Source: an uncultured delta proteobacterium (lineage in GTDB: Bacteria > Desulfobacterota > Desulfobacteria > Desulfobacterales > JAHEIW01). From it: 64,000 bases of DNA. A program made the translations under genes and the position numbers. Position 1 is the first letter of the stretch. The number at the start of each line of letters is the position of its first letter. Positions 1 to 64,000 of the stretch are shown here, piece by piece. A model generated the notes under the pieces. It saw only the letters and a list, made by a program, of their open reading frames with translations. It was not told the DNA's origin and searched no databases. The stretch lies in contig CAVPNL010000018.1 of the NCBI GenBank assembly GCA_963706575.1, positions 96,001-160,000 on the forward strand, written 5' to 3'.

Positions 1-106
1 TGACGATACCCGCATTGTGAACTGTAGCGACTGGATACGGCACATCCTTTCTTGTCAGTATGGGGTTTTTTTTAAACCGTGTTATTATTGGATTATGAGT
101 TTTCAT
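1..106 (-). CDS. GH130-family glycoside phosphorylase/hydrolase, N-terminal fragment (runs off the window)
   Basis: Manual translation MKTHNPIITRFKKNPILTRKDVPYPVATVHNAGIV resembles the GH130 N-terminus (NPIL...N.G); directly downstream of two glycosyltransferases. Confidence 0.7.
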   Translation of the reverse strand, partial: MKTHNPIITRFKKNPILTRKDVPYPVATVHNAGIV

Positions 107-185
107 AGTGGTCTGTCCTATAGAGTCATTTTAAAATCTTAGGCCACCGGTATTGGCTACCTGTTTCAGATTTTTCGAGGCCATT

Positions 186-1205
186 TTACAGTTTATCATA
201 GCCAAGAATCATTTCATAGACTTGTATGTATTCGTGGATCATGCGGTCGACTGTGAAATGCCGTTCAACATGGCGGCGACAGGTTGCGCGGTCAATCTCT
301 TTAATACGTGCAACAGTCTCAATGGCCTCGTCCACGTTGTTGACTAAAAAACCACTTTTGCCGTTTTCGATAAGTTCAGGCATGCTGCCCCGATCAAAGG
401 CGATCACGGGCGTACCGCAGGCCATGGATTCGATAACGGACAGACCGAAAGGCTCATTGAATTGTATAGGGTGCAATAGCGCGCAGGCTTTGCCGAGCAG
501 CCGGTTGCGCTCAGCGGGTCCGGCGCTGCCGGCATAGGTCACCTTATCGTTGTCTATGTGAGGGGCGACATATTGGTCATAGTAAGCCTGGTCCTGGATA
601 ATCCCAGCCAAAATCAGCTTTTTATTGCAGGCCCTGGCGATTTCAATAGCTTGTCGGGCACCTTTGTCTTTGTGAATGCGCCCGAAAAAAAGGAGGGTAT
701 CATCCTGCTGGGGCTGGAAATCAAATTGCTTGATATCAATACCGTGATGGATGGTTTTGATATAATCAAGATCCGGCGATCGGTCGGCATCGCTGATGGA
801 AACATAGAACGCTTTGTTGTTGTATTTTTTGTAAACCGGCAGAATCCCGGGCGATGAAAAACCGTGAATGGTGGTCACTACCGGTTTGGTGGTAAGGCCG
901 GTGTAGGTCAGTGGCAGATAGTCAAAATGGTTGTGGATTATGTCATACACATCGGCATGTTCAAAGAGCTCTGAAATATGAAGGCACTCCCAGACTTTTG
1001 GTATGAGTGAGCGGTCTTCTTCATAGCCGCGCGGGCAAACAGCATGCAGCGTGCCGCTGGTTTGCGAATCCGCGGTTGCATACAAGGTTACATCATGGCC
1101 GCACGATACCAGCCCCTCGGTTAAAAGGGAGGCCACGTTTTCCCAGGGCCCATAATGTCGCGGCGGTGTGCGCCAGGCTATGGGCGAGAGCATGGCAATG
1201 TGCAT
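186..1205 (-). CDS. GT4-family glycosyltransferase
   Basis: 339 aa; PPRHYGPWE N-terminal motif, FFGRI..DKG, EPFGLSVIESMACGTPV. Confidence 0.92.
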   Translation of the reverse strand: MHIAMLSPIAWRTPPRHYGPWENVASLLTEGLVSCGHDVTLYATADSQTSGTLHAVCPRGYEEDRSLIPKVWECLHISELFEHADVYDIIHNHFDYLPLTYTGLTTKPVVTTIHGFSSPGILPVYKKYNNKAFYVSISDADRSPDLDYIKTIHHGIDIKQFDFQPQQDDTLLFFGRIHKDKGARQAIEIARACNKKLILAGIIQDQAYYDQYVAPHIDNDKVTYAGSAGPAERNRLLGKACALLHPIQFNEPFGLSVIESMACGTPVIAFDRGSMPELIENGKSGFLVNNVDEAIETVARIKEIDRATCRRHVERHFTVDRMIHEYIQVYEMILGYDKL

Positions 1206-1219
1206 GGCTGATCCTTTTG

Positions 1220-3526
1220 TTAATCGGTTTTCGGTGACGAATGCTGGTTTAAAATCTCGTCGGCATAAAGCTTTTGCAATGTCATCAACGAAAGCAGCCA
1301 GGCAAGGGAGGACTCGGCGCCTTCATTCTGGTTGATGCCGTCTGCCATCAACCCATCTCGGCAACCGCCGGTCTTGGGATCATAGAGCGGCAAGTTGAGG
1401 TCGTTGTGCCCGAGAAACCAATTAAAGCACATGACGGCATGGTCGAACCATGTTTGGTCCCGGGTGACATTAAAGGCTTCCACACAGGCTTCGACCATGG
1501 CGTTGGCTTCGACGGGCTGCTGATCGAAACGGGCTCTGGGCCCGCCTTTTTCATACCATCCGTTGCTGCCGACGGGCACAAAGTGATTGTCTTCGGTTTG
1601 GATGGCCACCAGCCACTTGAGGGAGTTGAGTCCCATATCGATCATGTCGTTGCGTTGCATCCGGTGGCCGGACAGCAGCAGGGCATGGGGCAGTTTGCCG
1701 TTGGCATAGTTCAAAGCGTTTTCAGGCCAGAGCCAATCGTCTGTTGCATTGTTTTTAAACTGATCGAAAAGCCTGTCGGCAAAAATTTCCCGGATCCTGC
1801 GCACATCACTGTCGCCGGAAAATTTATGCAGGTAGGCATGCATGCCCACCAGGGAAAAAGCGATAGCGCGCGGCGAACGAAAATTCTCGACAGCTCTCAG
1901 TGCCTTGTTGAAAAGGGTTGTGCTCATTGCGAGATGCCCGGGATCGTCAAGAAAAGCCACTGCTTTGCCAAGGCACCAGAGCGCTCTGCCATGCGCATCT
2001 TCGGACCCGATCTCCTCCATCCACTGCCGCGAATACGTCATAAAATTGCGAAAGCGCCCATTTTTTTCATTATAGGCATACAGAAGAAATCCGAGATAGT
2101 GACCGCTGAGAAAATCAAGCCCCAAGCCGTTTGTTGGCAGGTATTTTTGACCCATGGCGGCAACCAGCAGCGCTCTGGCATTATCATCGGTACAGTAGCC
2201 ATGGGTGCGATCGGGAATGGTATAGTTGGCATGTTGCAAAATACCGGTATCATCGGTAAGAGCCTTCAGGTGATCGAGCTTGATCTCCGGCAGCTCGAAA
2301 TTCGTGATGGCCTTGATGTTTTCAACATAGGAATGCCGGGGACGGGGTTTCCGGGTGCGGTTTTGCCGCACTTCACTGAAAACCTGGAGGTATTTTCGGG
2401 ATACCTCCTTCCAAACCGCTTCACGACTGAATGTATAGGCTTTTTTGCGCATGGCGTGCCGTTCGACATCGTTGTCCAAAAGTCCGATAACTTGTTCCGC
2501 TAGGGCATCCGGATTGCGGAAGGGTACAATTCGGCCACGGCCTTCGGCAAGCATCTCGGTGGCATACCAGTAAGGTGTCGAAATGACGGCTTTGCCGGTG
2601 CCCATGGCATAGGCGAGGGTCCCGGAGGTAATCTGGGCTTCGTCAAGATAAGGGGTTACGTAAATATCGGCGATGCCGAGAAACTCACACAACTCTCTTA
2701 ATGTCACAAAACGATTCTGAAAAATGACATGCTCGCCGATATCGAGTTTGCGCACGAGCTGCTGCAGCATGATACGGTATGCATCCCCATGCAGTTTTAG
2801 AATATGCGGGTGTGTTGCGCCCAGGATAATATAGACCACATCAGGGTGTTTTTTTATAACCGCCGGGAGCGCTTGCAGCACATTTTCGATGCCCTTATTT
2901 GGAGATAGCAAACCGAATGTAAGCAGCACCTTTTTGCCTTCCACGCCGAACTTGTCTTTGTTGAAGCTTGAATCAATAAACGGCGTATCCGGAATGCCGT
3001 GATGGATAAAGGCAATTTTCTCCTCGGACACGGCATAGATATCTTTTAGGAAATCAGAGGCCTTGCGGCTCATCACCACCAGTTTATCGGACAGATCGGA
3101 TAGCCGGCACATGATGTCACGATATTCCGGGGCGGGATCTTTCAGAATCGTATGCAACGTGGTCACTACCGGCATGCGCAGAGCACCCAATAATTTCAGC
3201 AGGTGGCTGCCGGCTGGACCTCCGAAAAGACCGTATTCATGCTGCAAGCAGACGATATCCGTCTGACTGATATTGAGAAATTGAGCTGCGACACTATAAT
3301 CGGTCAGCTTGTTCTGGTTGATCTCAAAGCGCACTTTTTCTGGATATGGATATCCCTCAGGTTTGTCATTCATGGCAGCCGCCCAGCAGTAAACATCGGG
3401 GGCTTCCGCTGATAAGCCTTCAACCAGATCCGTGGTGAAGGTTGCGATACCGCACTGGCGGGGCAGATAGTTGCCGATCACGGCAACCGAGTCGATTCCC
3501 TCATAATATTTAATAACAGATGACAT
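1220..3526 (-). CDS. GT4 glycosyltransferase fused to a C-terminal helical (glycosidase-like) domain
   Basis: 768 aa; GNYLPRQCGIATFT, QHEYGLFGG, SGTLAYAMGTGK; C-terminal half with GYCTDDNARAL, FDQQPVEA, NQNEGAESSL. Confidence 0.88.
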   Translation of the reverse strand: MSSVIKYYEGIDSVAVIGNYLPRQCGIATFTTDLVEGLSAEAPDVYCWAAAMNDKPEGYPYPEKVRFEINQNKLTDYSVAAQFLNISQTDIVCLQHEYGLFGGPAGSHLLKLLGALRMPVVTTLHTILKDPAPEYRDIMCRLSDLSDKLVVMSRKASDFLKDIYAVSEEKIAFIHHGIPDTPFIDSSFNKDKFGVEGKKVLLTFGLLSPNKGIENVLQALPAVIKKHPDVVYIILGATHPHILKLHGDAYRIMLQQLVRKLDIGEHVIFQNRFVTLRELCEFLGIADIYVTPYLDEAQITSGTLAYAMGTGKAVISTPYWYATEMLAEGRGRIVPFRNPDALAEQVIGLLDNDVERHAMRKKAYTFSREAVWKEVSRKYLQVFSEVRQNRTRKPRPRHSYVENIKAITNFELPEIKLDHLKALTDDTGILQHANYTIPDRTHGYCTDDNARALLVAAMGQKYLPTNGLGLDFLSGHYLGFLLYAYNEKNGRFRNFMTYSRQWMEEIGSEDAHGRALWCLGKAVAFLDDPGHLAMSTTLFNKALRAVENFRSPRAIAFSLVGMHAYLHKFSGDSDVRRIREIFADRLFDQFKNNATDDWLWPENALNYANGKLPHALLLSGHRMQRNDMIDMGLNSLKWLVAIQTEDNHFVPVGSNGWYEKGGPRARFDQQPVEANAMVEACVEAFNVTRDQTWFDHAVMCFNWFLGHNDLNLPLYDPKTGGCRDGLMADGINQNEGAESSLAWLLSLMTLQKLYADEILNQHSSPKTD

Positions 3527-3812
3527 AACCGCTACCTTTTTTACTTTTGATTTTTAACCCATGCAGAATAGATCAGATTTCCAACAGTTTCCCTCGACGT
3601 CACTTTATATAAGGAGCGGTTGGCAGAACGTTAGGGCTGCGTTTTGCAATAGAAGAGGCTCACGCAATGTATCCAAGATGCTGTTTGTATATTTACGTAC
3701 TCACCTGGATTTTGTCTTGGCCTGATCACATCCAATTCTCGATGCTTCCAATTCAGCTACTTGTTGGCGCAATTCAACCCATTCCCTTACGAGCCGACTT
3801 TTTGTATTACGT

Positions 3813-3938
3813 TTATCTTGCATTTGCCCAAATCGATTTAATTTTGCCTTTTTTTTGCTTGCGCTTCTCCTTTAGTGTTTGCTTGCCTTTTTTCTGATCT
3901 TCTCGTTTGCCTTTATCTCTTTTTCCCTTGTCACCCAT
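3813..3938 (-). CDS. 41-aa lysine-rich small protein (not in ORF track)
   Basis: AAAGGAG RBS then ATG; MGDKGKRDKGKREDQKKGKQTLKEKRKQKKGKIKSIWANAR*. Confidence 0.6.
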   Translation of the reverse strand: MGDKGKRDKGKREDQKKGKQTLKEKRKQKKGKIKSIWANAR

Positions 3939-4184
3939 CTAATCTCCTTTTCCTTTCAAAAACTTTTAATTCAATAATTACAAATATTTCATCATATGAC
4001 CCATAGACCCTATAAGTTCCTTTTAGGGTCCTTGCCAACAGAGTTTTTTCCCCGTTGATGATTCGCACATGGATGACGAAAGTTGCGATTCTCGGCAGAA
4101 TGTGACAGAGGTGAAAAGAGTAAAGCAACCGTCCTTTATTATTGAAAAAGGTAACCCACATATGAGTTACCTTTAACCGCCATC

Positions 4185-4535
4185 TTATTTTTTGATGAGA
4201 AGTTCAAGCCCATCGGCGCATGCTCGGGCTACAGCATAGTCAGCCTTTTCTTGCCCGGGCATTTTATCCCAGCCCCCTTTTTCAATTAAGTCAGCTCTCG
4301 ACCAGGAATTTGTTTTCTCTAATTCTTTGAGGTTCTCCTCATGGTTCGAGTCCTGCATAAATTGGGCGACGCAGATCGCCGCCTGACTCGCCAAAACCGC
4401 CTCTGTGGCTTTCGTTTCAGTCGTGGCGGCGGTTGTCCAGCCGCCCCAACCAAAGCCGATGATCATTGCGACGACTGCCCCAACAAAAAGACTCCATACT
4501 CCATACTTAATTTTCCCCGCAGTTTCTGTTTTCAT
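4185..4535 (-). CDS. Membrane-anchored hypothetical protein (IGFGWGGW motif), paralog 1
   Basis: 116 aa, N-terminal TM segment, two Cys, GW..MP motif; similar to 5681-6034. Confidence 0.8.
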   Translation of the reverse strand: MKTETAGKIKYGVWSLFVGAVVAMIIGFGWGGWTTAATTETKATEAVLASQAAICVAQFMQDSNHEENLKELEKTNSWSRADLIEKGGWDKMPGQEKADYAVARACADGLELLIKK

Positions 4536-4662
4536 TTGATACCCCCCATTTTAATTTATTATGTATATAAACCAAATAGCATTTGAAGCTCACGACAGAT
4601 CACATTCACTCTGTCAGGAGCAACGCATACACCATTTGAGTATTTTCTACATGGGTACATTT
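4536..4662 (-). repeat. Duplicated upstream leader (copy 1) containing a sigma54-like -24/-12 element
   Basis: Aligns with 6037-6166; minus-strand TGGTGTATGCGTTGCT at 4619-4634 (GG-N10-GC). Confidence 0.65.
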
Positions 4663-5006
4663 TAATCATCTTTGGATAAAAGGCTCCGATCGTCAAAAAT
4701 AAGCTCTGAAAAATAATTTGAATTGCCGTTGAGTAATTCAATGACTCTTTCGGCGATAAGTTCCACACAGGCAGAAATGGGGAAAAAATTATCGGATCGA
4801 AGTGCTGAAATCAAAGCACCGTCGCCTTTAATGATAGCCTTACGAATGTTATCACCATCGTAAGTCTCCTCGTGCATAAATGAAAAGTTTTCTTTGGTGG
4901 GATCGTAAGAATCACGTTTTCGGAATTGTCTTTCGATTACTGCAAATTCTTTGATTGAAAGACGATTTGTTTCAGCATTCATCGATATATCGTATCTTTG
5001 AAGCAT
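4662..5006 (-). CDS. Hypothetical protein
   Basis: 114-aa ORF with GGGAGGG RBS. Confidence 0.7.
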   Translation of the reverse strand: MLQRYDISMNAETNRLSIKEFAVIERQFRKRDSYDPTKENFSFMHEETYDGDNIRKAIIKGDGALISALRSDNFFPISACVELIAERVIELLNGNSNYFSELIFDDRSLLSKDD

Positions 5007-5189
5007 AATACCCTCCCTGTATTGGCAAAACCTTTTTTAGCAATGCCATTCTGTAGATTGGTGATGTCTAAAAAATGCTTATTTCAGCAATAATTAGAAA
5101 TACTGAAGTTTTGGCAATGACTGCGCGGGCTGCATGAATTTCGCTGGTTAAGACAGTACCTTAAGATACTCTGGCAAGTTCTTTAATTT

Positions 5190-5567
5190 TCAGGGATGCA
5201 ACAATCCTTGGACCGTTACATCCATCTCCGTTAAGGTAAAGGGCTTAAAAAGAGCCTTAGCCACAGCAGTGCCTTTTATTTTGGATAAAATGACCGCTTT
5301 ATCAGCACCTGTCATAAGCACAACCTGTGTGGCGGGAGATTTTTCTTTGACGTAATCGGCCAGGTGGATACCGTCCATACCAGACATGTTAAAGTCAGTC
5401 ATGACCAGGTCAAATTTGTTTTTAAGAAAAAGCGCTAATCCGTTTTCACCACTATCAGCTGATAATACTGCATAGCCGAGTCGGCAAAGCATTTTTGAAA
5501 CGACGTCTCGAATACTATCATCATCATCAACGACCAATATTTTTTTGCTGCCCGTGTTCATTTTCAT
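5190..5567 (-). CDS. Single-domain response regulator receiver
   Basis: ILVVDDD, DLVMTDFNMSGMDG, LMTG, LFKPF. Confidence 0.9.
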   Translation of the reverse strand: MKMNTGSKKILVVDDDDSIRDVVSKMLCRLGYAVLSADSGENGLALFLKNKFDLVMTDFNMSGMDGIHLADYVKEKSPATQVVLMTGADKAVILSKIKGTAVAKALFKPFTLTEMDVTVQGLLHP

Positions 5568-5627
5568 ATCCTTAAACTGTTAAAAAAGTATTCAGGCCAA
5601 AAGGTTGGATATGCTTTAGAACATATG

Positions 5628-5657
5628 AAAAAGGAGGGCCAAGCTCATCCGGCCCTC
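5628..5657 (-). terminator. Rho-independent terminator
   Basis: GGAGGGCC/GGCCCTCC stem followed by a T run on the minus strand, downstream of 5681-6034. Confidence 0.6.
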
Positions 5658-5680
5658 CAGAATAAGCAGGAAAAAGATGT

Positions 5681-6034
5681 TTACCCGCCATTCAGGATCT
5701 GCTCGACACACAGCTCTGAAACCATCTTGTCCGGCTCCTTCTCAAATGGCATGGTTGCCCAACCCTGCTCCTCGACATATTTTTCTCTTTCCCAGCGGTT
5801 TAATCCTGTTAATTCTTTAAGCTTCGTCTCTTTCTGCGCATCCTTGTTAAATTGTTCTAAACACATCGGAGACAAACGAGCGACAAGCGCATCTTCAACC
5901 ATTGTATCAGCCGTTCTCTGGGACGTACTACCCAACACCCAGCCGCCCCAACCGAAGCCGATAATCATGACCATAATGGCACCAATAATGGCACTCCACA
6001 CACTGGTTTTAATTTTTTCTTTATTGAATGTCAT
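5681..6034 (-). CDS. Membrane-anchored hypothetical protein (IGFGWGGW motif), paralog 2
   Basis: GAGGAGG RBS before ATG at 6034; similar to 4185-4535. Confidence 0.8.
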   Translation of the reverse strand: MTFNKEKIKTSVWSAIIGAIMVMIIGFGWGGWVLGSTSQRTADTMVEDALVARLSPMCLEQFNKDAQKETKLKELTGLNRWEREKYVEEQGWATMPFEKEPDKMVSELCVEQILNGG

Positions 6035-6036
6035 TG

Positions 6037-6166
6037 GATACCTCCTCATTTTAATTTATACAGAATGAATATGAGCCCCCCAAAGCATTTTAACTCCTTA
6101 CAGAACACATTCATTCTGTCAGGAGCAACGTATGCACAATTTAAGTATCTTCTTCATGGGTACATC
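6037..6166 (-). repeat. Duplicated upstream leader (copy 2)
   Basis: cacattcattctgtcaggagcaacgtatgcacaatttaagtatcttcttcatgggtacat versus the near-identical block at 4601-4660. Confidence 0.7.
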
Positions 6167-6186
6167 TTCATATAAAACGTAAACAA

Positions 6187-6516
6187 TTAGGCTGCTTTCC
6201 CCCTGGCGGCATTAACGGTCTCCATTCCTTCCGAATGGGAAACCGTATGGATTTCAATTTGCAGTGGTTCGCATAAAAGGCTCTTTGTTCCAAGCAAAAC
6301 GCTGAATCTGTCTGACTTGATGTGATCGTTAAGATCTTCGCGGGTTTCCCACTCCTCTATCAAACTGAAAACGTTCTTTTCTTCGATGTCCCGGAAAACG
6401 TGACAGCTCAGACAACCCCTCACATTTTCGATTGGTTCAATCATTGAGAGAAGTGTTTGCATAACCTCTGTCCGCTTATCTAAAAATACATTCATGGTTG
6501 TTCTGAAAATGATCAC
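6187..6516 (-). CDS. Antibiotic-biosynthesis-monooxygenase (ABM) domain protein
   Basis: GCLSCHVFRD...FSLIEEWETREDLNDHIKSDRF; GTG start after GAGGAGGG. Confidence 0.82.
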   Translation of the reverse strand: MIIFRTTMNVFLDKRTEVMQTLLSMIEPIENVRGCLSCHVFRDIEEKNVFSLIEEWETREDLNDHIKSDRFSVLLGTKSLLCEPLQIEIHTVSHSEGMETVNAARGKAA

Positions 6517-6618
6517 GAGAACCCTCCTCTCAGCAAATACATGACACACGTGTTAATATAGCTTGGGAATTCCCCCCCAGCTGTTATCAAAAGAATTTAA
6601 ACTGTCCAGAATCATACC

Positions 6619-6767
6619 TTCAAGCTTTATGCCAGGCAGACTGAATTCAACTTATATTAACCTAACAAATTGATATTTAATATAATTTTTTATAAAAGAG
6701 CCTGATCGAGGAGGGATGAATGAGTGTAATAATATGGTCACATATGACCAATGGTCATATATGACCC
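6619..6767 (-). promoter_or_regulatory. sigma54 promoter, IHF site and tandem palindromic enhancer (UAS)
   Basis: TGGCATAAAGCTTGAA (6619-6634); TATCAATTTGTTA matches WATCAANNNNTTR (6663-6675); two TGGTCA-N4-TGACC palindromes (6735-6750, 6752-6767). Confidence 0.7.
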
Positions 6768-6970
6768 TGCTCGGCACCCTTGAAGTCATGTTTACAGCTC
6801 TGCGTGAGGGAATACAAATTGACAGGCTGTTGTTTGAGGAAAACCGTGAAAAATAGGCGACTTTGCGGAAAAATGGTCCTTTAACTGCGTACCTTCAGGT
6901 GGTGGGCCAAGACCCGGTTTTCGTTTCAGATATCATGGTTCGAGTAGCAAAATAAATCGACCCCACATGC

Positions 6971-8488
6971 TTATGGCTGCTGGATACCCAATTTTCGTAT
7001 GCGGGCGCGCAGTGTGCTGCGGTTGAGCCCAAGGATTTCTGCAGCCCCGTTTTTGCCGCTCACTTTCCAATTGGTCTGCTCAAGTACCCGGACAATATGG
7101 TCGCGTTCAACCGCTTCCAGCGGTTTTTGCGTGGTCGTTAAATCCTTATGGGCTTTTTTCAGTTCATCCACCAGGTGCAATTTGGGTCCCGAGGAGTTGA
7201 TTACCGCCCGCTCGAGGACGTTTTCCAACTCTCTGATATTGCCGGGCCATTGATAATCCTGCAAGGCATTCATGACGCTCGTCGGGATGCTCTCAATGGA
7301 CTTGCCCAGTCTCTTGGAAATTTTATCTACGAAAAAATCTACCATCAAGGCAATGTCTTCCATTCGTTCTCGCAGCGGGGGCACCGTAATCGGAAAAATA
7401 TTTAGCCGGTACCACAGATCTTCCCGAAACCGGCCCCGGCGCACTTCCTCTTCCAGGTTACGATTGGTAGCGGCAATCACCCGCACATCGACTTTGATCG
7501 TACCGGAGCTGCCCAAGCGTTCAAACTCACCGTCCTGGATCACCCGCAGCAGTTTGGGCTGCAGTTCCAACGGCAGCTCCCCGATCTCATCCAGAAACAG
7601 GGTGGCACCGTTGGCAACTTCAAATCGCCCCAGCTGTCTGGCATGGGCACCGGTGAAGGCGCCTTTCTCGTGGCCGAACAGCTCACTTTCAATCAGGTTT
7701 GAAGGCAGTGTGGCACAATTCACCTTCACTAAGGTCCGATCTTTGCGCGGGCTCAAGCCATGAATGGCCCGCGCCACCAGCTCCTTGCCGGTTCCGGTCT
7801 CACCGAGAACCAGAACGGTCGTATCGCTGGAGGCAATTTGCTCAACCTTATAGAGCACATAATTGAGCCCGTCACTTTGACCGATAATGTTCTCATAGTT
7901 GTATTCTAATTTGATTTCTTCTTGCAGATAAGCCCTCTCGGCCTCAAGTTTTTCCTTTAACTCGTTGATTTCGGAAAGTGCAACCTGGAGATTAAGCTCG
8001 GCCTGCTTGCGCTCGGTAATGTCCTGAATCCAACCGGACATCCGAATAGCGTTTCCCTCGGTATTCCAGATTGCCTGGCCACGCGCGAGGAACCACAGGT
8101 ACTCCCCGGATTTTGTTCGCAGGCGGTATTCGACCTTGTATGCAACACGCTCTTTAAGATGGCGTTCGATCGCGGTCCAGATGGCCTCGGTGTCCTCAGG
8201 ATGCAGTCGGCTGCGGAAAGAATCTATCGTGCCCGGAAACTCCGCGGACGAATACCCCAGGATTTCTCTGAATCGATCCGAGTAAAAGACGGTGTTCGAC
8301 AGCAGGTCCCAATCCCAGAGGCCGTCGGTAGAGCCTGCGAGGGCCAAAAGATATCGCTCTTCACTGGTGCGCAATGCCTCTTTCGACCGGCCATGTCGCG
8401 ACCGCTGTATGAGCAGCCTGACGATAAGCAAGGTTGCGATCGCGCTAAAAGAGGCAAGACCGATGATATGCCATTGGTAAAGCGCCAA
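6971..8488 (-). CDS. PAS-domain sigma54-dependent transcriptional activator (enhancer-binding protein), probably 5'-truncated
   Basis: TM segment, [36 protein letters not shown], Fis-type HTH. Confidence 0.92.
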
Positions 8489-8800
8489 AATTGACTCCTC
8501 GGGAACGAATGGTTGTACTTATTCGATATAATTACCATAAAAGTTATAGAATTTCAAAATTTTGGTGAACCAGGTGCAGATTGATCTGATCTTTTGGAAG
8601 TTTGTTGCCGGCAGTGGGATCAATCGGGTAAAGCTAAATATTTCAAAAGCAATGAAGCTGGTGATGCAGCGAACCGGAGGTAATCAGCTTTAATTTTGCT
8701 TGACAGGCAGTAAAATACGAATTATTAAACAGCATATAACCAATTAATATTAATAGAAAAATTAGCATTTGTTACGTATAGCCTTAAGCTTTAATTTTGA

Positions 8801-9115
8801 AAAAGTAGAGATTCCATACTCAAAACACAAATTCTGTTTTACCTATTTTTTCATCTCAAAACAGACACCCCACAAAAGCATAATCCCCTTCCAAAAACAC
8901 AGGACAAACTCATGCGACCAACGGATTCAATGTGTGAGAAACCGAGCTCATTAATGTCTCGCATCTCGATATGTATTTGAATACATTATATATCTACTTT
9001 CTAAATATTTTTCGTTTTTTCCAGGTTATGCAAGTTTTGGGGCATTTTTCTCACACCAAGTCTCACACCAACAAAAAAGGGTTACAGTCCTAAGACCATA
9101 ACCCCTTGAATTTTT
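8801..9115. repeat. Island-end module; diverged direct repeat of 15955-16271
   Basis: Shared blocks aaaagtaragattccata, ctgttttac, cgaccwacggattc, tandem TCTCACAC, and a terminator hairpin aagggtta...taaccc. Confidence 0.8.
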
Positions 9116-9160
9116 TGGTACGCCCGGCAGGATTCGAACCTGCGGTCTACGGATTCGAAG
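9116..9160 (-). mobile_element. att site: 45-bp copy of the tRNA-Arg(TCG) 3' half
   Basis: One mismatch to 16272-16316; identity ends at the anticodon loop. Confidence 0.92.
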
Positions 9161-9258
9161 GATACAGGTTCCAAATGTCAGCAGTATGATCTTGTTCCGA
9201 GATCAAGGATAGATCTAATCAAACAGATGGTGTTTTAATGGATAGGTGGACATTACTA

Positions 9259-9600
9259 TTAATCTAAATTCTTTATAATTCGTTTAATTTCTTCTCTAAG
9301 CTTGGGGATATCTTTTTCTACTGTGAGCCACACTGTATCAATATCCACTCCGAAGTAATCGTGAATGAGTTTATCACGCATACCCGCAATGTCCTGCCAA
9401 GGTACTTGAGGCGTTTGGCTCGTCAAATCATCCGTGAGCCTTTTCACCGCTTCGCCTATTATTTCAATCTGCCGAATAACACCATCCTGAACCAGATCAT
9501 TTTTTTTAAAAGTCTCTTCATCAATTCCTTGCATATATTTTTCTATTTTCTTAATTGCATCCAGAATGTGATTCAAAAAGGCGGACTGATCAGTTTTCAT
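9259..9600 (-). CDS. HepT-like (DUF86/HEPN) ribonuclease toxin
   Basis: [27 protein letters not shown] (Rx4HxY). Confidence 0.9.
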
Positions 9601-9895
9601 AAATAACCTTTAATTCGCTTAAAATTCTATCTCGCAAATAAGGGCTTATCGCAGCCTCGGTCAACAAATCAACTTTTTTACCAAGTTCCGTTGATAGTTC
9701 ACGTTCCAGCCTTACGATATCCAAAAGACTTTTTCTTCTAGAAAATTTTACCATTAAATCAATGTCACTTGCCGGTGTATCCTCGCCTCTTGCTACAGAG
9801 CCGAAAACAGCCACCATTGCGGCATCGTTTTCACGGCAAATTTTTATCAACTTATCGATATCGAATGAAAGTGCGTCCATTTTATTTGAATTCAC
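9590..9895 (-). CDS. MNT minimal nucleotidyltransferase antitoxin
   Basis: [17 protein letters not shown] (GSx10DxD); overlaps the toxin start. Confidence 0.9.
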
Positions 9896-10079
9896 CAGTG
9901 GTTATTTTAAATTAATTAGATATTTTATGCTAGCAGCAGATATAATGAAACAATAATATAAATGAAATAAATAATCAAGATTCGGGAAAATGAGCCTTGC
10001 CAGCTCAGGCCGGAAAACGACAAGTCATGTTAGAAACAAAAAAGGATATGGTCCAATGATCATACCCTTTTTGTTTTTC

Positions 10080-10124
10080 TGGTACGCCCGGCAGGATTCG
10101 AACCTGCGGCCTACGGATTCGAAG
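10080..10124 (-). mobile_element. att site: second 45-bp copy of the tRNA-Arg(TCG) 3' half
   Basis: Identical to 16272-16316; adjacent terminator-like hairpin at about 10035-10075. Confidence 0.92.
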
Positions 10125-10730
10125 GCATGACCTCCGAGTTTCCTAACCTCCTCGAATTACATCAACATATTGAAATCATTAAACTTAAAATTTCCATGTT
10201 TTTGATGATTTTCCATGTTTTGACAGATTTTGGAAAATTTTTCTCACACAAATTCACACACAGTATAAAGGTTCCAAAATGTGTATTGGTAAGCGAAATG
10301 AAACACTTTTAGCTTGATCACAGATGTTTTAAATATAGCCGCTATCGAACAAAAATGAAATTGATTCGATTCCGCAATATATTGTGGTCATCGCAATCCC
10401 AAGCATTTAATAAAAATAATAGACTTTGCAATGCAATCTAAATTATAAGATTTTCTTCTACTCGAGGTATATTAAGATACCTGGTGGCGGCGAGATCTGC
10501 GAATTTTGATATACAAAACAGATCTGTCTCTTTGGAACAATTAAGGCTGCCTTCTTAGTATAGGCCAAACATAATTTCACACTGATAAAATATCACAACC
10601 TCATAGCAACCAATTTTTGAGGATGTTCGAACCTATATCGGCAATGAGATAGCGAGAAGAGATCTGTACTTTGTGCCATGTAAACAGATGTTGGAGATAT
10701 TGCAGGTTTTGGAAGTGTAAAAAAGCACGA

Positions 10731-11372
10731 CTAAAATCTGAGTTCTTTCCATGACAAACCTGAGGCTTCAAAGGTTAGCAAACGATCAGAAGTGCGAACT
10801 GTTGCTTTACTATATGTCAGTTTTATTTCCTCAATGGATTCATTAATTCGAAGGTTAATTTCAGTAAAAGCCGTAGATTCCGCTGCTAAACCAAATGCTC
10901 GGCTTGATGTTATCACCACAGCAACATATCTTTCCACTTCCGCTGCAAGTAGCTCATCCTGAATTGGAAGTAGGGTTTCAACAAATCGGTTGGCGCTTGC
11001 ATCAAATCCGACAGCACGATCTTTTGTTACCAGCAAAGCAATATACTCCGATAAGAACGCAACTCCTTTTCCTGTTTCGTCTAACCTCAAAGGCAATGCC
11101 CGCCAAGCATTTAATGAAGTGGATATTACGAAAAAATGCTGATCAGTCAAAAATGCCCCTAAATAACCTTTTGAGCCGCTCCATAGCACCTTCTCATATG
11201 GTTGAAGATCAAAGGTGATGGTCTTTCTCCCCTCGATAATAGCGATAATTTTACCTTTCGATTCTGCAATATCAATTAAATCTTCAATTTCTTCTTCAGC
11301 ATAGGAAGATGTGGTGAATCCAAAAATAAACAAGCAAATTATAATTATAAGAAATTTTTGATATCGCAACAT
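10731..11372 (-). CDS. Exported hypothetical protein with beta-rich internal repeats
   Basis: GGAGG RBS, signal-peptide-like N-terminus, repeated (V/I)T..R(A/L) units. Confidence 0.75.
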   Translation of the reverse strand: MLRYQKFLIIIICLFIFGFTTSSYAEEEIEDLIDIAESKGKIIAIIEGRKTITFDLQPYEKVLWSGSKGYLGAFLTDQHFFVISTSLNAWRALPLRLDETGKGVAFLSEYIALLVTKDRAVGFDASANRFVETLLPIQDELLAAEVERYVAVVITSSRAFGLAAESTAFTEINLRINESIEEIKLTYSKATVRTSDRLLTFEASGLSWKELRF

Positions 11373-11740
11373 CGCTCTCCTCCGGAAACAGTTAATTATT
11401 ATTAGGCACATAACCAAGCTAATACCATCTTCACATACCCTGTCAATTTCGAATTAACCAAAATTGCATGTATATTGAGATGTTCTGTATAAAAGCGGTT
11501 CCCGCAAAACGTGAGATACTTTTTATCACAAGGTGCATATATCTGTCATATCAGATCGTTACAAACATACTGATTTTCAGATACCGATTGGATTAATGAT
11601 ATCATCATCGATTTTTCTAAAGCAAACACCATTTTCGGGCATTGCAGCGCAATTTGTTTGGAGCAACGCCATGCGATATACAAAATATATTGCATCTTAA
11701 TGAAATGGTGGACACCGAAACAGTATCCACCATAATCGGT

Positions 11741-12578
11741 TTAGGTGTAAAGATTTTCAATCCATTTCATTGCCTCTGTGTCAGTGATCTTGCCCAGGTA
11801 CCTCTGGGTGGTGGACAGGTTCGAATGGCGTAATATGATCTTGCTCACAATCTCAATGGGCACGCCGGAACGCGATGCAAAAGTGGCTGAGTGACGACGT
11901 AAATCATGGGGTCGCAAATGGATACCAACCGCCTGGCCTGCTTTTATCACCATTATCCGCGCAGCTTCGTAGGAAATAGGAAATATGCGGTCATCTGGAT
12001 TCTGACAGACAGATTTGGCATATTCGCGCAATCTTTCCGCCACCTTCACTGGGATAAATACATATTCGTATTCCCGGCCGCTTTTTGGATCTCGCAGTGT
12101 CAGTTTCTGATCATGGATATCGTTCATTGTCAATTTGAGCACCTCTCCGATGCGCATACCTCCCCTGGCCATCAATTCCAGCATCAGACGGTTGCGGGGT
12201 TGTGTAGTGCGAAAAATAACCTCATCGATGGTCTCTTTTTCGATGATGTTCCAGTGTGTGATTTTCGGGGCTTTAAACAGCATTTTCATCATCGGAACAG
12301 CACAGGGGTTTTCAAAGCTCTCATCCAGGTTGGATTTAATGAAGTTGAAAAATGATGAAAGATGCGAGTAGCGGGTTTTTTTCGTCTGCGGTTTTCGGCC
12401 TGCTGTCAGGTGGTTCAAAAATGCCAAAACTTCATCGGTGGTGATTTCATTAAAAGGTCTTTGGCCAAAATCTTTGCAAAATTTGGAAATAATGGCTTCA
12501 TAGGAGCGAAAAGTATTTTTTTTTGGAATTGACCCGATGATACTCTAAACAACATCTACCTGCCTTTGAAAAATTCAT
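11741..12578 (-). CDS. XerD-like tyrosine recombinase, split by a frameshift at an A9 run (12516-12524)
   Basis: Catalytic R (GMRIGE), K, HDLRR, H, Y present; 5' part MNFSKAGRCCLEYHRVNSKK with GGAGG RBS joins the main frame if one A is removed (278 aa). Confidence 0.85.
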
Positions 12579-12922
12579 GATCATACCTCCTTTTGAGTTT
12601 AGGTTAATAAAACATTCCAGCCTGCATTTGAAATTAGGATAACCACAAGATATATGCAACACGGTTGGATCAAAGAAAAACTTCACTCTGGGAGGTCACC
12701 GCATAGTTAGGTTGCCGACAGACTAGGTTGATATCTGTATCCGCCAGTTGAAAACTGAATTGATGATATCACAGGCTTTTTGACTTGATTGGATAATAGG
12801 CATTTGATATTAATTCAAATAATTATAGGTAAACATAGTCTCAATTAATCTGCAATTTTTTAATATTGAGCCCAACCACAACATGTGGCATCCACCAAAG
12901 TTTATGAAATTGAACAATATTT

Positions 12923-14005
12923 ATGAAAAATGTGCCAATGAAGATTGAACAATTCGGTTTCAATAAGTGGTTTCTTGATAGAATTGATCCTACAAAATTA
13001 ATTGATCACCAAATTGCAAGAGTTATTACTGTCAATAAGGATAGTTATACCATCAACAACGGCAAGGGTGATGTATCGGCCGAACTAACTGGTAAACTCA
13101 TGTTCAGCGCTGATTCTCCATTAGATTACCCAGCCACCGGAGATTGGGTAATTGCTCAATATTTTGATAATGATTCCTTTGCCATCATTAGTGAGATTGT
13201 TCCAAGAAAATCTGTATTAAAACGGAAAACATCGGGTAAGAAGATCGAGTTTCAATTAATTGCTACTAATATCGACACTGGCTTAATCGTTCAATCACTT
13301 GACAACAATTATAATCTCAGACGATTAGAACGCTATCTGGTCATGATAAATCAGAGCGATATCCAACCGGTTGTATTATTGAGTAAAAGTGATCTACTTC
13401 CAGTTAGTGAGATAGATAAAAAAGTTGATGAAATTCATGCTCTAATTCCTGACCTTCGAGTATTGCCTTTTAGCAATGAAGACAATACAAAGCTGAAACT
13501 TGTCAAAGAGTTGTTGGCTCCTCGTAAAACTTATTGTTTGCTTGGGTCATCGGGGGTTGGTAAATCTACCTTAATAAATAACCTTCTGGATGAAGTGCGA
13601 CTTAAAACCCATAACGTTAGAGAAAAAGACGGAAAAGGAAGACATATAACGACATGCCGTCATTTGATAAAATTAAAAAATGGGGCAATGATCATTGATA
13701 CGCCAGGTATGCGAGAACTCGGAAATTTTGCGATTGATACTGGTATTCATGGCACATTTGATGAAATTACAGAACTTTCAAATCAATGCCGCTATAATGA
13801 TTGTACCCATACACAAGAGCAAGGCTGTTCAATATTGGCTGCGTTAAAAGACGGAATAATTTCTCAGGAACGTTATCAAAATTTTGTTAAATTAAATAAT
13901 GAATCTGCTTTTTATGAAATGTCATATATAGAGAAAAAGCGAAAAGATAAAAAGTTTGGGAAATTGGTTAAATCTGTAATGAAAGAAAAAAAACACAGAA
14001 GGTAG
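12923..14005 (+). CDS. rsgA: Ribosome small subunit-dependent GTPase A
   Basis: Circularly permuted GTPase: SKSD, GSSGVGKS, GRHITT, DTPG, CRYNDCTH...GC zinc motif. Confidence 0.93.
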   Translation: MKNVPMKIEQFGFNKWFLDRIDPTKLIDHQIARVITVNKDSYTINNGKGDVSAELTGKLMFSADSPLDYPATGDWVIAQYFDNDSFAIISEIVPRKSVLKRKTSGKKIEFQLIATNIDTGLIVQSLDNNYNLRRLERYLVMINQSDIQPVVLLSKSDLLPVSEIDKKVDEIHALIPDLRVLPFSNEDNTKLKLVKELLAPRKTYCLLGSSGVGKSTLINNLLDEVRLKTHNVREKDGKGRHITTCRHLIKLKNGAMIIDTPGMRELGNFAIDTGIHGTFDEITELSNQCRYNDCTHTQEQGCSILAALKDGIISQERYQNFVKLNNESAFYEMSYIEKKRKDKKFGKLVKSVMKEKKHRR

Positions 14006-14263
14006 AAACAAACACTGTCGAGTTTTTCTATTTTTTGGATACTACAAGATATTGTGGTTTTAAGTGCTTATAGGAAAGGAGTGATATCTCCAACTGAGTC
14101 CAATTCCACCCCTTTTCTGCCTGGTTTGGATATACAAAAAATATAGCAACAACCGCCTAAAATTAATAAAGCGCATATTTCGGATTTAATTCAATCAATG
14201 GTGATATACATTCCAGATTTCAATTAATTGGTGTTCAAGATATTATTTTTAATGCAATATTAC

Positions 14264-14428
14264 TACTGTCCAATTAAAAATGGCATTGTCTGTTGTAAAT
14301 GCAACAACAACAAGGGTTTTTAGCAAAATTTAAATGGTACCGATTTCAATTTTGATAAAAATTCACTACTAATAATATCAGTGGGTTAGAAGGCGAAAAC
14401 CCTTGTTTTAGAGCTTAATTGGACACTA
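14264..14428. mobile_element. MITE-like element, 165 bp
   Basis: Terminal IR tactgtccaattaa / ttaattggacacta; internal IR aacaagggtttt / aaaacccttgtt; no ORF. Confidence 0.6.
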
Positions 14429-14701
14429 CTGATGCAATATATATCTTTGTTTTACAAAATACGCGAAATAATGAATATCTGTAGTATTGGTTGAATAAAT
14501 GTATGTTGGAGATAACACCACTGGCTCTTAAAGACTTATGCCAGAAATCTCCAATCTAATTCAAAAGTGATTATACTACATCTTGTGGTGTGACCTATTT
14601 GGCGGATTGGGATATCTTCGAGTGCTAATCCACATACAGATATGGATTTAAACCACAAATTATAAGGCTGGTATCCGTGTTGCGCTATGTTGGTATCTAA
14701 A

Positions 14702-14775
14702 TACTAACACCAGTTTAAGCCGCAAATATTGCCGCTTCGCGGCGATATTTGTCGGTCTTGAAACATTTGTTAGCT
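14702..14775 (-). mobile_element. Integron attC site
   Basis: Minus strand AGCTAAC-AAATG-TTTCAAGA...long central stem...CTTAAAC-TGGT-GTTAGTA; the R'' box overlaps the gene's TAA stop. Confidence 0.85.
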
Positions 14776-15408
14776 TTCGCTTTTTTGGGCGACTACAGTA
14801 ATCCAGTTTTTTCCAGGTAGACTATTTATTTTTTCTATCTGATATCCTGCTTCAGACAGAAAATCTTTGTATTCATCCGGTGTATGAATCTTCATATCAA
14901 GTAGATTGACCAATTTACTATTTCGTTTTTCAAACTGATCATTTTTATATGATGCATTAACTAATAAAAGAAATGCTCCTGGTTTTAATACACGTTTTAC
15001 CTCTATTAAATCATTAATTAAGTCAGGCCAAAAATAATATGTTTCAAATGCCGTTACAAAATCAAACATGTTATCTGGAAATGGTAAAGACGAAACAATG
15101 CCATACATTATTTCAACAATGCTCTGTTTTATCAGGTTATCATTTACCTTTTTTGATAATTGAACCATATCCTCAGAATAATCAATTCCGTAGACCTTTC
15201 CTTTTGATACAGATGAAGCTATCTCTTTAACGGCCTTTCCTCCACCACAACCTATATCAAGAACACATGAATCCGGTTTGATGGAAATATGACTAAGTCC
15301 CCACTGCCTAACTTTAGTATGCCCGAAATTCATAGATCTTCCGACAAATCTACCAAAACGACCTGAAGGTTTTCTACATTGCATTACAAATTTTTTAAAC
15401 AATCCCAT
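14770..15408 (-). CDS. Class I SAM-dependent methyltransferase (gene cassette)
   Basis: VLDIGCGGG, GIDYS, RVLKPG; flanked by GTTAGCT upstream and attC downstream. Confidence 0.92.
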   Translation of the reverse strand: MGLFKKFVMQCRKPSGRFGRFVGRSMNFGHTKVRQWGLSHISIKPDSCVLDIGCGGGKAVKEIASSVSKGKVYGIDYSEDMVQLSKKVNDNLIKQSIVEIMYGIVSSLPFPDNMFDFVTAFETYYFWPDLINDLIEVKRVLKPGAFLLLVNASYKNDQFEKRNSKLVNLLDMKIHTPDEYKDFLSEAGYQIEKINSLPGKNWITVVAQKSES

Positions 15409-15954
15409 GATTTACTCCATTAATTGTATAAGCTAACCAGTTATCATATTGAACTGTATATCATCAAATTGGGGATGTTATACAGAAAATGATTATTGGA
15501 GCGGACTTGAGATACATTGATATGGCTTAGCGAAATCTACAGATATCAAATCCGATCTGTACATATCAATCTTCGAAGAAGCACTGCATGTACCAATTTT
15601 TAACGAATATGCTGAACAAGATGTTGTGGTTGTATAATATCTATTGATTAGAAGACTACGCTAATAAGTCTCTATTTTGGGAAATACAGGTATATTGAGA
15701 TGAGCACATGAATCAGCTCCTCTTAAAAGCATGTGATATACAACGATCTGAAATTCCCTGATAATCACAGATACCATCATTCACCTGTACCTATCAACTT
15801 TTTATTAGTGCAGATCCCCATTCGATATCTTGACAATGATTGAGATTGGATCATGTAATCTATTCTTTCCCAAAATTCAGATCGATCCCCATATATTGCG
15901 GTTGCTGTAGACGTTATCAGAGTTTACATGTCGTGCCTATAGATAAACATTTGC

Positions 15955-16271
15955 AAAAGTAAAGATTCCATATTCAAATCAAAAATCCTGTTTTACTCAT
16001 TTTTCTTTCCACCAGACGTTCGCCCTACGAAAGCAAAAAAACCTTTGATTAAATCAGGGATAGCTCAGACGACCTACGGATTCTTCGATTTAGTGCTCAA
16101 GCTTATTACCTTTTTCGCATTTCATATATATTTGAATTTACATAATATCTTATTCTTACAGTCATTTCGATTTATCCGGTTTTATACAAATCTTAGATAT
16201 TTTTCTCACACAGAGTCTCACATAAACAAAAAAAGGGTTACAGCATTTTCGCTATAACCCTTTGATTTTAC
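15955..16271. repeat. Island-end module with terminator downstream of tRNA-Arg
   Basis: Diverged copy of 8801-9115; hairpin aaagggtta...taaccctttg. Confidence 0.8.
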
Positions 16272-16348
<77 letters not shown>

Positions 16349-16384
16349 AGAGCAGAATTGAGCATGCTCAATTCTGCATTGGAA

Positions 16385-16461
16385 TGGGGTGAGTGATGGG
16401 ATTTGAACCCACGACCGCCGAGGCCACAACCCGGTGCTCTACCAACTGAGCTACACCCACC
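16385..16461 (-). tRNA. tRNA-His(GTG)
   Basis: Cloverleaf with G-1, anticodon loop TTGTGGC, CCA end. Confidence 0.96.
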
Positions 16462-16665
16462 ATAATCGAATTTTAGATTTTAGATTTCAGACTGCGGATT
16501 ATTAGCAAATATGAGCTGTGATTTCAAGAGGAAAAACCAGGTATTGACGGCACTAAGCTTCTCATATAAGGATTACCTAATCTGAGCGTTTCAAATTAAG
16601 AATTAGTCTCCAGCCTGCATGCACCAACCGAAATTATCAAAATTAACAAGCGCAGGGATCTTAAA

Positions 16666-16839
16666 GTGAATCAGTTTTCAATTTTCATAATCAGAGCCGT
16701 TGTGGGCCTGGCGTTTGCCACCCTCGTTACCCGGATGTTTCACGGCAGTATCGATCCCGGGTATGTGCTCGGCCTGGCTGCCATATTGGTCGGATTGGCC
16801 TATTTTGCGGAATACTTGCGGAAAAGAAAAAAAGGCTGA
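16666..16839 (+). CDS. 57-aa two-TM small membrane protein (not in ORF track)
   Basis: GTG start; MNQFSIFIIRAVVGLAFATLVTRMFHGSIDPGYVLGLAAILVGLAYFAEYLRKRKKG*. Confidence 0.7.
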   Translation: MNQFSIFIIRAVVGLAFATLVTRMFHGSIDPGYVLGLAAILVGLAYFAEYLRKRKKG

Positions 16840-16930
16840 ATCCTCACGCAAAGGCGTAAAGAAAAAATTCAGTAGAAGCCATCAAAACCGGACGTCCCGC
16901 AGTGAATAATTTTACAGGGAGATTCGTTTA

Positions 16931-18841
16931 GTGAAACAGATCATTCTGGGAACCGCCGGGCATATCGATCATGGCAAGACCAGCCTGATTAAGGCCCTGA
17001 CCGGCACCGATACCGATCGCTTAAAGGAGGAAAAAGAGCGGGGCATTACGATTGAGCTCGGGTTCGCCGCCCTTGATCTTCCCAGCGGTCAGCATCTGGG
17101 CATCGTCGATGTGCCCGGTCATGAAAAATTCGTAAAAAACATGGTGGCCGGGGCTACCGGAATTGATATCGTCGTTATGGTCATCGCAGCCGACGAGGGT
17201 GTCATGCCCCAGACGCGCGAGCATATGGAGATATGCACCCTGCTGGGGGTGAAACACGGTATGGTGGCCGTAACCAAAATTGATATGGTCGATGAAGAGT
17301 GGCTGGAGCTTGCCCTCGATGATATCGCCGATTTTGTCAGGGGCACCTTTTTGGAGGACGCACCGGTGGCAACCGTTTCTTCCGTAACCCAGGAAGGCAT
17401 TCCTGAATTCGTCAAGACGCTGGATGAACTCGCCGCAAAAATCCCCGAACGCCCGCCCTCTGACCTGTTCCGCCTGCCGATTGACCGCGTCTTTACCATC
17501 AAAGGGTTTGGAACCGTCATCACGGGCACCCTGATTTCCGGCCAGGTTCAGGTCGGCAGTACCATCATGATTTATCCGTCGGGAATCACATCCAAAGTGC
17601 GCGGAATCCAGGTTCACAACAAAAGTGCCGACGAAGCCAGGGCCGGCATGCGAACCGCTATCAATTTTCAAGGTCTTGAAAAAGAAGCCATCAGCCGGGG
17701 CCAAGTGCTCTCCAAGCCAAACACCCTGGAGGCAAGTTACATGGTGGACGTATCTTTACATTATCTGGCAAGCAATAAAAAGCCGATAAAAAATCGCACC
17801 CGGGTCAGATTGCATACCGGCACCAGTGAAGTGCTCGGCAACCTGATTGTACTGGATCGCGAAGAACTTGCACCCGGTGAAGACACAGTTGTCCAGCTGC
17901 GATTGGATACTCCGGTGGCACTCGTTAAAGATGACCGCTTTGTCATCCGCAGCTATTCTCCCATATCCACTATCGGCGGCGGAAAGGTGCTCAATCCCAT
18001 CCCCTCAAAACACAAACGTTTCAAGCCCGACGCGGTTGAAAGATTAAAAGCATTGGGCCACCAGGCGCCGGAAGCCATTATTTCATTTCACGTCGAAGCT
18101 TCCGGTTACCAGGGAGTTTCCTTCGCTCATTTGAAAATAATGACCAATTTGCCGGATAAACAGCTTGAAAATGTTCTGCAAGGCATGTTGTCCCAAAAAA
18201 TACTTATTCAGATCGACAAAGAAAACCGGATCTATATCCACAATAACTGCTTTGAGAAGCTTAAAAACGACACCCGGCGCCAGCTTGCCGATTATCACAA
18301 GGCCAATCCCCTCAAACCGGGCATGCCGAAAGAAGAACTTAAATCCAAATTCCCTCCCCTTTTGACCTCAAAATTGTTCAACCTGACGTTGAATCAGATG
18401 ATCAAAGAAAAAGAAATCGCTCAGGAAGAAAATATCATAAGGCTGGCTTCGCATGCGGTCTCCCTTGGCGGCAAACAGGCGGATGTTAAGGATAAAATCC
18501 TGAAAACTTATCTTGCCGCGGGGCTTGAACCCCCCTATTTCAAGGAGTTTGCCAAATCTCTGGATGCCGATGCCAAACGGTCGCGGGAAGTTCTCATGCA
18601 TCTGGTGAATGAAGGAATCATCGTCAAGGTCAAAGAAGATCTGTTTTTTCACTCCGAGGCCATCGCTAACCTCAAGAAGAAATTGGTGAAATTTCTTGGG
18701 GCTCAGGCAGAGATCACGACTCCGCAATTCAAGGAAATGACCGCCGTATCCCGTAAGTACGTCATTCCGCTGGCCGAGTATTTCGACTCGACGAATGTTA
18801 CCCTGAGAGTCGGAGATGTCAGAAAGCTTCGCAAGGGTTGA
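16931..18841 (+). CDS. selB: Selenocysteine-specific elongation factor
   Basis: [26 protein letters not shown]-terminal winged helix with [13 protein letters not shown]. Confidence 0.97.
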
Positions 18842-18844
18842 TGT

Positions 18845-18958
18845 TCATGAAAGTGTAGTCATTTTTTCCTCAGCTTTGTTCTTCCATCCCTCGGCCCCGC
18901 ATTCTTTACAAAACTTCGCCCTTTCACGATTCTCAAACTGACACTGCGGGCATTTCAT
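18845..18958 (-). pseudogene. 37-aa remnant of a zinc-ribbon adenylate/guanylate-cyclase-type protein
   Basis: MKCPQCQFENRERAKFCKECG zinc ribbon followed at once by AEGWKNKAEEKMTTLS*; GGAGGG RBS. Confidence 0.55.
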
Positions 18959-19173
18959 CGTGATGCCCTCCATTAATGAAGTTATGCAGTTTGAATTCGG
19001 ATGAAGGAATCCGGGATAACCAAAAAACAAATACCGTAATCACTTCTTCTTGTCAATTATGGGGATTTTCAATCATAAACCCCTCTCCCTTGAAAGCAGA
19101 GCTTGCCTTTGATATCAATTGAAAAAGATCCGGTTACTTTTAATCATTAATTAAAAAATAGTGAGATGAGGTT

Positions 19174-20097
19174 ATGGCTATAATTAGAGAGGTTGCAGAT
19201 AAAATATACGAGATCAGGCCTGAAGGAAAGGCGCTTGAGCGCTTTCCTCTATGCACTGTTTATCTTATCATGGATGATAATGCGGCTCTGGTGGAGGTGG
19301 GTTGCTCTGTTCAGATACCGGATATTCTGGAAGCGGTGGGCCAACTGGGCTACGATATAAGAAAACTTTCATATATTATCCCAACCCATGTTCACATAGA
19401 TCATGCTGGAGGAGCGGGAGTTCTAGCGCGGCAATTGCCACAAACGAAGGTGGTGGCTTACTCGCGGGCGGTTAAAGTCCTTGCAGACGAGTCCATCCTC
19501 GAAAGAATGATGCGGGGCTTTATGCAAATCTATGGGGAGGATGCCAAGGAGCGATTCGGCGAGATGGTCCCGGTTGCTGAAGAAAGATTTGTACGGGTCG
19601 AGGATGGGGACAGCATTCCTTTAGGACATAGAGATTTGAAAGTCATTCATACTCCGGGTCATGACCCCAATCACCTATGCTTTTTAGACACCAGGAGCAG
19701 GGGGATGTTTAGCGGCGATGCATTGGGCGCGTATTTCTCTGAAATGGAAGTTTTCTTTACGTGCCCCGTACCAGGCTCTGATCCCTTTTTATTCCTGCAA
19801 AGCATAGAGAAACTGAAGAACCTTAAACCTGAACTGGTGTTTTTTTCACATGGCAGCGCCACCAGAGATGCAGACAAGATTATTCAATCAGCATTAGATG
19901 GGGCCCGGCAATGCCATGACACCGCGCTTGAAGCCCTCAGATCGGATGAAGATCAGAATGAGGTGGCTCGCAGACTGATAGAAATTATGGCCGTAGGTTC
20001 TGCCCAGGCCAGATCAGATTTATCCGATTGGCCCTATTTCATACCCATAGCGGTTGAAGGATACCGGCAACACTTCAAGAAAAATAATATGATTTAA
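19174..20097 (+). CDS. MBL-fold metallo-hydrolase
   Basis: THVHIDHAGG, HTPGH, SGD, SHG. Confidence 0.92.
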   Translation: MAIIREVADKIYEIRPEGKALERFPLCTVYLIMDDNAALVEVGCSVQIPDILEAVGQLGYDIRKLSYIIPTHVHIDHAGGAGVLARQLPQTKVVAYSRAVKVLADESILERMMRGFMQIYGEDAKERFGEMVPVAEERFVRVEDGDSIPLGHRDLKVIHTPGHDPNHLCFLDTRSRGMFSGDALGAYFSEMEVFFTCPVPGSDPFLFLQSIEKLKNLKPELVFFSHGSATRDADKIIQSALDGARQCHDTALEALRSDEDQNEVARRLIEIMAVGSAQARSDLSDWPYFIPIAVEGYRQHFKKNNMI

Positions 20098-20183
20098 TTT
20101 CCTCTACTGCATTTTTCAAACCTGTAGGATCTCCAACATATCAACGCCAAAAAAATCTGTGATATCCTTCAGGAAAGGAAGCA

Positions 20184-21374
20184 TCAAATCCCGGTTTCGG
20201 TATCGGAAACACCCCGGGTAACAAACATCGATGTAATGCTATCCAGATAAACCCGCCCCCGTCGTGTTAACGCGCAACGGCTATTTTTGACTTCAATAAA
20301 ATTTCGTTCTGCAAGATCGGTAATAACTTCTTCAAAGGCCTTAATAAAATCGATCCTAAATTTTGCCTTGAACCCGACCAGATCGATTCCAGCGGTCATT
20401 CTCAAGCCCAGGTAAATGGATTCGATCATTTGCTGTTCCGCGGTGAGGACTTCCTTTTCAGCCACAGTCAACCGGCCGGATTCAATGGCTGCGATATAGG
20501 AACGAACATCTGACACATTCCAGAAGCGCTGCGGTTCGACAAACGAGTGCGCGGAAGGCCCCAGGCCAATGTAAGGTGCAAACGTCCAGTACTTCAGATT
20601 ATGCCTGGAGATGTGCGGCTTTTTGTCTTTTCCGATCCGGGCAAAATTTGATATTTCGTATTGAAAATATTTATGATCTTCCAAATAATCGATGGTGGTT
20701 TCAAAAAGCCTTCGTACCTTATCCTCCGCCAGCGGTTGGACCCGTCCTTGTTTCAGGCCGCTGTGTAGCGCCGTTCCTTTTTCATAGGTGAGCATGTAAC
20801 AGGACAGATGGACGGGATCGTATTCAATGGCCTGTTTCAGGTCCTCGAGCCAATCCGATTTAGATTGATCCGGCAGGCCGTAGATCAAGTCAAGCCCAAT
20901 GTTTTTAAAACCCGCCCGCTGTGCCCCGGTTACGGCGCTACAAGCCTCATTGGCGGTATGGATGCGTCCCAGAAAATCGAGACTTCTCTGATAAAATGAT
21001 TGCACTCCGATATTGATGCGGTTGATGCCGGCCTCGCGGTAGCCATTCAATTGCTCAAGTGACACAGTCCCGGGATTGACCTCAATGGTCATTTCACAAT
21101 CAGGCTGGAAATCAAAATTTTGAGAAACTGCGGAAATGATTCGGCCGATATCATGATATCCATAAACGGACGGTGTCCCGCCGCCGATATAGAGCGTATC
21201 AAAACACAGCCCTTCAGCAGAAACCAGTTCCATTTCAGCGATCAGCGCTTTCAGAAACATCGGCTTCAGCGCCAAATCGGTTACCGAATAAAAATCACAA
21301 TACGGGCATTTCCGCACACAAAACGGAATGTGGATGTATACCCCGGCATTCTGGCTGTATGATAAATTCATCAT
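20184..21374 (-). CDS. hemW: Radical SAM heme chaperone HemW
   Basis: YIHIPFCVRKCPYCDF, GGGTPS, YEISNFA, HNLKYW. Confidence 0.9.
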   Translation of the reverse strand: MMNLSYSQNAGVYIHIPFCVRKCPYCDFYSVTDLALKPMFLKALIAEMELVSAEGLCFDTLYIGGGTPSVYGYHDIGRIISAVSQNFDFQPDCEMTIEVNPGTVSLEQLNGYREAGINRINIGVQSFYQRSLDFLGRIHTANEACSAVTGAQRAGFKNIGLDLIYGLPDQSKSDWLEDLKQAIEYDPVHLSCYMLTYEKGTALHSGLKQGRVQPLAEDKVRRLFETTIDYLEDHKYFQYEISNFARIGKDKKPHISRHNLKYWTFAPYIGLGPSAHSFVEPQRFWNVSDVRSYIAAIESGRLTVAEKEVLTAEQQMIESIYLGLRMTAGIDLVGFKAKFRIDFIKAFEEVITDLAERNFIEVKNSRCALTRRGRVYLDSITSMFVTRGVSDTETGI

Positions 21375-21392
21375 CGTTATAGTTCAGGGAAA

Positions 21393-21719
21393 CTACCGAC
21401 CTCCTAAAAGGTGCAGATGCAGATGAAATATCAACTGCCCCCCGCCCTTTTCCACATTATACAGCAGCTTATAACCGGATTTGGCAACACCCTGTTCCTT
21501 GGCCATTTCTTTGGCCACCAGAATTAATTCGGCCAGAATATCCCGATCTGCTTCGGTAATATCGTTGACACTGCGGATATGCTTTTTGGGAACCAGCAGC
21601 AGGTGAACCGGCGCATGCGGATTGATATCTTTAAATACCACCAGTGTATCGTTTTGGTATAAAAACTCTGTTTCCGTTTGACCCCGGACGATCTGACAGA
21701 AAATACAGCCCTTTTCCAT
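21393..21719 (-). CDS. hinT: Histidine triad nucleotide-binding protein
   Basis: CIFCQI, DINPHAPVHLL, HLHLHLLGG. Confidence 0.92.
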   Translation of the reverse strand: MEKGCIFCQIVRGQTETEFLYQNDTLVVFKDINPHAPVHLLLVPKKHIRSVNDITEADRDILAELILVAKEMAKEQGVAKSGYKLLYNVEKGGGQLIFHLHLHLLGGR

Positions 21720-22078
21720 TCTCGAACAACCTCCTCTTCAACGCTCATCCTGTTTGCGAATTACCCTTATTGTTTTAAGAATCTGTAATCTAAACGGAAT
21801 ATTCAGCTTCTGTCAAGCCGATGCGATCTGAAAAGGAATTATGTCCATTTTATATTATGGCTCACGCAAAGCCGCTAAGCCGCAAAGAATGATAATCTAA
21901 ACAAAAAAAACAGGCAACAGGCTTGAAATCATAGACATGAAATGATAATTAAATGCCCTTTTGACCGCAAAACAGAAACATTGATCAGCGTGCGCAAAGC
22001 TTTTGATTTAACCGGAACCGACCTGTTTGATGTCATGGTGATATGGTGATATAGCGAAACAATGGGTAAGGAGATACT

Positions 22079-24196
22079 ATGATCGAGGGTGTTATTTTTA
22101 TGCTCGGTTTGGGAATTGTCTGTGCGGCGATATTAACAGCGGCATCCCGAATCTTTTATGTATATGAGGATCCGCGTATTACCAGGGTGGAGGCCTGTTT
22201 TGCTGGAGCCAATTGCGGTGGATGCGGCTATACCGGGTGTTCGGCTGCAGCAGTAGCGGTTGTGGCCGGCGAAGCCGACCCCAGTGTTTGCATCGTCGGC
22301 GGTGCAGAATCGGCGACCAAGGCGGCCGAAGTCATGGGTGTCGAAGTCGGCCTGGCCGAGTCGCCTAAATCATTTAATCCCTGCAGCGGCGGCCTGCGAG
22401 CTGCCGATAAATATGTTTACCTGGGCGTCAACACCTGCAGAGCACAGGCGGCCATGTCCGGTGGCCAGCGGGCCTGTGCCGTTGGATGCATCGGGCTTGG
22501 AGACTGTGTCAGTGCCTGTCAATTCGATGCCATAAAAATGGGCCGCGAAGGGTACCCGGTAGTGGATGAAGAAAAATGTGTCGGGTGCGGTGTCTGTGAA
22601 ACGGTTTGCCCCAAGTATGTCATGAAGGTCAAAACCATGTCCGAACGTCTGATGCATTTCAATTGCAGTGATGATCGCCTGGCGCCCTGCCGTCAGACCT
22701 GCCCGGCTGAAATTGATATCCCCCAGTACGTCGCTCAGATCCGCGCGGGCGATTACGAAGGCGCTGTCAACACCATCCGGGAGCGCAATCCTTTCCTGCT
22801 TTCCTGCGGCCGCGTCTGTCCGCACCCCTGTGAGACGAACTGTCGCCGCGGAATCGAAGATGAGCCGGTGTCCATCAATCAACTGAAACGCTTTGTTGCC
22901 GATTATGAGATGAATTCCGGAGAACGCCTGCCGATAGCGACGGCACCGCAAACCCGCAAACGCATCGCGGTTATCGGCGGCGGGCCGGCCGGATTGACCT
23001 GTGCCTATTTCCTGAGGCGACTGGGCCATCAGGTCAATATTTTTGAGGCCATGCCGAAATTGGGGGGCATGCTGCGCTATGGCATCCCTGAGTACCGCCT
23101 GCCAAAAGAAGTGCTGGACTGGGAAATCCAGAGCATTCTGGATCTGGGCGTCGATTTTCACACCAACGTCAAATTCGGCCATGATTTTGACTTGAGCTCA
23201 CTGGTCGCATCCGGATTCGACGCCATCTTCATGGGCATCGGGGCATGGAAAGATGCCAGCCTGCGCGTAGAGGGGGAAGATCTCAAAGGCTGCTACACCG
23301 GAATTGATTTTCTGTCCCGGCTGGCCGGTGGAGAAACCTTTTCACTCGGCCGCACGGCCGCAGTTATCGGCGGCGGCAACACCGCCATAGACTGTACCCG
23401 CAATCTGATTCGCCTGGGGGTGGAGAAGGTGTATATTGTTTACCGCCGCACCCGCGGGGAAATGCCCGCCAATGAGGTCGAAATCGATGCGGCTGAGCAC
23501 GAAGGCGTTGAATTTTTGTTTCTGGCGGCCCCCTTACAGGTTAAAGGCGATGATGACGGCACTGTCACCCATCTGGAGTATCTAAAAATGGAGCTGGGGG
23601 AACCGGATGCCAGCGGGCGACGCCGGCCGGTTCCCATCGAAGGTTCTGAAACGCTGCTTGAAACCGACGTGGTCATTACCGCCATCGGCCAATCCCCTGA
23701 TGTTTCCTTTACCGAGCGATCGAAAAAACGTCTGGCGGAGCTGAATACCACGCGTTGGAATACGATCGATGTAGATCCGGCAACACTGCAGTCCAACATT
23801 CCGTACCTGTTTGCCGCCGGCGATGCTGCCACCGGACCTTCTTTGGTGGTCGAAGCCATTGGCGGCGGACGACGGGCCGCCCGCTCGATCCACCAATATA
23901 TTATGGGACAACAAGTGAGTGCCCAGACAAGAGAATTAGGCAAGGACTTGATCGCTGAAACGATATTTGATCAGGTGGATGGGGTCATCAAAAATACCAG
24001 AGCACCGATGCCGGAATTGGCGGTTGAAGAACGGATATATTCATTTATTGAGGTAGATCAGGCACTTACAGAGGATTCCGCCAGGGGTGAAAGCAACCGC
24101 TGTCTGTCCTGCTGCCTGACCTGTTATAACCCGGACACGGCTGCAAACACTGCAGCAAGCATCAAAGATAAGGGCACGGAAAGTGAAGTAGCGTAA
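22079..24196 (+). CDS. rnfB: RnfB fused to a GltD/NfnB-like FAD/NAD(P) oxidoreductase
   Basis: N-terminal TM, GANCGGCGYTGC, 2x[4Fe-4S]; then APCRQTCP...GRVCPHPCE, GGGPAG, GGGNTAID, AAGD. Confidence 0.9.
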   Translation: MIEGVIFMLGLGIVCAAILTAASRIFYVYEDPRITRVEACFAGANCGGCGYTGCSAAAVAVVAGEADPSVCIVGGAESATKAAEVMGVEVGLAESPKSFNPCSGGLRAADKYVYLGVNTCRAQAAMSGGQRACAVGCIGLGDCVSACQFDAIKMGREGYPVVDEEKCVGCGVCETVCPKYVMKVKTMSERLMHFNCSDDRLAPCRQTCPAEIDIPQYVAQIRAGDYEGAVNTIRERNPFLLSCGRVCPHPCETNCRRGIEDEPVSINQLKRFVADYEMNSGERLPIATAPQTRKRIAVIGGGPAGLTCAYFLRRLGHQVNIFEAMPKLGGMLRYGIPEYRLPKEVLDWEIQSILDLGVDFHTNVKFGHDFDLSSLVASGFDAIFMGIGAWKDASLRVEGEDLKGCYTGIDFLSRLAGGETFSLGRTAAVIGGGNTAIDCTRNLIRLGVEKVYIVYRRTRGEMPANEVEIDAAEHEGVEFLFLAAPLQVKGDDDGTVTHLEYLKMELGEPDASGRRRPVPIEGSETLLETDVVITAIGQSPDVSFTERSKKRLAELNTTRWNTIDVDPATLQSNIPYLFAAGDAATGPSLVVEAIGGGRRAARSIHQYIMGQQVSAQTRELGKDLIAETIFDQVDGVIKNTRAPMPELAVEERIYSFIEVDQALTEDSARGESNRCLSCCLTCYNPDTAANTAASIKDKGTESEVA

Positions 24197-24290
24197 ATCA
24201 ATTGCGGATTGCAGATTGTAATACCGCATAAGCTATGATTTTAAAATCCGAAATCCGCAATCCAAAATCCAAAATCAGAGGGAGGACCTC

Positions 24291-25037
24291 ATGGGTGGTC
24301 TGGATTTTTTAGAGAAGGTCGACATCTTCAAGGGGCTCAATAAAGACCAGTTGAAGGCGGTCAATAAAGGCGGGCGGGAAAAACAATACCTTTATGGGGA
24401 CAGATTGTTTGCCGAAGGTGAAAATGCCGACCGCATCTGGCTGGTAATCGACGGGCAGGTCGACCTGAGATTTGATTTGCCGGGGCGCCCCACATCCGAA
24501 GAGAATACCATATTTTCGATTACCGCCCTCCAAACTTTAGGTTGGTCAAGCTTTGTGCCACCCTTCAAATATGCGCTTTCCGCTTACAGTGCCACCAAAA
24601 GCTGCAAAATCCTGCAGATCAACAAAGATCATCTTCTGGAATGTTTTGAAAAAGATTCCCGTATGGGGTTGAAGTTTATGACCAATGTGGCGGAAATTAC
24701 CAGCGGCCATTTTGATCGATTACAGAAATCCGCAACCGTTTCGCCGGTGGCTAAGGTCAAAATTACCGTTCATATGTCAACCTGTGGAATTGCTGCCGGT
24801 GCCCGTCAGGTGATGAGTGCACTGGTGGAAGAAATTTCCCGCTCGGACCGGCCGGATATCGAGGTTGCCAGTTCAGGGTGCATCGGTCATTGTAAAGACG
24901 AACCCAACATTACAGTCGAAATTGGCGGCGGTGATCCGGTGATTTATCAAAAAATGACTCCCGACAAAATGCGGCAGGTATTTCAAAAGCATATTCTGGG
25001 AGGCAATGTGCAGACCGAGTTTGTACTAGTCCAATAA
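24291..25037 (+). CDS. cNMP-binding domain fused to a thioredoxin-like [2Fe-2S] ferredoxin (HndB-like) domain
   Basis: LFAEGENAD..WLVIDGQV...LGWSS; then HMSTCGIAAGA and SGCIGHCKDEP. Confidence 0.85.
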   Translation: MGGLDFLEKVDIFKGLNKDQLKAVNKGGREKQYLYGDRLFAEGENADRIWLVIDGQVDLRFDLPGRPTSEENTIFSITALQTLGWSSFVPPFKYALSAYSATKSCKILQINKDHLLECFEKDSRMGLKFMTNVAEITSGHFDRLQKSATVSPVAKVKITVHMSTCGIAAGARQVMSALVEEISRSDRPDIEVASSGCIGHCKDEPNITVEIGGGDPVIYQKMTPDKMRQVFQKHILGGNVQTEFVLVQ

Positions 25038-25051
25038 CAAAGGGGGCTCTC

Positions 25052-25534
25052 ATGATCAGTCTCGATTTTCTGGAAAATGTCGAAGCGTTTAGCGACCTGG
25101 ATGACGATCAATTAACGGCGATACAAAGCTGTTGTGAAATCGCTGAATTTAAGCGCGGAGTAGAGATCTTTGCTGCCGGAGAAACCCCTGAATATTTTTG
25201 GGTTGTGCTTGAAGGACAGGTAAATTTGACCTGGGATGCGATGGAAGGTCCAGCTTTGGCGGAAAACACCATCACGACCCTGTCGGAGGGGATGCCTTTT
25301 GGCTGGTCAAGTCTGGTGCCACCCTATAAATATCACCTTTCAGCCCATAGCGCTTCGCGCAATTGCAAAACCGTCAGGATTCCAAAGGGCCGCCTCCTGC
25401 AACTGTTCGAAGATGACGCCCAACTGGGCTATAAAGTCATGTCAAAAGTGATGATTGTCGCCGGAAAACGCTTTCATCTGCTCCAGGATGAAGTTGCCAG
25501 GCGCAGAGGGCATGATATTATCAATCGGTGGTAG
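25052..25534 (+). CDS. Stand-alone cNMP-binding domain protein (no HTH)
   Basis: IFAAGE...VVLEGQV...FGWSSLVPPYKY; paralogous to the preceding N-terminal domain. Confidence 0.88.
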   Translation: MISLDFLENVEAFSDLDDDQLTAIQSCCEIAEFKRGVEIFAAGETPEYFWVVLEGQVNLTWDAMEGPALAENTITTLSEGMPFGWSSLVPPYKYHLSAHSASRNCKTVRIPKGRLLQLFEDDAQLGYKVMSKVMIVAGKRFHLLQDEVARRRGHDIINRW

Positions 25535-25568
25535 CCACTATAAGTATTTAAAAATTTTATAATAAACT

Positions 25569-25586
25569 TTGTTAACTCTTTACCAA
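25569..25586 (+). promoter_or_regulatory. Possible Rex box upstream of the cytochrome-rnfCDGEA promoter
   Basis: TTGTTAACTCTTTACCAA versus TTGTGAA-N4-TTCACAA (3 mismatches), just upstream of a TTGAAA -35-like hexamer. Confidence 0.35.
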
Positions 25587-25681
25587 AAATACCTTGAAAC
25601 CTGAACCACATTATGGTAGTCGGTGCATGGTTTTTTCAGGCATGAATTTGACAGGCAACGCAAACGAGATACGGAAATAAA

Positions 25682-26134
25682 ATGTTCTCAAAAAAAGAAT
25701 TGAAGCTGGCATATGGAGTGGCCGTCTGCTTGTTGGTCATCGGCGCTATCAGTTACGCCGCCTTTCCCTTAAAGGCACCCGAAGAGCCGCTGCGCTTAAT
25801 GTACACTGTTGCGGCAGGCAACGTGCTGTTTAATCACCAAATACACACTACCGAGGAAGGTTACGGCATGTCGTGTTTTGATTGCCATCACCACCCTGAA
25901 GACGACGAGTCTTCGCTGATGGCCTGCGGTGCCTGCCATCTGACACCGGCAGCAGCAAAAAAAGCAGAAGAAAAAGGAAAGGTCAATCAAACATGCCTGG
26001 ACTGTCATGATCAATCTGAAATTGAAGATTCAGAAAGGGTCACCCGAGGCGACGCCTTCCATCTCCAGTGTATCAACTGCCACAAGGACTTTGAAGCCGG
26101 ACCGATTGAGTGCACGGGCTGCCATGCATTGTAG
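25682..26134 (+). CDS. Membrane-anchored class III (c3-type) multiheme cytochrome, 5 CxxCH
   Basis: CFDCHH, CGACH, CLDCH, CINCH, CTGCH; N-terminal TM. Confidence 0.92.
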   Translation: MFSKKELKLAYGVAVCLLVIGAISYAAFPLKAPEEPLRLMYTVAAGNVLFNHQIHTTEEGYGMSCFDCHHHPEDDESSLMACGACHLTPAAAKKAEEKGKVNQTCLDCHDQSEIEDSERVTRGDAFHLQCINCHKDFEAGPIECTGCHAL

Positions 26135-26202
26135 AATGTAATTTTGGAGATAATCAAAACACGATCGACTGCTGTATCTGACATACCGAAAAAGGTTGAA
26201 TC

Positions 26203-27486
26203 ATGATCAAAAAAGCATTTTGGGGTTTATCAACTCCACAGATTAATTATGAAATGCTTCCTGTTCACCTCCCGGAGACAGAGAAGATTCCGACCCCGCA
26301 GCGCATCACCCTATTCCATCCAAAAAATGATGCCCTTAACGTACCATCGGCATTGGGGGTCGGTGATCCGGTAAAGACCGGCGAGAAATTGTCTCTCTAT
26401 GCGGATCAAAACGATTATGTGATTTCACCGGTTACCGGTAAGATCGCCGCCCTTTCGCCATACACCGGTGATTTCGGAAAAAGCTATATTGCCATCACCA
26501 TTGCGCCTGACGGCAACGAAATTATCGACGATACATTCCAACAGCAGATTCAAAATCCAACCATGGAGCTGTTGTCCGAGTATCTGACCGGCGCACCGGG
26601 CAATCCGCCTTTGAGCCTGCTAGCAGATTCCAACGGCGGCATTAACACCATTATCATCCGCGGCCTGGATCCGGATCCGACGGTGGCAACCAGCCAGTAC
26701 ATCGCTCAATCCCGGTTTAATGACCTCAAAAAAGGGATCCAAATTTTAAAAGAGGTTGCCGATGTGCGCGACATTATTCTGATCACCGCCGGTGAGTCTG
26801 TACAGGGCTACGGGCACATCGGGGCACAGGTTAAAGGCGTAAAAACCACTTATCCGTCCGCCCTGCCCCATATGGTGATGAAAGACGTTCTGGGCCGGGT
26901 GGTGCCGGCCGGTAAAACCTGTGAAGATTTGGGCGTGTGCTTTTTCACGGCCGAGGCGGTGATATCCATCGGCAGCGCCTTTGAATCCGGGCAGTTACCG
27001 ACATCCAAGACATTAACTTTTATCAAAAAGGACGGGACCCAAAAAATCATAGAGGCCAGCATCGGCACTCCCATCGTAGATATCCTGGAAGCCTATGGTG
27101 AAACCATAAACGAATTTGACCGCATTATTTTGGGCGGCCCCATGACCGGATCGGCCGTTTATGCGCTGGAGCATCCGGTCCGGCCGGATACGGATTCCAT
27201 CATCGTGGTAGATCGGGATAAGGCCGCGTATGCATCCGATTACCCCTGCACAAACTGTGGTGAATGTATACGAACCTGCCCGGCAAAAATTCAGGTGAGC
27301 ATGCTGGTGCGATTTCTTGAAGCAAACCATTATGAGGAGGCAGCGGACAGTTACGATTTGCACTCGTGTATTGAATGTGGCCTGTGCAGCTACGTATGCG
27401 TGTCCATGATACCGATCTTCCAATATATCAAGTTGGCAAAATACGAGTTGGAGCGCGCTAAAACTCCGGAGGCAGCAGATGCTTGA
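26203..27486 (+). CDS. rnfC: RnfC-like subunit with degenerate FMN/NADH motifs
   Basis: SPVTGKI, GGPMTG, CTNCGECIRTCP and CIECGLCSYVC; position in the operon. Confidence 0.85.
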   Translation: MIKKAFWGLSTPQINYEMLPVHLPETEKIPTPQRITLFHPKNDALNVPSALGVGDPVKTGEKLSLYADQNDYVISPVTGKIAALSPYTGDFGKSYIAITIAPDGNEIIDDTFQQQIQNPTMELLSEYLTGAPGNPPLSLLADSNGGINTIIIRGLDPDPTVATSQYIAQSRFNDLKKGIQILKEVADVRDIILITAGESVQGYGHIGAQVKGVKTTYPSALPHMVMKDVLGRVVPAGKTCEDLGVCFFTAEAVISIGSAFESGQLPTSKTLTFIKKDGTQKIIEASIGTPIVDILEAYGETINEFDRIILGGPMTGSAVYALEHPVRPDTDSIIVVDRDKAAYASDYPCTNCGECIRTCPAKIQVSMLVRFLEANHYEEAADSYDLHSCIECGLCSYVCVSMIPIFQYIKLAKYELERAKTPEAADA

Positions 27487-28475
27487 GAAAAGAGATGTGC
27501 TTGAGCAGCAAACACCCCTTGCACAGAAAAAACTGATTGTTTCCCACGCACCGTTCTATCACAGCGGGCACAGGGTAACCGAACGCAGCTATCACATCAT
27601 GCTGGCGGCCCTGCCGGCACTTTTGATGGGTTTTTATCATTACGGCATGCCGGCCTTCAGCGTGGTCTGTCTGTCGATTTCCACCGCCATTATCTGGGAA
27701 CTGCTCTTCAACCTGGTGGCTAAAAGAACCATCACCATCGGTGACGGAAATGCCGCGGTGCTCGGGCTGCTGTTTGCCATGCTCGTTCCGGCCACTATGC
27801 CCTGGTGGGCGGTGATCACCGGAACCTTTCTGGTCATCGTTATCGGCAAACAGATATTCGGCGGCATCGGCAGCAATGCTTTTCACCCGGTGGCGCTGGC
27901 CATTGCCATGATGCTGCTGTCCTGGAATCATCTCTTCGACTTTGACGCCGCACTGTTAAATTACGACCTCGAGTTTGCCACGATTTATCCATTGGCTTCC
28001 GCAAAGTATTTTGGTGCCGCCTCGGTTGAGGCATTCAAATTGACCGATCTTCTAATGGGCCGGCAGCTCGGCGGCATCGGCTCGACCTTCGGTCTGGGGC
28101 TTTTGATCGGCGGGATTTATCTCATGCTGAGGGGGTTTATCCGCTGGGAAATATGCGCTCACGTTTCTGGCCGGAATATATTTGGCCGCATTTGTGTTTA
28201 ACCTGTTCGATCCGGCCCGATTTGCGCCTCCGGCCTTTCACCTGTTAACCGGCTATACCCTCATCGGCGCTTTTTTTCTGGCCACCGAGGATTCATCCTC
28301 ACCGGTAAATTTCGTATCTATGCTCATTTACGGAGCTGCCGGCGGAATCATGACCGTGCTGATCCGCAATATCGGTGCCTGGGTTGACGGCGTCATTTTA
28401 GCCATCCTGGTGATCAACCTGATTAGCCCGCTGCTGGATAAAATCAGACCCGAAGCGCTCGGAAAGGTTGGATAA
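27479..28475 (+). CDS. rnfD: RnfD (frameshift near 28155-28180)
   Basis: Two overlapping ORFs give the N- and C-parts: KQIFGGIG..AFHP; GAFFLATE...LIRNIG. Confidence 0.88.
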
Positions 28476-28476
28476 T

Positions 28477-29074
28477 ATGCGTGAAATGATAAAAATGCTG
28501 GTTGTTCTTACAATTCTGGCCACCTTATCCGGAGGGCTGCTGGCGGCCATCCGCGACAACACCAAAGACCGCATTGAAAACCAGGTTCTCGAATTTGTAC
28601 AAAGGTCCGGCCATTGAATCCATACTAAAAGGGGCGACTAATGAACCCATCGTTGACCGCTTTCAAATAAAAGACGGTGATGTGGAGCGCACCTTTTTTG
28701 TGGGTGTTATGGATGGGGAACCGCGCGCCGTTGCTTTCGAGACATTCGGTAAAGGTGGCTATGGCGGTGATGTGGGGCTGATGGTCGGTATTAATATCAA
28801 AGACGACAAGCTGTTAGGGGTCGGGGTGACCACCCACGCCGAAACACCGGGCATGGGCGCCAAGGCCAAAACCGATCCGAGTTTTGTGGCCCAATTCAAA
28901 GATCTGCCGTTAGCGGAGCCGGTTAACGTCACCGGAGACGGCGGCACCATCAATGCCATCAGTGGCGCCACCCTGACATCACGGGCGGTATGTTCGGCAA
29001 CGAATGATGCCGCAAAAATATTTGAAAAACTAAAACCCCAGCTCACCGACAAGCTGAAAGAATTCAATAAATAG
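28477..29074 (+). CDS. rnfG: RnfG (frameshift near 28590-28600)
   Basis: ATG at 28477 MREMIKMLVVLT; downstream frame GYGG, HAETPGMG, AISGATLTS (FMN-Thr motif). Confidence 0.9.
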
Positions 29075-29084
29075 GGAGAGATGG

Positions 29085-29690
29085 ATGGCCCGATCAATTG
29101 TACAGGAATTTACCAAAGGCTTATGGGATGAAATTCCGCCATTTCGTTTGGTACTGGGCCTGTGTCCGGTTCTGGCGGTAACCAAGTCCGTGGAAAACGG
29201 AATCGGAATGGGCGTTGCCACTACCTTTGTGCTGGTGTGTTCCAATGTGCTGGTCTCATCCCTGCGCAAAGTCATCCCGGCAAAGGTCAGAATCGCCTGC
29301 TATATCATCATTATCGCCACCTTTGTGACGGTTGTGGAACTGGTGATGCAGGCCTTTACCTATCCGCTCTTCCTTAAACTGGGAATTTTTATTCCGCTCA
29401 TTGTCGTCAACTGTATTGTGCTGGGCCGTTCGGAAGCCTTTGCCTCCAAAAACGGCATATTTCGATCCCTGCTGGATGGACTGGGCATCGGTATCGGGTT
29501 TACCCTGTCTCTCAGCGCCCTGGCGGCCGTGCGCGAGCTGATCGGAACCGGCGATTTGACGATCTGGGAAAAACCGATCCAGGTTTTCGGGCCTTCATAC
29601 CAACCGTTTTCATTTATGGTCGAAGCGCCCGGCGCTTTTGTCGCCCTGGGTTTGATGCTTTGTTTGATGAATCTGGTGGGTAAAAAATAG
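29085..29690 (+). CDS. rnfE: RnfE
   Basis: LGLCPVLAVT, FIPLIVVNCIVLGR, PGAF. Confidence 0.95.
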   Translation: MARSIVQEFTKGLWDEIPPFRLVLGLCPVLAVTKSVENGIGMGVATTFVLVCSNVLVSSLRKVIPAKVRIACYIIIIATFVTVVELVMQAFTYPLFLKLGIFIPLIVVNCIVLGRSEAFASKNGIFRSLLDGLGIGIGFTLSLSALAAVRELIGTGDLTIWEKPIQVFGPSYQPFSFMVEAPGAFVALGLMLCLMNLVGKK

Positions 29691-29700
29691 GAGTTCATAT

Positions 29701-30276
29701 ATGGGCGATTTAATCGTTCTGGCAATCAGCTGCATCCTGATAAACAATATTCTGCTGGCCCAGTATCTGGGCAACTGCCCCTTTCTGGGAACATCCAAGA
29801 AAATGGAAACCGCCATCGGCATGGCCATGGCGGTCGTCTTTGTGCTGGTGATGGCCGGGGTGATTACCTGGATTACAAACACCTATTTTCTGAAGAAACT
29901 GGGTCTTGAATATCTGCGCACCGTGGCCTTTATCCTGGTCATTGCCTCCCTGGTGCAGTTTGTGGAGATGTTTCTTAAAAAGAGCATCCCGGCCCTGTAT
30001 GCCGGCCTCGGCATCTTCCTGCCGCTGATTACAACCAACTGTGCGGTCATGGGCGTCTGTCTGATCAACGTCAACGAAGAATACAATTTTCTGCAGGCGC
30101 TGGTGGCTTCCTTCGGCTATGCCGTCGGATTCGGCCTGGCATTGATTCTGTTTGCCGGTGTTCGCGAACGCATTCTTATCGCCCGGGTCCCCCGGCCGCT
30201 GCAGGACACCTCCATCGCCCTGGTTACCGCCGGAATCCTGTCGCTCACCTTTATGGCTTTCAAGGGGATGGTATAA
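29701..30276 (+). CDS. rnfA: RnfA
   Basis: LGNCPFLG, LGIFLPLITTNCAVMG. Confidence 0.95.
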   Translation: MGDLIVLAISCILINNILLAQYLGNCPFLGTSKKMETAIGMAMAVVFVLVMAGVITWITNTYFLKKLGLEYLRTVAFILVIASLVQFVEMFLKKSIPALYAGLGIFLPLITTNCAVMGVCLINVNEEYNFLQALVASFGYAVGFGLALILFAGVRERILIARVPRPLQDTSIALVTAGILSLTFMAFKGMV

Positions 30277-30301
30277 TCGTTCAGGGTTCAAAGGTTCAAG
30301 G

Positions 30302-30400
30302 TTTTGTTCGATAGCAAGGCGCAATCCGATTCGAAAGCGGAGCGCACACGATAGTACGTGAGCATTTTGAATCGGATTGCAACGCAGCTATCGGGCAAAA
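30302..30400 (+). repeat. ERIC/IRU-like nested stem-loop element, copy 1
   Basis: 14-bp and 16-bp stems separated by AAGGCG / CAACGCA; apical GGAGCGCACACG..GTACGTGAG. Confidence 0.7.
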
Positions 30401-30422
30401 GATGGTGCTTTAATTCCAGTTT

Positions 30423-31493
30423 TTAAATATCATAGAGGTAGTGACACACATTACATCCCCCGGGCGGCGGAGGCATGGCTTCCCGCGCTTCTTTCATGAC
30501 CTTTGCGCGATTCCCGCCGCCTCCTCCGAGCAAACCATTCATGATGATCTTATCGTGCTTTTCAACTCTTTGCTGGAATTTGCCCCGGTATAATTGACAG
30601 GTCTCCGCTTCCCATAAATCCATCAGATCCTCGCCCGGGAGTCTACCGTAGTGAACCGACGGCATGGCCACCTCTTGCCCCAGGAACGTCGTCGGTCCCC
30701 CCAGCGCCAGATTAATACAGGGGGCCACGGTGCCGTCATACCGGATAAACAGGGAATCCCGCGGGTCCTGCTCGCACACGGCCAACTCCTGCGGAGTAAA
30801 CGCAAATGCGGTGGTCTCGACCTTTAATTTTTTTGCCAGGCGTCGTACTTTTCCCAAGGATTTCTGCAGCCGGCGAATTTCCCTGGATTCCTCGGAAGCA
30901 AAAAGTCCGAAGCCTTTGCCCGCTTCACCACGGATCACGTCGCATTGTTTGAAGTTCACCTGGTCCACGCCCAACCTCGCAGCCAGTTGCACGATATCTT
31001 CCATCTGATGGGAATTTATGTCCATCAGAACAAAATTGATCATGGTTTTGGGGATATTGCCGGTTCGCAGCCTGGCGATATTGGCCACATTTTCACAGAC
31101 CCGATCAAAATTGGATCCGACCCGAATTTTATTGTACATTTCCGCGTCGGCGCCATCCATGGAGATACACATCCAGTTAATGCCGGCATCCAGGATTTTT
31201 TTTAGTTTTTCTTCGGCAAGCAGCAGCCCGTTGGACAAAAAGCCGGTTTCACAGCCGGCCCTTGAGGCATCTGCGATCCACTCCACCAATTGAGGCTGAA
31301 GCAGGGGTTCTCCGCCGCCGGTAAAATCAACCGATTGCACCCGGTCCAGATAAGGACGGATCGCCTGCCAGACCGCCTCGGTCATAATACCGCGGTTTTC
31401 TGCTTCTTTGGCCATCTCTCTCCAGGGGCACATGACGCACTTTAAATTGCAGGCAATCGCCGATTCCACCTGAAATAAGCGCCAGGGTCTCAT
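30423..31493 (-). CDS. Radical SAM protein with SPASM/twitch domain
   Basis: CNLKCVMC, TGGGEPLL, C-terminal C...GTVAPC...CNVC. Confidence 0.9.
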   Translation of the reverse strand: MRPWRLFQVESAIACNLKCVMCPWREMAKEAENRGIMTEAVWQAIRPYLDRVQSVDFTGGGEPLLQPQLVEWIADASRAGCETGFLSNGLLLAEEKLKKILDAGINWMCISMDGADAEMYNKIRVGSNFDRVCENVANIARLRTGNIPKTMINFVLMDINSHQMEDIVQLAARLGVDQVNFKQCDVIRGEAGKGFGLFASEESREIRRLQKSLGKVRRLAKKLKVETTAFAFTPQELAVCEQDPRDSLFIRYDGTVAPCINLALGGPTTFLGQEVAMPSVHYGRLPGEDLMDLWEAETCQLYRGKFQQRVEKHDKIIMNGLLGGGGGNRAKVMKEAREAMPPPPGGCNVCHYLYDI

Positions 31494-31643
31494 TTTTAAT
31501 GATTTTTTTCCGATCACCTGGTCCCGCAACGATGTCAGGAGCCGGTCCACATAGCGCGGCAGGAGTTTGGCCAAAGCAGACCCCAATCCCCCGCTGGCAC
31601 CGGTTAGCAGAACATGTTTATCTTTAAAAGAATAAGTCCCCAT
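31494..31643 (-). pseudogene. Short-chain dehydrogenase remnant in frame with the radical SAM ORF
   Basis: FKDKHVLLTGASGGLGSALAK (TGxxxGxG) then only about 25 residues. Confidence 0.65.
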
Positions 31644-31718
31644 GATCGGATTGCCCGATTATATTAAGATGTCTTAATCATCCTTATTTTGAAAGCAAGC
31701 CAAACTTTTCGTCCGATG

Positions 31719-32546
31719 TTAAAGCTTATCGGCTAATTTCCCCAGGCCCAGAGATTGCTTTCGATGGACGAATGCAGAATGATATGGCAGAAACGGCATC
31801 CCGCCCCATTTCTCTTTAAATTGTCGGATTCCGGCGTGAATGCCCAGCCCCAGATTAATCGCCGCTTTACCCTCTGATTGCGCTAGCCGCACCATTTCGT
31901 TGAAAAGCAGGTCGGATGCACCCGGTACCGATATCTTTGAGGATCTGAAATTAAAAAGATAAAACGCATAGTCGGCCGACCCCATATCGGCAATCGTAAA
32001 AGCCGCCAGTCGGTCTGCCCTGCGGGCCTCGAGCAGCCTGGCGGTCTTTGAACGCTTTACATAATTGCCGACATGCTTGAAAATATGAACCTGCGCGGGG
32101 GTTAAATCATGATTATTGATAAATTTTTTTATCAACTTTTTGTGTTCCTTGCCAAACCGGCCGTATTTGACATCGAGCTCCTTTTCAGCGCGTCGCACCA
32201 TATAAGTCACATTCGGATTAACGGATTTCAAAGGCAGGCGCAATCGGTAATAACTGTCGCGGGGGTGCATTTCAATAGCGGTAGCCGGCAACCAGATGTC
32301 AGCCGCAATCAGCGCGACCGTGGATGGATCAAAACGTTCACATGCAGATGCATAAGCTCCGGGGGTGTCATCGGAAGGCACCCCCAGCGGATAACCGATG
32401 AAAATCAGATGGGTTTTACGGATATAACACAGGTAATTGCCGTGAAGACGGCGTCGGGCACCCGATATACTCTCCACATACCCGGGAAGATGCTCGGGCA
32501 AATAAGCATGTTGATAAATTCGGCTGCTGTCTTCACTATTGAGCAT
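31719..32546 (-). CDS. Hypothetical protein with a GNAT/FemAB-like C-terminal domain
   Basis: GASDLLFNEMVRLAQSEG..AINLGLG...IRQFKEKWG. Confidence 0.7.
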   Translation of the reverse strand: MLNSEDSSRIYQHAYLPEHLPGYVESISGARRRLHGNYLCYIRKTHLIFIGYPLGVPSDDTPGAYASACERFDPSTVALIAADIWLPATAIEMHPRDSYYRLRLPLKSVNPNVTYMVRRAEKELDVKYGRFGKEHKKLIKKFINNHDLTPAQVHIFKHVGNYVKRSKTARLLEARRADRLAAFTIADMGSADYAFYLFNFRSSKISVPGASDLLFNEMVRLAQSEGKAAINLGLGIHAGIRQFKEKWGGMPFLPYHSAFVHRKQSLGLGKLADKL

Positions 32547-33168
32547 TTTGCGACTGTAATCGCGGATTAAATATTTTTTCAGTGATTTTAAGCCTGGTAT
32601 TTCGCAGGGCGGCATTCATTCTTTCAAGGGTGGGGGTATCGGCATTGTCCCCCAGGGTGTTGTGGGCGGCTCGCCCCACCCTTTCTTCGGCTTCTTGCAG
32701 CCGCTCAAAAAAATCAGACAATCGCTGCGGTTTTCGATAAGCATTGAATACCAGCGAATCGTAATCGTCGCCCTCACTGTTCAGCAGCCGGCCGTAATGA
32801 TCAACGAGCAGATCGATTTCTTTCAATTGTTCCTGGCGGATTTCAGCGGAATAAATTCCGCCGGGAATCGTGGCAATCATTTCTCGGGTTTTTGATCGAA
32901 TCTGCTCCATTTCGGTTTCCCGCGTGTGGTCCTTTTTGAACATATCAAATGCAGCTTGCAATGCCATTTTTTTGGTAAACAATACATTCTGGGCAAAGAC
33001 CTCCCGTTGTTCCTTGGATCTCATGTAGCCGAAGATGAAAAGAATTGGAATCAGTACCTCCCAGACGGAAAACGGTTTCGGTTGGATGACCGCCAGCGCC
33101 ACGGAGCGCGCCATCGCTGTTTCGTGAGACAGAATCATGTCGTATTTTTTTTTAAAATTGCCTATCAC
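32536..33168 (-). CDS. Conserved helical hypothetical protein, paralog A
   Basis: KYDMIL..E...AR.VAL.VI...SVWEVLIP...F.KKMAL; similar to 33186-33767. Confidence 0.78.
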   Translation of the reverse strand: MIGNFKKKYDMILSHETAMARSVALAVIQPKPFSVWEVLIPILFIFGYMRSKEQREVFAQNVLFTKKMALQAAFDMFKKDHTRETEMEQIRSKTREMIATIPGGIYSAEIRQEQLKEIDLLVDHYGRLLNSEGDDYDSLVFNAYRKPQRLSDFFERLQEAEERVGRAAHNTLGDNADTPTLERMNAALRNTRLKITEKIFNPRLQSQNAQ

Positions 33169-33185
33169 CGGTTGTCTTTATATTC

Positions 33186-33767
33186 CTAATAGATATCTTC
33201 TAAAATTTTTTGACGCCGCTTTTGCACCTCCCGGGCTTCGAGCTGCAATTTTTCTTTAACAGCCGGATCGTCGCTGACTTTGGCCAAAATCGCCTGATCG
33301 ACTTTATTTTCTGCCGCGGCAATTTGCTGCAAGTGGGTATCAAAATTTTCGCGGGATGAATACGCATGCTGAATTAAATCATAGTAACTCTGGCCTTCGG
33401 CGTGCAAAAGTTTGACATAATGATCAGCCAGCAAACCGACGGTTTCTTTTTGGGCCAGTACCAGGTCCTGGGAATCAAGCCGATGCGTGATCAGCCAGTT
33501 TTTAATCTCGGTTTCAAGATGCGCATCAATGGCTGCCCGGGTTTGGCCAGCTGCAAGGCTCCGCGCACCCTCCAGGGCAAGCTTTCGCGGAAACAGAAAA
33601 GTCTCGGTGAACTTTCGAATGGTGCTGCCACGGCGCAGAAAGTCGAAGATAAACATCCCGGGGATCAGATATTGCCATGCCGACGGAGGTCTCAGATAGA
33701 TGACTCCCAGAGTGACTTCCCGGGCAAACTGCTGTTCGGCAGCTATGATGATATCGTATTTGTCCAT
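33186..33767 (-). CDS. Conserved helical hypothetical protein, paralog B
   Basis: KYDIII..E...AREVTL.VI...SAWQYLIP...FPRKLAL...DHY.KLL. Confidence 0.78.
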   Translation of the reverse strand: MDKYDIIIAAEQQFAREVTLGVIYLRPPSAWQYLIPGMFIFDFLRRGSTIRKFTETFLFPRKLALEGARSLAAGQTRAAIDAHLETEIKNWLITHRLDSQDLVLAQKETVGLLADHYVKLLHAEGQSYYDLIQHAYSSRENFDTHLQQIAAAENKVDQAILAKVSDDPAVKEKLQLEAREVQKRRQKILEDIY

Positions 33768-33816
33768 GTTCGATGACCTATCGGGCCCACATATCACTAA
33801 AAGTGTTTTCATCTGT

Positions 33817-33851
33817 AATAAAAGGCGTCCCCGAGGGAGACGCCTTTTATT
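33817..33851. terminator. Rho-independent terminator (bidirectional shape)
   Basis: aataaaaggcgtcccc-gag-ggagacgccttttatt. Confidence 0.75.
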
Positions 33852-33890
33852 TTCTGAGATAATAACAATTCAAGATATGATCTCAAGAAA

Positions 33891-35245
33891 TCAATCTGCC
33901 GGAATCACCGGAGCAAAGAACGCTCCTGACCACAGGATCCAGGTAATGAAAAATGTCCAGATGGCATTGGCAGTCTGGGATATCCAGTAAGCCGCTGCGG
34001 GTCTGCCGCCTCCGACGGAAATCAGTTCTTTAAAGTTGGTTTCCAGACCGATGGATACGAAACACAGGGCAAAAAACCAGTTTCGATAGACCTTGGTGGC
34101 CTTGCCGACGGCCTTGACCGCTTTGAGCCCCGAAACCGGTTCAACCAAAACCGAAACAACGATAGAGGCCACAATAAAGCCGACCACAAACTTGGGAAAA
34201 CGATACCAGATTTCCATAAAGGAAGGTCTTCTCGGCGGTGCACCGGCCTCTCTGCGATCCAACGTCATGGTTGACCACAGGGCCATCAAAAAGGCCGCCA
34301 CGCCGATCAGAACGTTTTGTGCCATCTTGACCATGGCGGCGACTTTGTACGCGGCATCACCACCGATGATCCCGCCGGCAGCCACCACGGCCCCGGTGTT
34401 GTCGATAACCCCGCCGACCCAGGCACCGGCCCAGTTGTTGGGCAGATTCCATCCATTTGGCGATCGGCGGCATAATCAGGATCAGGACCACCGCACACAC
34501 CAGCACCCAGGCCACCATGTAACTGACTTCCTTTCTTGTCGCCCTGGATCGCACCGCCGGCGGCAATGGTGGCCGACACGCCGCAGATGGCATTGGCCGA
34601 AGCGATAATGGCGCTGAAGCGCTCGGACACCTGAAACTTGCGGCAAATCCAGTAGGTCATGAACCAGACCGCCGTGGCCACCAGTACAGCCTGGACCAGA
34701 CCCATGAAGCCGCCCCGGAGGACATCCGAGAACAGGATACCCGCGCCCATGCACACCAGTCCGATCTTAATGAAGTATTCCGTCTGTCCGGCAGCTCTCA
34801 AAAACTGGGGCACCTTGAAAATATTGCTGATGATCAGACCAAAAATGAGCGCAAAGATAACGTACTCGATGCCCCATTTTTTCAAAAAATGCCTGTTTGG
34901 ATAAAATCATCGAAATCAAACGCCAGAAAGAAAATCACCACAAAACCGGGGATGTACCGCTTTAGATCGAATTTCATGAAGATGCCGCCGATCATGGTGA
35001 TGACCGCCATAAAGACAAAGAGCCAATGGCTCTGCCAGAGGGTGACCATGCCTTTGGGAAAAGCGGCCCCCAAAGCTGGTCCATTTGGCGATTTTGGGAC
35101 CCGCGGGCAACAGCCCGACGACCCATTTGCCGGCTTCGATTTCTTTCAGACCAATAATGGCTAAAAGGATAATAAACCAGCCTAAAAAACATGCCCACCA
35201 GTCTTCACTTTGCCAGACCGGCGGTCTTTGATTTCCGTTGCTCAT
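33891..35245 (-). CDS. YeiH/putative sulfate exporter family membrane protein with at least 4 frameshifts
   Basis: Fragments in successive frames: SEDWWA, EYFIKIGLV, ICGVSATIA, GAWVGGVIDNTGAV, VKMAQN, RFPKFVVGF. Confidence 0.8.
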
Positions 35246-35816
35246 TTCATCTGCCTCCTTCCTCTTCGGTTGGTTAAGTGGCAAACAAACATTCCCAACT
35301 GAGTACCCTTACGATTCAACAATTAATCATCCTTAATTGACTCATCTTGAAAATGTCCAGAGCTTCACCTCCTTTCAACCCCATAATTTCAGCGATAGAA
35401 TCGCTTTCATCTGTCCTTCTCCTTACACCCAACGTGCTGGTATAAAAAAGTACTCTATAAATTATAAAAAGCATTCTATAAATGCAAGGAAAATTATCTT
35501 TTGAAGGTTCTGGGGGATTTAGCCGAAAATCTCCTGATGGAACTTGAATTTATGATTATTGAATAATTTCAATAACTAATGTTTAATTTGCTGCCACGTA
35601 TATCTTCGCCAAAGGTCAAAGAAGTATTTATTTGGGTATGAAATCAGCAAGTTCAATCCTATTCGATATATCCTTGACACTTGACCGCCTCTCGCCTATT
35701 ATCGCTGCCCAAAAATTCAAATCATTTGAATGTTTAAAAGCGTTTAGAACCCGCAATGACCCCGCGTTTTTTTGAAAAGGACATGGGGACAGGGGGGGTG
35801 AAAGGAGTTTGACACG

Positions 35817-36809
35817 ATGCTGCTATATGTTGCGGTTTGCCTGGTGGGTTTTGTGCTGCTTTACTTCGGGGCGGAATGGCTTGTCAAAGGTTCCTCCAGC
35901 CTGGCGCGAAGTCTGGGTGTGACACCGATTGTTATTGGGCTTACGGTGGTGGCTTTTGGGACTTCGGCCCCCGAGCTGGTGGTGAGTCTGATCTCGTCTA
36001 TTAAGGGCAAAAGCATGATCGCCGTCGGTAATGTGGTGGGCAGCAATATCTGTAACATTGCCCTGGTTCTGGGGTTGTCGGCCCTGTTTAATCCCATAAA
36101 AAGCGACCCCTCCGTCATCCGGCGCGATATACCGATCATGCTGGGAGTCTCACTTTACTTATTGGTCCTCTCTTTAAATAGCACCCTGGGCCGAATCGAA
36201 GGCGCCACGCTTTTTGCCGGCATTATCGCCTACACCTTTATCAATTACTATCTGGCCAAAAAAGAAACCCTGGATACGGGCGATGCGGGCGATGGTGATA
36301 TGGCAGCGGCGATCACATCTGAATTGGAAGAAATCGGTTATATTGCTTCCAGATCCAAACAGGTTTTGCTGGTGGTCGTCGGAATTGTCGGTGTGGTGGG
36401 CGGTGCGCAGATGGTGGTGGAAAGCGCCGTTTTTATTATGACGGAATTGGGGGTCAGTGAAAAATTTATCGGCCTGACCATCGTCGCCTTCGGCACTTCC
36501 CTGCCGGAGCTGGCCACATCGGTGGTTGCCGCCATGCGCGGCGAAATGGATATCAGCATCGGCAACCTGGTGGGCAGCAACGTCTTCAACATCATGAGCG
36601 TTCTGGGTGCGGCTTCTCTGGTTCGACCGATTCCGATTCCCGGCGGGTTTTTTGCGAGCGGATTGTGGATCGATTACCTGGTCATGCTGTTTACCAGTTT
36701 TCTGCCCTGGCTGTTGATGCGCAAAACCTATACCGTCGATCGCAAGGGCGGCGCCCTGCTTTTAGTCTGCTATGTGGGGTATTTGGTGTACCTAATCATC
36801 AAAGCCTAA
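35817..36809 (+). CDS. Calcium/sodium antiporter (YrbG/CaCA family)
   Basis: Two alpha repeats GTSAPE...GNVVGSN and GTSLPE...GNLVGSN. Confidence 0.93.
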   Translation: MLLYVAVCLVGFVLLYFGAEWLVKGSSSLARSLGVTPIVIGLTVVAFGTSAPELVVSLISSIKGKSMIAVGNVVGSNICNIALVLGLSALFNPIKSDPSVIRRDIPIMLGVSLYLLVLSLNSTLGRIEGATLFAGIIAYTFINYYLAKKETLDTGDAGDGDMAAAITSELEEIGYIASRSKQVLLVVVGIVGVVGGAQMVVESAVFIMTELGVSEKFIGLTIVAFGTSLPELATSVVAAMRGEMDISIGNLVGSNVFNIMSVLGAASLVRPIPIPGGFFASGLWIDYLVMLFTSFLPWLLMRKTYTVDRKGGALLLVCYVGYLVYLIIKA

Positions 36810-36849
36810 CGAAGGTCTCAGTGTGTCGGGCTTTAGGTGTTGGTAAATC

Positions 36850-36948
36850 ATTGGTTTGTTTTATTGGTTTGATTGGTTTAATTTGTTCAATTGGTTCGGT
36901 TAGACCAACCAATTCAACCAATAAAACTAATGAAACCAATCCAACAAT
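36850..36948. repeat. Hairpin with 9-nt periodic arms (ATTGGTTTR)
   Basis: attggtttg...attggtttaatttgttcaattggtt / aaccaattcaaccaataaaactaatgaaaccaat; second copy at 54988-55074. Confidence 0.75.
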
Positions 36949-36953
36949 TAGTA

Positions 36954-37970
36954 TTACCGAACACTTGAACCTTGGACTCTATGATCCAATTTCACGAATT
37001 CTTTGAATAAGTGCCGCCATATCCTCCGGCAGCGGCGACTCAAAGGAAACCGCTTCGCCGGTGTGCGGATGGCGAACCCCAGCCGCCAGGCATGCAGCAT
37101 CTGGCGCTTAACCGATTTTAATATCTGCAGGATCTTATCGGATTTCTGATGGTCTCCGGCAATTGTTTTTTCCGGGTTGCGGGGCCCATAAACTTTATCC
37201 CCTACAATGGGATGATGCAAGGCGCTGCAGTGAACCCGAATCTGGTGGGTCCGCCCGGTCTTCAAATGAACTTCCAGCAGCGCAAACCCTTGAAATTGCT
37301 CTTTGATATTCCATTGCGTTTCTGCTGATCGGCCCCTGGGGCTGACGGTGGACATGCGTTTGCGATCAACCGGATGCCGGCCGATGGGCAGCTTAATGCT
37401 TCCGGTCGGTGATTTCATATGACCGTGAACCAGTGCCAGGTAATCTTTTTTAACTTTGCGGGATTTAAATTGCCGGGATAAATTCGTGTGCGCAGCGTCG
37501 TTTTTGGCAACCACCAGAGTGCCCGAAGTATCTTTATCTAATCGATGCACGATGCCCGGCCGCAGTTCACCGCCGATTCCGCCAAGATTCGGACAATGAT
37601 AAAGCAGGCCGTTGACCAGCGTACCGCTAAAATGCCCCGGCGCCGGATGCACGACCAGCCCCGGCTGTTTGTTCACCACAACGATGTGGCCGTCTTCATA
37701 TACAATATTTAGCGGAATGGGCTCGGGTTTGAATTCGACGGGAACCGGCAATGGAATGGCGCCTGAAATATTTTCGCCGGATTTTACCCGATAACCGGGT
37801 TTTTTGGGGCGGCCATCCACCCGGACGTGTTCAGCGGCAATCAGGCCGGCCACAAATGTTCGCGTACAATCGGAAAGCAGCGAGGCCAACAGCACATCCA
37901 GCCTTTGGCCTTCATCGGATGATCTGACGCGAATGCTAAATACACTGTCGGCAGGCATGGATATGAACAA
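36954..37970 (-). CDS. rluD: RluA/RluD-family pseudouridine synthase (frameshift near the C-terminus)
   Basis: S4 domain, HRLDKDTSG, GRTHQIRVH, QMLHA. Confidence 0.9.
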   Translation of the reverse strand: MFISMPADSVFSIRVRSSDEGQRLDVLLASLLSDCTRTFVAGLIAAEHVRVDGRPKKPGYRVKSGENISGAIPLPVPVEFKPEPIPLNIVYEDGHIVVVNKQPGLVVHPAPGHFSGTLVNGLLYHCPNLGGIGGELRPGIVHRLDKDTSGTLVVAKNDAAHTNLSRQFKSRKVKKDYLALVHGHMKSPTGSIKLPIGRHPVDRKRMSTVSPRGRSAETQWNIKEQFQGFALLEVHLKTGRTHQIRVHCSALHHPIVGDKVYGPRNPEKTIAGDHQKSDKILQILKSVKRQMLHAWRLGFAIRTPAKRFPLSRRCRRIWRHLFKEFVKLDHRVQGSSVR

Positions 37971-37981
37971 TGAAAGGCGGG

Positions 37982-38536
37982 TTAGTTTTCGGCTTCTTGC
38001 GAAACAAAAAGCGATTCGATCTCGGTCAGTACAGCGTCTTCGTCGATTTTTTTGGCCGTCGAGAGTTCTCTGACTAAAAGAATCTGAGCGGTATCATAGA
38101 GCTTGCGCTCTCCGAACGATAGATCTTTGGTCAGTTTCAGCAGGAAAAGGTCCCTGAAAACTTCGGCGACATCATAAAGCGAGCCGGTTTTAATTTTATC
38201 CATATACTCGCGGTAACGGCGATTCCAGGTCTGATTGTCGGTGTTCGCTTCTTTCTTGGATTGCATCACCGCATAAACCTTGGCTACCTCTTTTTTAGGA
38301 ATAACGTCCCTCAGTCCGACGGATTCAACATTGTTGGTCGGAATCATGATGGTCATGCCGTTTTCAATGACCTTCATGATATAAAAATCGTGCTTTTCCC
38401 CGCTGATGGAACGGCTTTCAATCGCAATGATCTCTCCGACGCCATGGGCCGGATAGACGGCAAGATCCCCCACTTGGAACGTGCGTATCTTTGATTTCTT
38501 GGTTTTTACGCTGTCCTTGGCCTTTTTTTCTGTCAT
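37982..38536 (-). CDS. carD: CarD/CdnL-family RNA polymerase-binding regulator
   Basis: VGDLAVYPAHGVG, TWNRRYREY, LSFGER. Confidence 0.93.
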   Translation of the reverse strand: MTEKKAKDSVKTKKSKIRTFQVGDLAVYPAHGVGEIIAIESRSISGEKHDFYIMKVIENGMTIMIPTNNVESVGLRDVIPKKEVAKVYAVMQSKKEANTDNQTWNRRYREYMDKIKTGSLYDVAEVFRDLFLLKLTKDLSFGERKLYDTAQILLVRELSTAKKIDEDAVLTEIESLFVSQEAEN

Positions 38537-38629
38537 TTCACCACCGGTAACCGCTAAATTATTAAAAACTATCTAAAAATAAACCATTTCTAATTAATTT
38601 CATAACATACCTTTGGTTAACAATCAACA

Positions 38630-38663
38630 GAAAAGGGTTGACGCCGACTGGCGCCAACCCTTT
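38630..38663 (-). terminator. Terminator after hppA
   Basis: aaagggttg-acgcc-gact-ggcg-ccaaccctt stem with a T run on the minus strand. Confidence 0.65.
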
Positions 38664-38693
38664 CAGTCTAATTAACGAGTAACGTTCAAGCGC

Positions 38694-40729
38694 TTACATC
38701 AAGAACGGTACCAGCAGTAAGGCAACAACATTGAGGATCTTAATCATCGGGTTAACGGCAGGTCCGGCGGTATCCTTGTAAGGATCGCCGACGGTATCAC
38801 CGGTAACCGCCGCATGGTGCGCATCGCTGCCTTTGCCGCCCAGGTGGCCGTCCTCGATGTATTTTTTGGCATTGTCCCAGGCTGCTCCACCGGTGGTCAT
38901 GGAAATGGCAACAAAGACGCCGGTAATAATACTGCCGATCAGCAGACCGCCCAGCGCAATTTTGCCCAGCAGAAATCCGACCAGCACCGGTGCGATAACC
39001 GGCAGCAGGGCCGGAATCAGCATTTCTTTTAAGGCGAACTTGGTGACGATGTCGACGCATGCGCCGTAATCCGGTTTGGCAGTGCCTTCCATAATTCCGG
39101 GAATTTCACGGAACTGACGTCTGACCTCATCCACGACGGCCCCGCCGGCTTTGCCCACGGCTTTCATGGCAATCGAGGCAAACAAGATACGGCAAGAAGT
39201 CCGCCGATAAACAGGCCGATGATCACCTTGACATTGCTCAGGTCAAAACTCAACTCCTCGCCCCCGCCATGCAGGGCAAATTCCTGGGTGTAGGCCGCAA
39301 AAAGCACCAGGGCGGCCAGACCGGCAGAACCGATGGCATAACCTTTGGTGACGGCCTTGGTGGTGTTTCCGACCGCATCCAGCGGATCGGTTACGGCACG
39401 GACGCTTTCATCCATTTCCGCCATTTCAGCAATGCCGCCGGCGTTGTCGGTAATCGGACCGTAGGCATCGATGGCAATCACCATCCCGGTCATCGAGAGC
39501 ATGGACATGGCCGCCATGGCGATGCCGTAAAGCCCGGCAAAATAATGGGCAATACCGATAGCGGCACAGATGGCCAGCACCGGCGCAGCAGTGGACTGCA
39601 TGCTGACACCGAGTCCGGCAATAATATTGGTGCCGTGTCCGGTCGTCGATGCATTGGCCACAGATTTTACCGGTCCGTAAATCCCGGTGTAGTATTCCGT
39701 GATGATAACGATCAAAACGGTGAGCACCAGACCGACCAGGGTGGAATAATAAATCGACAGCATTGAAATTTCAGGAATTCCGCCCATCAACTGCCGGGTG
39801 GCAAAATAAAAGGCAATCGCCGCCAGGATGGCAGAGCCGAACATGCCTTTGTAAAGGGCACCCATGATATACTCGCTTTTGCCCAGTCTGACAAAGAAAA
39901 CGGCGATCATGGAGGCAACGATTGAAATGGCGCCCAGCACCAGCGGAAATTCAGTAGCGATGCCAATCTGCGGAAAAATCAGGTTTCCCAGAAGCATGGC
40001 CGCAACCGCGGTGACGGCATAGGTTTCAAAAAGGTCGGCCGCCATACCGGCACAGTCGCCCACATTATCGCCGACATTATCGGCAATGGTCGCCGGGTTT
40101 CTGGGGTCGTCTTCGGGAATACCGGCTTCGACCTTGCCGACCAGGTCGGCCCCGACATCCGCCCCTTTGGTAAAGATGCCGCCGCCGAGACGGGCAAAGA
40201 TAGAGATAAGGCTTCCGCCAAAACCGAGGGCCACCAGCGCAATGACCGCCTCCCGGCTCGCAGTACCCATCGAAATTAAAATCGTATAGTAGCCGGCAAC
40301 AGCTGTAAGCGCCAGGCCGGCGACGATCATCCCGGTTACCGAACCGCCCTTAAAGGCCATGGACAGGCCTTTGGCCAGGCCCCCTTTGGCCGCTTCTGCG
40401 GTGCGCACGTTGGCCAGGACGGAGACGCGCATGCCGATATATCCCGCCAGAAAAGAGGCGACGGCTCCGACCAAGAAACCGATTGCGGTTTTGACCCCCA
40501 GCGTAAAAATAATGATCGCAAAAATTATGATACCGGCAATCCCCATGCTCTTCAGCTGCCGATTCAGATAGGCAATGGCGCCTTCCTTGATGGCATTCGC
40601 AATTTCCTGCATCTTTTCATTGCCGGCCGGTGCGCCTTTAACAACAACCGCAATGATGATGGCAAACAGCACACCTGCAGCACCAACCAGTGTACAAATC
40701 AACGGTAAGTAATTCATCCTCTCCTCCAT
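38694..40729 (-). CDS. hppA: Membrane-bound pyrophosphatase, K+-independent H+-PPase type (frameshift near 39180-39195)
   Basis: [26 protein letters not shown] (Lys signature), [11 protein letters not shown] split across two ORFs. Confidence 0.93.
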
Positions 40730-40758
40730 TTGAAATGTTAACGTTTCACTCTAGATTA

Positions 40759-41340
40759 TCATTCTTTTTTGTTAAACCGATTCATTCCCACCTTGCTACC
40801 TTCCGCCAGAATCGTTACTACCGCATCCCGAGCCCCAGTTAAAACCGAGTCCAATTGCTTCGATTCATCATCAAAGAAGGGTCCCAGAACGTGATCTGAA
40901 ACACTGCCTTCTTCCTCGGAACGCCCGATGCCGATGCGCAGACGCACAAATTCGTCTTCGCCAATGGCATTCATGATCGATTGTAGACCCTTGTGTCCTC
41001 CATGTCCTCCTTTCTCTTTTATTTTTAACCTTCCGAAAGCAAGATCGATGTCGTCGTGAACAACCATCAGATCCTTGCTATTTATTTTAAAATATGCGGC
41101 CAGTTTCTGCACCGGCCACCCGCTGCGGTTCATAAAAGCCATGGGTTTGGCCAGCATGACCTCATGGCCCGCGATCGTACCGCGGCCGTAGCGCACGTCA
41201 AACTTGTTTTTATTAACCAAAATGCCGAATTCACCGGCGAGCTTATCCACCACCATAAAACCGGCATTGTGGCGTGTGTTTTCATATTGGGACCCAGGGT
41301 TCCCGAGCCCGACAATCAGACGCATACGCTTTTGTGGCAA
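40759..41340 (-). CDS. pth: Peptidyl-tRNA hydrolase
   Basis: VGLGNPG, TRHNAG, MNRSG, HDDID, GHKG. Confidence 0.96.
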   Translation of the reverse strand: MPQKRMRLIVGLGNPGSQYENTRHNAGFMVVDKLAGEFGILVNKNKFDVRYGRGTIAGHEVMLAKPMAFMNRSGWPVQKLAAYFKINSKDLMVVHDDIDLAFGRLKIKEKGGHGGHKGLQSIMNAIGEDEFVRLRIGIGRSEEEGSVSDHVLGPFFDDESKQLDSVLTGARDAVVTILAEGSKVGMNRFNKKE

Positions 41341-41352
41341 ACGGTTTGTATC

Positions 41353-42036
41353 CTAATCCGCTTTTGTTTCTTCCGAAGGGGTTTCTTCGGCAGCCGCTTC
41401 TCCTTCAGCGCCTTCCTCTTCAGCCGCCTCTTCACCTTCTTCGAGTTCCTCTTCCTCTACGGGCTCTTCTTCGACCTTCGGCGCCAGCACCGTTATGACC
41501 GTGAAATCGATATCCTCAGGCAATTCGACGTCGCCGGGTAATGCAATTTCCTGGACATGAATTGAATCCCCGATCGTAAGATCGCTAATATCCACCTCGA
41601 TTGATTCCGGAATGGCTGTCGGCAGGCAAAACAGTTCAATTTCTCTGCGGACGATCTGCAGCAGCCCGCCTTCTTCAACGCCTGCGGATTTGCCCCGGGT
41701 AACCACCGGAACGCTAACCGTTATCTTGCTCTTCATATCGATCTCATAAAAATCGATGTGAAGAAATGCGCCGCTCACCGGATTGGTTTGCAATTCCTTG
41801 ATCATGGCCGGCCGGGTAAAGGTTTTGCCGTTTTGAATCTGTAGATTCAACAAAACAGAGCCGATGTTTGCTTTTTTGACAATTTGTTCGAACTCTTTGA
41901 AATCGATCGAAAGCATCATCGAGTCTGTTTTCTGTCCGTAAAGGACCGCCGGAATCCGCCCCTCGCGGCGCAGTACCCTGGCCGGACCCTTTCCGGTCGT
42001 TTTTCTGACCTGTGCTTTTAAGTCAATTTGTTCCAA
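41353..42036 (-). CDS. rplY: 50S ribosomal protein L25/Ctc
   Basis: RREGRIPAVLYG, HIDF, acidic tail. Confidence 0.96.
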   Translation of the reverse strand: MEQIDLKAQVRKTTGKGPARVLRREGRIPAVLYGQKTDSMMLSIDFKEFEQIVKKANIGSVLLNLQIQNGKTFTRPAMIKELQTNPVSGAFLHIDFYEIDMKSKITVSVPVVTRGKSAGVEEGGLLQIVRREIELFCLPTAIPESIEVDISDLTIGDSIHVQEIALPGDVELPEDIDFTVITVLAPKVEEEPVEEEELEEGEEAAEEEGAEGEAAAEETPSEETKAD

Positions 42037-42088
42037 TGAATTATCCTCCTTACATTATCCGCCCAAACTGACGCATAAAGATAAATAA

Positions 42089-42169
42089 ATCACGAAAGTA
42101 CGAAAGGATAAAAACACGAAAAAAAAATAAAACAAATTTCGTGTTTTCTAAATTTCGTGTTTTCGTGAT
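42089..42169. repeat. Hairpin with 8-nt periodic arms (CACGAAAA)
   Basis: atcacgaaagtacgaaa...acacgaaa / tttcgtgt...tttcgtgttttcgtgat. Confidence 0.75.
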
Positions 42170-42213
42170 GAAAAAAGTTTTTTCATAAAATTCAAAAAAA
42201 CACAATTAAATCG

Positions 42214-43152
42214 TTAAACAAACAAAGAGGTTACCGAATCGCCCCGATAACTGCGGATAATGGCCTCACCCACCAACTCTGCAATCGAAATAACAACAAT
42301 TTTGCCACAGGCTACGGCTTCTTTCGTTAATGGAATGGTGTCGGTAACCACCATACTTTTCATTTCTGAATCCTTAATTCGCTCAATTGCCGGTCCGGAA
42401 AGAACTGCATGGGCACAGCAGGCATGAATTTCTCTGGCACCCTCTTCTTTAAGGGCATGGACCGCCTCGGTCAACGTACCGGCGGTGTCGACCATGTCAT
42501 CGAGGATGACGGCGATCTTGTCATTCACATCGCCGATGACCGCCATCGCCTTGGCCTGGTTGGGGGCGGATCGGCGTTTGTCGATAATTGCCAGATCAGC
42601 ATCCAGCCGTTTTGCAAACGCCCGGGCCCTTTCAACCCCGCCGGCGTCCGGCGAAACAATAACAAGACCATCATTAAATTTGTCTCTGATGTGCTCGATT
42701 AACAACGGTGCGGCAAAAATATTGTCAACCGGAATATCAAAAAAGCCCTGAATTTGGCCGGCATGCAGATCCATGGTAATCACTCGATTCGCACCGGCAA
42801 CTGTGAGCATATCTGCAACCAGTTTGGCGCTAATCGGAACCCGGGGAGCAACCTTTTTATCCTGTCGGGCATAGCCGAAATAGGGCACGACCGCAGTCAC
42901 TCTTTGCGCCGAAGACCGTTTAAATGCATCGATCATTAATAACAGCTCAACCAGGTGATCGTTGACCGGTGAGCAGGTGGATTGGATCACATAGACATCC
43001 TTTGATCGAACGTTTTCATCGATTTCAATCTGTATCTCACCGTCGCTGAAGGTTTTTACCTGAGCATTACCCAGAGACAGGTTAAGATATTCGCAGATCT
43101 TATCCGCCAGGGCAGGATTCGAATTTCCTGAAAAGATTGAAATACCTTCCAT
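42214..43152 (-). CDS. prs: Ribose-phosphate pyrophosphokinase
   Basis: [31 protein letters not shown]. Confidence 0.97.
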
Positions 43153-43198
43153 TTAGCCCACCGTTTTCAAGGGGTAATCTTTTTGGGGCAATTAATTT

Positions 43199-43298
43199 AC
43201 CACAGAGCACACTGAGATCGCAGAGATTGAATTTAATATTATAAGGCAGGTTTTATAATTTTAATAACTTTCTCTGTGGTCTCTGTGAACTCTGTGGT
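43199..43298. repeat. Hairpin with 9-nt periodic arms (CACAGAGNN), copy 1
   Basis: accacagagcacactgagatcgcagaga / tctctgtggtctctgtgaactctgtggt around an AT-rich spacer. Confidence 0.8.
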
Positions 43299-43332
43299 TA
43301 AATATTTTTATACAAAAATTTCATTATTTGCA

Positions 43333-43407
43333 TGGCTGGGGCGGGAGGATTCGAACCTCCGAATGCAGGGACCAAAACCCTGTGCCTTGCCACTTGGCGA
43401 CGCCCCA
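43333..43407 (-). tRNA. tRNA-Gln(TTG)
   Basis: TGGGGCGTCGCCAAGTGGCAAGGCACAGGGTTTTGGTCCCTG...CCA; typical ispE-tRNA-Gln-prs context. Confidence 0.96.
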
Positions 43408-43511
43408 TTACGCACTGTCCATTATCCGTATATTCGCGATGTTAGAACCATCTGGCCAGTTGGGTGTTCCTGCAATGACCCAGAGTCAGGCCGAATCTTT
43501 CAGACGCCGAT

Positions 43512-44369
43512 TCATATCGGATCAGCTTCATGGATCGGATCCACCAGAAATAATTTCAAATCCTTATCCGCCCTCAGACTCTGATTGGCCGATTTTGCTG
43601 TTTCGGCATTGTCGAAAAGGCCAAACACTGTTGGGCCGCTTCCGCTCATCAGCGCACCGATTGCCCCAAGATTCAGAAGCTTTTCTTTCGCCAAACCAAT
43701 TTCAGGGTATTTTGCGACAGTCACCCTTTCAAGATCATTCGTTAAATGGCGCGCCGGATCGAACCTGTCTCGCTTTAAACTGTTGCTTGTAGGTTTTTTT
43801 TGATCGTTTGTCAATCCAAAATTCAGGTTTTGGTATGTCTCTGCGGTTGAAATGCTAATCCCTTGATATAACAACAAAATATGATATGGCAAGGCCGCCT
43901 CGAAGGCCTCCAGCTTTTCACCGATGCCGGTGGCAATCGCCGGTTTTTGAAAAATAAAAAAAGGAACGTCTGCCCCCAGCGTAAGGCCCATTTCCATCAG
44001 TTGCTCCTGGGTAAAGGGCCGCTCATAGTAGGTGTTCAAGGCCATTAAAACACTGGCTGCATTGCTGCTGCCGCCGCCAAGACCGGCGGCTACCGGGATG
44101 TTTTTGTTCAGATATATGTCAACACCCTGGGCTGAATTCAGCTTGCGTAGAAACAAAGATGCCGCCCGATGCGCCAGGTTGGAATCATCGGCCGGAACGT
44201 CGGGATGGGAGCAATGGATTTCGATCGTTTTTCCCCCGCCGATCTGAAGCGAAAGCTCATCAAAAAGCGTGACGCAACACATTAAAGAAAACAATTCGTG
44301 ATAGCCATCAGGGCGTTTTCCGCAGATACGCAAAAAAAGATTGATTTTAGCAGGTGAAAGAATCTTCAT
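43512..44369 (-). CDS. ispE: 4-diphosphocytidyl-2-C-methyl-D-erythritol kinase
   Basis: PAKINLFL, GLGGGSSNAA, GADVPFF, MSGSGPT. Confidence 0.96.
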   Translation of the reverse strand: MKILSPAKINLFLRICGKRPDGYHELFSLMCCVTLFDELSLQIGGGKTIEIHCSHPDVPADDSNLAHRAASLFLRKLNSAQGVDIYLNKNIPVAAGLGGGSSNAASVLMALNTYYERPFTQEQLMEMGLTLGADVPFFIFQKPAIATGIGEKLEAFEAALPYHILLLYQGISISTAETYQNLNFGLTNDQKKPTSNSLKRDRFDPARHLTNDLERVTVAKYPEIGLAKEKLLNLGAIGALMSGSGPTVFGLFDNAETAKSANQSLRADKDLKLFLVDPIHEADPI

Positions 44370-44381
44370 AACGCTTCGCGT

Positions 44382-44570
44382 AGGTTCAGGGTTCTGGGTT
44401 CAAAGGTTCCGTGTTGTGAGTTCCATGTTGCGTGTTGCGAGTTTCGGGTTACGGGTTCGGCGTTGCGGGAATCATGCGTCAGAAGTCAGGCATTCTTTTT
44501 GCTCAGTCCTCAGCACTTGTTAACCATTTTTTTACCCTCAACCTCTGAACGCTGAACCTTGAACCTTTGA
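44382..44570. repeat. Composite 7-nt periodic repeat element (GGTTCAR / GTTGCGN) with inverted TGAACCT arm
   Basis: ggttcagggttctgggttcaaaggtt...gttgcgtgttgcgagtttcgggttacgg...aacctctgaacgctgaaccttgaacc. Confidence 0.7.
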
Positions 44571-44642
44571 TTCGGAGGGGTAAAACCGAAGATGACGTAT
44601 AGATATTAGATTCCTTAAAGATAATTTTAATATTTCAGCGGC

Positions 44643-45074
44643 TTATTGCTTTTCTTTGACATACATCAGCCGCAAATCATAAAGAATGTTTTTCAGTAAG
44701 TTCTCTTCTTCTTGGCTTAAATTTCCGGCGGTTTTTTCCTGCATCATACTGAGGATGTCAATTGTTTGCTTGGCCATCGGCAGATTTTTATTTTTGGTGC
44801 CGGTGGTTGGATCTTCAATGGCGCCCAACTGTAACAGTGCCGAAGCATTTAAAGATGCGATGAAGGTTGGGAAATTTATTTCCGGGAACTGAAAGGGCGG
44901 CTCCTGGTCTCCGGCGTCCGGCTTTTCATTTTCTTCTTTGGTTTGCGCCTCTGTTTTCTCTTCTGCCGCTGGTGCCTCTTTTTCTTCCTTTTCCCCGTCA
45001 TCCGTGTTTTCTTTTGCGAAAATTCGGCGGTCTTTTACGACAAAATCCTTCTTTTCTTCTTTTTCCTCTGGCAT
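44643..45074 (-). CDS. DUF1844-like protein
   Basis: F..FIASL...ALLQLG..EDP...NLPMAKQTIDIL....EKT.GNL...E..LL...LYDLRLMY. Confidence 0.85.
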   Translation of the reverse strand: MPEEKEEKKDFVVKDRRIFAKENTDDGEKEEKEAPAAEEKTEAQTKEENEKPDAGDQEPPFQFPEINFPTFIASLNASALLQLGAIEDPTTGTKNKNLPMAKQTIDILSMMQEKTAGNLSQEEENLLKNILYDLRLMYVKEKQ

Positions 45075-45134
45075 GGGTAACCTCCCTGATATTGGCGCTT
45101 ATAAGATATTATGTTAGGCGATTTTGTCAAGTAT

Positions 45135-45581
45135 TTACACTTTACCAAATGCATACTTGCTGATCAATTCTTCAATATCCAATGCCGGCTCGGTTTCGGT
45201 TATGGTATCTTCGGGCCCCAGGACCTCATCGGACCCCCCCGGCGTCAGCTTGATATATTTATCTCCGATCAGTCCGGCAGTCTTGACCGAGGCAATCACA
45301 TCGTCGGTCAGAACAATCTTCTTTTGGATTTTCAACCGCACCATGGCGACTTGATCTTTGGGATCCAGCAGGATGGAATCAACCTGCCCGATCGGTACCC
45401 CGGCAATTTCCACCTGAGCACCAGCCTTCAAGCCCGAAACTGAAACAAACCTCGCATTCAGAAAATAGTGATCATCTCCCAGCAATTTCATTTTTCCAAG
45501 CTGAATCGTCAGATACCCAACGCAAATCAGCCCGATTAAAACAAAAATACCGACACTCAATTCAACAGAAGACTTATTCAT
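45135..45581 (-). CDS. mlaD: MCE-domain lipid asymmetry protein MlaD
   Basis: VGIFVLIG, F..VSGLK.GAQV.IAGV.IG.V, TAGLIGDKYI. Confidence 0.93.
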   Translation of the reverse strand: MNKSSVELSVGIFVLIGLICVGYLTIQLGKMKLLGDDHYFLNARFVSVSGLKAGAQVEIAGVPIGQVDSILLDPKDQVAMVRLKIQKKIVLTDDVIASVKTAGLIGDKYIKLTPGGSDEVLGPEDTITETEPALDIEELISKYAFGKV

Positions 45582-45608
45582 ATCTCCTCCGGTTAGTTGA
45601 TGACTAAA

Positions 45609-45714
45609 TTAGCCACAGACCCACACGGACCCACACAGATAAGAAAATATGTATGATTGACAGTTTGTGTAATTTTTACATAGTCTGTGTATGTCTGTGT
45701 GCGTCAGTGGCTAA
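45609..45714. repeat. Hairpin with 10-nt periodic arms (CACAGACCCA), copy 1
   Basis: ttagccacagacccacacggacccacacaga / tctgtgtatgtctgtgtgcgtcagtggctaa. Confidence 0.8.
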
Positions 45715-45722
45715 TAATAAAA

Positions 45723-46934
45723 TCAGATCCTGCATTCCCAAAATATATTCTGCCGCTCCTCCACATCGCAGAGCATCGATTCGATTTGGCCGTCTCCTTT
45801 TGCCTGGGCGATTCCGGCAGAAACTGCAAAACACAACCCGCTGCGTTGTTCGGAAAGATCAAAGATGGCATCCGTATCCAGGTTGCGTGACAGCTTGTTG
45901 CAAAACATCCCGGCCTGATCGACATCCGTATCGGGTAATACCACCATAATCTTGTTCATGTCATAGCGAAAACAGATATCCGTGAGGTAAATATTGTTCT
46001 TTACAAAATGGGCAAAATTTCTCAGGGCGGTTTGGCCGGCCACATGACCGGCAATCCGGTCAACGTCCTCCAGGTTTTCGACTGAAAGCAGAACAATGGA
46101 AAAAGGTCGGTGATGCCGCTGTAACCGGAACATTTCCCGGGTCAACCGTTTCTGACCCAGCGACTGCGAGGCAACCCCGGTCAATTCGTCATGCGGGCTT
46201 TCCAGCCCCCGGATATAACTGCGCACGACAGGATCAGCGGTCTGCTGTATTTCTTCCGGAGACCCTTCAAAACGGATTTTTCCTTCATTCAGCATGGCAA
46301 TCCGCTGGGAAATAAAAAACACATCGGGAATTTCATGGCTGACGATGATACCGGTAAATCCAAATCGTTTCTGGTAGTCGGATATCATGCTGTGAACTGC
46401 AGTTTTGCGAATGGGATCAAGGCCCGTGGTGGGCTCATCAAATAACACAATTTCCGGATCCGTGACCAGGGCTCTGGCCAGGGCGACCCGTTTTTTCATT
46501 CCACCTGAAAGCTGGGACGGGTATTTTTCCTCGACATCAAACAGATCCAGCTGATGCAGCTTATCCTGAACCCGATCCTTGATCTCTGTTTCAACATATG
46601 CAGTGTTTTCCATGAGCGGTAAAGCGATATTTTCAAAGACATTCAGAAAATCAAAAAGTGCGGTGTCCTGAAATACATAACTGAATTTTCGTTTCAGAAC
46701 TCTGCGCTGGTCTTTTTTCATTGCAGCCAGAAGTTTTCCTTCAAAAAGCACCTGGCCCGAATCCGGCGTTAACAGACCGATGATGTGCTTTAGCAGTACA
46801 CTTTTCCCCGTGCCGCTCTGGCCGATAATGGAAGTTATTTGCCCGCGGTAGATGCTCAGGGTGACCCCATCCAGCACACAATTTGAGCCAAAGCATTTAA
46901 TAATATCTTTTATTTCAATAAGTGGTTGATCCAT
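45723..46934 (-). CDS. mlaF: MlaF ABC ATPase fused to a degenerate GGDEF-like domain
   Basis: GQSGTGKS, LSGGMKKRVALARA, DEPTTGLDP; C-terminal DELTG...VAGQTALR...FRYDMNKIMVVLP...VSAGIA. Confidence 0.87.
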   Translation of the reverse strand: MDQPLIEIKDIIKCFGSNCVLDGVTLSIYRGQITSIIGQSGTGKSVLLKHIIGLLTPDSGQVLFEGKLLAAMKKDQRRVLKRKFSYVFQDTALFDFLNVFENIALPLMENTAYVETEIKDRVQDKLHQLDLFDVEEKYPSQLSGGMKKRVALARALVTDPEIVLFDEPTTGLDPIRKTAVHSMISDYQKRFGFTGIIVSHEIPDVFFISQRIAMLNEGKIRFEGSPEEIQQTADPVVRSYIRGLESPHDELTGVASQSLGQKRLTREMFRLQRHHRPFSIVLLSVENLEDVDRIAGHVAGQTALRNFAHFVKNNIYLTDICFRYDMNKIMVVLPDTDVDQAGMFCNKLSRNLDTDAIFDLSEQRSGLCFAVSAGIAQAKGDGQIESMLCDVEERQNIFWECRI

Positions 46935-46992
46935 TATTGGAAACGCTCAATTTAGGTTTTACCTAAGTTGAGCCAGAAACGCTCAATTTAGG

Positions 46993-47793
46993 TTATAGTA
47001 GAAACGTTGTTAGCGCGTAATCCGCGATTAATATCATCACACAGGAAAGCACAACTGCGGATGTCGTCGCCTGGCTGACGCCCTTGGCCCCGAATTCAGT
47101 CCGGGTATGGGTGTAGTATCCGTTGAAGCAGCAAACGGATACCACAATTACTGCAAAGACAACGGACTTGATAAAGCCGCCGGTAACATCTACCAGGGCC
47201 ACAGAGGATTCGACCCGGGAGAAGTACAGTTCCGGATTCACACCCAATAAAATCGAGCCGGTTAAATATCCTCCCAATATTCCGACCACGTCAAAAAGTG
47301 CGGTCAAAAGCGGGAAGCTGATCAATGCGGCTGCAATTCTGGGGCTGACCAGATAACGAATGGGGTCGATGTCCATGGTTTCTAACGCATCGATCTGCTC
47401 GGAGATGCGCATGATTCCAATCTCTGCCGCCATAGCCGATCCGCCTCTGGCAATGACCATCACGGCGGCCAGCACCGGACCCATTTCGCGAATCAGCGAC
47501 AGCGCCACGGCCGAGCCCAAAATCCCGGTGGAGCCATACTTGACCAGCAGGTAGTATCCTTGAAGGCCCAGAACCATTCCGGTAAATGCCCCCGTCAGAC
47601 AGACGACAAAAACCGATTTCATGCCGATAAAATATACCTGCTGTAAAATTTTATCGATTTGCAACGGCAGGGAAAAAATGAGGACAAAGCCTTTTAAAAA
47701 AAAAAGAGCGATTCTGCCCAGGTCCTGAACAAAGACCACGGTGTAGCGGCCCATGGCAATTAACGGGTTTTTTATAACAACAAGCAGGTCCAT
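46993..47793 (-). CDS. mlaE: MlaE permease
   Basis: REMGPVLAA, GSAMAAEIGIMRISEQIDAL, GVSQATTSAVV. Confidence 0.94.
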   Translation of the reverse strand: MDLLVVIKNPLIAMGRYTVVFVQDLGRIALFFLKGFVLIFSLPLQIDKILQQVYFIGMKSVFVVCLTGAFTGMVLGLQGYYLLVKYGSTGILGSAVALSLIREMGPVLAAVMVIARGGSAMAAEIGIMRISEQIDALETMDIDPIRYLVSPRIAAALISFPLLTALFDVVGILGGYLTGSILLGVNPELYFSRVESSVALVDVTGGFIKSVVFAVIVVSVCCFNGYYTHTRTEFGAKGVSQATTSAVVLSCVMILIADYALTTFLL

Positions 47794-48001
47794 AGAAAGT
47801 GCCCCGATGCGATGATATTTGCGATAAATCAGGAAGAATTAAGGAAATCATAGCAAAATGTCAAGCAGGTTTCAAGGAAGGCGACAATTGACCATTGACG
47901 CCTAACTCCAAAAAGGTTAACCAAGTCCGTTGAGCCGGATAGCCAATTTCCCACTAGACGGCCAAAAAGGGAATTCTGTCTAATTTTAGCTTAATAATTT
48001 T

Positions 48002-48103
48002 ACCACAGAGAACACAGAGACCGCAGAGGGATGTTTTTTTAGGTAATAATTTTTAGCTTGTTTTTAATATTTTCTTCTCTGTGAGCTCTGTGCACTCTGT
48101 GGT
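48002..48103. repeat. Hairpin with 9-nt periodic arms (CACAGAGNN), copy 2
   Basis: accacagagaacacagagaccgcagag / ctctgtgagctctgtgcactctgtggt. Confidence 0.8.
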
Positions 48104-48130
48104 GAAATAATACAGTTGCGTTTTCCAGTC

Positions 48131-50020
48131 ATGATTCGAATAGAAAGCCTGCATAAAAGCTACGGAGATCTGATCCTGTTTGAAGGCATCAATTTTGCCC
48201 TCAATGAAAGAGAGCGCCTGGGGGTCGTGGGTCGCAATGGTCACGGAAAAACGACGTTGTTTCGGATGATTCTGAGAAAGGAAAATCCCGATTCCGGCAG
48301 CATTGTTGTCCCCAAAAACTACCGCATCGGTTATGTCAGCCAAAATCTGGAGTTCCGCCAAAGTACGATTTTAACTGAGGCCATTTCAGCGCTTCCGGAG
48401 CCGGAAGAAGATCATCACTGGAAAGCAGAGAAAATCCTCGCCGGTCTGGGCTTTAAGCAGACGGATTTCCAGAGGCACCCAAAGGAATTTTCAGGGGGCT
48501 ACCAGGTCCGGTTGAATCTGGCCAAAGCATTGATTGCCGAACCGGACCTTTTGTTACTTGATGAACCCACAAACTTTCTGGACATTATTTCCATCCGCTG
48601 GATCGAACGGTTTCTGCAAACCTGGCCTCATGAAATCATGCTGATCACCCATGACCGCAGTTTTATGGATAAACTGGTTACGCATACCATGGGGATCCAT
48701 CGCTGCGCGGTGCGCAAAATTGAAGGCAACACGGCAAAGTACTATGATCAAATTGCTCAGGATGAAGAGATTTATGAAAAGACCCGCATGAAAGACGCCC
48801 GTCGGCGCAAAGAAATCGAGCAATTTATCACCCGTTTCAGGGCCAAAGCCAGGCAGGCGAACCTGGTGCAATCCCGTATTAAAACCCTGCAGAAAATGGA
48901 AAAAAAACAAAAACTTGAAAAACTAAAAATATTGGATTTTTCCTTCAGCAGCAGCCCTTTCCAGGCCAGGCACCTGCTTAGCGCCCGCAACGTAAATTTT
49001 TCCTACGATACGGAAAATCCGCTCGTTCGTGATTTTAAAATCACCGTGGAGGCCGGGGAACGAATCTGTGTGGTGGGGCCCAATGGAAAAGGCAAATCTA
49101 CCCTGTTAAGACTGCTGGCCGGGGAACTGTTGCCCGATACGGGTCAGCTTAAATATCATCCGGCTGTCAAAAAAGGCTATTTTGAGCAGAGCAGTGTACA
49201 AACACTGGTTGAAAACCGAACCGTCCTGGATGAAATCATTTTTTCAAATCCGGATGGTGATCGGCAGCGGGCCCGCAATGTTTGCGGGGCGATGATGTTT
49301 TCAGGAGACGATGCCTTAAAAAAAATCAGTGTGCTCTCCGGCGGTGAAAAAAGCCGCGTGATGCTGGGCAAGCTTTTGGTGTCTGCAACGAACCTGCTGC
49401 TGCTGGACGAGCCGACCAATCATCTCGACATGGAATCCTGCGATGCCCTGCTCGCAGCCATAGATAACTTTGAGGGAACCGTAATTATGGTGACCCATAA
49501 CGAAATGTTTCTGTATGCACTGGCTCAACGGCTGATCGTGTTTCAAAATGACGGCATAGATATTTTTGGCGGCAGTTATCAGCAGTTTTTAGAAAAAGGC
49601 GGCTGGCAGGATGAAAGCAAAGTGAATCAGACACCACAACAGCCCGACACCCAGGTGGATGATTCTGTAAAACTTACCAAAAAGGAACTGCGGCGTCAGA
49701 GATCAGAAATTATTTCCCGGCGTTCCCGGATCCTCAAACCGATCCAGCAGCAGGCTCAGGCGCTCGAAAACGAAATTGAAAAAAATGAGCGGGAACTCGA
49801 CCGTCTGAACCAATCCATGCAGCCGGCTGCCCAGAATCAGGACGGTACGAAAATCGCTGAAATTTCCCAGGCCATTCACCTATGTCGGCAAACCATCGAC
49901 GACCTGTTTGAAAAGCTGGAAGAATTGACCCGTGACCTCGAAACTCGCAAGGCCGAGTTTGATGCCCACCTGCAAAGCCTCGATTCAGAAACCGAATCAC
50001 CTCCCTCTTCCGATACGTAA
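48131..50020 (+). CDS. ABC-F family ATP-binding protein
   Basis: Two ABC domains (GRNGHGKT/FSGG/LDEPTN; GPNGKGKS/LSGGE/LDEPTNHLD), no TM, coiled-coil tail. Confidence 0.94.
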   Translation: MIRIESLHKSYGDLILFEGINFALNERERLGVVGRNGHGKTTLFRMILRKENPDSGSIVVPKNYRIGYVSQNLEFRQSTILTEAISALPEPEEDHHWKAEKILAGLGFKQTDFQRHPKEFSGGYQVRLNLAKALIAEPDLLLLDEPTNFLDIISIRWIERFLQTWPHEIMLITHDRSFMDKLVTHTMGIHRCAVRKIEGNTAKYYDQIAQDEEIYEKTRMKDARRRKEIEQFITRFRAKARQANLVQSRIKTLQKMEKKQKLEKLKILDFSFSSSPFQARHLLSARNVNFSYDTENPLVRDFKITVEAGERICVVGPNGKGKSTLLRLLAGELLPDTGQLKYHPAVKKGYFEQSSVQTLVENRTVLDEIIFSNPDGDRQRARNVCGAMMFSGDDALKKISVLSGGEKSRVMLGKLLVSATNLLLLDEPTNHLDMESCDALLAAIDNFEGTVIMVTHNEMFLYALAQRLIVFQNDGIDIFGGSYQQFLEKGGWQDESKVNQTPQQPDTQVDDSVKLTKKELRRQRSEIISRRSRILKPIQQQAQALENEIEKNERELDRLNQSMQPAAQNQDGTKIAEISQAIHLCRQTIDDLFEKLEELTRDLETRKAEFDAHLQSLDSETESPPSSDT

Positions 50021-50058
50021 TCCGCTATTCCAACTTTCAGAATCGTTTTTATTTATTC

Positions 50059-50316
50059 AGCCACAGACCCACACAGACTCACACAAACAAAACTTTTCCT
50101 CGGGCGTCTTTGACTGACAAAAAACTTGTATGCCTCCATAAAGACGGCCACAGCTTAAACTCAGTTTAAAAAACATATCGTAGCAATAATACCTGTTCTA
50201 CTTAAATGACTTTATGTGAGGATAGATTTTTTTTTAATCGCGAAGCGATTGACTGTTTTTGGCCGAGCAGGTCGCTCGGCCAAAAGGTCTGTGTGAGTCC
50301 GTGTGGGTCTGTGGCT
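50059..50316. repeat. Hairpin with 10-nt periodic arms, copy 2, enclosing about 200 bp with nested inverted repeats
   Basis: agccacagacccacacagactcacacaaac / gtctgtgtgagtccgtgtgggtctgtggct; internal ttttggccgagc-aggtc-gctcggccaaaa. Confidence 0.8.
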
Positions 50317-50330
50317 AATTTATCCGGTCG

Positions 50331-51605
50331 TCAACGAATCCGCTTTTTCTTTCGACGTGTGATGAAAAAATAACACAGCCCGGCTACAAACAATGAGGGC
50401 ATGGAGCCGCCGATGGGATATTTCATAAGAGCAATCAGTTCATATACAAAAAATCCACTCGCCCAGCAGATTAACGCAATGCCATTAAAGCCTTTGGCAT
50501 ACCAGTATTTACCCTCCGGCTGGTAAAGGTCCTGCGTGCTGATCCGGCGGTCTCGAATAAAAAAATAGTCGGTCAGAACAACCCCAAACAGGGGCACAAA
50601 CATGGCGCCGATCAGAAAGAGGAAATTTTCATATTGTTCCATTGGAAAAACCAGCGCAACCAGTATGGAAATAATGCCCGCCGCCCAGACAATGCTTTTT
50701 GAGCTGAATCTTTGAGAGATATTCAGCGTTGAGCAGGCCGCGGAATACACATCCGGAAAACCGGTGGTGATGGTAGAAAACACCACCATGGCCAGGGCCG
50801 GAACCGCCAGGCCTATTTTGCCCATAAGCTGCAAAATTAATGTGCCTGGATCACTTGCTCCGGCAACCAGGGTTGCGGTTAAACCCAGCGCATACATCCA
50901 TGATGAAATCAGAAAGTAGCCCAGCCAGGTATTCCAGAAGGCCGGAGCGGCCCTTTTGGAGAACCGTGAGTAATCCGCCACTAGCGGCATCCAGGAAATA
51001 GGCATGGCGATGACCAAATCCAGGCCAATCATAAATGGCATATTCTGCGATTTGACCTCAAAGACATCGCTTCCAAATTCATTGACTGACACACCACTCA
51101 TCAGCAGGATGACCAGCAATAGTCCGATAACCGTCATTTTCTGCATCACGCGCCAGATCGGGTTGCCCGTCATCTGTGCCCATAAGAGGGTTCCCAATCC
51201 TATTGCGACAATCCAGAACTGGTTGGATGCCAGAATTCCCCCTAGTGGTTTGCCCAGCATGGCACCGGCCCGGCCGCCGATGATCAGCATAATCGAGGCC
51301 CAGCCGATTAGTTGGATAATGTTTAAAACAGCTGCCAGATTTGAACCGCGAATACCGAATGATGGCCGAACGGAAACCATTGACATAATGCCGTGTTCAG
51401 ACCCGATAACCCCCCCCAGTGCCATAAAGGTATTCCCGATAATGTGCCCCAGAAAAATTGCCAGGATACCCATCCAAAACCCCATGGGCGCTAAAAATCC
51501 GCCGGCCCAAATTTCCGCCAGAGATATGGCCACCCCGGCCCACAATAAAAAATAGTCCAGACCGCTGAGACTGCGTTGTCCGGCGCCAATCGGTTGAATG
51601 TCCAT
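50331..51605 (-). CDS. cytX: Putative hydroxymethylpyrimidine transporter (NCS1 family)
   Basis: Start at MDIQPIG after AAGGAG; LW.G..IS.AEI..G, LVIAMPISWMPLVADYSR; lies downstream of a TPP riboswitch. Confidence 0.88.
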   Translation of the reverse strand: MDIQPIGAGQRSLSGLDYFLLWAGVAISLAEIWAGGFLAPMGFWMGILAIFLGHIIGNTFMALGGVIGSEHGIMSMVSVRPSFGIRGSNLAAVLNIIQLIGWASIMLIIGGRAGAMLGKPLGGILASNQFWIVAIGLGTLLWAQMTGNPIWRVMQKMTVIGLLLVILLMSGVSVNEFGSDVFEVKSQNMPFMIGLDLVIAMPISWMPLVADYSRFSKRAAPAFWNTWLGYFLISSWMYALGLTATLVAGASDPGTLILQLMGKIGLAVPALAMVVFSTITTGFPDVYSAACSTLNISQRFSSKSIVWAAGIISILVALVFPMEQYENFLFLIGAMFVPLFGVVLTDYFFIRDRRISTQDLYQPEGKYWYAKGFNGIALICWASGFFVYELIALMKYPIGGSMPSLFVAGLCYFFITRRKKKRIR

Positions 51606-51709
51606 TTTGCACTCCTTGTCTATAGTGTCAGAGGGCAGATGAATATCGGAAGTAGGGCGGGCCTCCGCGCCCGCCGGCATTGGCCGGCGCGGAGGCCGGC
51701 CTTTGAAAC

Positions 51710-51738
51710 AAAAAAAGCCACCCGGATAGCGGGCGGCC
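51710..51738 (-). terminator. Riboswitch-controlled intrinsic terminator
   Basis: GCCGCCCG-ctatc-CGGGTGGC followed by T7, just downstream of the aptamer. Confidence 0.8.
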
Positions 51739-51743
51739 TGATC

Positions 51744-51852
51744 GCGCATTCTTCCTCCGCCGGCATTATCCGGATCAGGTTCAACGGTCGGACTCACAAT
51801 AAGATGTCAGAGTCCCTCTCAGCCCGGTCTTTCCGAGCTCCCGACACACAGC
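51744..51852 (-). ncRNA. TPP riboswitch
   Basis: GGGAGC...GGCTGAGA...GACCGTTGAACCTGATCCGGATAATGCCGGCGGAGGAAG. Confidence 0.95.
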
Positions 51853-51996
51853 AAAGTTAATTTTCAGTCTGCAAATTATAAATAGGGGTCTAACCCGAAC
51901 CTGTCAAGCAATTTCACGGCTGGATGTTTGTTTTCCTGAGTCACTATGATATATAACCTGTAGCTGCATCTCGTTTTACGGCAGGAAGACAGGTTT

Positions 51997-52449
51997 ATGG
52001 CAATTTATAATTTAGACGGCTTATTGGACAAATACAGTGGTGAATTTCTGATTCTGGAGTTTAATCATCTCTTTATTTCATCGTCCATCCGCGAGGAAGT
52101 CTGGCTGCTTCAGCGCAAAAATGATTCGCCGTTGATCGATAAAATCGTGAGGGCCGCCAGAGAATTTAATATCCATGAAGTCAGCGATGAAAGAGATTTC
52201 GAGACCTATTCCGGCGGACAAAAAGCCATTTTAGCCTGCCTGCTGACACTGGCGCTGATTGGCGACCGCAAAATCCAGGGCCTCAAATTATTGCTAAATA
52301 ATATCCTGGACTCCGTGAGTGAAGAAAACCGGTCAAAATTGGTTCAAAAATTCGAAGAAATCCGTTCAACTCACAATATAAGGCTGTTCACCGAAAAGGA
52401 TGGCCACATCCAGGAGATTTTTACAACGAATGGAAATCCGCAAGGGTAA
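51997..52449 (+). CDS. Truncated ABC ATPase-like protein retaining the signature motif only
   Basis: YSGGQK...LLLNNILDSVS; no Walker A. Confidence 0.65.
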   Translation: MAIYNLDGLLDKYSGEFLILEFNHLFISSSIREEVWLLQRKNDSPLIDKIVRAAREFNIHEVSDERDFETYSGGQKAILACLLTLALIGDRKIQGLKLLLNNILDSVSEENRSKLVQKFEEIRSTHNIRLFTEKDGHIQEIFTTNGNPQG

Positions 52450-52909
52450 ATATCGTTTAGATGACCGCAACCTGAATTTTGATATCGTCGCTGACCTCAA
52501 TTTTAATGTTAGCGGCAGCCGATTTTATTTCAGGGGCGGCAACGGTTTCGGCAAGACATCCTTTCTGGAGAAAATTATCATTCCCGCCCTAAAGGCTGAT
52601 AACCTTCCCTATTTATATATCGGTCAGGATATTCGGACGCAGCTTTATACCTTGCGAGCGCTTCTTTCCATCCAGGGATTTAAAGTATCCGATACGGATG
52701 AGGTTGAACTTTTAAGGCTGTGGATTGATCAGGGCCAATCGGCAAGCGTCCTTATACTGGATGAGTTTGATAAATATTTCCCCGATTATGGATTTATCTT
52801 TGACTGGAGTGATGCCTTTATCCGGACCTACATCATCGTAACCCATCTGGCGATGAATCGCTGTGAGGCGGTTGCGAATAATTATCCGAATTTGCAACGT
52901 GAGGTTTGA
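52430..52909 (+). CDS. Minimal ABC ATPase lacking the signature subdomain (C-terminus possibly frameshifted)
   Basis: GGNGFGKT, YIGQD, LILDE, IIVTH; no LSGGQ. Confidence 0.72.
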   Translation: MEIRKGKYRLDDRNLNFDIVADLNFNVSGSRFYFRGGNGFGKTSFLEKIIIPALKADNLPYLYIGQDIRTQLYTLRALLSIQGFKVSDTDEVELLRLWIDQGQSASVLILDEFDKYFPDYGFIFDWSDAFIRTYIIVTHLAMNRCEAVANNYPNLQREV

Positions 52910-52953
52910 ATTGATCAACATCGATGGTCAACTCAAGAATGTCAGGGTGAGAA

Positions 52954-53568
52954 ATGAATAATATCGTCATTTTAAAACTTGGCACCATATTCATCATCAT
53001 CCTCTCCTTTTTTTGGCTGTTTGTTTTCGGCCCCTTTTATGACAGCATCAGCATTCAACTGGCTGTTTTTATCGTTGTCATGGGATGGAATGCGTTGCGG
53101 TTTTCGTTTCAAGAAACCATATCATTGCTGAAGTTCTGTTTTCCATTTGTATTGAGTTTGTTTGTTTTCGGACTTATCTTTCACTTTATACAGCTATTCG
53201 GCAGAACGGATTGGTTGCAGGACACACTCATTAAATGTTTGGTGTTCCCGAGCTCATTGATTTTTTTAAAAATCCTGTTGACCTATATTACCTATCTGGA
53301 TATCCTTAACCTTCCGATTTCAATGAAAAAACGAATTGGCCTGATCACAATGAAATCTGCATTCCAAAAAGGGGAAAAAATATTGCGCCGATTTTCCTGG
53401 TATCTGAATACCTATTCTGACCTGCAATCCGGCAACAGAATTAAATCCGAATTGAAAAAATATGCCTGCCTTATTATCGCCCTGTATTTGTATCTTTATG
53501 AAGAAATTGAAAATTCAAATCGATTACTAAAAAATCGATATCAGCATCTATACGAGGTCAACGAATGA
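52954..53568 (+). CDS. Membrane protein, EcfT-like by topology and context
   Basis: 4-5 TM helices then a cytoplasmic helical region; sits between the ATPases and the S component. Confidence 0.55.
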   Translation: MNNIVILKLGTIFIIILSFFWLFVFGPFYDSISIQLAVFIVVMGWNALRFSFQETISLLKFCFPFVLSLFVFGLIFHFIQLFGRTDWLQDTLIKCLVFPSSLIFLKILLTYITYLDILNLPISMKKRIGLITMKSAFQKGEKILRRFSWYLNTYSDLQSGNRIKSELKKYACLIIALYLYLYEEIENSNRLLKNRYQHLYEVNE

Positions 53569-54068
53569 AAAATGTTAAAATTGCTTTTATCGCCCTAACA
53601 GTTGTTGCTGCCCTGATCACCCTGTTTATCAGGATCCCGCTGCCCAGCAGGGGCTACTTCAATTTTGGAGATGTGGCAGTGGTGTTCTCGGGTCTGGTTC
53701 TGGGAAGCCTGGCGCAGAAAAAAAATTTCTGGTGGGGTGCAGGAGCCGGGGGTATCGGTTCGGCCCTGGCGGATATCATCGGCGGATTCGGAATGTTTGC
53801 GCCGATTACATTAATTGCCAAGGGGGCTGAAGGCGGATTATGCGCGCTGGCATCCGGCCGGCACAAATTCAGCCGGTGGATTTTAATTCTGCTGGGCGGC
53901 GCTTCGATGGTCGCATGCTATTTTATTGCTGAAGCATTAATGCCGAACATCGGGCTTCAGGGGGCGGTATCGGAAATCATCCCCAATCTGATCCAGGCCG
54001 GCGGCGGCATTGCCGGCGGCGTCCTGGCGTTTACCGCTTATAAAAAAATAGTAGGTACCGAAAAATAG
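53565..54068 (+). CDS. ECF transporter S component
   Basis: IRIPLP..GYFNFGD, GGIGSALADI, APITLIAKG.EG, NLIQ. Confidence 0.88.
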   Translation: MKNVKIAFIALTVVAALITLFIRIPLPSRGYFNFGDVAVVFSGLVLGSLAQKKNFWWGAGAGGIGSALADIIGGFGMFAPITLIAKGAEGGLCALASGRHKFSRWILILLGGASMVACYFIAEALMPNIGLQGAVSEIIPNLIQAGGGIAGGVLAFTAYKKIVGTEK

Positions 54069-54118
54069 TTCAATGGCGGAATGGGTTCAGTTGAACCCTT
54101 TAACCCCGGTTAGACGAC

Positions 54119-54988
54119 ATGGCAATTGCGCTGGCGCTGTTATCCTCGCTTCTCATCAGCGGGACCACCATCATTATGAAAAAAGGCATTGAGCGGACAA
54201 ACCCGACTTCCGCTATGCTGGTGGTCACCCTGACGGGGACTTTGATTTTGTTGATAATTTCACTGCCGCTGGTTCAACTTACCCATCTAAAATCAAAGGC
54301 ATTTCTGTTATTTATTCTGGCTGGCATATTTTCTCCGGCACTCGTTCGCTGGCTTTACTTCATCAGCCTCGATCGTATCGGCCCGTCGATGTCATCGTCC
54401 ATCATATCCACCGGGCCCGCGTTCACTGCAATTATCGCCATCGTATTCCTGAAGGAAAAAGCAACGCTAAACATCGTCCTGGGAATCATTTTGATTATCG
54501 GCGGGATCATTACCTTTGAAAGAGACATCAGCTCCAGCGGCAAATTTGTCGTCCGTCATAAACAGGATTTGATATTTGCACTGTTGTCAGCAATTCTAGT
54601 GGGATTGGCAATCGTCATCCGCAAGATGGGGTTGAATACTCTGGACGAACCGATTTTTGGCGTAACCGTCGGATTTACGACATCGCTGGTATTTTATGGA
54701 ATGATGTGTCTGGTATTTAAAGGTATGCGTGCGGCGATTTCCTTGAACCTCAAAAATACACTGTATCTGAGCGGGGCCGGTGTGTTTTTAACAACCGCCT
54801 GGTTGACGTTATTCTATGCACTGTCCTACGGAGATGCGATTATCGTAGCGCCGCTGGCCAGTCTTCACCCGGTGATGGTGCTGGGGTGGAGTTACCTGTT
54901 TTTCAAAGATATAGAAAAAATTACCTTTAAAACCGTACTCGGTGTTATCGTGGTGCTGATCGGCGTCCTGCTGATTGCCTTAAAGTAG
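54119..54988 (+). CDS. DMT/EamA-family transporter
   Basis: 10 TM helices, two EamA repeats. Confidence 0.88.
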   Translation: MAIALALLSSLLISGTTIIMKKGIERTNPTSAMLVVTLTGTLILLIISLPLVQLTHLKSKAFLLFILAGIFSPALVRWLYFISLDRIGPSMSSSIISTGPAFTAIIAIVFLKEKATLNIVLGIILIIGGIITFERDISSSGKFVVRHKQDLIFALLSAILVGLAIVIRKMGLNTLDEPIFGVTVGFTTSLVFYGMMCLVFKGMRAAISLNLKNTLYLSGAGVFLTTAWLTLFYALSYGDAIIVAPLASLHPVMVLGWSYLFFKDIEKITFKTVLGVIVVLIGVLLIALK

Positions 54989-55074
54989 TTTAATTGGTTT
55001 GATTGGTTTAATTCGTTGAATTTGTTAAAGCGAACCAATTGAACAAATCAAACGAATCGAACCAATGGAACAAG
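54988..55074. repeat. Hairpin with 9-nt periodic arms (ATTGGTTTR), copy 2
   Basis: gtttaattggtttgattggtttaattcgttgaatttgtt / aaccaattgaacaaatcaaacgaatcgaaccaat between convergent genes. Confidence 0.75.
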
Positions 55075-55093
55075 TTGCTTTTTCCTGAATCCC

Positions 55094-55759
55094 TCAACCG
55101 CCGACTGGCGATAGCCATCCAGTTGAAAATGCCAGCATAAACTGCCCGCCATAATACAATGGCAAACCGATCAATCGATTGACAAATTCAGCCTTTAAAA
55201 ATCGCTGCCGGGCAACAAAGATATCGGAGACATAAAAACCCAGTGCCCCGCCAAATGCCGCCATGCGACCCGCCGGCTCAAGCTCGCCGGCACCCACCAT
55301 TGACCAGGCCCCCACGACCATGGCGGTGATCACCAGGATATAGAATATTACCGGAATTTTCATAGAGCCCAGATGGGGCCGCAGCCACAAAAACACACCG
55401 GCGCCGGCCAATGTGCTTATTGCCAGACCAATGTCGGTCCACAGATTGAATCCGGCCGTATAAAAGAAGGCGCCAGTATAAAACACATGCCCCAGCAAAA
55501 AAGACACCAGGCCAAAGAGAAACATTTTCTTGCCGGGCAACGCCAGAAAGACATCACCGCCCAGACAAAAAATCATGCCGATCAGCAAAAAACGGTAATA
55601 TGGCGGAATCGGATGGAATTGAACGACTGCGGCAAAGATAAACAGTGAAGAAAGAAGGGATTTAACCGCCAGCTTGGCCGTCAGAACCTCCTTTTTTTCA
55701 CAATAAAGAAGGCCGGCCAGCAAGCCAGCAGCGGATACAACTACTAAAAAATTAACCAT
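55094..55759 (-). CDS. YhhN-family lysoplasmalogenase-like membrane protein
   Basis: GDVFL, FLFGLVSFLLGHVFY, FYVSD, LYYGGQ. Confidence 0.88.
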   Translation of the reverse strand: MVNFLVVVSAAGLLAGLLYCEKKEVLTAKLAVKSLLSSLFIFAAVVQFHPIPPYYRFLLIGMIFCLGGDVFLALPGKKMFLFGLVSFLLGHVFYTGAFFYTAGFNLWTDIGLAISTLAGAGVFLWLRPHLGSMKIPVIFYILVITAMVVGAWSMVGAGELEPAGRMAAFGGALGFYVSDIFVARQRFLKAEFVNRLIGLPLYYGGQFMLAFSTGWLSPVGG

Positions 55760-55839
55760 CGTAATTTATGGATCGTCCTAAGAACTTACATATGGAGGTT
55801 GGTCGTTGGTCTCATACAGGTTTCAGGTGTCAGTAAAAT

Positions 55840-55930
55840 AGCTGGAAGGCTGGAAAGCTTGGATGCTCGAAGGCTCGAAGGCTTCATCGCTTCCGGCTTC
55901 CTGGCTTCCCAGCCTTCCAGCCTCCAAGCT
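55840..55930. repeat. Hairpin with 8-nt periodic arms (GCTGGAAG)
   Basis: agctggaaggctggaaagcttggatgctcgaaggctcgaag / cttccggcttcctggcttcccagccttccagcctccaagct. Confidence 0.78.
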
Positions 55931-55936
55931 ATGAGC

Positions 55937-57304
<1,368 letters not shown>

Positions 57305-57433
57305 TCAGACCGGAATTTCGGTCAAAATCGGTATTGAGTAATGCGTGCTCCATAATGAACTCGTGAAGATTTTGCAAGTATTTATGTCTTTAGGAATAAA
57401 AAAGAAGAGATTTTGAAACGCGCAATTTAGATT

Positions 57434-59041
57434 TTAATTCCTGACCCCCTTTGTACTACTGTCAAGTGGCAACATAACATTCCGCGTGTATTTAACAACC
57501 TGGTCGCGGCCGGCCCTTTTGGCTGCATACATGGCCGCATCCGCTTTCCTGATCAGATCTTCCGGATCCGTTCCATCATGTGGAAAAGTGGCGATACCCA
57601 GGCTGATGGTGACGGGAGGGAAATCCTCGAATTTCATCTCTGCCAAATTTTTCCGTAAGCGCTCGGATAAAATATGGGCGGCGTCATTGGCCGCCTCAGG
57701 TATCATAATGACAAACTCTTCACCACCATACCTGGCAACCACATCCACATCTCTGACATTTTGTTGCAGAAATTTGCCGATGGCCCTTAAAACCCGATCA
57801 CCGGCATCGTGGCCATAGGTGTCATTGATATTTTTAAATCGGTCCAGATCAGCCATGACAACAGATAAAATATTGTTGTAGCGCTGGGCTCGATGCAGTT
57901 CCTCCTGCAGCTTGACCATAAAATACCGGCGAACGTAAAGGCCCGTTAAAGAATCCGTAACCGCCATATCCCAGAGCTGGGCCTTATTGATAGCCACGGC
58001 GGCCTGATCGGCCACGGCTTTCAGCATTTCAACATCTTCGTCCGTAAAGTCTTTTCCGTGCCGCTTGTTGGTCACATTGATGACGCCGATGACATCACTG
58101 TAAACGATCATGGGAATGCACACAATCGAGCGAACATACGATTTCTCGGAGTCTATGAAAACATCATCGTCTTCGATGTTGTTTACCACAATGGGTTTGG
58201 CAGTCATATAGACCCGACCGGCGATGCCCTCGCCCGGTTTAAAACTGCGGCATTCGATTTCATTATTATTGACTTTTTCCTGAAAGGCTGCGTCCTCCAC
58301 TCCGGCCAGCACTCGGATATTTAGCTGATCGGTCTCCAGATCATAAAGCATCAGGGAGCCTTTCTCGGCAGAGGTCACCTCGATGGCCTGGCTTAAAATA
58401 AACTGCAGCAGGTTCTTGAGGTCACTGATATAATTCATGGCCTTGCCGATGCTGTACAGAAGAGACAGATTTTGGATGGTTTTATCCAGGTCTTCCTTTT
58501 CTTTTTGACGCTTCTCATAAAGATGGCAGGTGTTAACGCATACGACAGCATGAGCGGAGAGTTGCTGCAGAAAATATCGATCGGCATCGTCGAAAGGTTG
58601 ATCGTTTTTGCGAGACCCGATGGTCACCAAGGCGGTCAATTCATCCCCCATGCCCAGAGGAACCCACAGTTTAGATTGAAGCCCGGCAAGGCCGTGCTTT
58701 TGGAAATCCTTTGAAAACAAAGGCTTTCCCGTATCGTCGCTGACCTCAAAGGGTTCGCCGTTCAAAATGGATTTCCAGAGTCTGGTTTTACCTTTCTTAA
58801 TTTCAATGCTCAGCTCGCTTAAACCTTCGTTGAAAACAAGCTCAAGCGCATTTGTTTTGTTGCGATAAAGAAATATCGCCAGCCGGTGAATCGAAAATTT
58901 TTTCCGGATCACATCGGCAAGTACCCTGTATAATTGTTCAAGATCGAGCGTGTTACTTAATTTGCGACAAGCTTGCAGAATTTCTGTCAGCGCTATTGAT
59001 TGAATATTTCTTGAAGACATAAACTCCTCGACTATGTGCAC
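57434..59041 (-). CDS. GAF-GAF diguanylate cyclase
   Basis: Two GAF-like domains; DLDRFKNINDTYGH, RDVD I-site, RYGGEEF. Confidence 0.93.
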   Translation of the reverse strand: MHIVEEFMSSRNIQSIALTEILQACRKLSNTLDLEQLYRVLADVIRKKFSIHRLAIFLYRNKTNALELVFNEGLSELSIEIKKGKTRLWKSILNGEPFEVSDDTGKPLFSKDFQKHGLAGLQSKLWVPLGMGDELTALVTIGSRKNDQPFDDADRYFLQQLSAHAVVCVNTCHLYEKRQKEKEDLDKTIQNLSLLYSIGKAMNYISDLKNLLQFILSQAIEVTSAEKGSLMLYDLETDQLNIRVLAGVEDAAFQEKVNNNEIECRSFKPGEGIAGRVYMTAKPIVVNNIEDDDVFIDSEKSYVRSIVCIPMIVYSDVIGVINVTNKRHGKDFTDEDVEMLKAVADQAAVAINKAQLWDMAVTDSLTGLYVRRYFMVKLQEELHRAQRYNNILSVVMADLDRFKNINDTYGHDAGDRVLRAIGKFLQQNVRDVDVVARYGGEEFVIMIPEAANDAAHILSERLRKNLAEMKFEDFPPVTISLGIATFPHDGTDPEDLIRKADAAMYAAKRAGRDQVVKYTRNVMLPLDSSTKGVRN

Positions 59042-59376
59042 ATAGGAACACAGCGTTTTGATTTGCCAGTTATCGACCTATGCTATTTAACTTTATCGTT
59101 TTTCCTCAGAGATTGCAAACAGTGTTCACTCGACAAGAATCATTTAAATAATGACAAAATTTGAAAGGGAAATACCATTATGACGATGCTTTTAAAGATT
59201 AAAAAAAAGCACTTTTCCGAATCAACTTCATGTGGGTCGGAACTCATTTGGGTGTCCGGGTAACAGACGTTTGGCGGGAATTGGAATTGAGCCGGCCGAT
59301 GGCAGCATTTGGACGGATTATGCGATAAAGATCTTTATCGCCATTAAGGAAAAATTACAAAACATTTTAATGGCTT

Positions 59377-59871
59377 TCAATAAACGCGCTCTTCACGTAT
59401 TCCTTCTTGGGACACCGAATCCGGCATAACCTGAATTTTATTGTCCGATCCGAATTTTACGGTTACATAGAGGCTGGAGTAATACACACCTACCTTATTT
59501 CCTTGATTGTCAAAAATATGGGAGCCACGCGGATTATAGGGTGGGCGGTGTTCAAATTCCCACATGTATTTTACGGCTTCTTTAAACTCTTCGGTTTGGG
59601 GATCGATTTGACGCCATAATCGTGATTGAAGCTCCCATTTGGGATCAAGCCCCACAATGGCGTAATGTCTGTTGTTAACGCCGTAATAATAAAATTTGAA
59701 ATCAGATGGAACCTGGTTGGTTTTAAAAGAATCGGTGACATTATCATCAAAAGCGACCCGCCCGTATGATCCGGTGCACCCCGCAGCCAGGGCAAACGCC
59801 AATAAACCAAATAAAAAGCCAATAAACGGCTTCGAAGTGGCCTTATTTGGGCAAAATGGTCCGCTTTTCAT
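59377..59871 (-). CDS. Hypothetical lipoprotein, paralog 1
   Basis: LAAGC lipobox; YYYG....YAIVGLDP...W. Confidence 0.8.
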   Translation of the reverse strand: MKSGPFCPNKATSKPFIGFLFGLLAFALAAGCTGSYGRVAFDDNVTDSFKTNQVPSDFKFYYYGVNNRHYAIVGLDPKWELQSRLWRQIDPQTEEFKEAVKYMWEFEHRPPYNPRGSHIFDNQGNKVGVYYSSLYVTVKFGSDNKIQVMPDSVSQEGIREERVY

Positions 59872-59957
59872 CGTTGACTTCCTTACCGCCAGCCCGGTAT
59901 CCGACCACCGGCTTCAAATGCAATCAGGCAGTTCTTAGCAGAAAAATAAAATTAGAA

Positions 59958-60155
59958 CTATACCCTGTCTCAAAAATGTGGATCAGGGTTCAGGGCCCCG
60001 CTAAGCGGGATTACATGTCTAATCTAAACAGATTAAGGTATGCATCAAGGCGTCCGGTGAATTGAAAACGGAGCGTACACGAAGTACGTGAGTATTTCAA
60101 TTTGCGGGACAACGCAGCCCAGGGCCCTTAGACGCATTTTTGAGATGGACTCTAG
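59958..60155 (+). repeat. ERIC/IRU-like element, copy 2, with terminal inverted repeats
   Basis: TATACCC start; gtctcaaaaatg / catttttgagat TIR; same AAGGCG, GGAGCGTACACG, GTACGTGAG, CAACGCAG motifs as 30302-30400. Confidence 0.7.
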
Positions 60156-60628
60156 TGACTGCCACGGACGAATGGCGTATCCGGCATGACCGCAATTCTG
60201 TTGTTCTCTTCGAATCGTATCGCGACGAACCAGATGCTCGAATACCATATACCAACCTTTTCGCCGGTTGGAGACAAAATGCTGGCTCCGGATATCAATG
60301 AATAATAATCGCCGCCCCAAACCCAGTCAACCATTTCTTTGAACTGCTCGGTCCCGGGATCGACCTCACGCCAGACTTTCGAGCTTATATGATAAGCGGG
60401 ATCGATTCCAATAATGGCATACGGGGCATTCGTTCGGCCGTAATAGTAATATTTGTAATCGGGCTCGACCTCATAGGATTGAAAAATCCGGGTGAGTTCA
60501 GGATTGCGTTTGATTCGTCCGTAATTTTCAGAACAGCCGCTGACCATCGCAGATACAATTAACATGGCAAGAATATAGCAAAATCTTGAAAATCGGCTGC
60601 CGCTAATGATTGTTTGTAGATGATTCAT
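60152..60628 (-). CDS. Hypothetical lipoprotein, paralog 2
   Basis: VSGC lipobox; YYYYG....YAIIGIDP...W; colinear with 59377-59871. Confidence 0.8.
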   Translation of the reverse strand: MNHLQTIISGSRFSRFCYILAMLIVSAMVSGCSENYGRIKRNPELTRIFQSYEVEPDYKYYYYGRTNAPYAIIGIDPAYHISSKVWREVDPGTEQFKEMVDWVWGGDYYSLISGASILSPTGEKVGIWYSSIWFVAIRFEENNRIAVMPDTPFVRGSH

Positions 60629-60801
60629 TAAAACTCCTATATGGGAAGCATTTCATCTGTGTCCTTGCACTGGGGATGAAAATGCTTTTGATGTTTATTT
60701 TTTGTAATAAGGATAATGGTTAAATAATAATACCACTCAGTGGCATGTCAATGGGGATTGTTATAGCGAGGGTTACCTGTTGATCGGTGGGTTTAAAAGG
60801 C

Positions 60802-60841
60802 AAAAAAAAGGCCTGTCACAGTTTAATTAATGACAAGCCTT
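60802..60841 (-). terminator. Terminator after tRNA-Val/tRNA-Asp
   Basis: AAGGCTTGTCA...TGACAGGCC followed by T8 on the minus strand. Confidence 0.65.
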
Positions 60842-60849
60842 ATTTAAAA

Positions 60850-60928
60850 TGGCGGGGACGAAGGGACTCGAACCCTCGACCTCCGGCGTGACAGGCCGGC
60901 GTTCTAAACCAAACTGAACTACGCCCCC
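60850..60928 (-). tRNA. tRNA-Asp(GTC)
   Basis: GGGGGCGTAGTTCAG...CCGGCCTGTCACGCCGG...CCA. Confidence 0.96.
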
Positions 60929-60984
60929 GTATGTTTATTTAGTTGCGGATAGCTTTCGCCTCTCCGCTCCACTCCTTTATGAAG

Positions 60985-61060
60985 TGGTAGGCGGAACAGG
61001 GCTTGAACCTGTGACCCCCGGCTTGTAAGGCCGGTGCTCTCCCAACTGAGCTACCCGCCC
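60985..61060 (-). tRNA. tRNA-Val(TAC)
   Basis: GGGCGGGTAGCTCAGTTGGGAGAGCACCGGCCTTACAAGCCGG...CCA. Confidence 0.96.
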
Positions 61061-61170
61061 ACTTTTATCGGTCCGTTAGGCGTCCAGGGAAAGCAATTGC
61101 TAACAATTTCAGCCCATAATGTCAAGGTAAAAGTCGGCTGAAAAGATGTAGTCCCTTATCGCTTTGTCTC

Positions 61171-63555
61171 TTATATCAAATTTTTCGGTTTTTCCGCGTC
61201 TTCGGTGGTGATTTCAAGCGGAATGTCAACATTTTTAAAAATCGTGTTGCCGTCATCAAGGATGAGTGCGTGGGAAAGCACTTCATCCATATGCTCCACC
61301 AGGATAACTTCAACCTGCTTGGAGATGCTTTTGGGCACATCTTTTAGATCTTTTTCATTTTCTTTGGGGATCAGAATTTTTTTGATTCCGCCCCGGTGAG
61401 CGGCAATGATTTTTTCCTTCAAACCGCCGATCGGCAGTACGCGGCCCCGCAGGGTGATCTCACCGGTCATGGCATAATCACGGTGTACCGGAAATTTGGA
61501 CAGGGCTGATACAAGCGAAGTGCACATGGAAATGCCTGCAGATGGTCCGTCTTTAGGGATAGCGCCTTCGGGGATATGAATATGAATATCATATTTTCGG
61601 TAAAATTTTTCATCGATCGCCAGATTATGCGCCCGTGATCGAACGTAACTTACCGCGGCCTGAGCTGATTCCTGCATGACATCGCCCAGTTTGCCGGTAA
61701 CCGTGAGTTTACCCTTTCCGGGCATAATCAATGTTTCGATAAAGAGCAGCTCGCCGCCCACCTGGGTCCAGGCCAGCCCGGTGACCATACCGACCTGATC
61801 CTTTTCTTCAACCTGTTCCTGCCGAAACCGGTAAGGTCCGAGGTATTTGGCAATCGATTTTTCGGAAACTTTGAATTCGGTTTTATCCTTGTTCTTGACC
61901 GCTTCTTTGGCCAATTTACGGCAAATCGAAGCAATTTCACGCTCAAGATTTCTAACACCGGCTTCGCGGGTATAGCGCCGAATAATGGCCAGTATCGAAT
62001 TTTTGGAATAATTTACGTTTTTCCCCTCCAGGCCGTTGAATTTAATCTGTTTGGGGACCAAAAAGCCTTCCGCAATATGATATTTTTCATATTCGGTGTA
62101 ACCGGGGAGTCGGATAATTTCCATGCGGTCCTGCAGCGGCAGCGGAATATCCGGCAAGGTGTTGGCCGTCGTAATAAAAAGGATATCTGAAAGATCATAA
62201 TCCATATCCAGATAATGATCATTGAAGCTGAAGTTTTGCTCGGGATCCAGAACTTCCAGCAGCGCTGCCGACGGATCGCCCCGGAAATCCATGCTCATTT
62301 TGTCGACTTCATCCAGACAAAATACCGGGTTGCTGACACCGGCCTTTTTCAGTGACTGAAGGATTTTACCCGGCAGGGCCCCGATGTAGGTTCGCCTATG
62401 CCCGCGGATTTCAGCTTCATCTCTAACCCCCCCGAGGGAAAGGCGTACGTATTTGCGCCCGGTGGCCCTGGCGATGGATTTGGCCAGCGAGGTTTTGCCA
62501 ACGCCCGGCGGGCCGACGAAGCAAAGGATCGGGCCTCGAATTTTCTTTACCAGGGCCTGAACCGCCAGATACTCTAAAATCCGTTCTTTGGGTTTTTCAA
62601 GGCCGTAATGATCTTCATCGAGGATCTTTTCAGCCTCATCGAGGTCATCGCCCACTTCGCTTTTTTCATGCCAGGGCAAACTGATGATCCAATCGATATA
62701 ATTTCGCACCACCGTGGCTTCGGCCGACATGGGGGTCATCATTTTTAATTTTTTAAGTTCGGCTTCAACTTTTTCAGTGGCCTCTTTGGACATCTTTTTG
62801 TTTTTGATCTTTTCTTCAAGCTCTCTGATCTCATCGCCCGGATCATCATCGGCGCCCATTTCTTTTTTGATCGCCCGCATCTGTTCGTTCAGATAGTAAT
62901 TTTTCTGCGTCTGCTCCATCTGATCTTTTACGCGATTTTTGATGCGCTGATCCATTCGGAAAACTTCAATTTCCATTTTAATCAGGCTTAAGAGCAGCGC
63001 CAGCCGATCGGTGGGCGAAATAATTTCCAGCAGTTTTTGCTTGTCTTCAATTTTAAACGAAAAATGCGAGGCCACCGTGTCGGCCAGCTGCGATGAATCC
63101 GCAATAACCGCAGCGTTGGTGACCAGTTCTTTTGATATGTTTTTGTTGACGCTGGCATATTCCTCGAACTCTTTAATGACCGATCGAATAAGCGCCGTGG
63201 CTTCTGCTTCAGGAACAACAGGTTCTATTATTTTTTCAACCTGTACCTGAAAGAAATCATTTTCTATTCTAAAGCGTTCAATTCGGGCTCTGGCCTGGCC
63301 TTCCACGAGGGCTTTAACGGTTCCGTCCGGAAGCCTCAGCAGCTGAAGCACCTTACCAATCGTTCCAACATGGTTAATGTCCGTTTCCCCGGGGTTGTCC
63401 ACATTGGCCTTTTTCTGAGTCGACAGAAAAACAAGCTTATCTTTGTTCATGGCATCAGCCAGCGCATTGACCGATTTGGTTCGCCCCACAAAAAGCGGCG
63501 CCACCATATGGGGAAAAACGACAAGGTCTCTTAATGGTAAAAGGGGTAATAGCAT
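61171..63555 (-). CDS. lon: ATP-dependent protease La
   Basis: [33 protein letters not shown]. Confidence 0.98.
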
Positions 63556-63711
63556 ATTTGATTCCTCAGTTCCTTTTTCTTTAAAAAATTTAGGAATATT
63601 GTCTGTTTCTTATTTAACGAATTGCCAGAAGAATTAGATCATGGGCGATTTGGTTTGCGGACAACGCCGTCTATGGGGAACAGATCCATTCACATGATAA
63701 ATAAAATCACA

Positions 63712-64000
63712 TTAGGCTTGTTTCTTCGTCTGCTCGTAAAGCAGGATGGGTTCCTCCTTGTTTAAGACAACATCCTCTCCGATGACACATTCTTTTACAT
63801 TGGCAATTGACGGCAGGTCATACATGATTTCAAGCATGCAGGTTTCCATAATTGCCCGCAACCCGCGCGCGCCGGATTTGCGTTTCATGGCCTCTCTGGC
63901 AATCGCCGCCAGCGCACTGTCGGTAAGTCGCAGGTTGACGCCTTCCATTTCGAAGAGCTTCTGAAATTGCTTGAGCAAGGCATTCTTGGGTTCTTTCAAA
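63712..64000 (-). CDS. clpX: ClpX, C-terminal fragment
   Basis: [24 protein letters not shown]; upstream of lon. Confidence 0.95.

Follow-up and report, generated by a model that had tools for sequence, protein, structure and literature searches.

How does a complete integron gene cassette come to lie in a tRNA island with no integron integrase beside it? The origin of lone cassettes is debated: four routes are set out in Cury 2016 (PMC4889954), and insertion at secondary attG sites is favored in the accessible text of Loot et al. Tests have been difficult, since for most integrons the attI sequence is unknown. In the parts of 10.1101/2022.09.11.507474 at hand, 3400 SALINs are counted in 2469 of 21,105 genomes. 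Here, we analyze a solitary cassette in a 64-kb stretch (the window) of the genome of an uncultured delta proteobacterium. By definition it is a SALIN, with a single attC and no intI nearby. We consider it probable that this SALIN is a relict attI together with its first cassette, which lost its intI and was carried into the island as cargo.

The cassette is read on the minus strand (Table 1). Its attC site (74 bp, 14702-14775) extends from R'' AGCTAAC (14769-14775), which includes the TAA stop of a 212-aa open reading frame (14770-15408), to R' GTTAGTA (14702-14708), and the 5' core GTTAGCT, matching the complement of R'' at 7 of 7 positions, sits 12 nt 5' of the GGAG ribosome-binding site; the chance expectation for this 7-mer in a 60-nt stretch is 0.0008. 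These coordinates had been given correctly by the preliminary description. The cassette proper covers 14708-15436 (729 bp), while the span 14702-15437 takes in both core sites. The bottom strand of the attC folds at -21.3 kcal/mol; its R and L boxes pair, three single bases (T, T and G) bulge out, and 0 of 200 shuffles reach this stability (z -6.67). Three extrahelical bases are typical of attC sites.

Table 1. Features of the cassette locus and its surroundings in the window.
Feature	Coordinates	Strand	Basis or remark
tRNA-Arg 3' end copy and terminator, far boundary of the 6.2-kb island	10037..10124	-	repeat family D1
Island tyrosine recombinase, XerA-like	11741..12427	-	TIGR02249 36.6 bits vs 265; NF040815 98.7 vs 220
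Recurrent boundary motif, at which the attI-cassette segment ends on the left in other samples	14502..14553	.	matches L102, L208, L213
attC site, 74 bp	14702..14775	-	crossover after G 14708; folding bottom strand is the + strand
Predicted class I SAM-dependent methyltransferase, 212 aa	14770..15408	-	33% GC; Pfam Methyltransf_11 72 bits
RBS GGAG, within the cassette	15415..15418	-	sequence
5' core GTTAGCT	15431..15437	-	crossover G/TT at 15437; exact complement of R''
attI-family site, left half	15438..15495	-	family shared with sites 218-801 bp upstream of divergent long intI
AT-rich segment	15503..15701	-	two mobile-element end-like motifs near 15522 and 15701; no intI remnant
tRNA-Arg(TCG) gene, target of island integration	16272..16348	-	3' end repeated at 10037 and 9073

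A strict attC scan returned two matches in the 5.67-Mb genome, with 14702-14775 the best, and none in each of six shuffled genomes. As an Rfam search left the attC unmatched, we built two covariance models of our own, distinct from that of IntegronFinder, from attC sites of other loci (R1, 14 sequences; R2, 58 sequences). With R1 the site ranks first in the window (22.6 bits, E 0.0064), and with R2 it is the sole match at E<=3 (23.9 bits, E 0.0039), in both cases with exact ends; the scores are moderate, and the training sites were chosen with a scan that 14702-14775 also passes, so the matches are support rather than proof. Together, these data confirm 14702-14775 as the canonical attC of a real integron gene cassette. 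A second attC is absent from the 64-kb window, where R2 run unfiltered gave one match. Six base pairs past the attC, the stretch 14670-14701 holds TACCAAC, a near-complement of R' that is perhaps the remnant of a deleted second cassette; it is unscored by R1 and R2.

The cassette itself is ordinary. The methyltransferase gene has a dN/dS of 0.13-0.34 against seven homologues; none of the 25 NCBIfam models listed for it reaches its cut-off, and the resistance families stay below theirs (NpmA 32 vs 60; ArsM 50 vs 263). Its PDB matches are generic only (best E 2.8e-14), PADLOC gave two matches, the best of them mad2 at 64 bits with part of the profile covered, and all plasmid matches are below 60% identity. 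The methyltransferase is thus conserved and fits no resistance family, leaving a resistance role unsupported. Contigs of the RNA run X15 cover 14708-15154, although contigs cannot demonstrate transcription.

Is the cassette mobile? Of 367 relatives confirmed in the genome search, 80 were kept; the closest of these, at 87-94% identity, stem from different phyla and lie at different loci. A core matching the homologue's own R'' is present in 6 of 16 homologues with upstream DNA (18 homologues at >=63% identity), and a clear attC follows directly 3' of the stop in L014 and L020, the latter being in the training set of R1; our simple attC scan overlooked several homologue attCs that could be seen by eye. 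Beyond R'' the sequence varies among homologue copies. Homology breaks at exactly 15437 in a 92% homologue (L012), at 15436 in L015 and at 15438 in L018, and contigs of the X15 RNA library break at 14708, where one starts exactly, and at 15437, with unlike sequence beyond. These junctions identify 15431-15437 as the attI/attC crossover and the methyltransferase gene as, by all indications, a mobile cassette. Both the home-built models, which score the attC, and the homologues, which have cassette-type cores and in two cases an attC, bear out the proposal of a solitary integrated cassette, whose crossover the breakpoints fix.

Where, then, is the integrase? In agreement with the preliminary description, the 64-kb window contains no intI, and no intI-like tblastn match lies near the cassette. 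The island recombinase at 11741-12427 was ruled out as an integron integrase (36.6 bits against the TIGR02249 cut-off of 265), and an intI pseudogene between 13900 and 16500 was likewise rejected (best E 0.48). Nor does an intI match lie near any of the 80 homologue loci, within flanks of at most 5 kb per side and often less. The search of the whole assembly gave a best score of 85 bits against the same cut-off; with 25 contigs and a completeness of 91.8%, intI may be unassembled. The integron could accordingly be intact but split, its intI residing in an unassembled or rearranged part of the genome and still serving the site, a possibility that gains from this incompleteness and from the finding of intI over cut-off in 5 of 21 same-genus genomes (12 of 41 genomes in the relatives search; 65 of 121 in the order). 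We nonetheless regard it as very improbable: the contig is 208 kb long and its nearer end is about 97 kb away from the cassette, the three attI families described below would require three missing integrases, and those intI of the genus that have an assignable attI have C- or D-type attI. Loss of intI is seen in relatives, in which intI stubs adjoin attI at L334 and L340, first codons only are left at L147 and L146, and nothing at L338, apparently a decay series of intI beside attI. At the window locus, which is free of intI remnants, we infer the loss rather than see it.

The target of the insertion had been proposed to be either a secondary GTT or a relict attI, and our data favor the latter. 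Sequence upstream of the crossover is common to the homologues L011 and, more distantly, L020, and to DNA upstream of intI at L130; a wider upstream pattern derived from these gave 57 metagenome sites. In 22 of the 57, one common 75-bp left half is followed after G/TT by 22 different right halves, and one left half with many right halves after G/TT is the behavior of an attI. Among the 25 sites with at least 1 kb of upstream sequence, eight lie 218-801 bp from a divergent long intI, whose best match is in every case the L130 type (L130 and L148 are further intI-linked family members), and 17 have none, five of which are chance-like by eye. The loci judged by eye to be chance (L152, L168, L176, L203, L191, L196 and L177) were dropped, together with L158, from the site list for a matrix, and they and L158 remain within the counts of 57 and 25.

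The matrix, built from eight distinct intI-linked sites, places the window junction first in the genome at 19.4 bits; L011, which retains only 21 bp of attI, scores 2.7 bits. In a neutral test we compared the 40 bases before the 5' core, without gaps, with 761 GTT anchors taken from 59 regions upstream of intI; the window reached 26/40, a level attained by 7 of 4000 AT-rich GTT control sites. Because the pattern that yielded most of the A-type intI-linked sites also covered the window site, both the matrix rank and the neutral test are partly circular for the window, and positions outside the pattern were therefore tested. At positions -60..-22, 21 of 39 bases match the intI-linked site L174 without gaps, a level reached by 2e-4 of genome 39-mers, with several references having been compared. 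This match argues that 15438-15495 is an attI-family site and not a bare GTT. Judged by its sequence, the site belongs to an attI family that holds many different first cassettes, and its recombination function is putative. The locus works like the first position of an integron, although it is not a complete integron, as no intI lies beside the attI.

Three results weigh against this assignment. L202, L198 and L151, which resemble the full 55 bp most closely, have no intI within 1.5-2.5 kb; a search of 24 family relatives, allowing two mismatches, gave no second good match to the window attI type; and a search for a sigma-70-like consensus promoter on the minus strand of 15438-16140 found none. 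By sequence reading, the site contains a 12-bp inverted repeat (15454-15465 / 15474-15485, 8-bp spacer), partly retained in related sites, which possibly represents accessory IntI boxes whose orientation is inverted, not direct. An earlier, narrow upstream pattern was dropped: it matched 10 of 301 genomes of the order, in coding or chance-like sequence apart from this genome, and gave five control matches. The sites L141 and L142 were considered as DnaA boxes, an idea given up since GTT cores come next, plus an attC at L142.

Could IntI instead have inserted the cassette at a secondary site (attG, consensus GWT) that resembles attI by chance or through AT-richness? Insertion at attG is efficient in E. 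coli and has been proposed as the origin of SALINs, according to the passages available of 10.1101/2022.09.11.507474, which also describe attG sites as differing broadly from attI. Two of our observations are in its favor: the L012 copy of the cassette occupies a non-attI GTT (-44 bits on the attI matrix; 18/40 match), and 11 of 17 testable attC loci in relatives lack an attI match. Against these stand the in-register homology of the window site over about 55 bp with intI-linked sites and its left half, common to L011, L158 and, more distantly, L020. For the window we therefore hold insertion at attG to be highly unlikely, and the best reading of the sequence is that the unit is an attI-anchored relict.

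The surroundings of the unit bear on how it reached its present position. The cassette lies, as the preliminary description had it, inside a tRNA island, which measures 6.2 kb and has a GC content of 36%, the genome as a whole having 48%. The tRNA-Arg 3' end occurs three times (9073, 10037 and 16229; third copy 9073-9160) and marks tandem islands, and housekeeping neighbors in the window include selB and rnf-like genes. The second, small tRNA-Arg island (9073-10124) contains a HepT/MntA-like toxin-antitoxin pair (9259-9895). Within the low-GC island, the recombinase and a short upstream open reading frame fragment (62 aa, no Pfam match) occupy 11741-12686, inverted 21-bp repeats lie at 11460 and 12839, and an RsgA-family GTPase is encoded at 12923-14005. 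A 250-bp segment (15688-15938) is repeated in relatives and marks element ends. In the three relatives (of ten) with more than 4 kb of flank, the tRNA-Arg locus has neither intI nor attC.

The same attI and cassette recur elsewhere. Runs X1 and X3 contain the window attI allele and the same cassette, flanked differently at 14502 and at 15671-15693; flanks switch at 15671-15700 in L158 and in X1 and X3, and loose contig ends accumulate at 14502-14507 and 14550-14553 in runs X1, X3, X10 and X15. In L011 the window attI allele and cassette, trimmed at both ends, lie between ahcY-like and NAD-kinase-like genes (named from sequence), and L158 has a near-identical attI and cassette start with other upstream DNA. 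This recurrence with other flanks in L011, L158, X1 and X3 makes arrival as cargo more likely than insertion at a chance site, so that the proposed insertion of the cassette into the island holds for its location and probably not for its manner. No clean empty counterpart of the L011 insertion was found; at that place G007 has about 124 bp of other DNA. The gap between ahcY and the NAD kinase gene is an insertion hotspot, ranging from about 120 bp to 12 kb among L011 and same-genus genomes. In L158 an insertion that starts with a perfect hairpin interrupts the gene about 38 codons in.

The history that we favor would run as follows. An integrase of the long IntI type, common in this sulfate-reducer lineage, would have inserted a circular methyltransferase cassette at its own attI, by an attC x attI crossover at G/TT (15437) that the anatomy shows and whose enzyme we infer. 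The intI and promoter region would later have been lost or removed, probably at the point where the attI now borders on mobile-element ends. The leftover attI of about 55-60 bp and its first cassette would since ride passively in a segment of about 1.2 kb, here in a tRNA-Arg island. Without IntI the cassette would be frozen. In principle, an IntI arriving from outside could excise it or insert a cassette at the attI.

Is this locus the only one of its kind? The suggested search of the genome for intI and related attC sites yielded no intI and at least six further attC sites at five other loci (R1/R2; 150 candidates scored per run, the window's own site unlisted). At three of these the sequence before the core matches attI at 29/40 (C4:357843(-)), 29/40 (C6:433046(-)) and 27/40 (C1:176500(+)), levels reached by 1, 1 and 2 of 4000 controls, and the families matched are others (L126; L119/L120), taken from an independent intI search. 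The C8 cassette (C8:287856(+), C8:288630) follows an L126-type palindrome, an attI match is absent at C6:866286, and at C4:215929(+) a degenerate attI-like site precedes a gene without attC. Among the attC loci listed, five of six thus appear to lie in attI-like sites of three families, four by test and one by eye. In relatives, where 137 attC matches gave 20 regions and 23 attC sites that were compared without gaps with a small library of attI types, the 17 attC sites with a findable core comprised three strong attI matches, two weak ones (p 0.019), one by eye (L324) and 11 without a match. A cassette with an aldo-keto-reductase-like gene (C4:356684) lies in a B-type attI here and apparently, by eye, in a D-type attI in the relative L324; its name, like the gene-family names of the other cassettes of this genome, was read from sequence and not library-assigned.

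A dispersed end motif finishing in CTCAAT is present in 28 copies in this genome at E<=0.01 (contigs C1, C2, C4, C8 and C12). The copies mark element ends, many of them clustered in island-like regions, and the motif lies 28-456 bp upstream of four of six attI-like sites in the same orientation; its look-alike in the window was recognized by eye only. A profile HMM of the window's element ends had no match at the other attI loci and a second HMM had none in the window, so that for the window the link is by eye.

Do these solo attI sites then form a working system of dispersed capture? Short attI units would be scattered over the chromosome, either through excision at secondary sites by IntI or through the recombinase modules of islands, and an IntI encoded elsewhere or passing through would load them in trans. 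The distribution just described, over three families of sites trimmed to 40-60 bp and without intI remnants, and the shared end motif speak for such a system, as does the presence of intI in more than half of the genomes of the order. In G399, moreover, one attI is present in two copies that both lack intI and are followed by different first genes, while intI lies on other contigs. Two related attI copies lie in tandem, 1.6-2.4 kb apart, in L162/L163 and in L199, with no intI in the flanking DNA examined, and in L179 and L170 a 167-bp attI-bearing fragment, starting at GTT after an attC or another attI family, lies inside cassette arrays as if the attI itself were cassette cargo. Yet every contig that bridges the crossover with the window allele (L011, L158, X1, X3 and X10) has the same cassette, and no turnover is therefore seen. 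At C8 the core appears by eye to be mutated, and C4:215929 has lost its attC. The left ends are ragged, so a unit starting at a fixed GTT is unsupported. Joints of a cassette circle or of an empty site were not seen in the contigs of four runs, which is a weak test. The 28 end motifs cluster in islands anyway, and their model missed the window's own copy. On balance we think such a system unlikely. The same doubt attaches to its generalization as modular integrons, in which 40-60-bp attI docks of several families near tyrosine-recombinase ends would provide one-gene slots loaded in trans; should it apply, many database SALINs would be live satellite platforms and neither attG accidents nor dead relics.

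Under our preferred reading of a relict attI with its first cassette, a lone cassette can be what is left of an integron platform and need not be a random insertion. With attI families taken from intI-linked sites, the majority of the lone cassettes in one genome, and a part of those in relatives, can be placed in attI. Scoring the upstream sequence for attI offers a simple test that could be applied to the SALINs on record, which number in the thousands, and yields candidate attI/IntI pairs.

How does the locus compare with known systems? As in the SALINs of 10.1101/2022.09.11.507474, it has one CDS and one attC, with no other attC and no intI nearby; the definition given in that text specifies no other att site nearby and attG is proposed there, whereas here the cassette lies in an attI-family site. 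Of the routes to CALINs in the accessible text of PMC4889954, (iii) loss of intI and (iv) separation by rearrangement fit here, and the lack of an intI pseudogene nearby is shared with 95% of CALINs; the differences are that only one attC is present and that the attI is identified, attI having been left unsearched there and being unknown for most integrons. The Xanthomonas integrons with deleted or truncated intI, as presented in the text at hand (10.1101/2025.06.18.660453), likewise have a platform frozen by integrase loss, although theirs is ancestral and downstream of ilvD and here unrelated attI families are scattered over islands. In the Delta-attI-type cassettes of class 1 and 2 integrons, displaced attI or fragments are reported in the available passages of PMC12901181 to still recombine; those pieces are downstream ends of cassettes in mobile arrays, in contrast to the upstream attI of normal geometry without integrase seen here. 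In marine sediments rich in Deltaproteobacteria (Elsaied et al. 2011, PMC3146285), the main text describes diverse attI beside intI, most without attI1-like direct repeats; all were amplified next to intI, unlike the intI-less window site, whose family may already be among the 30 in the attI alignment of that paper. We found no report of attI-anchored SALINs in the main-text passages of the mostly open literature searched. Measured against the parts of these sources at hand, the SALIN class, the routes to CALINs and the decay of integrases were known already, and what the present locus adds is the identification of its attI and the recurrence of such attI-anchored cassettes across families in one genome.
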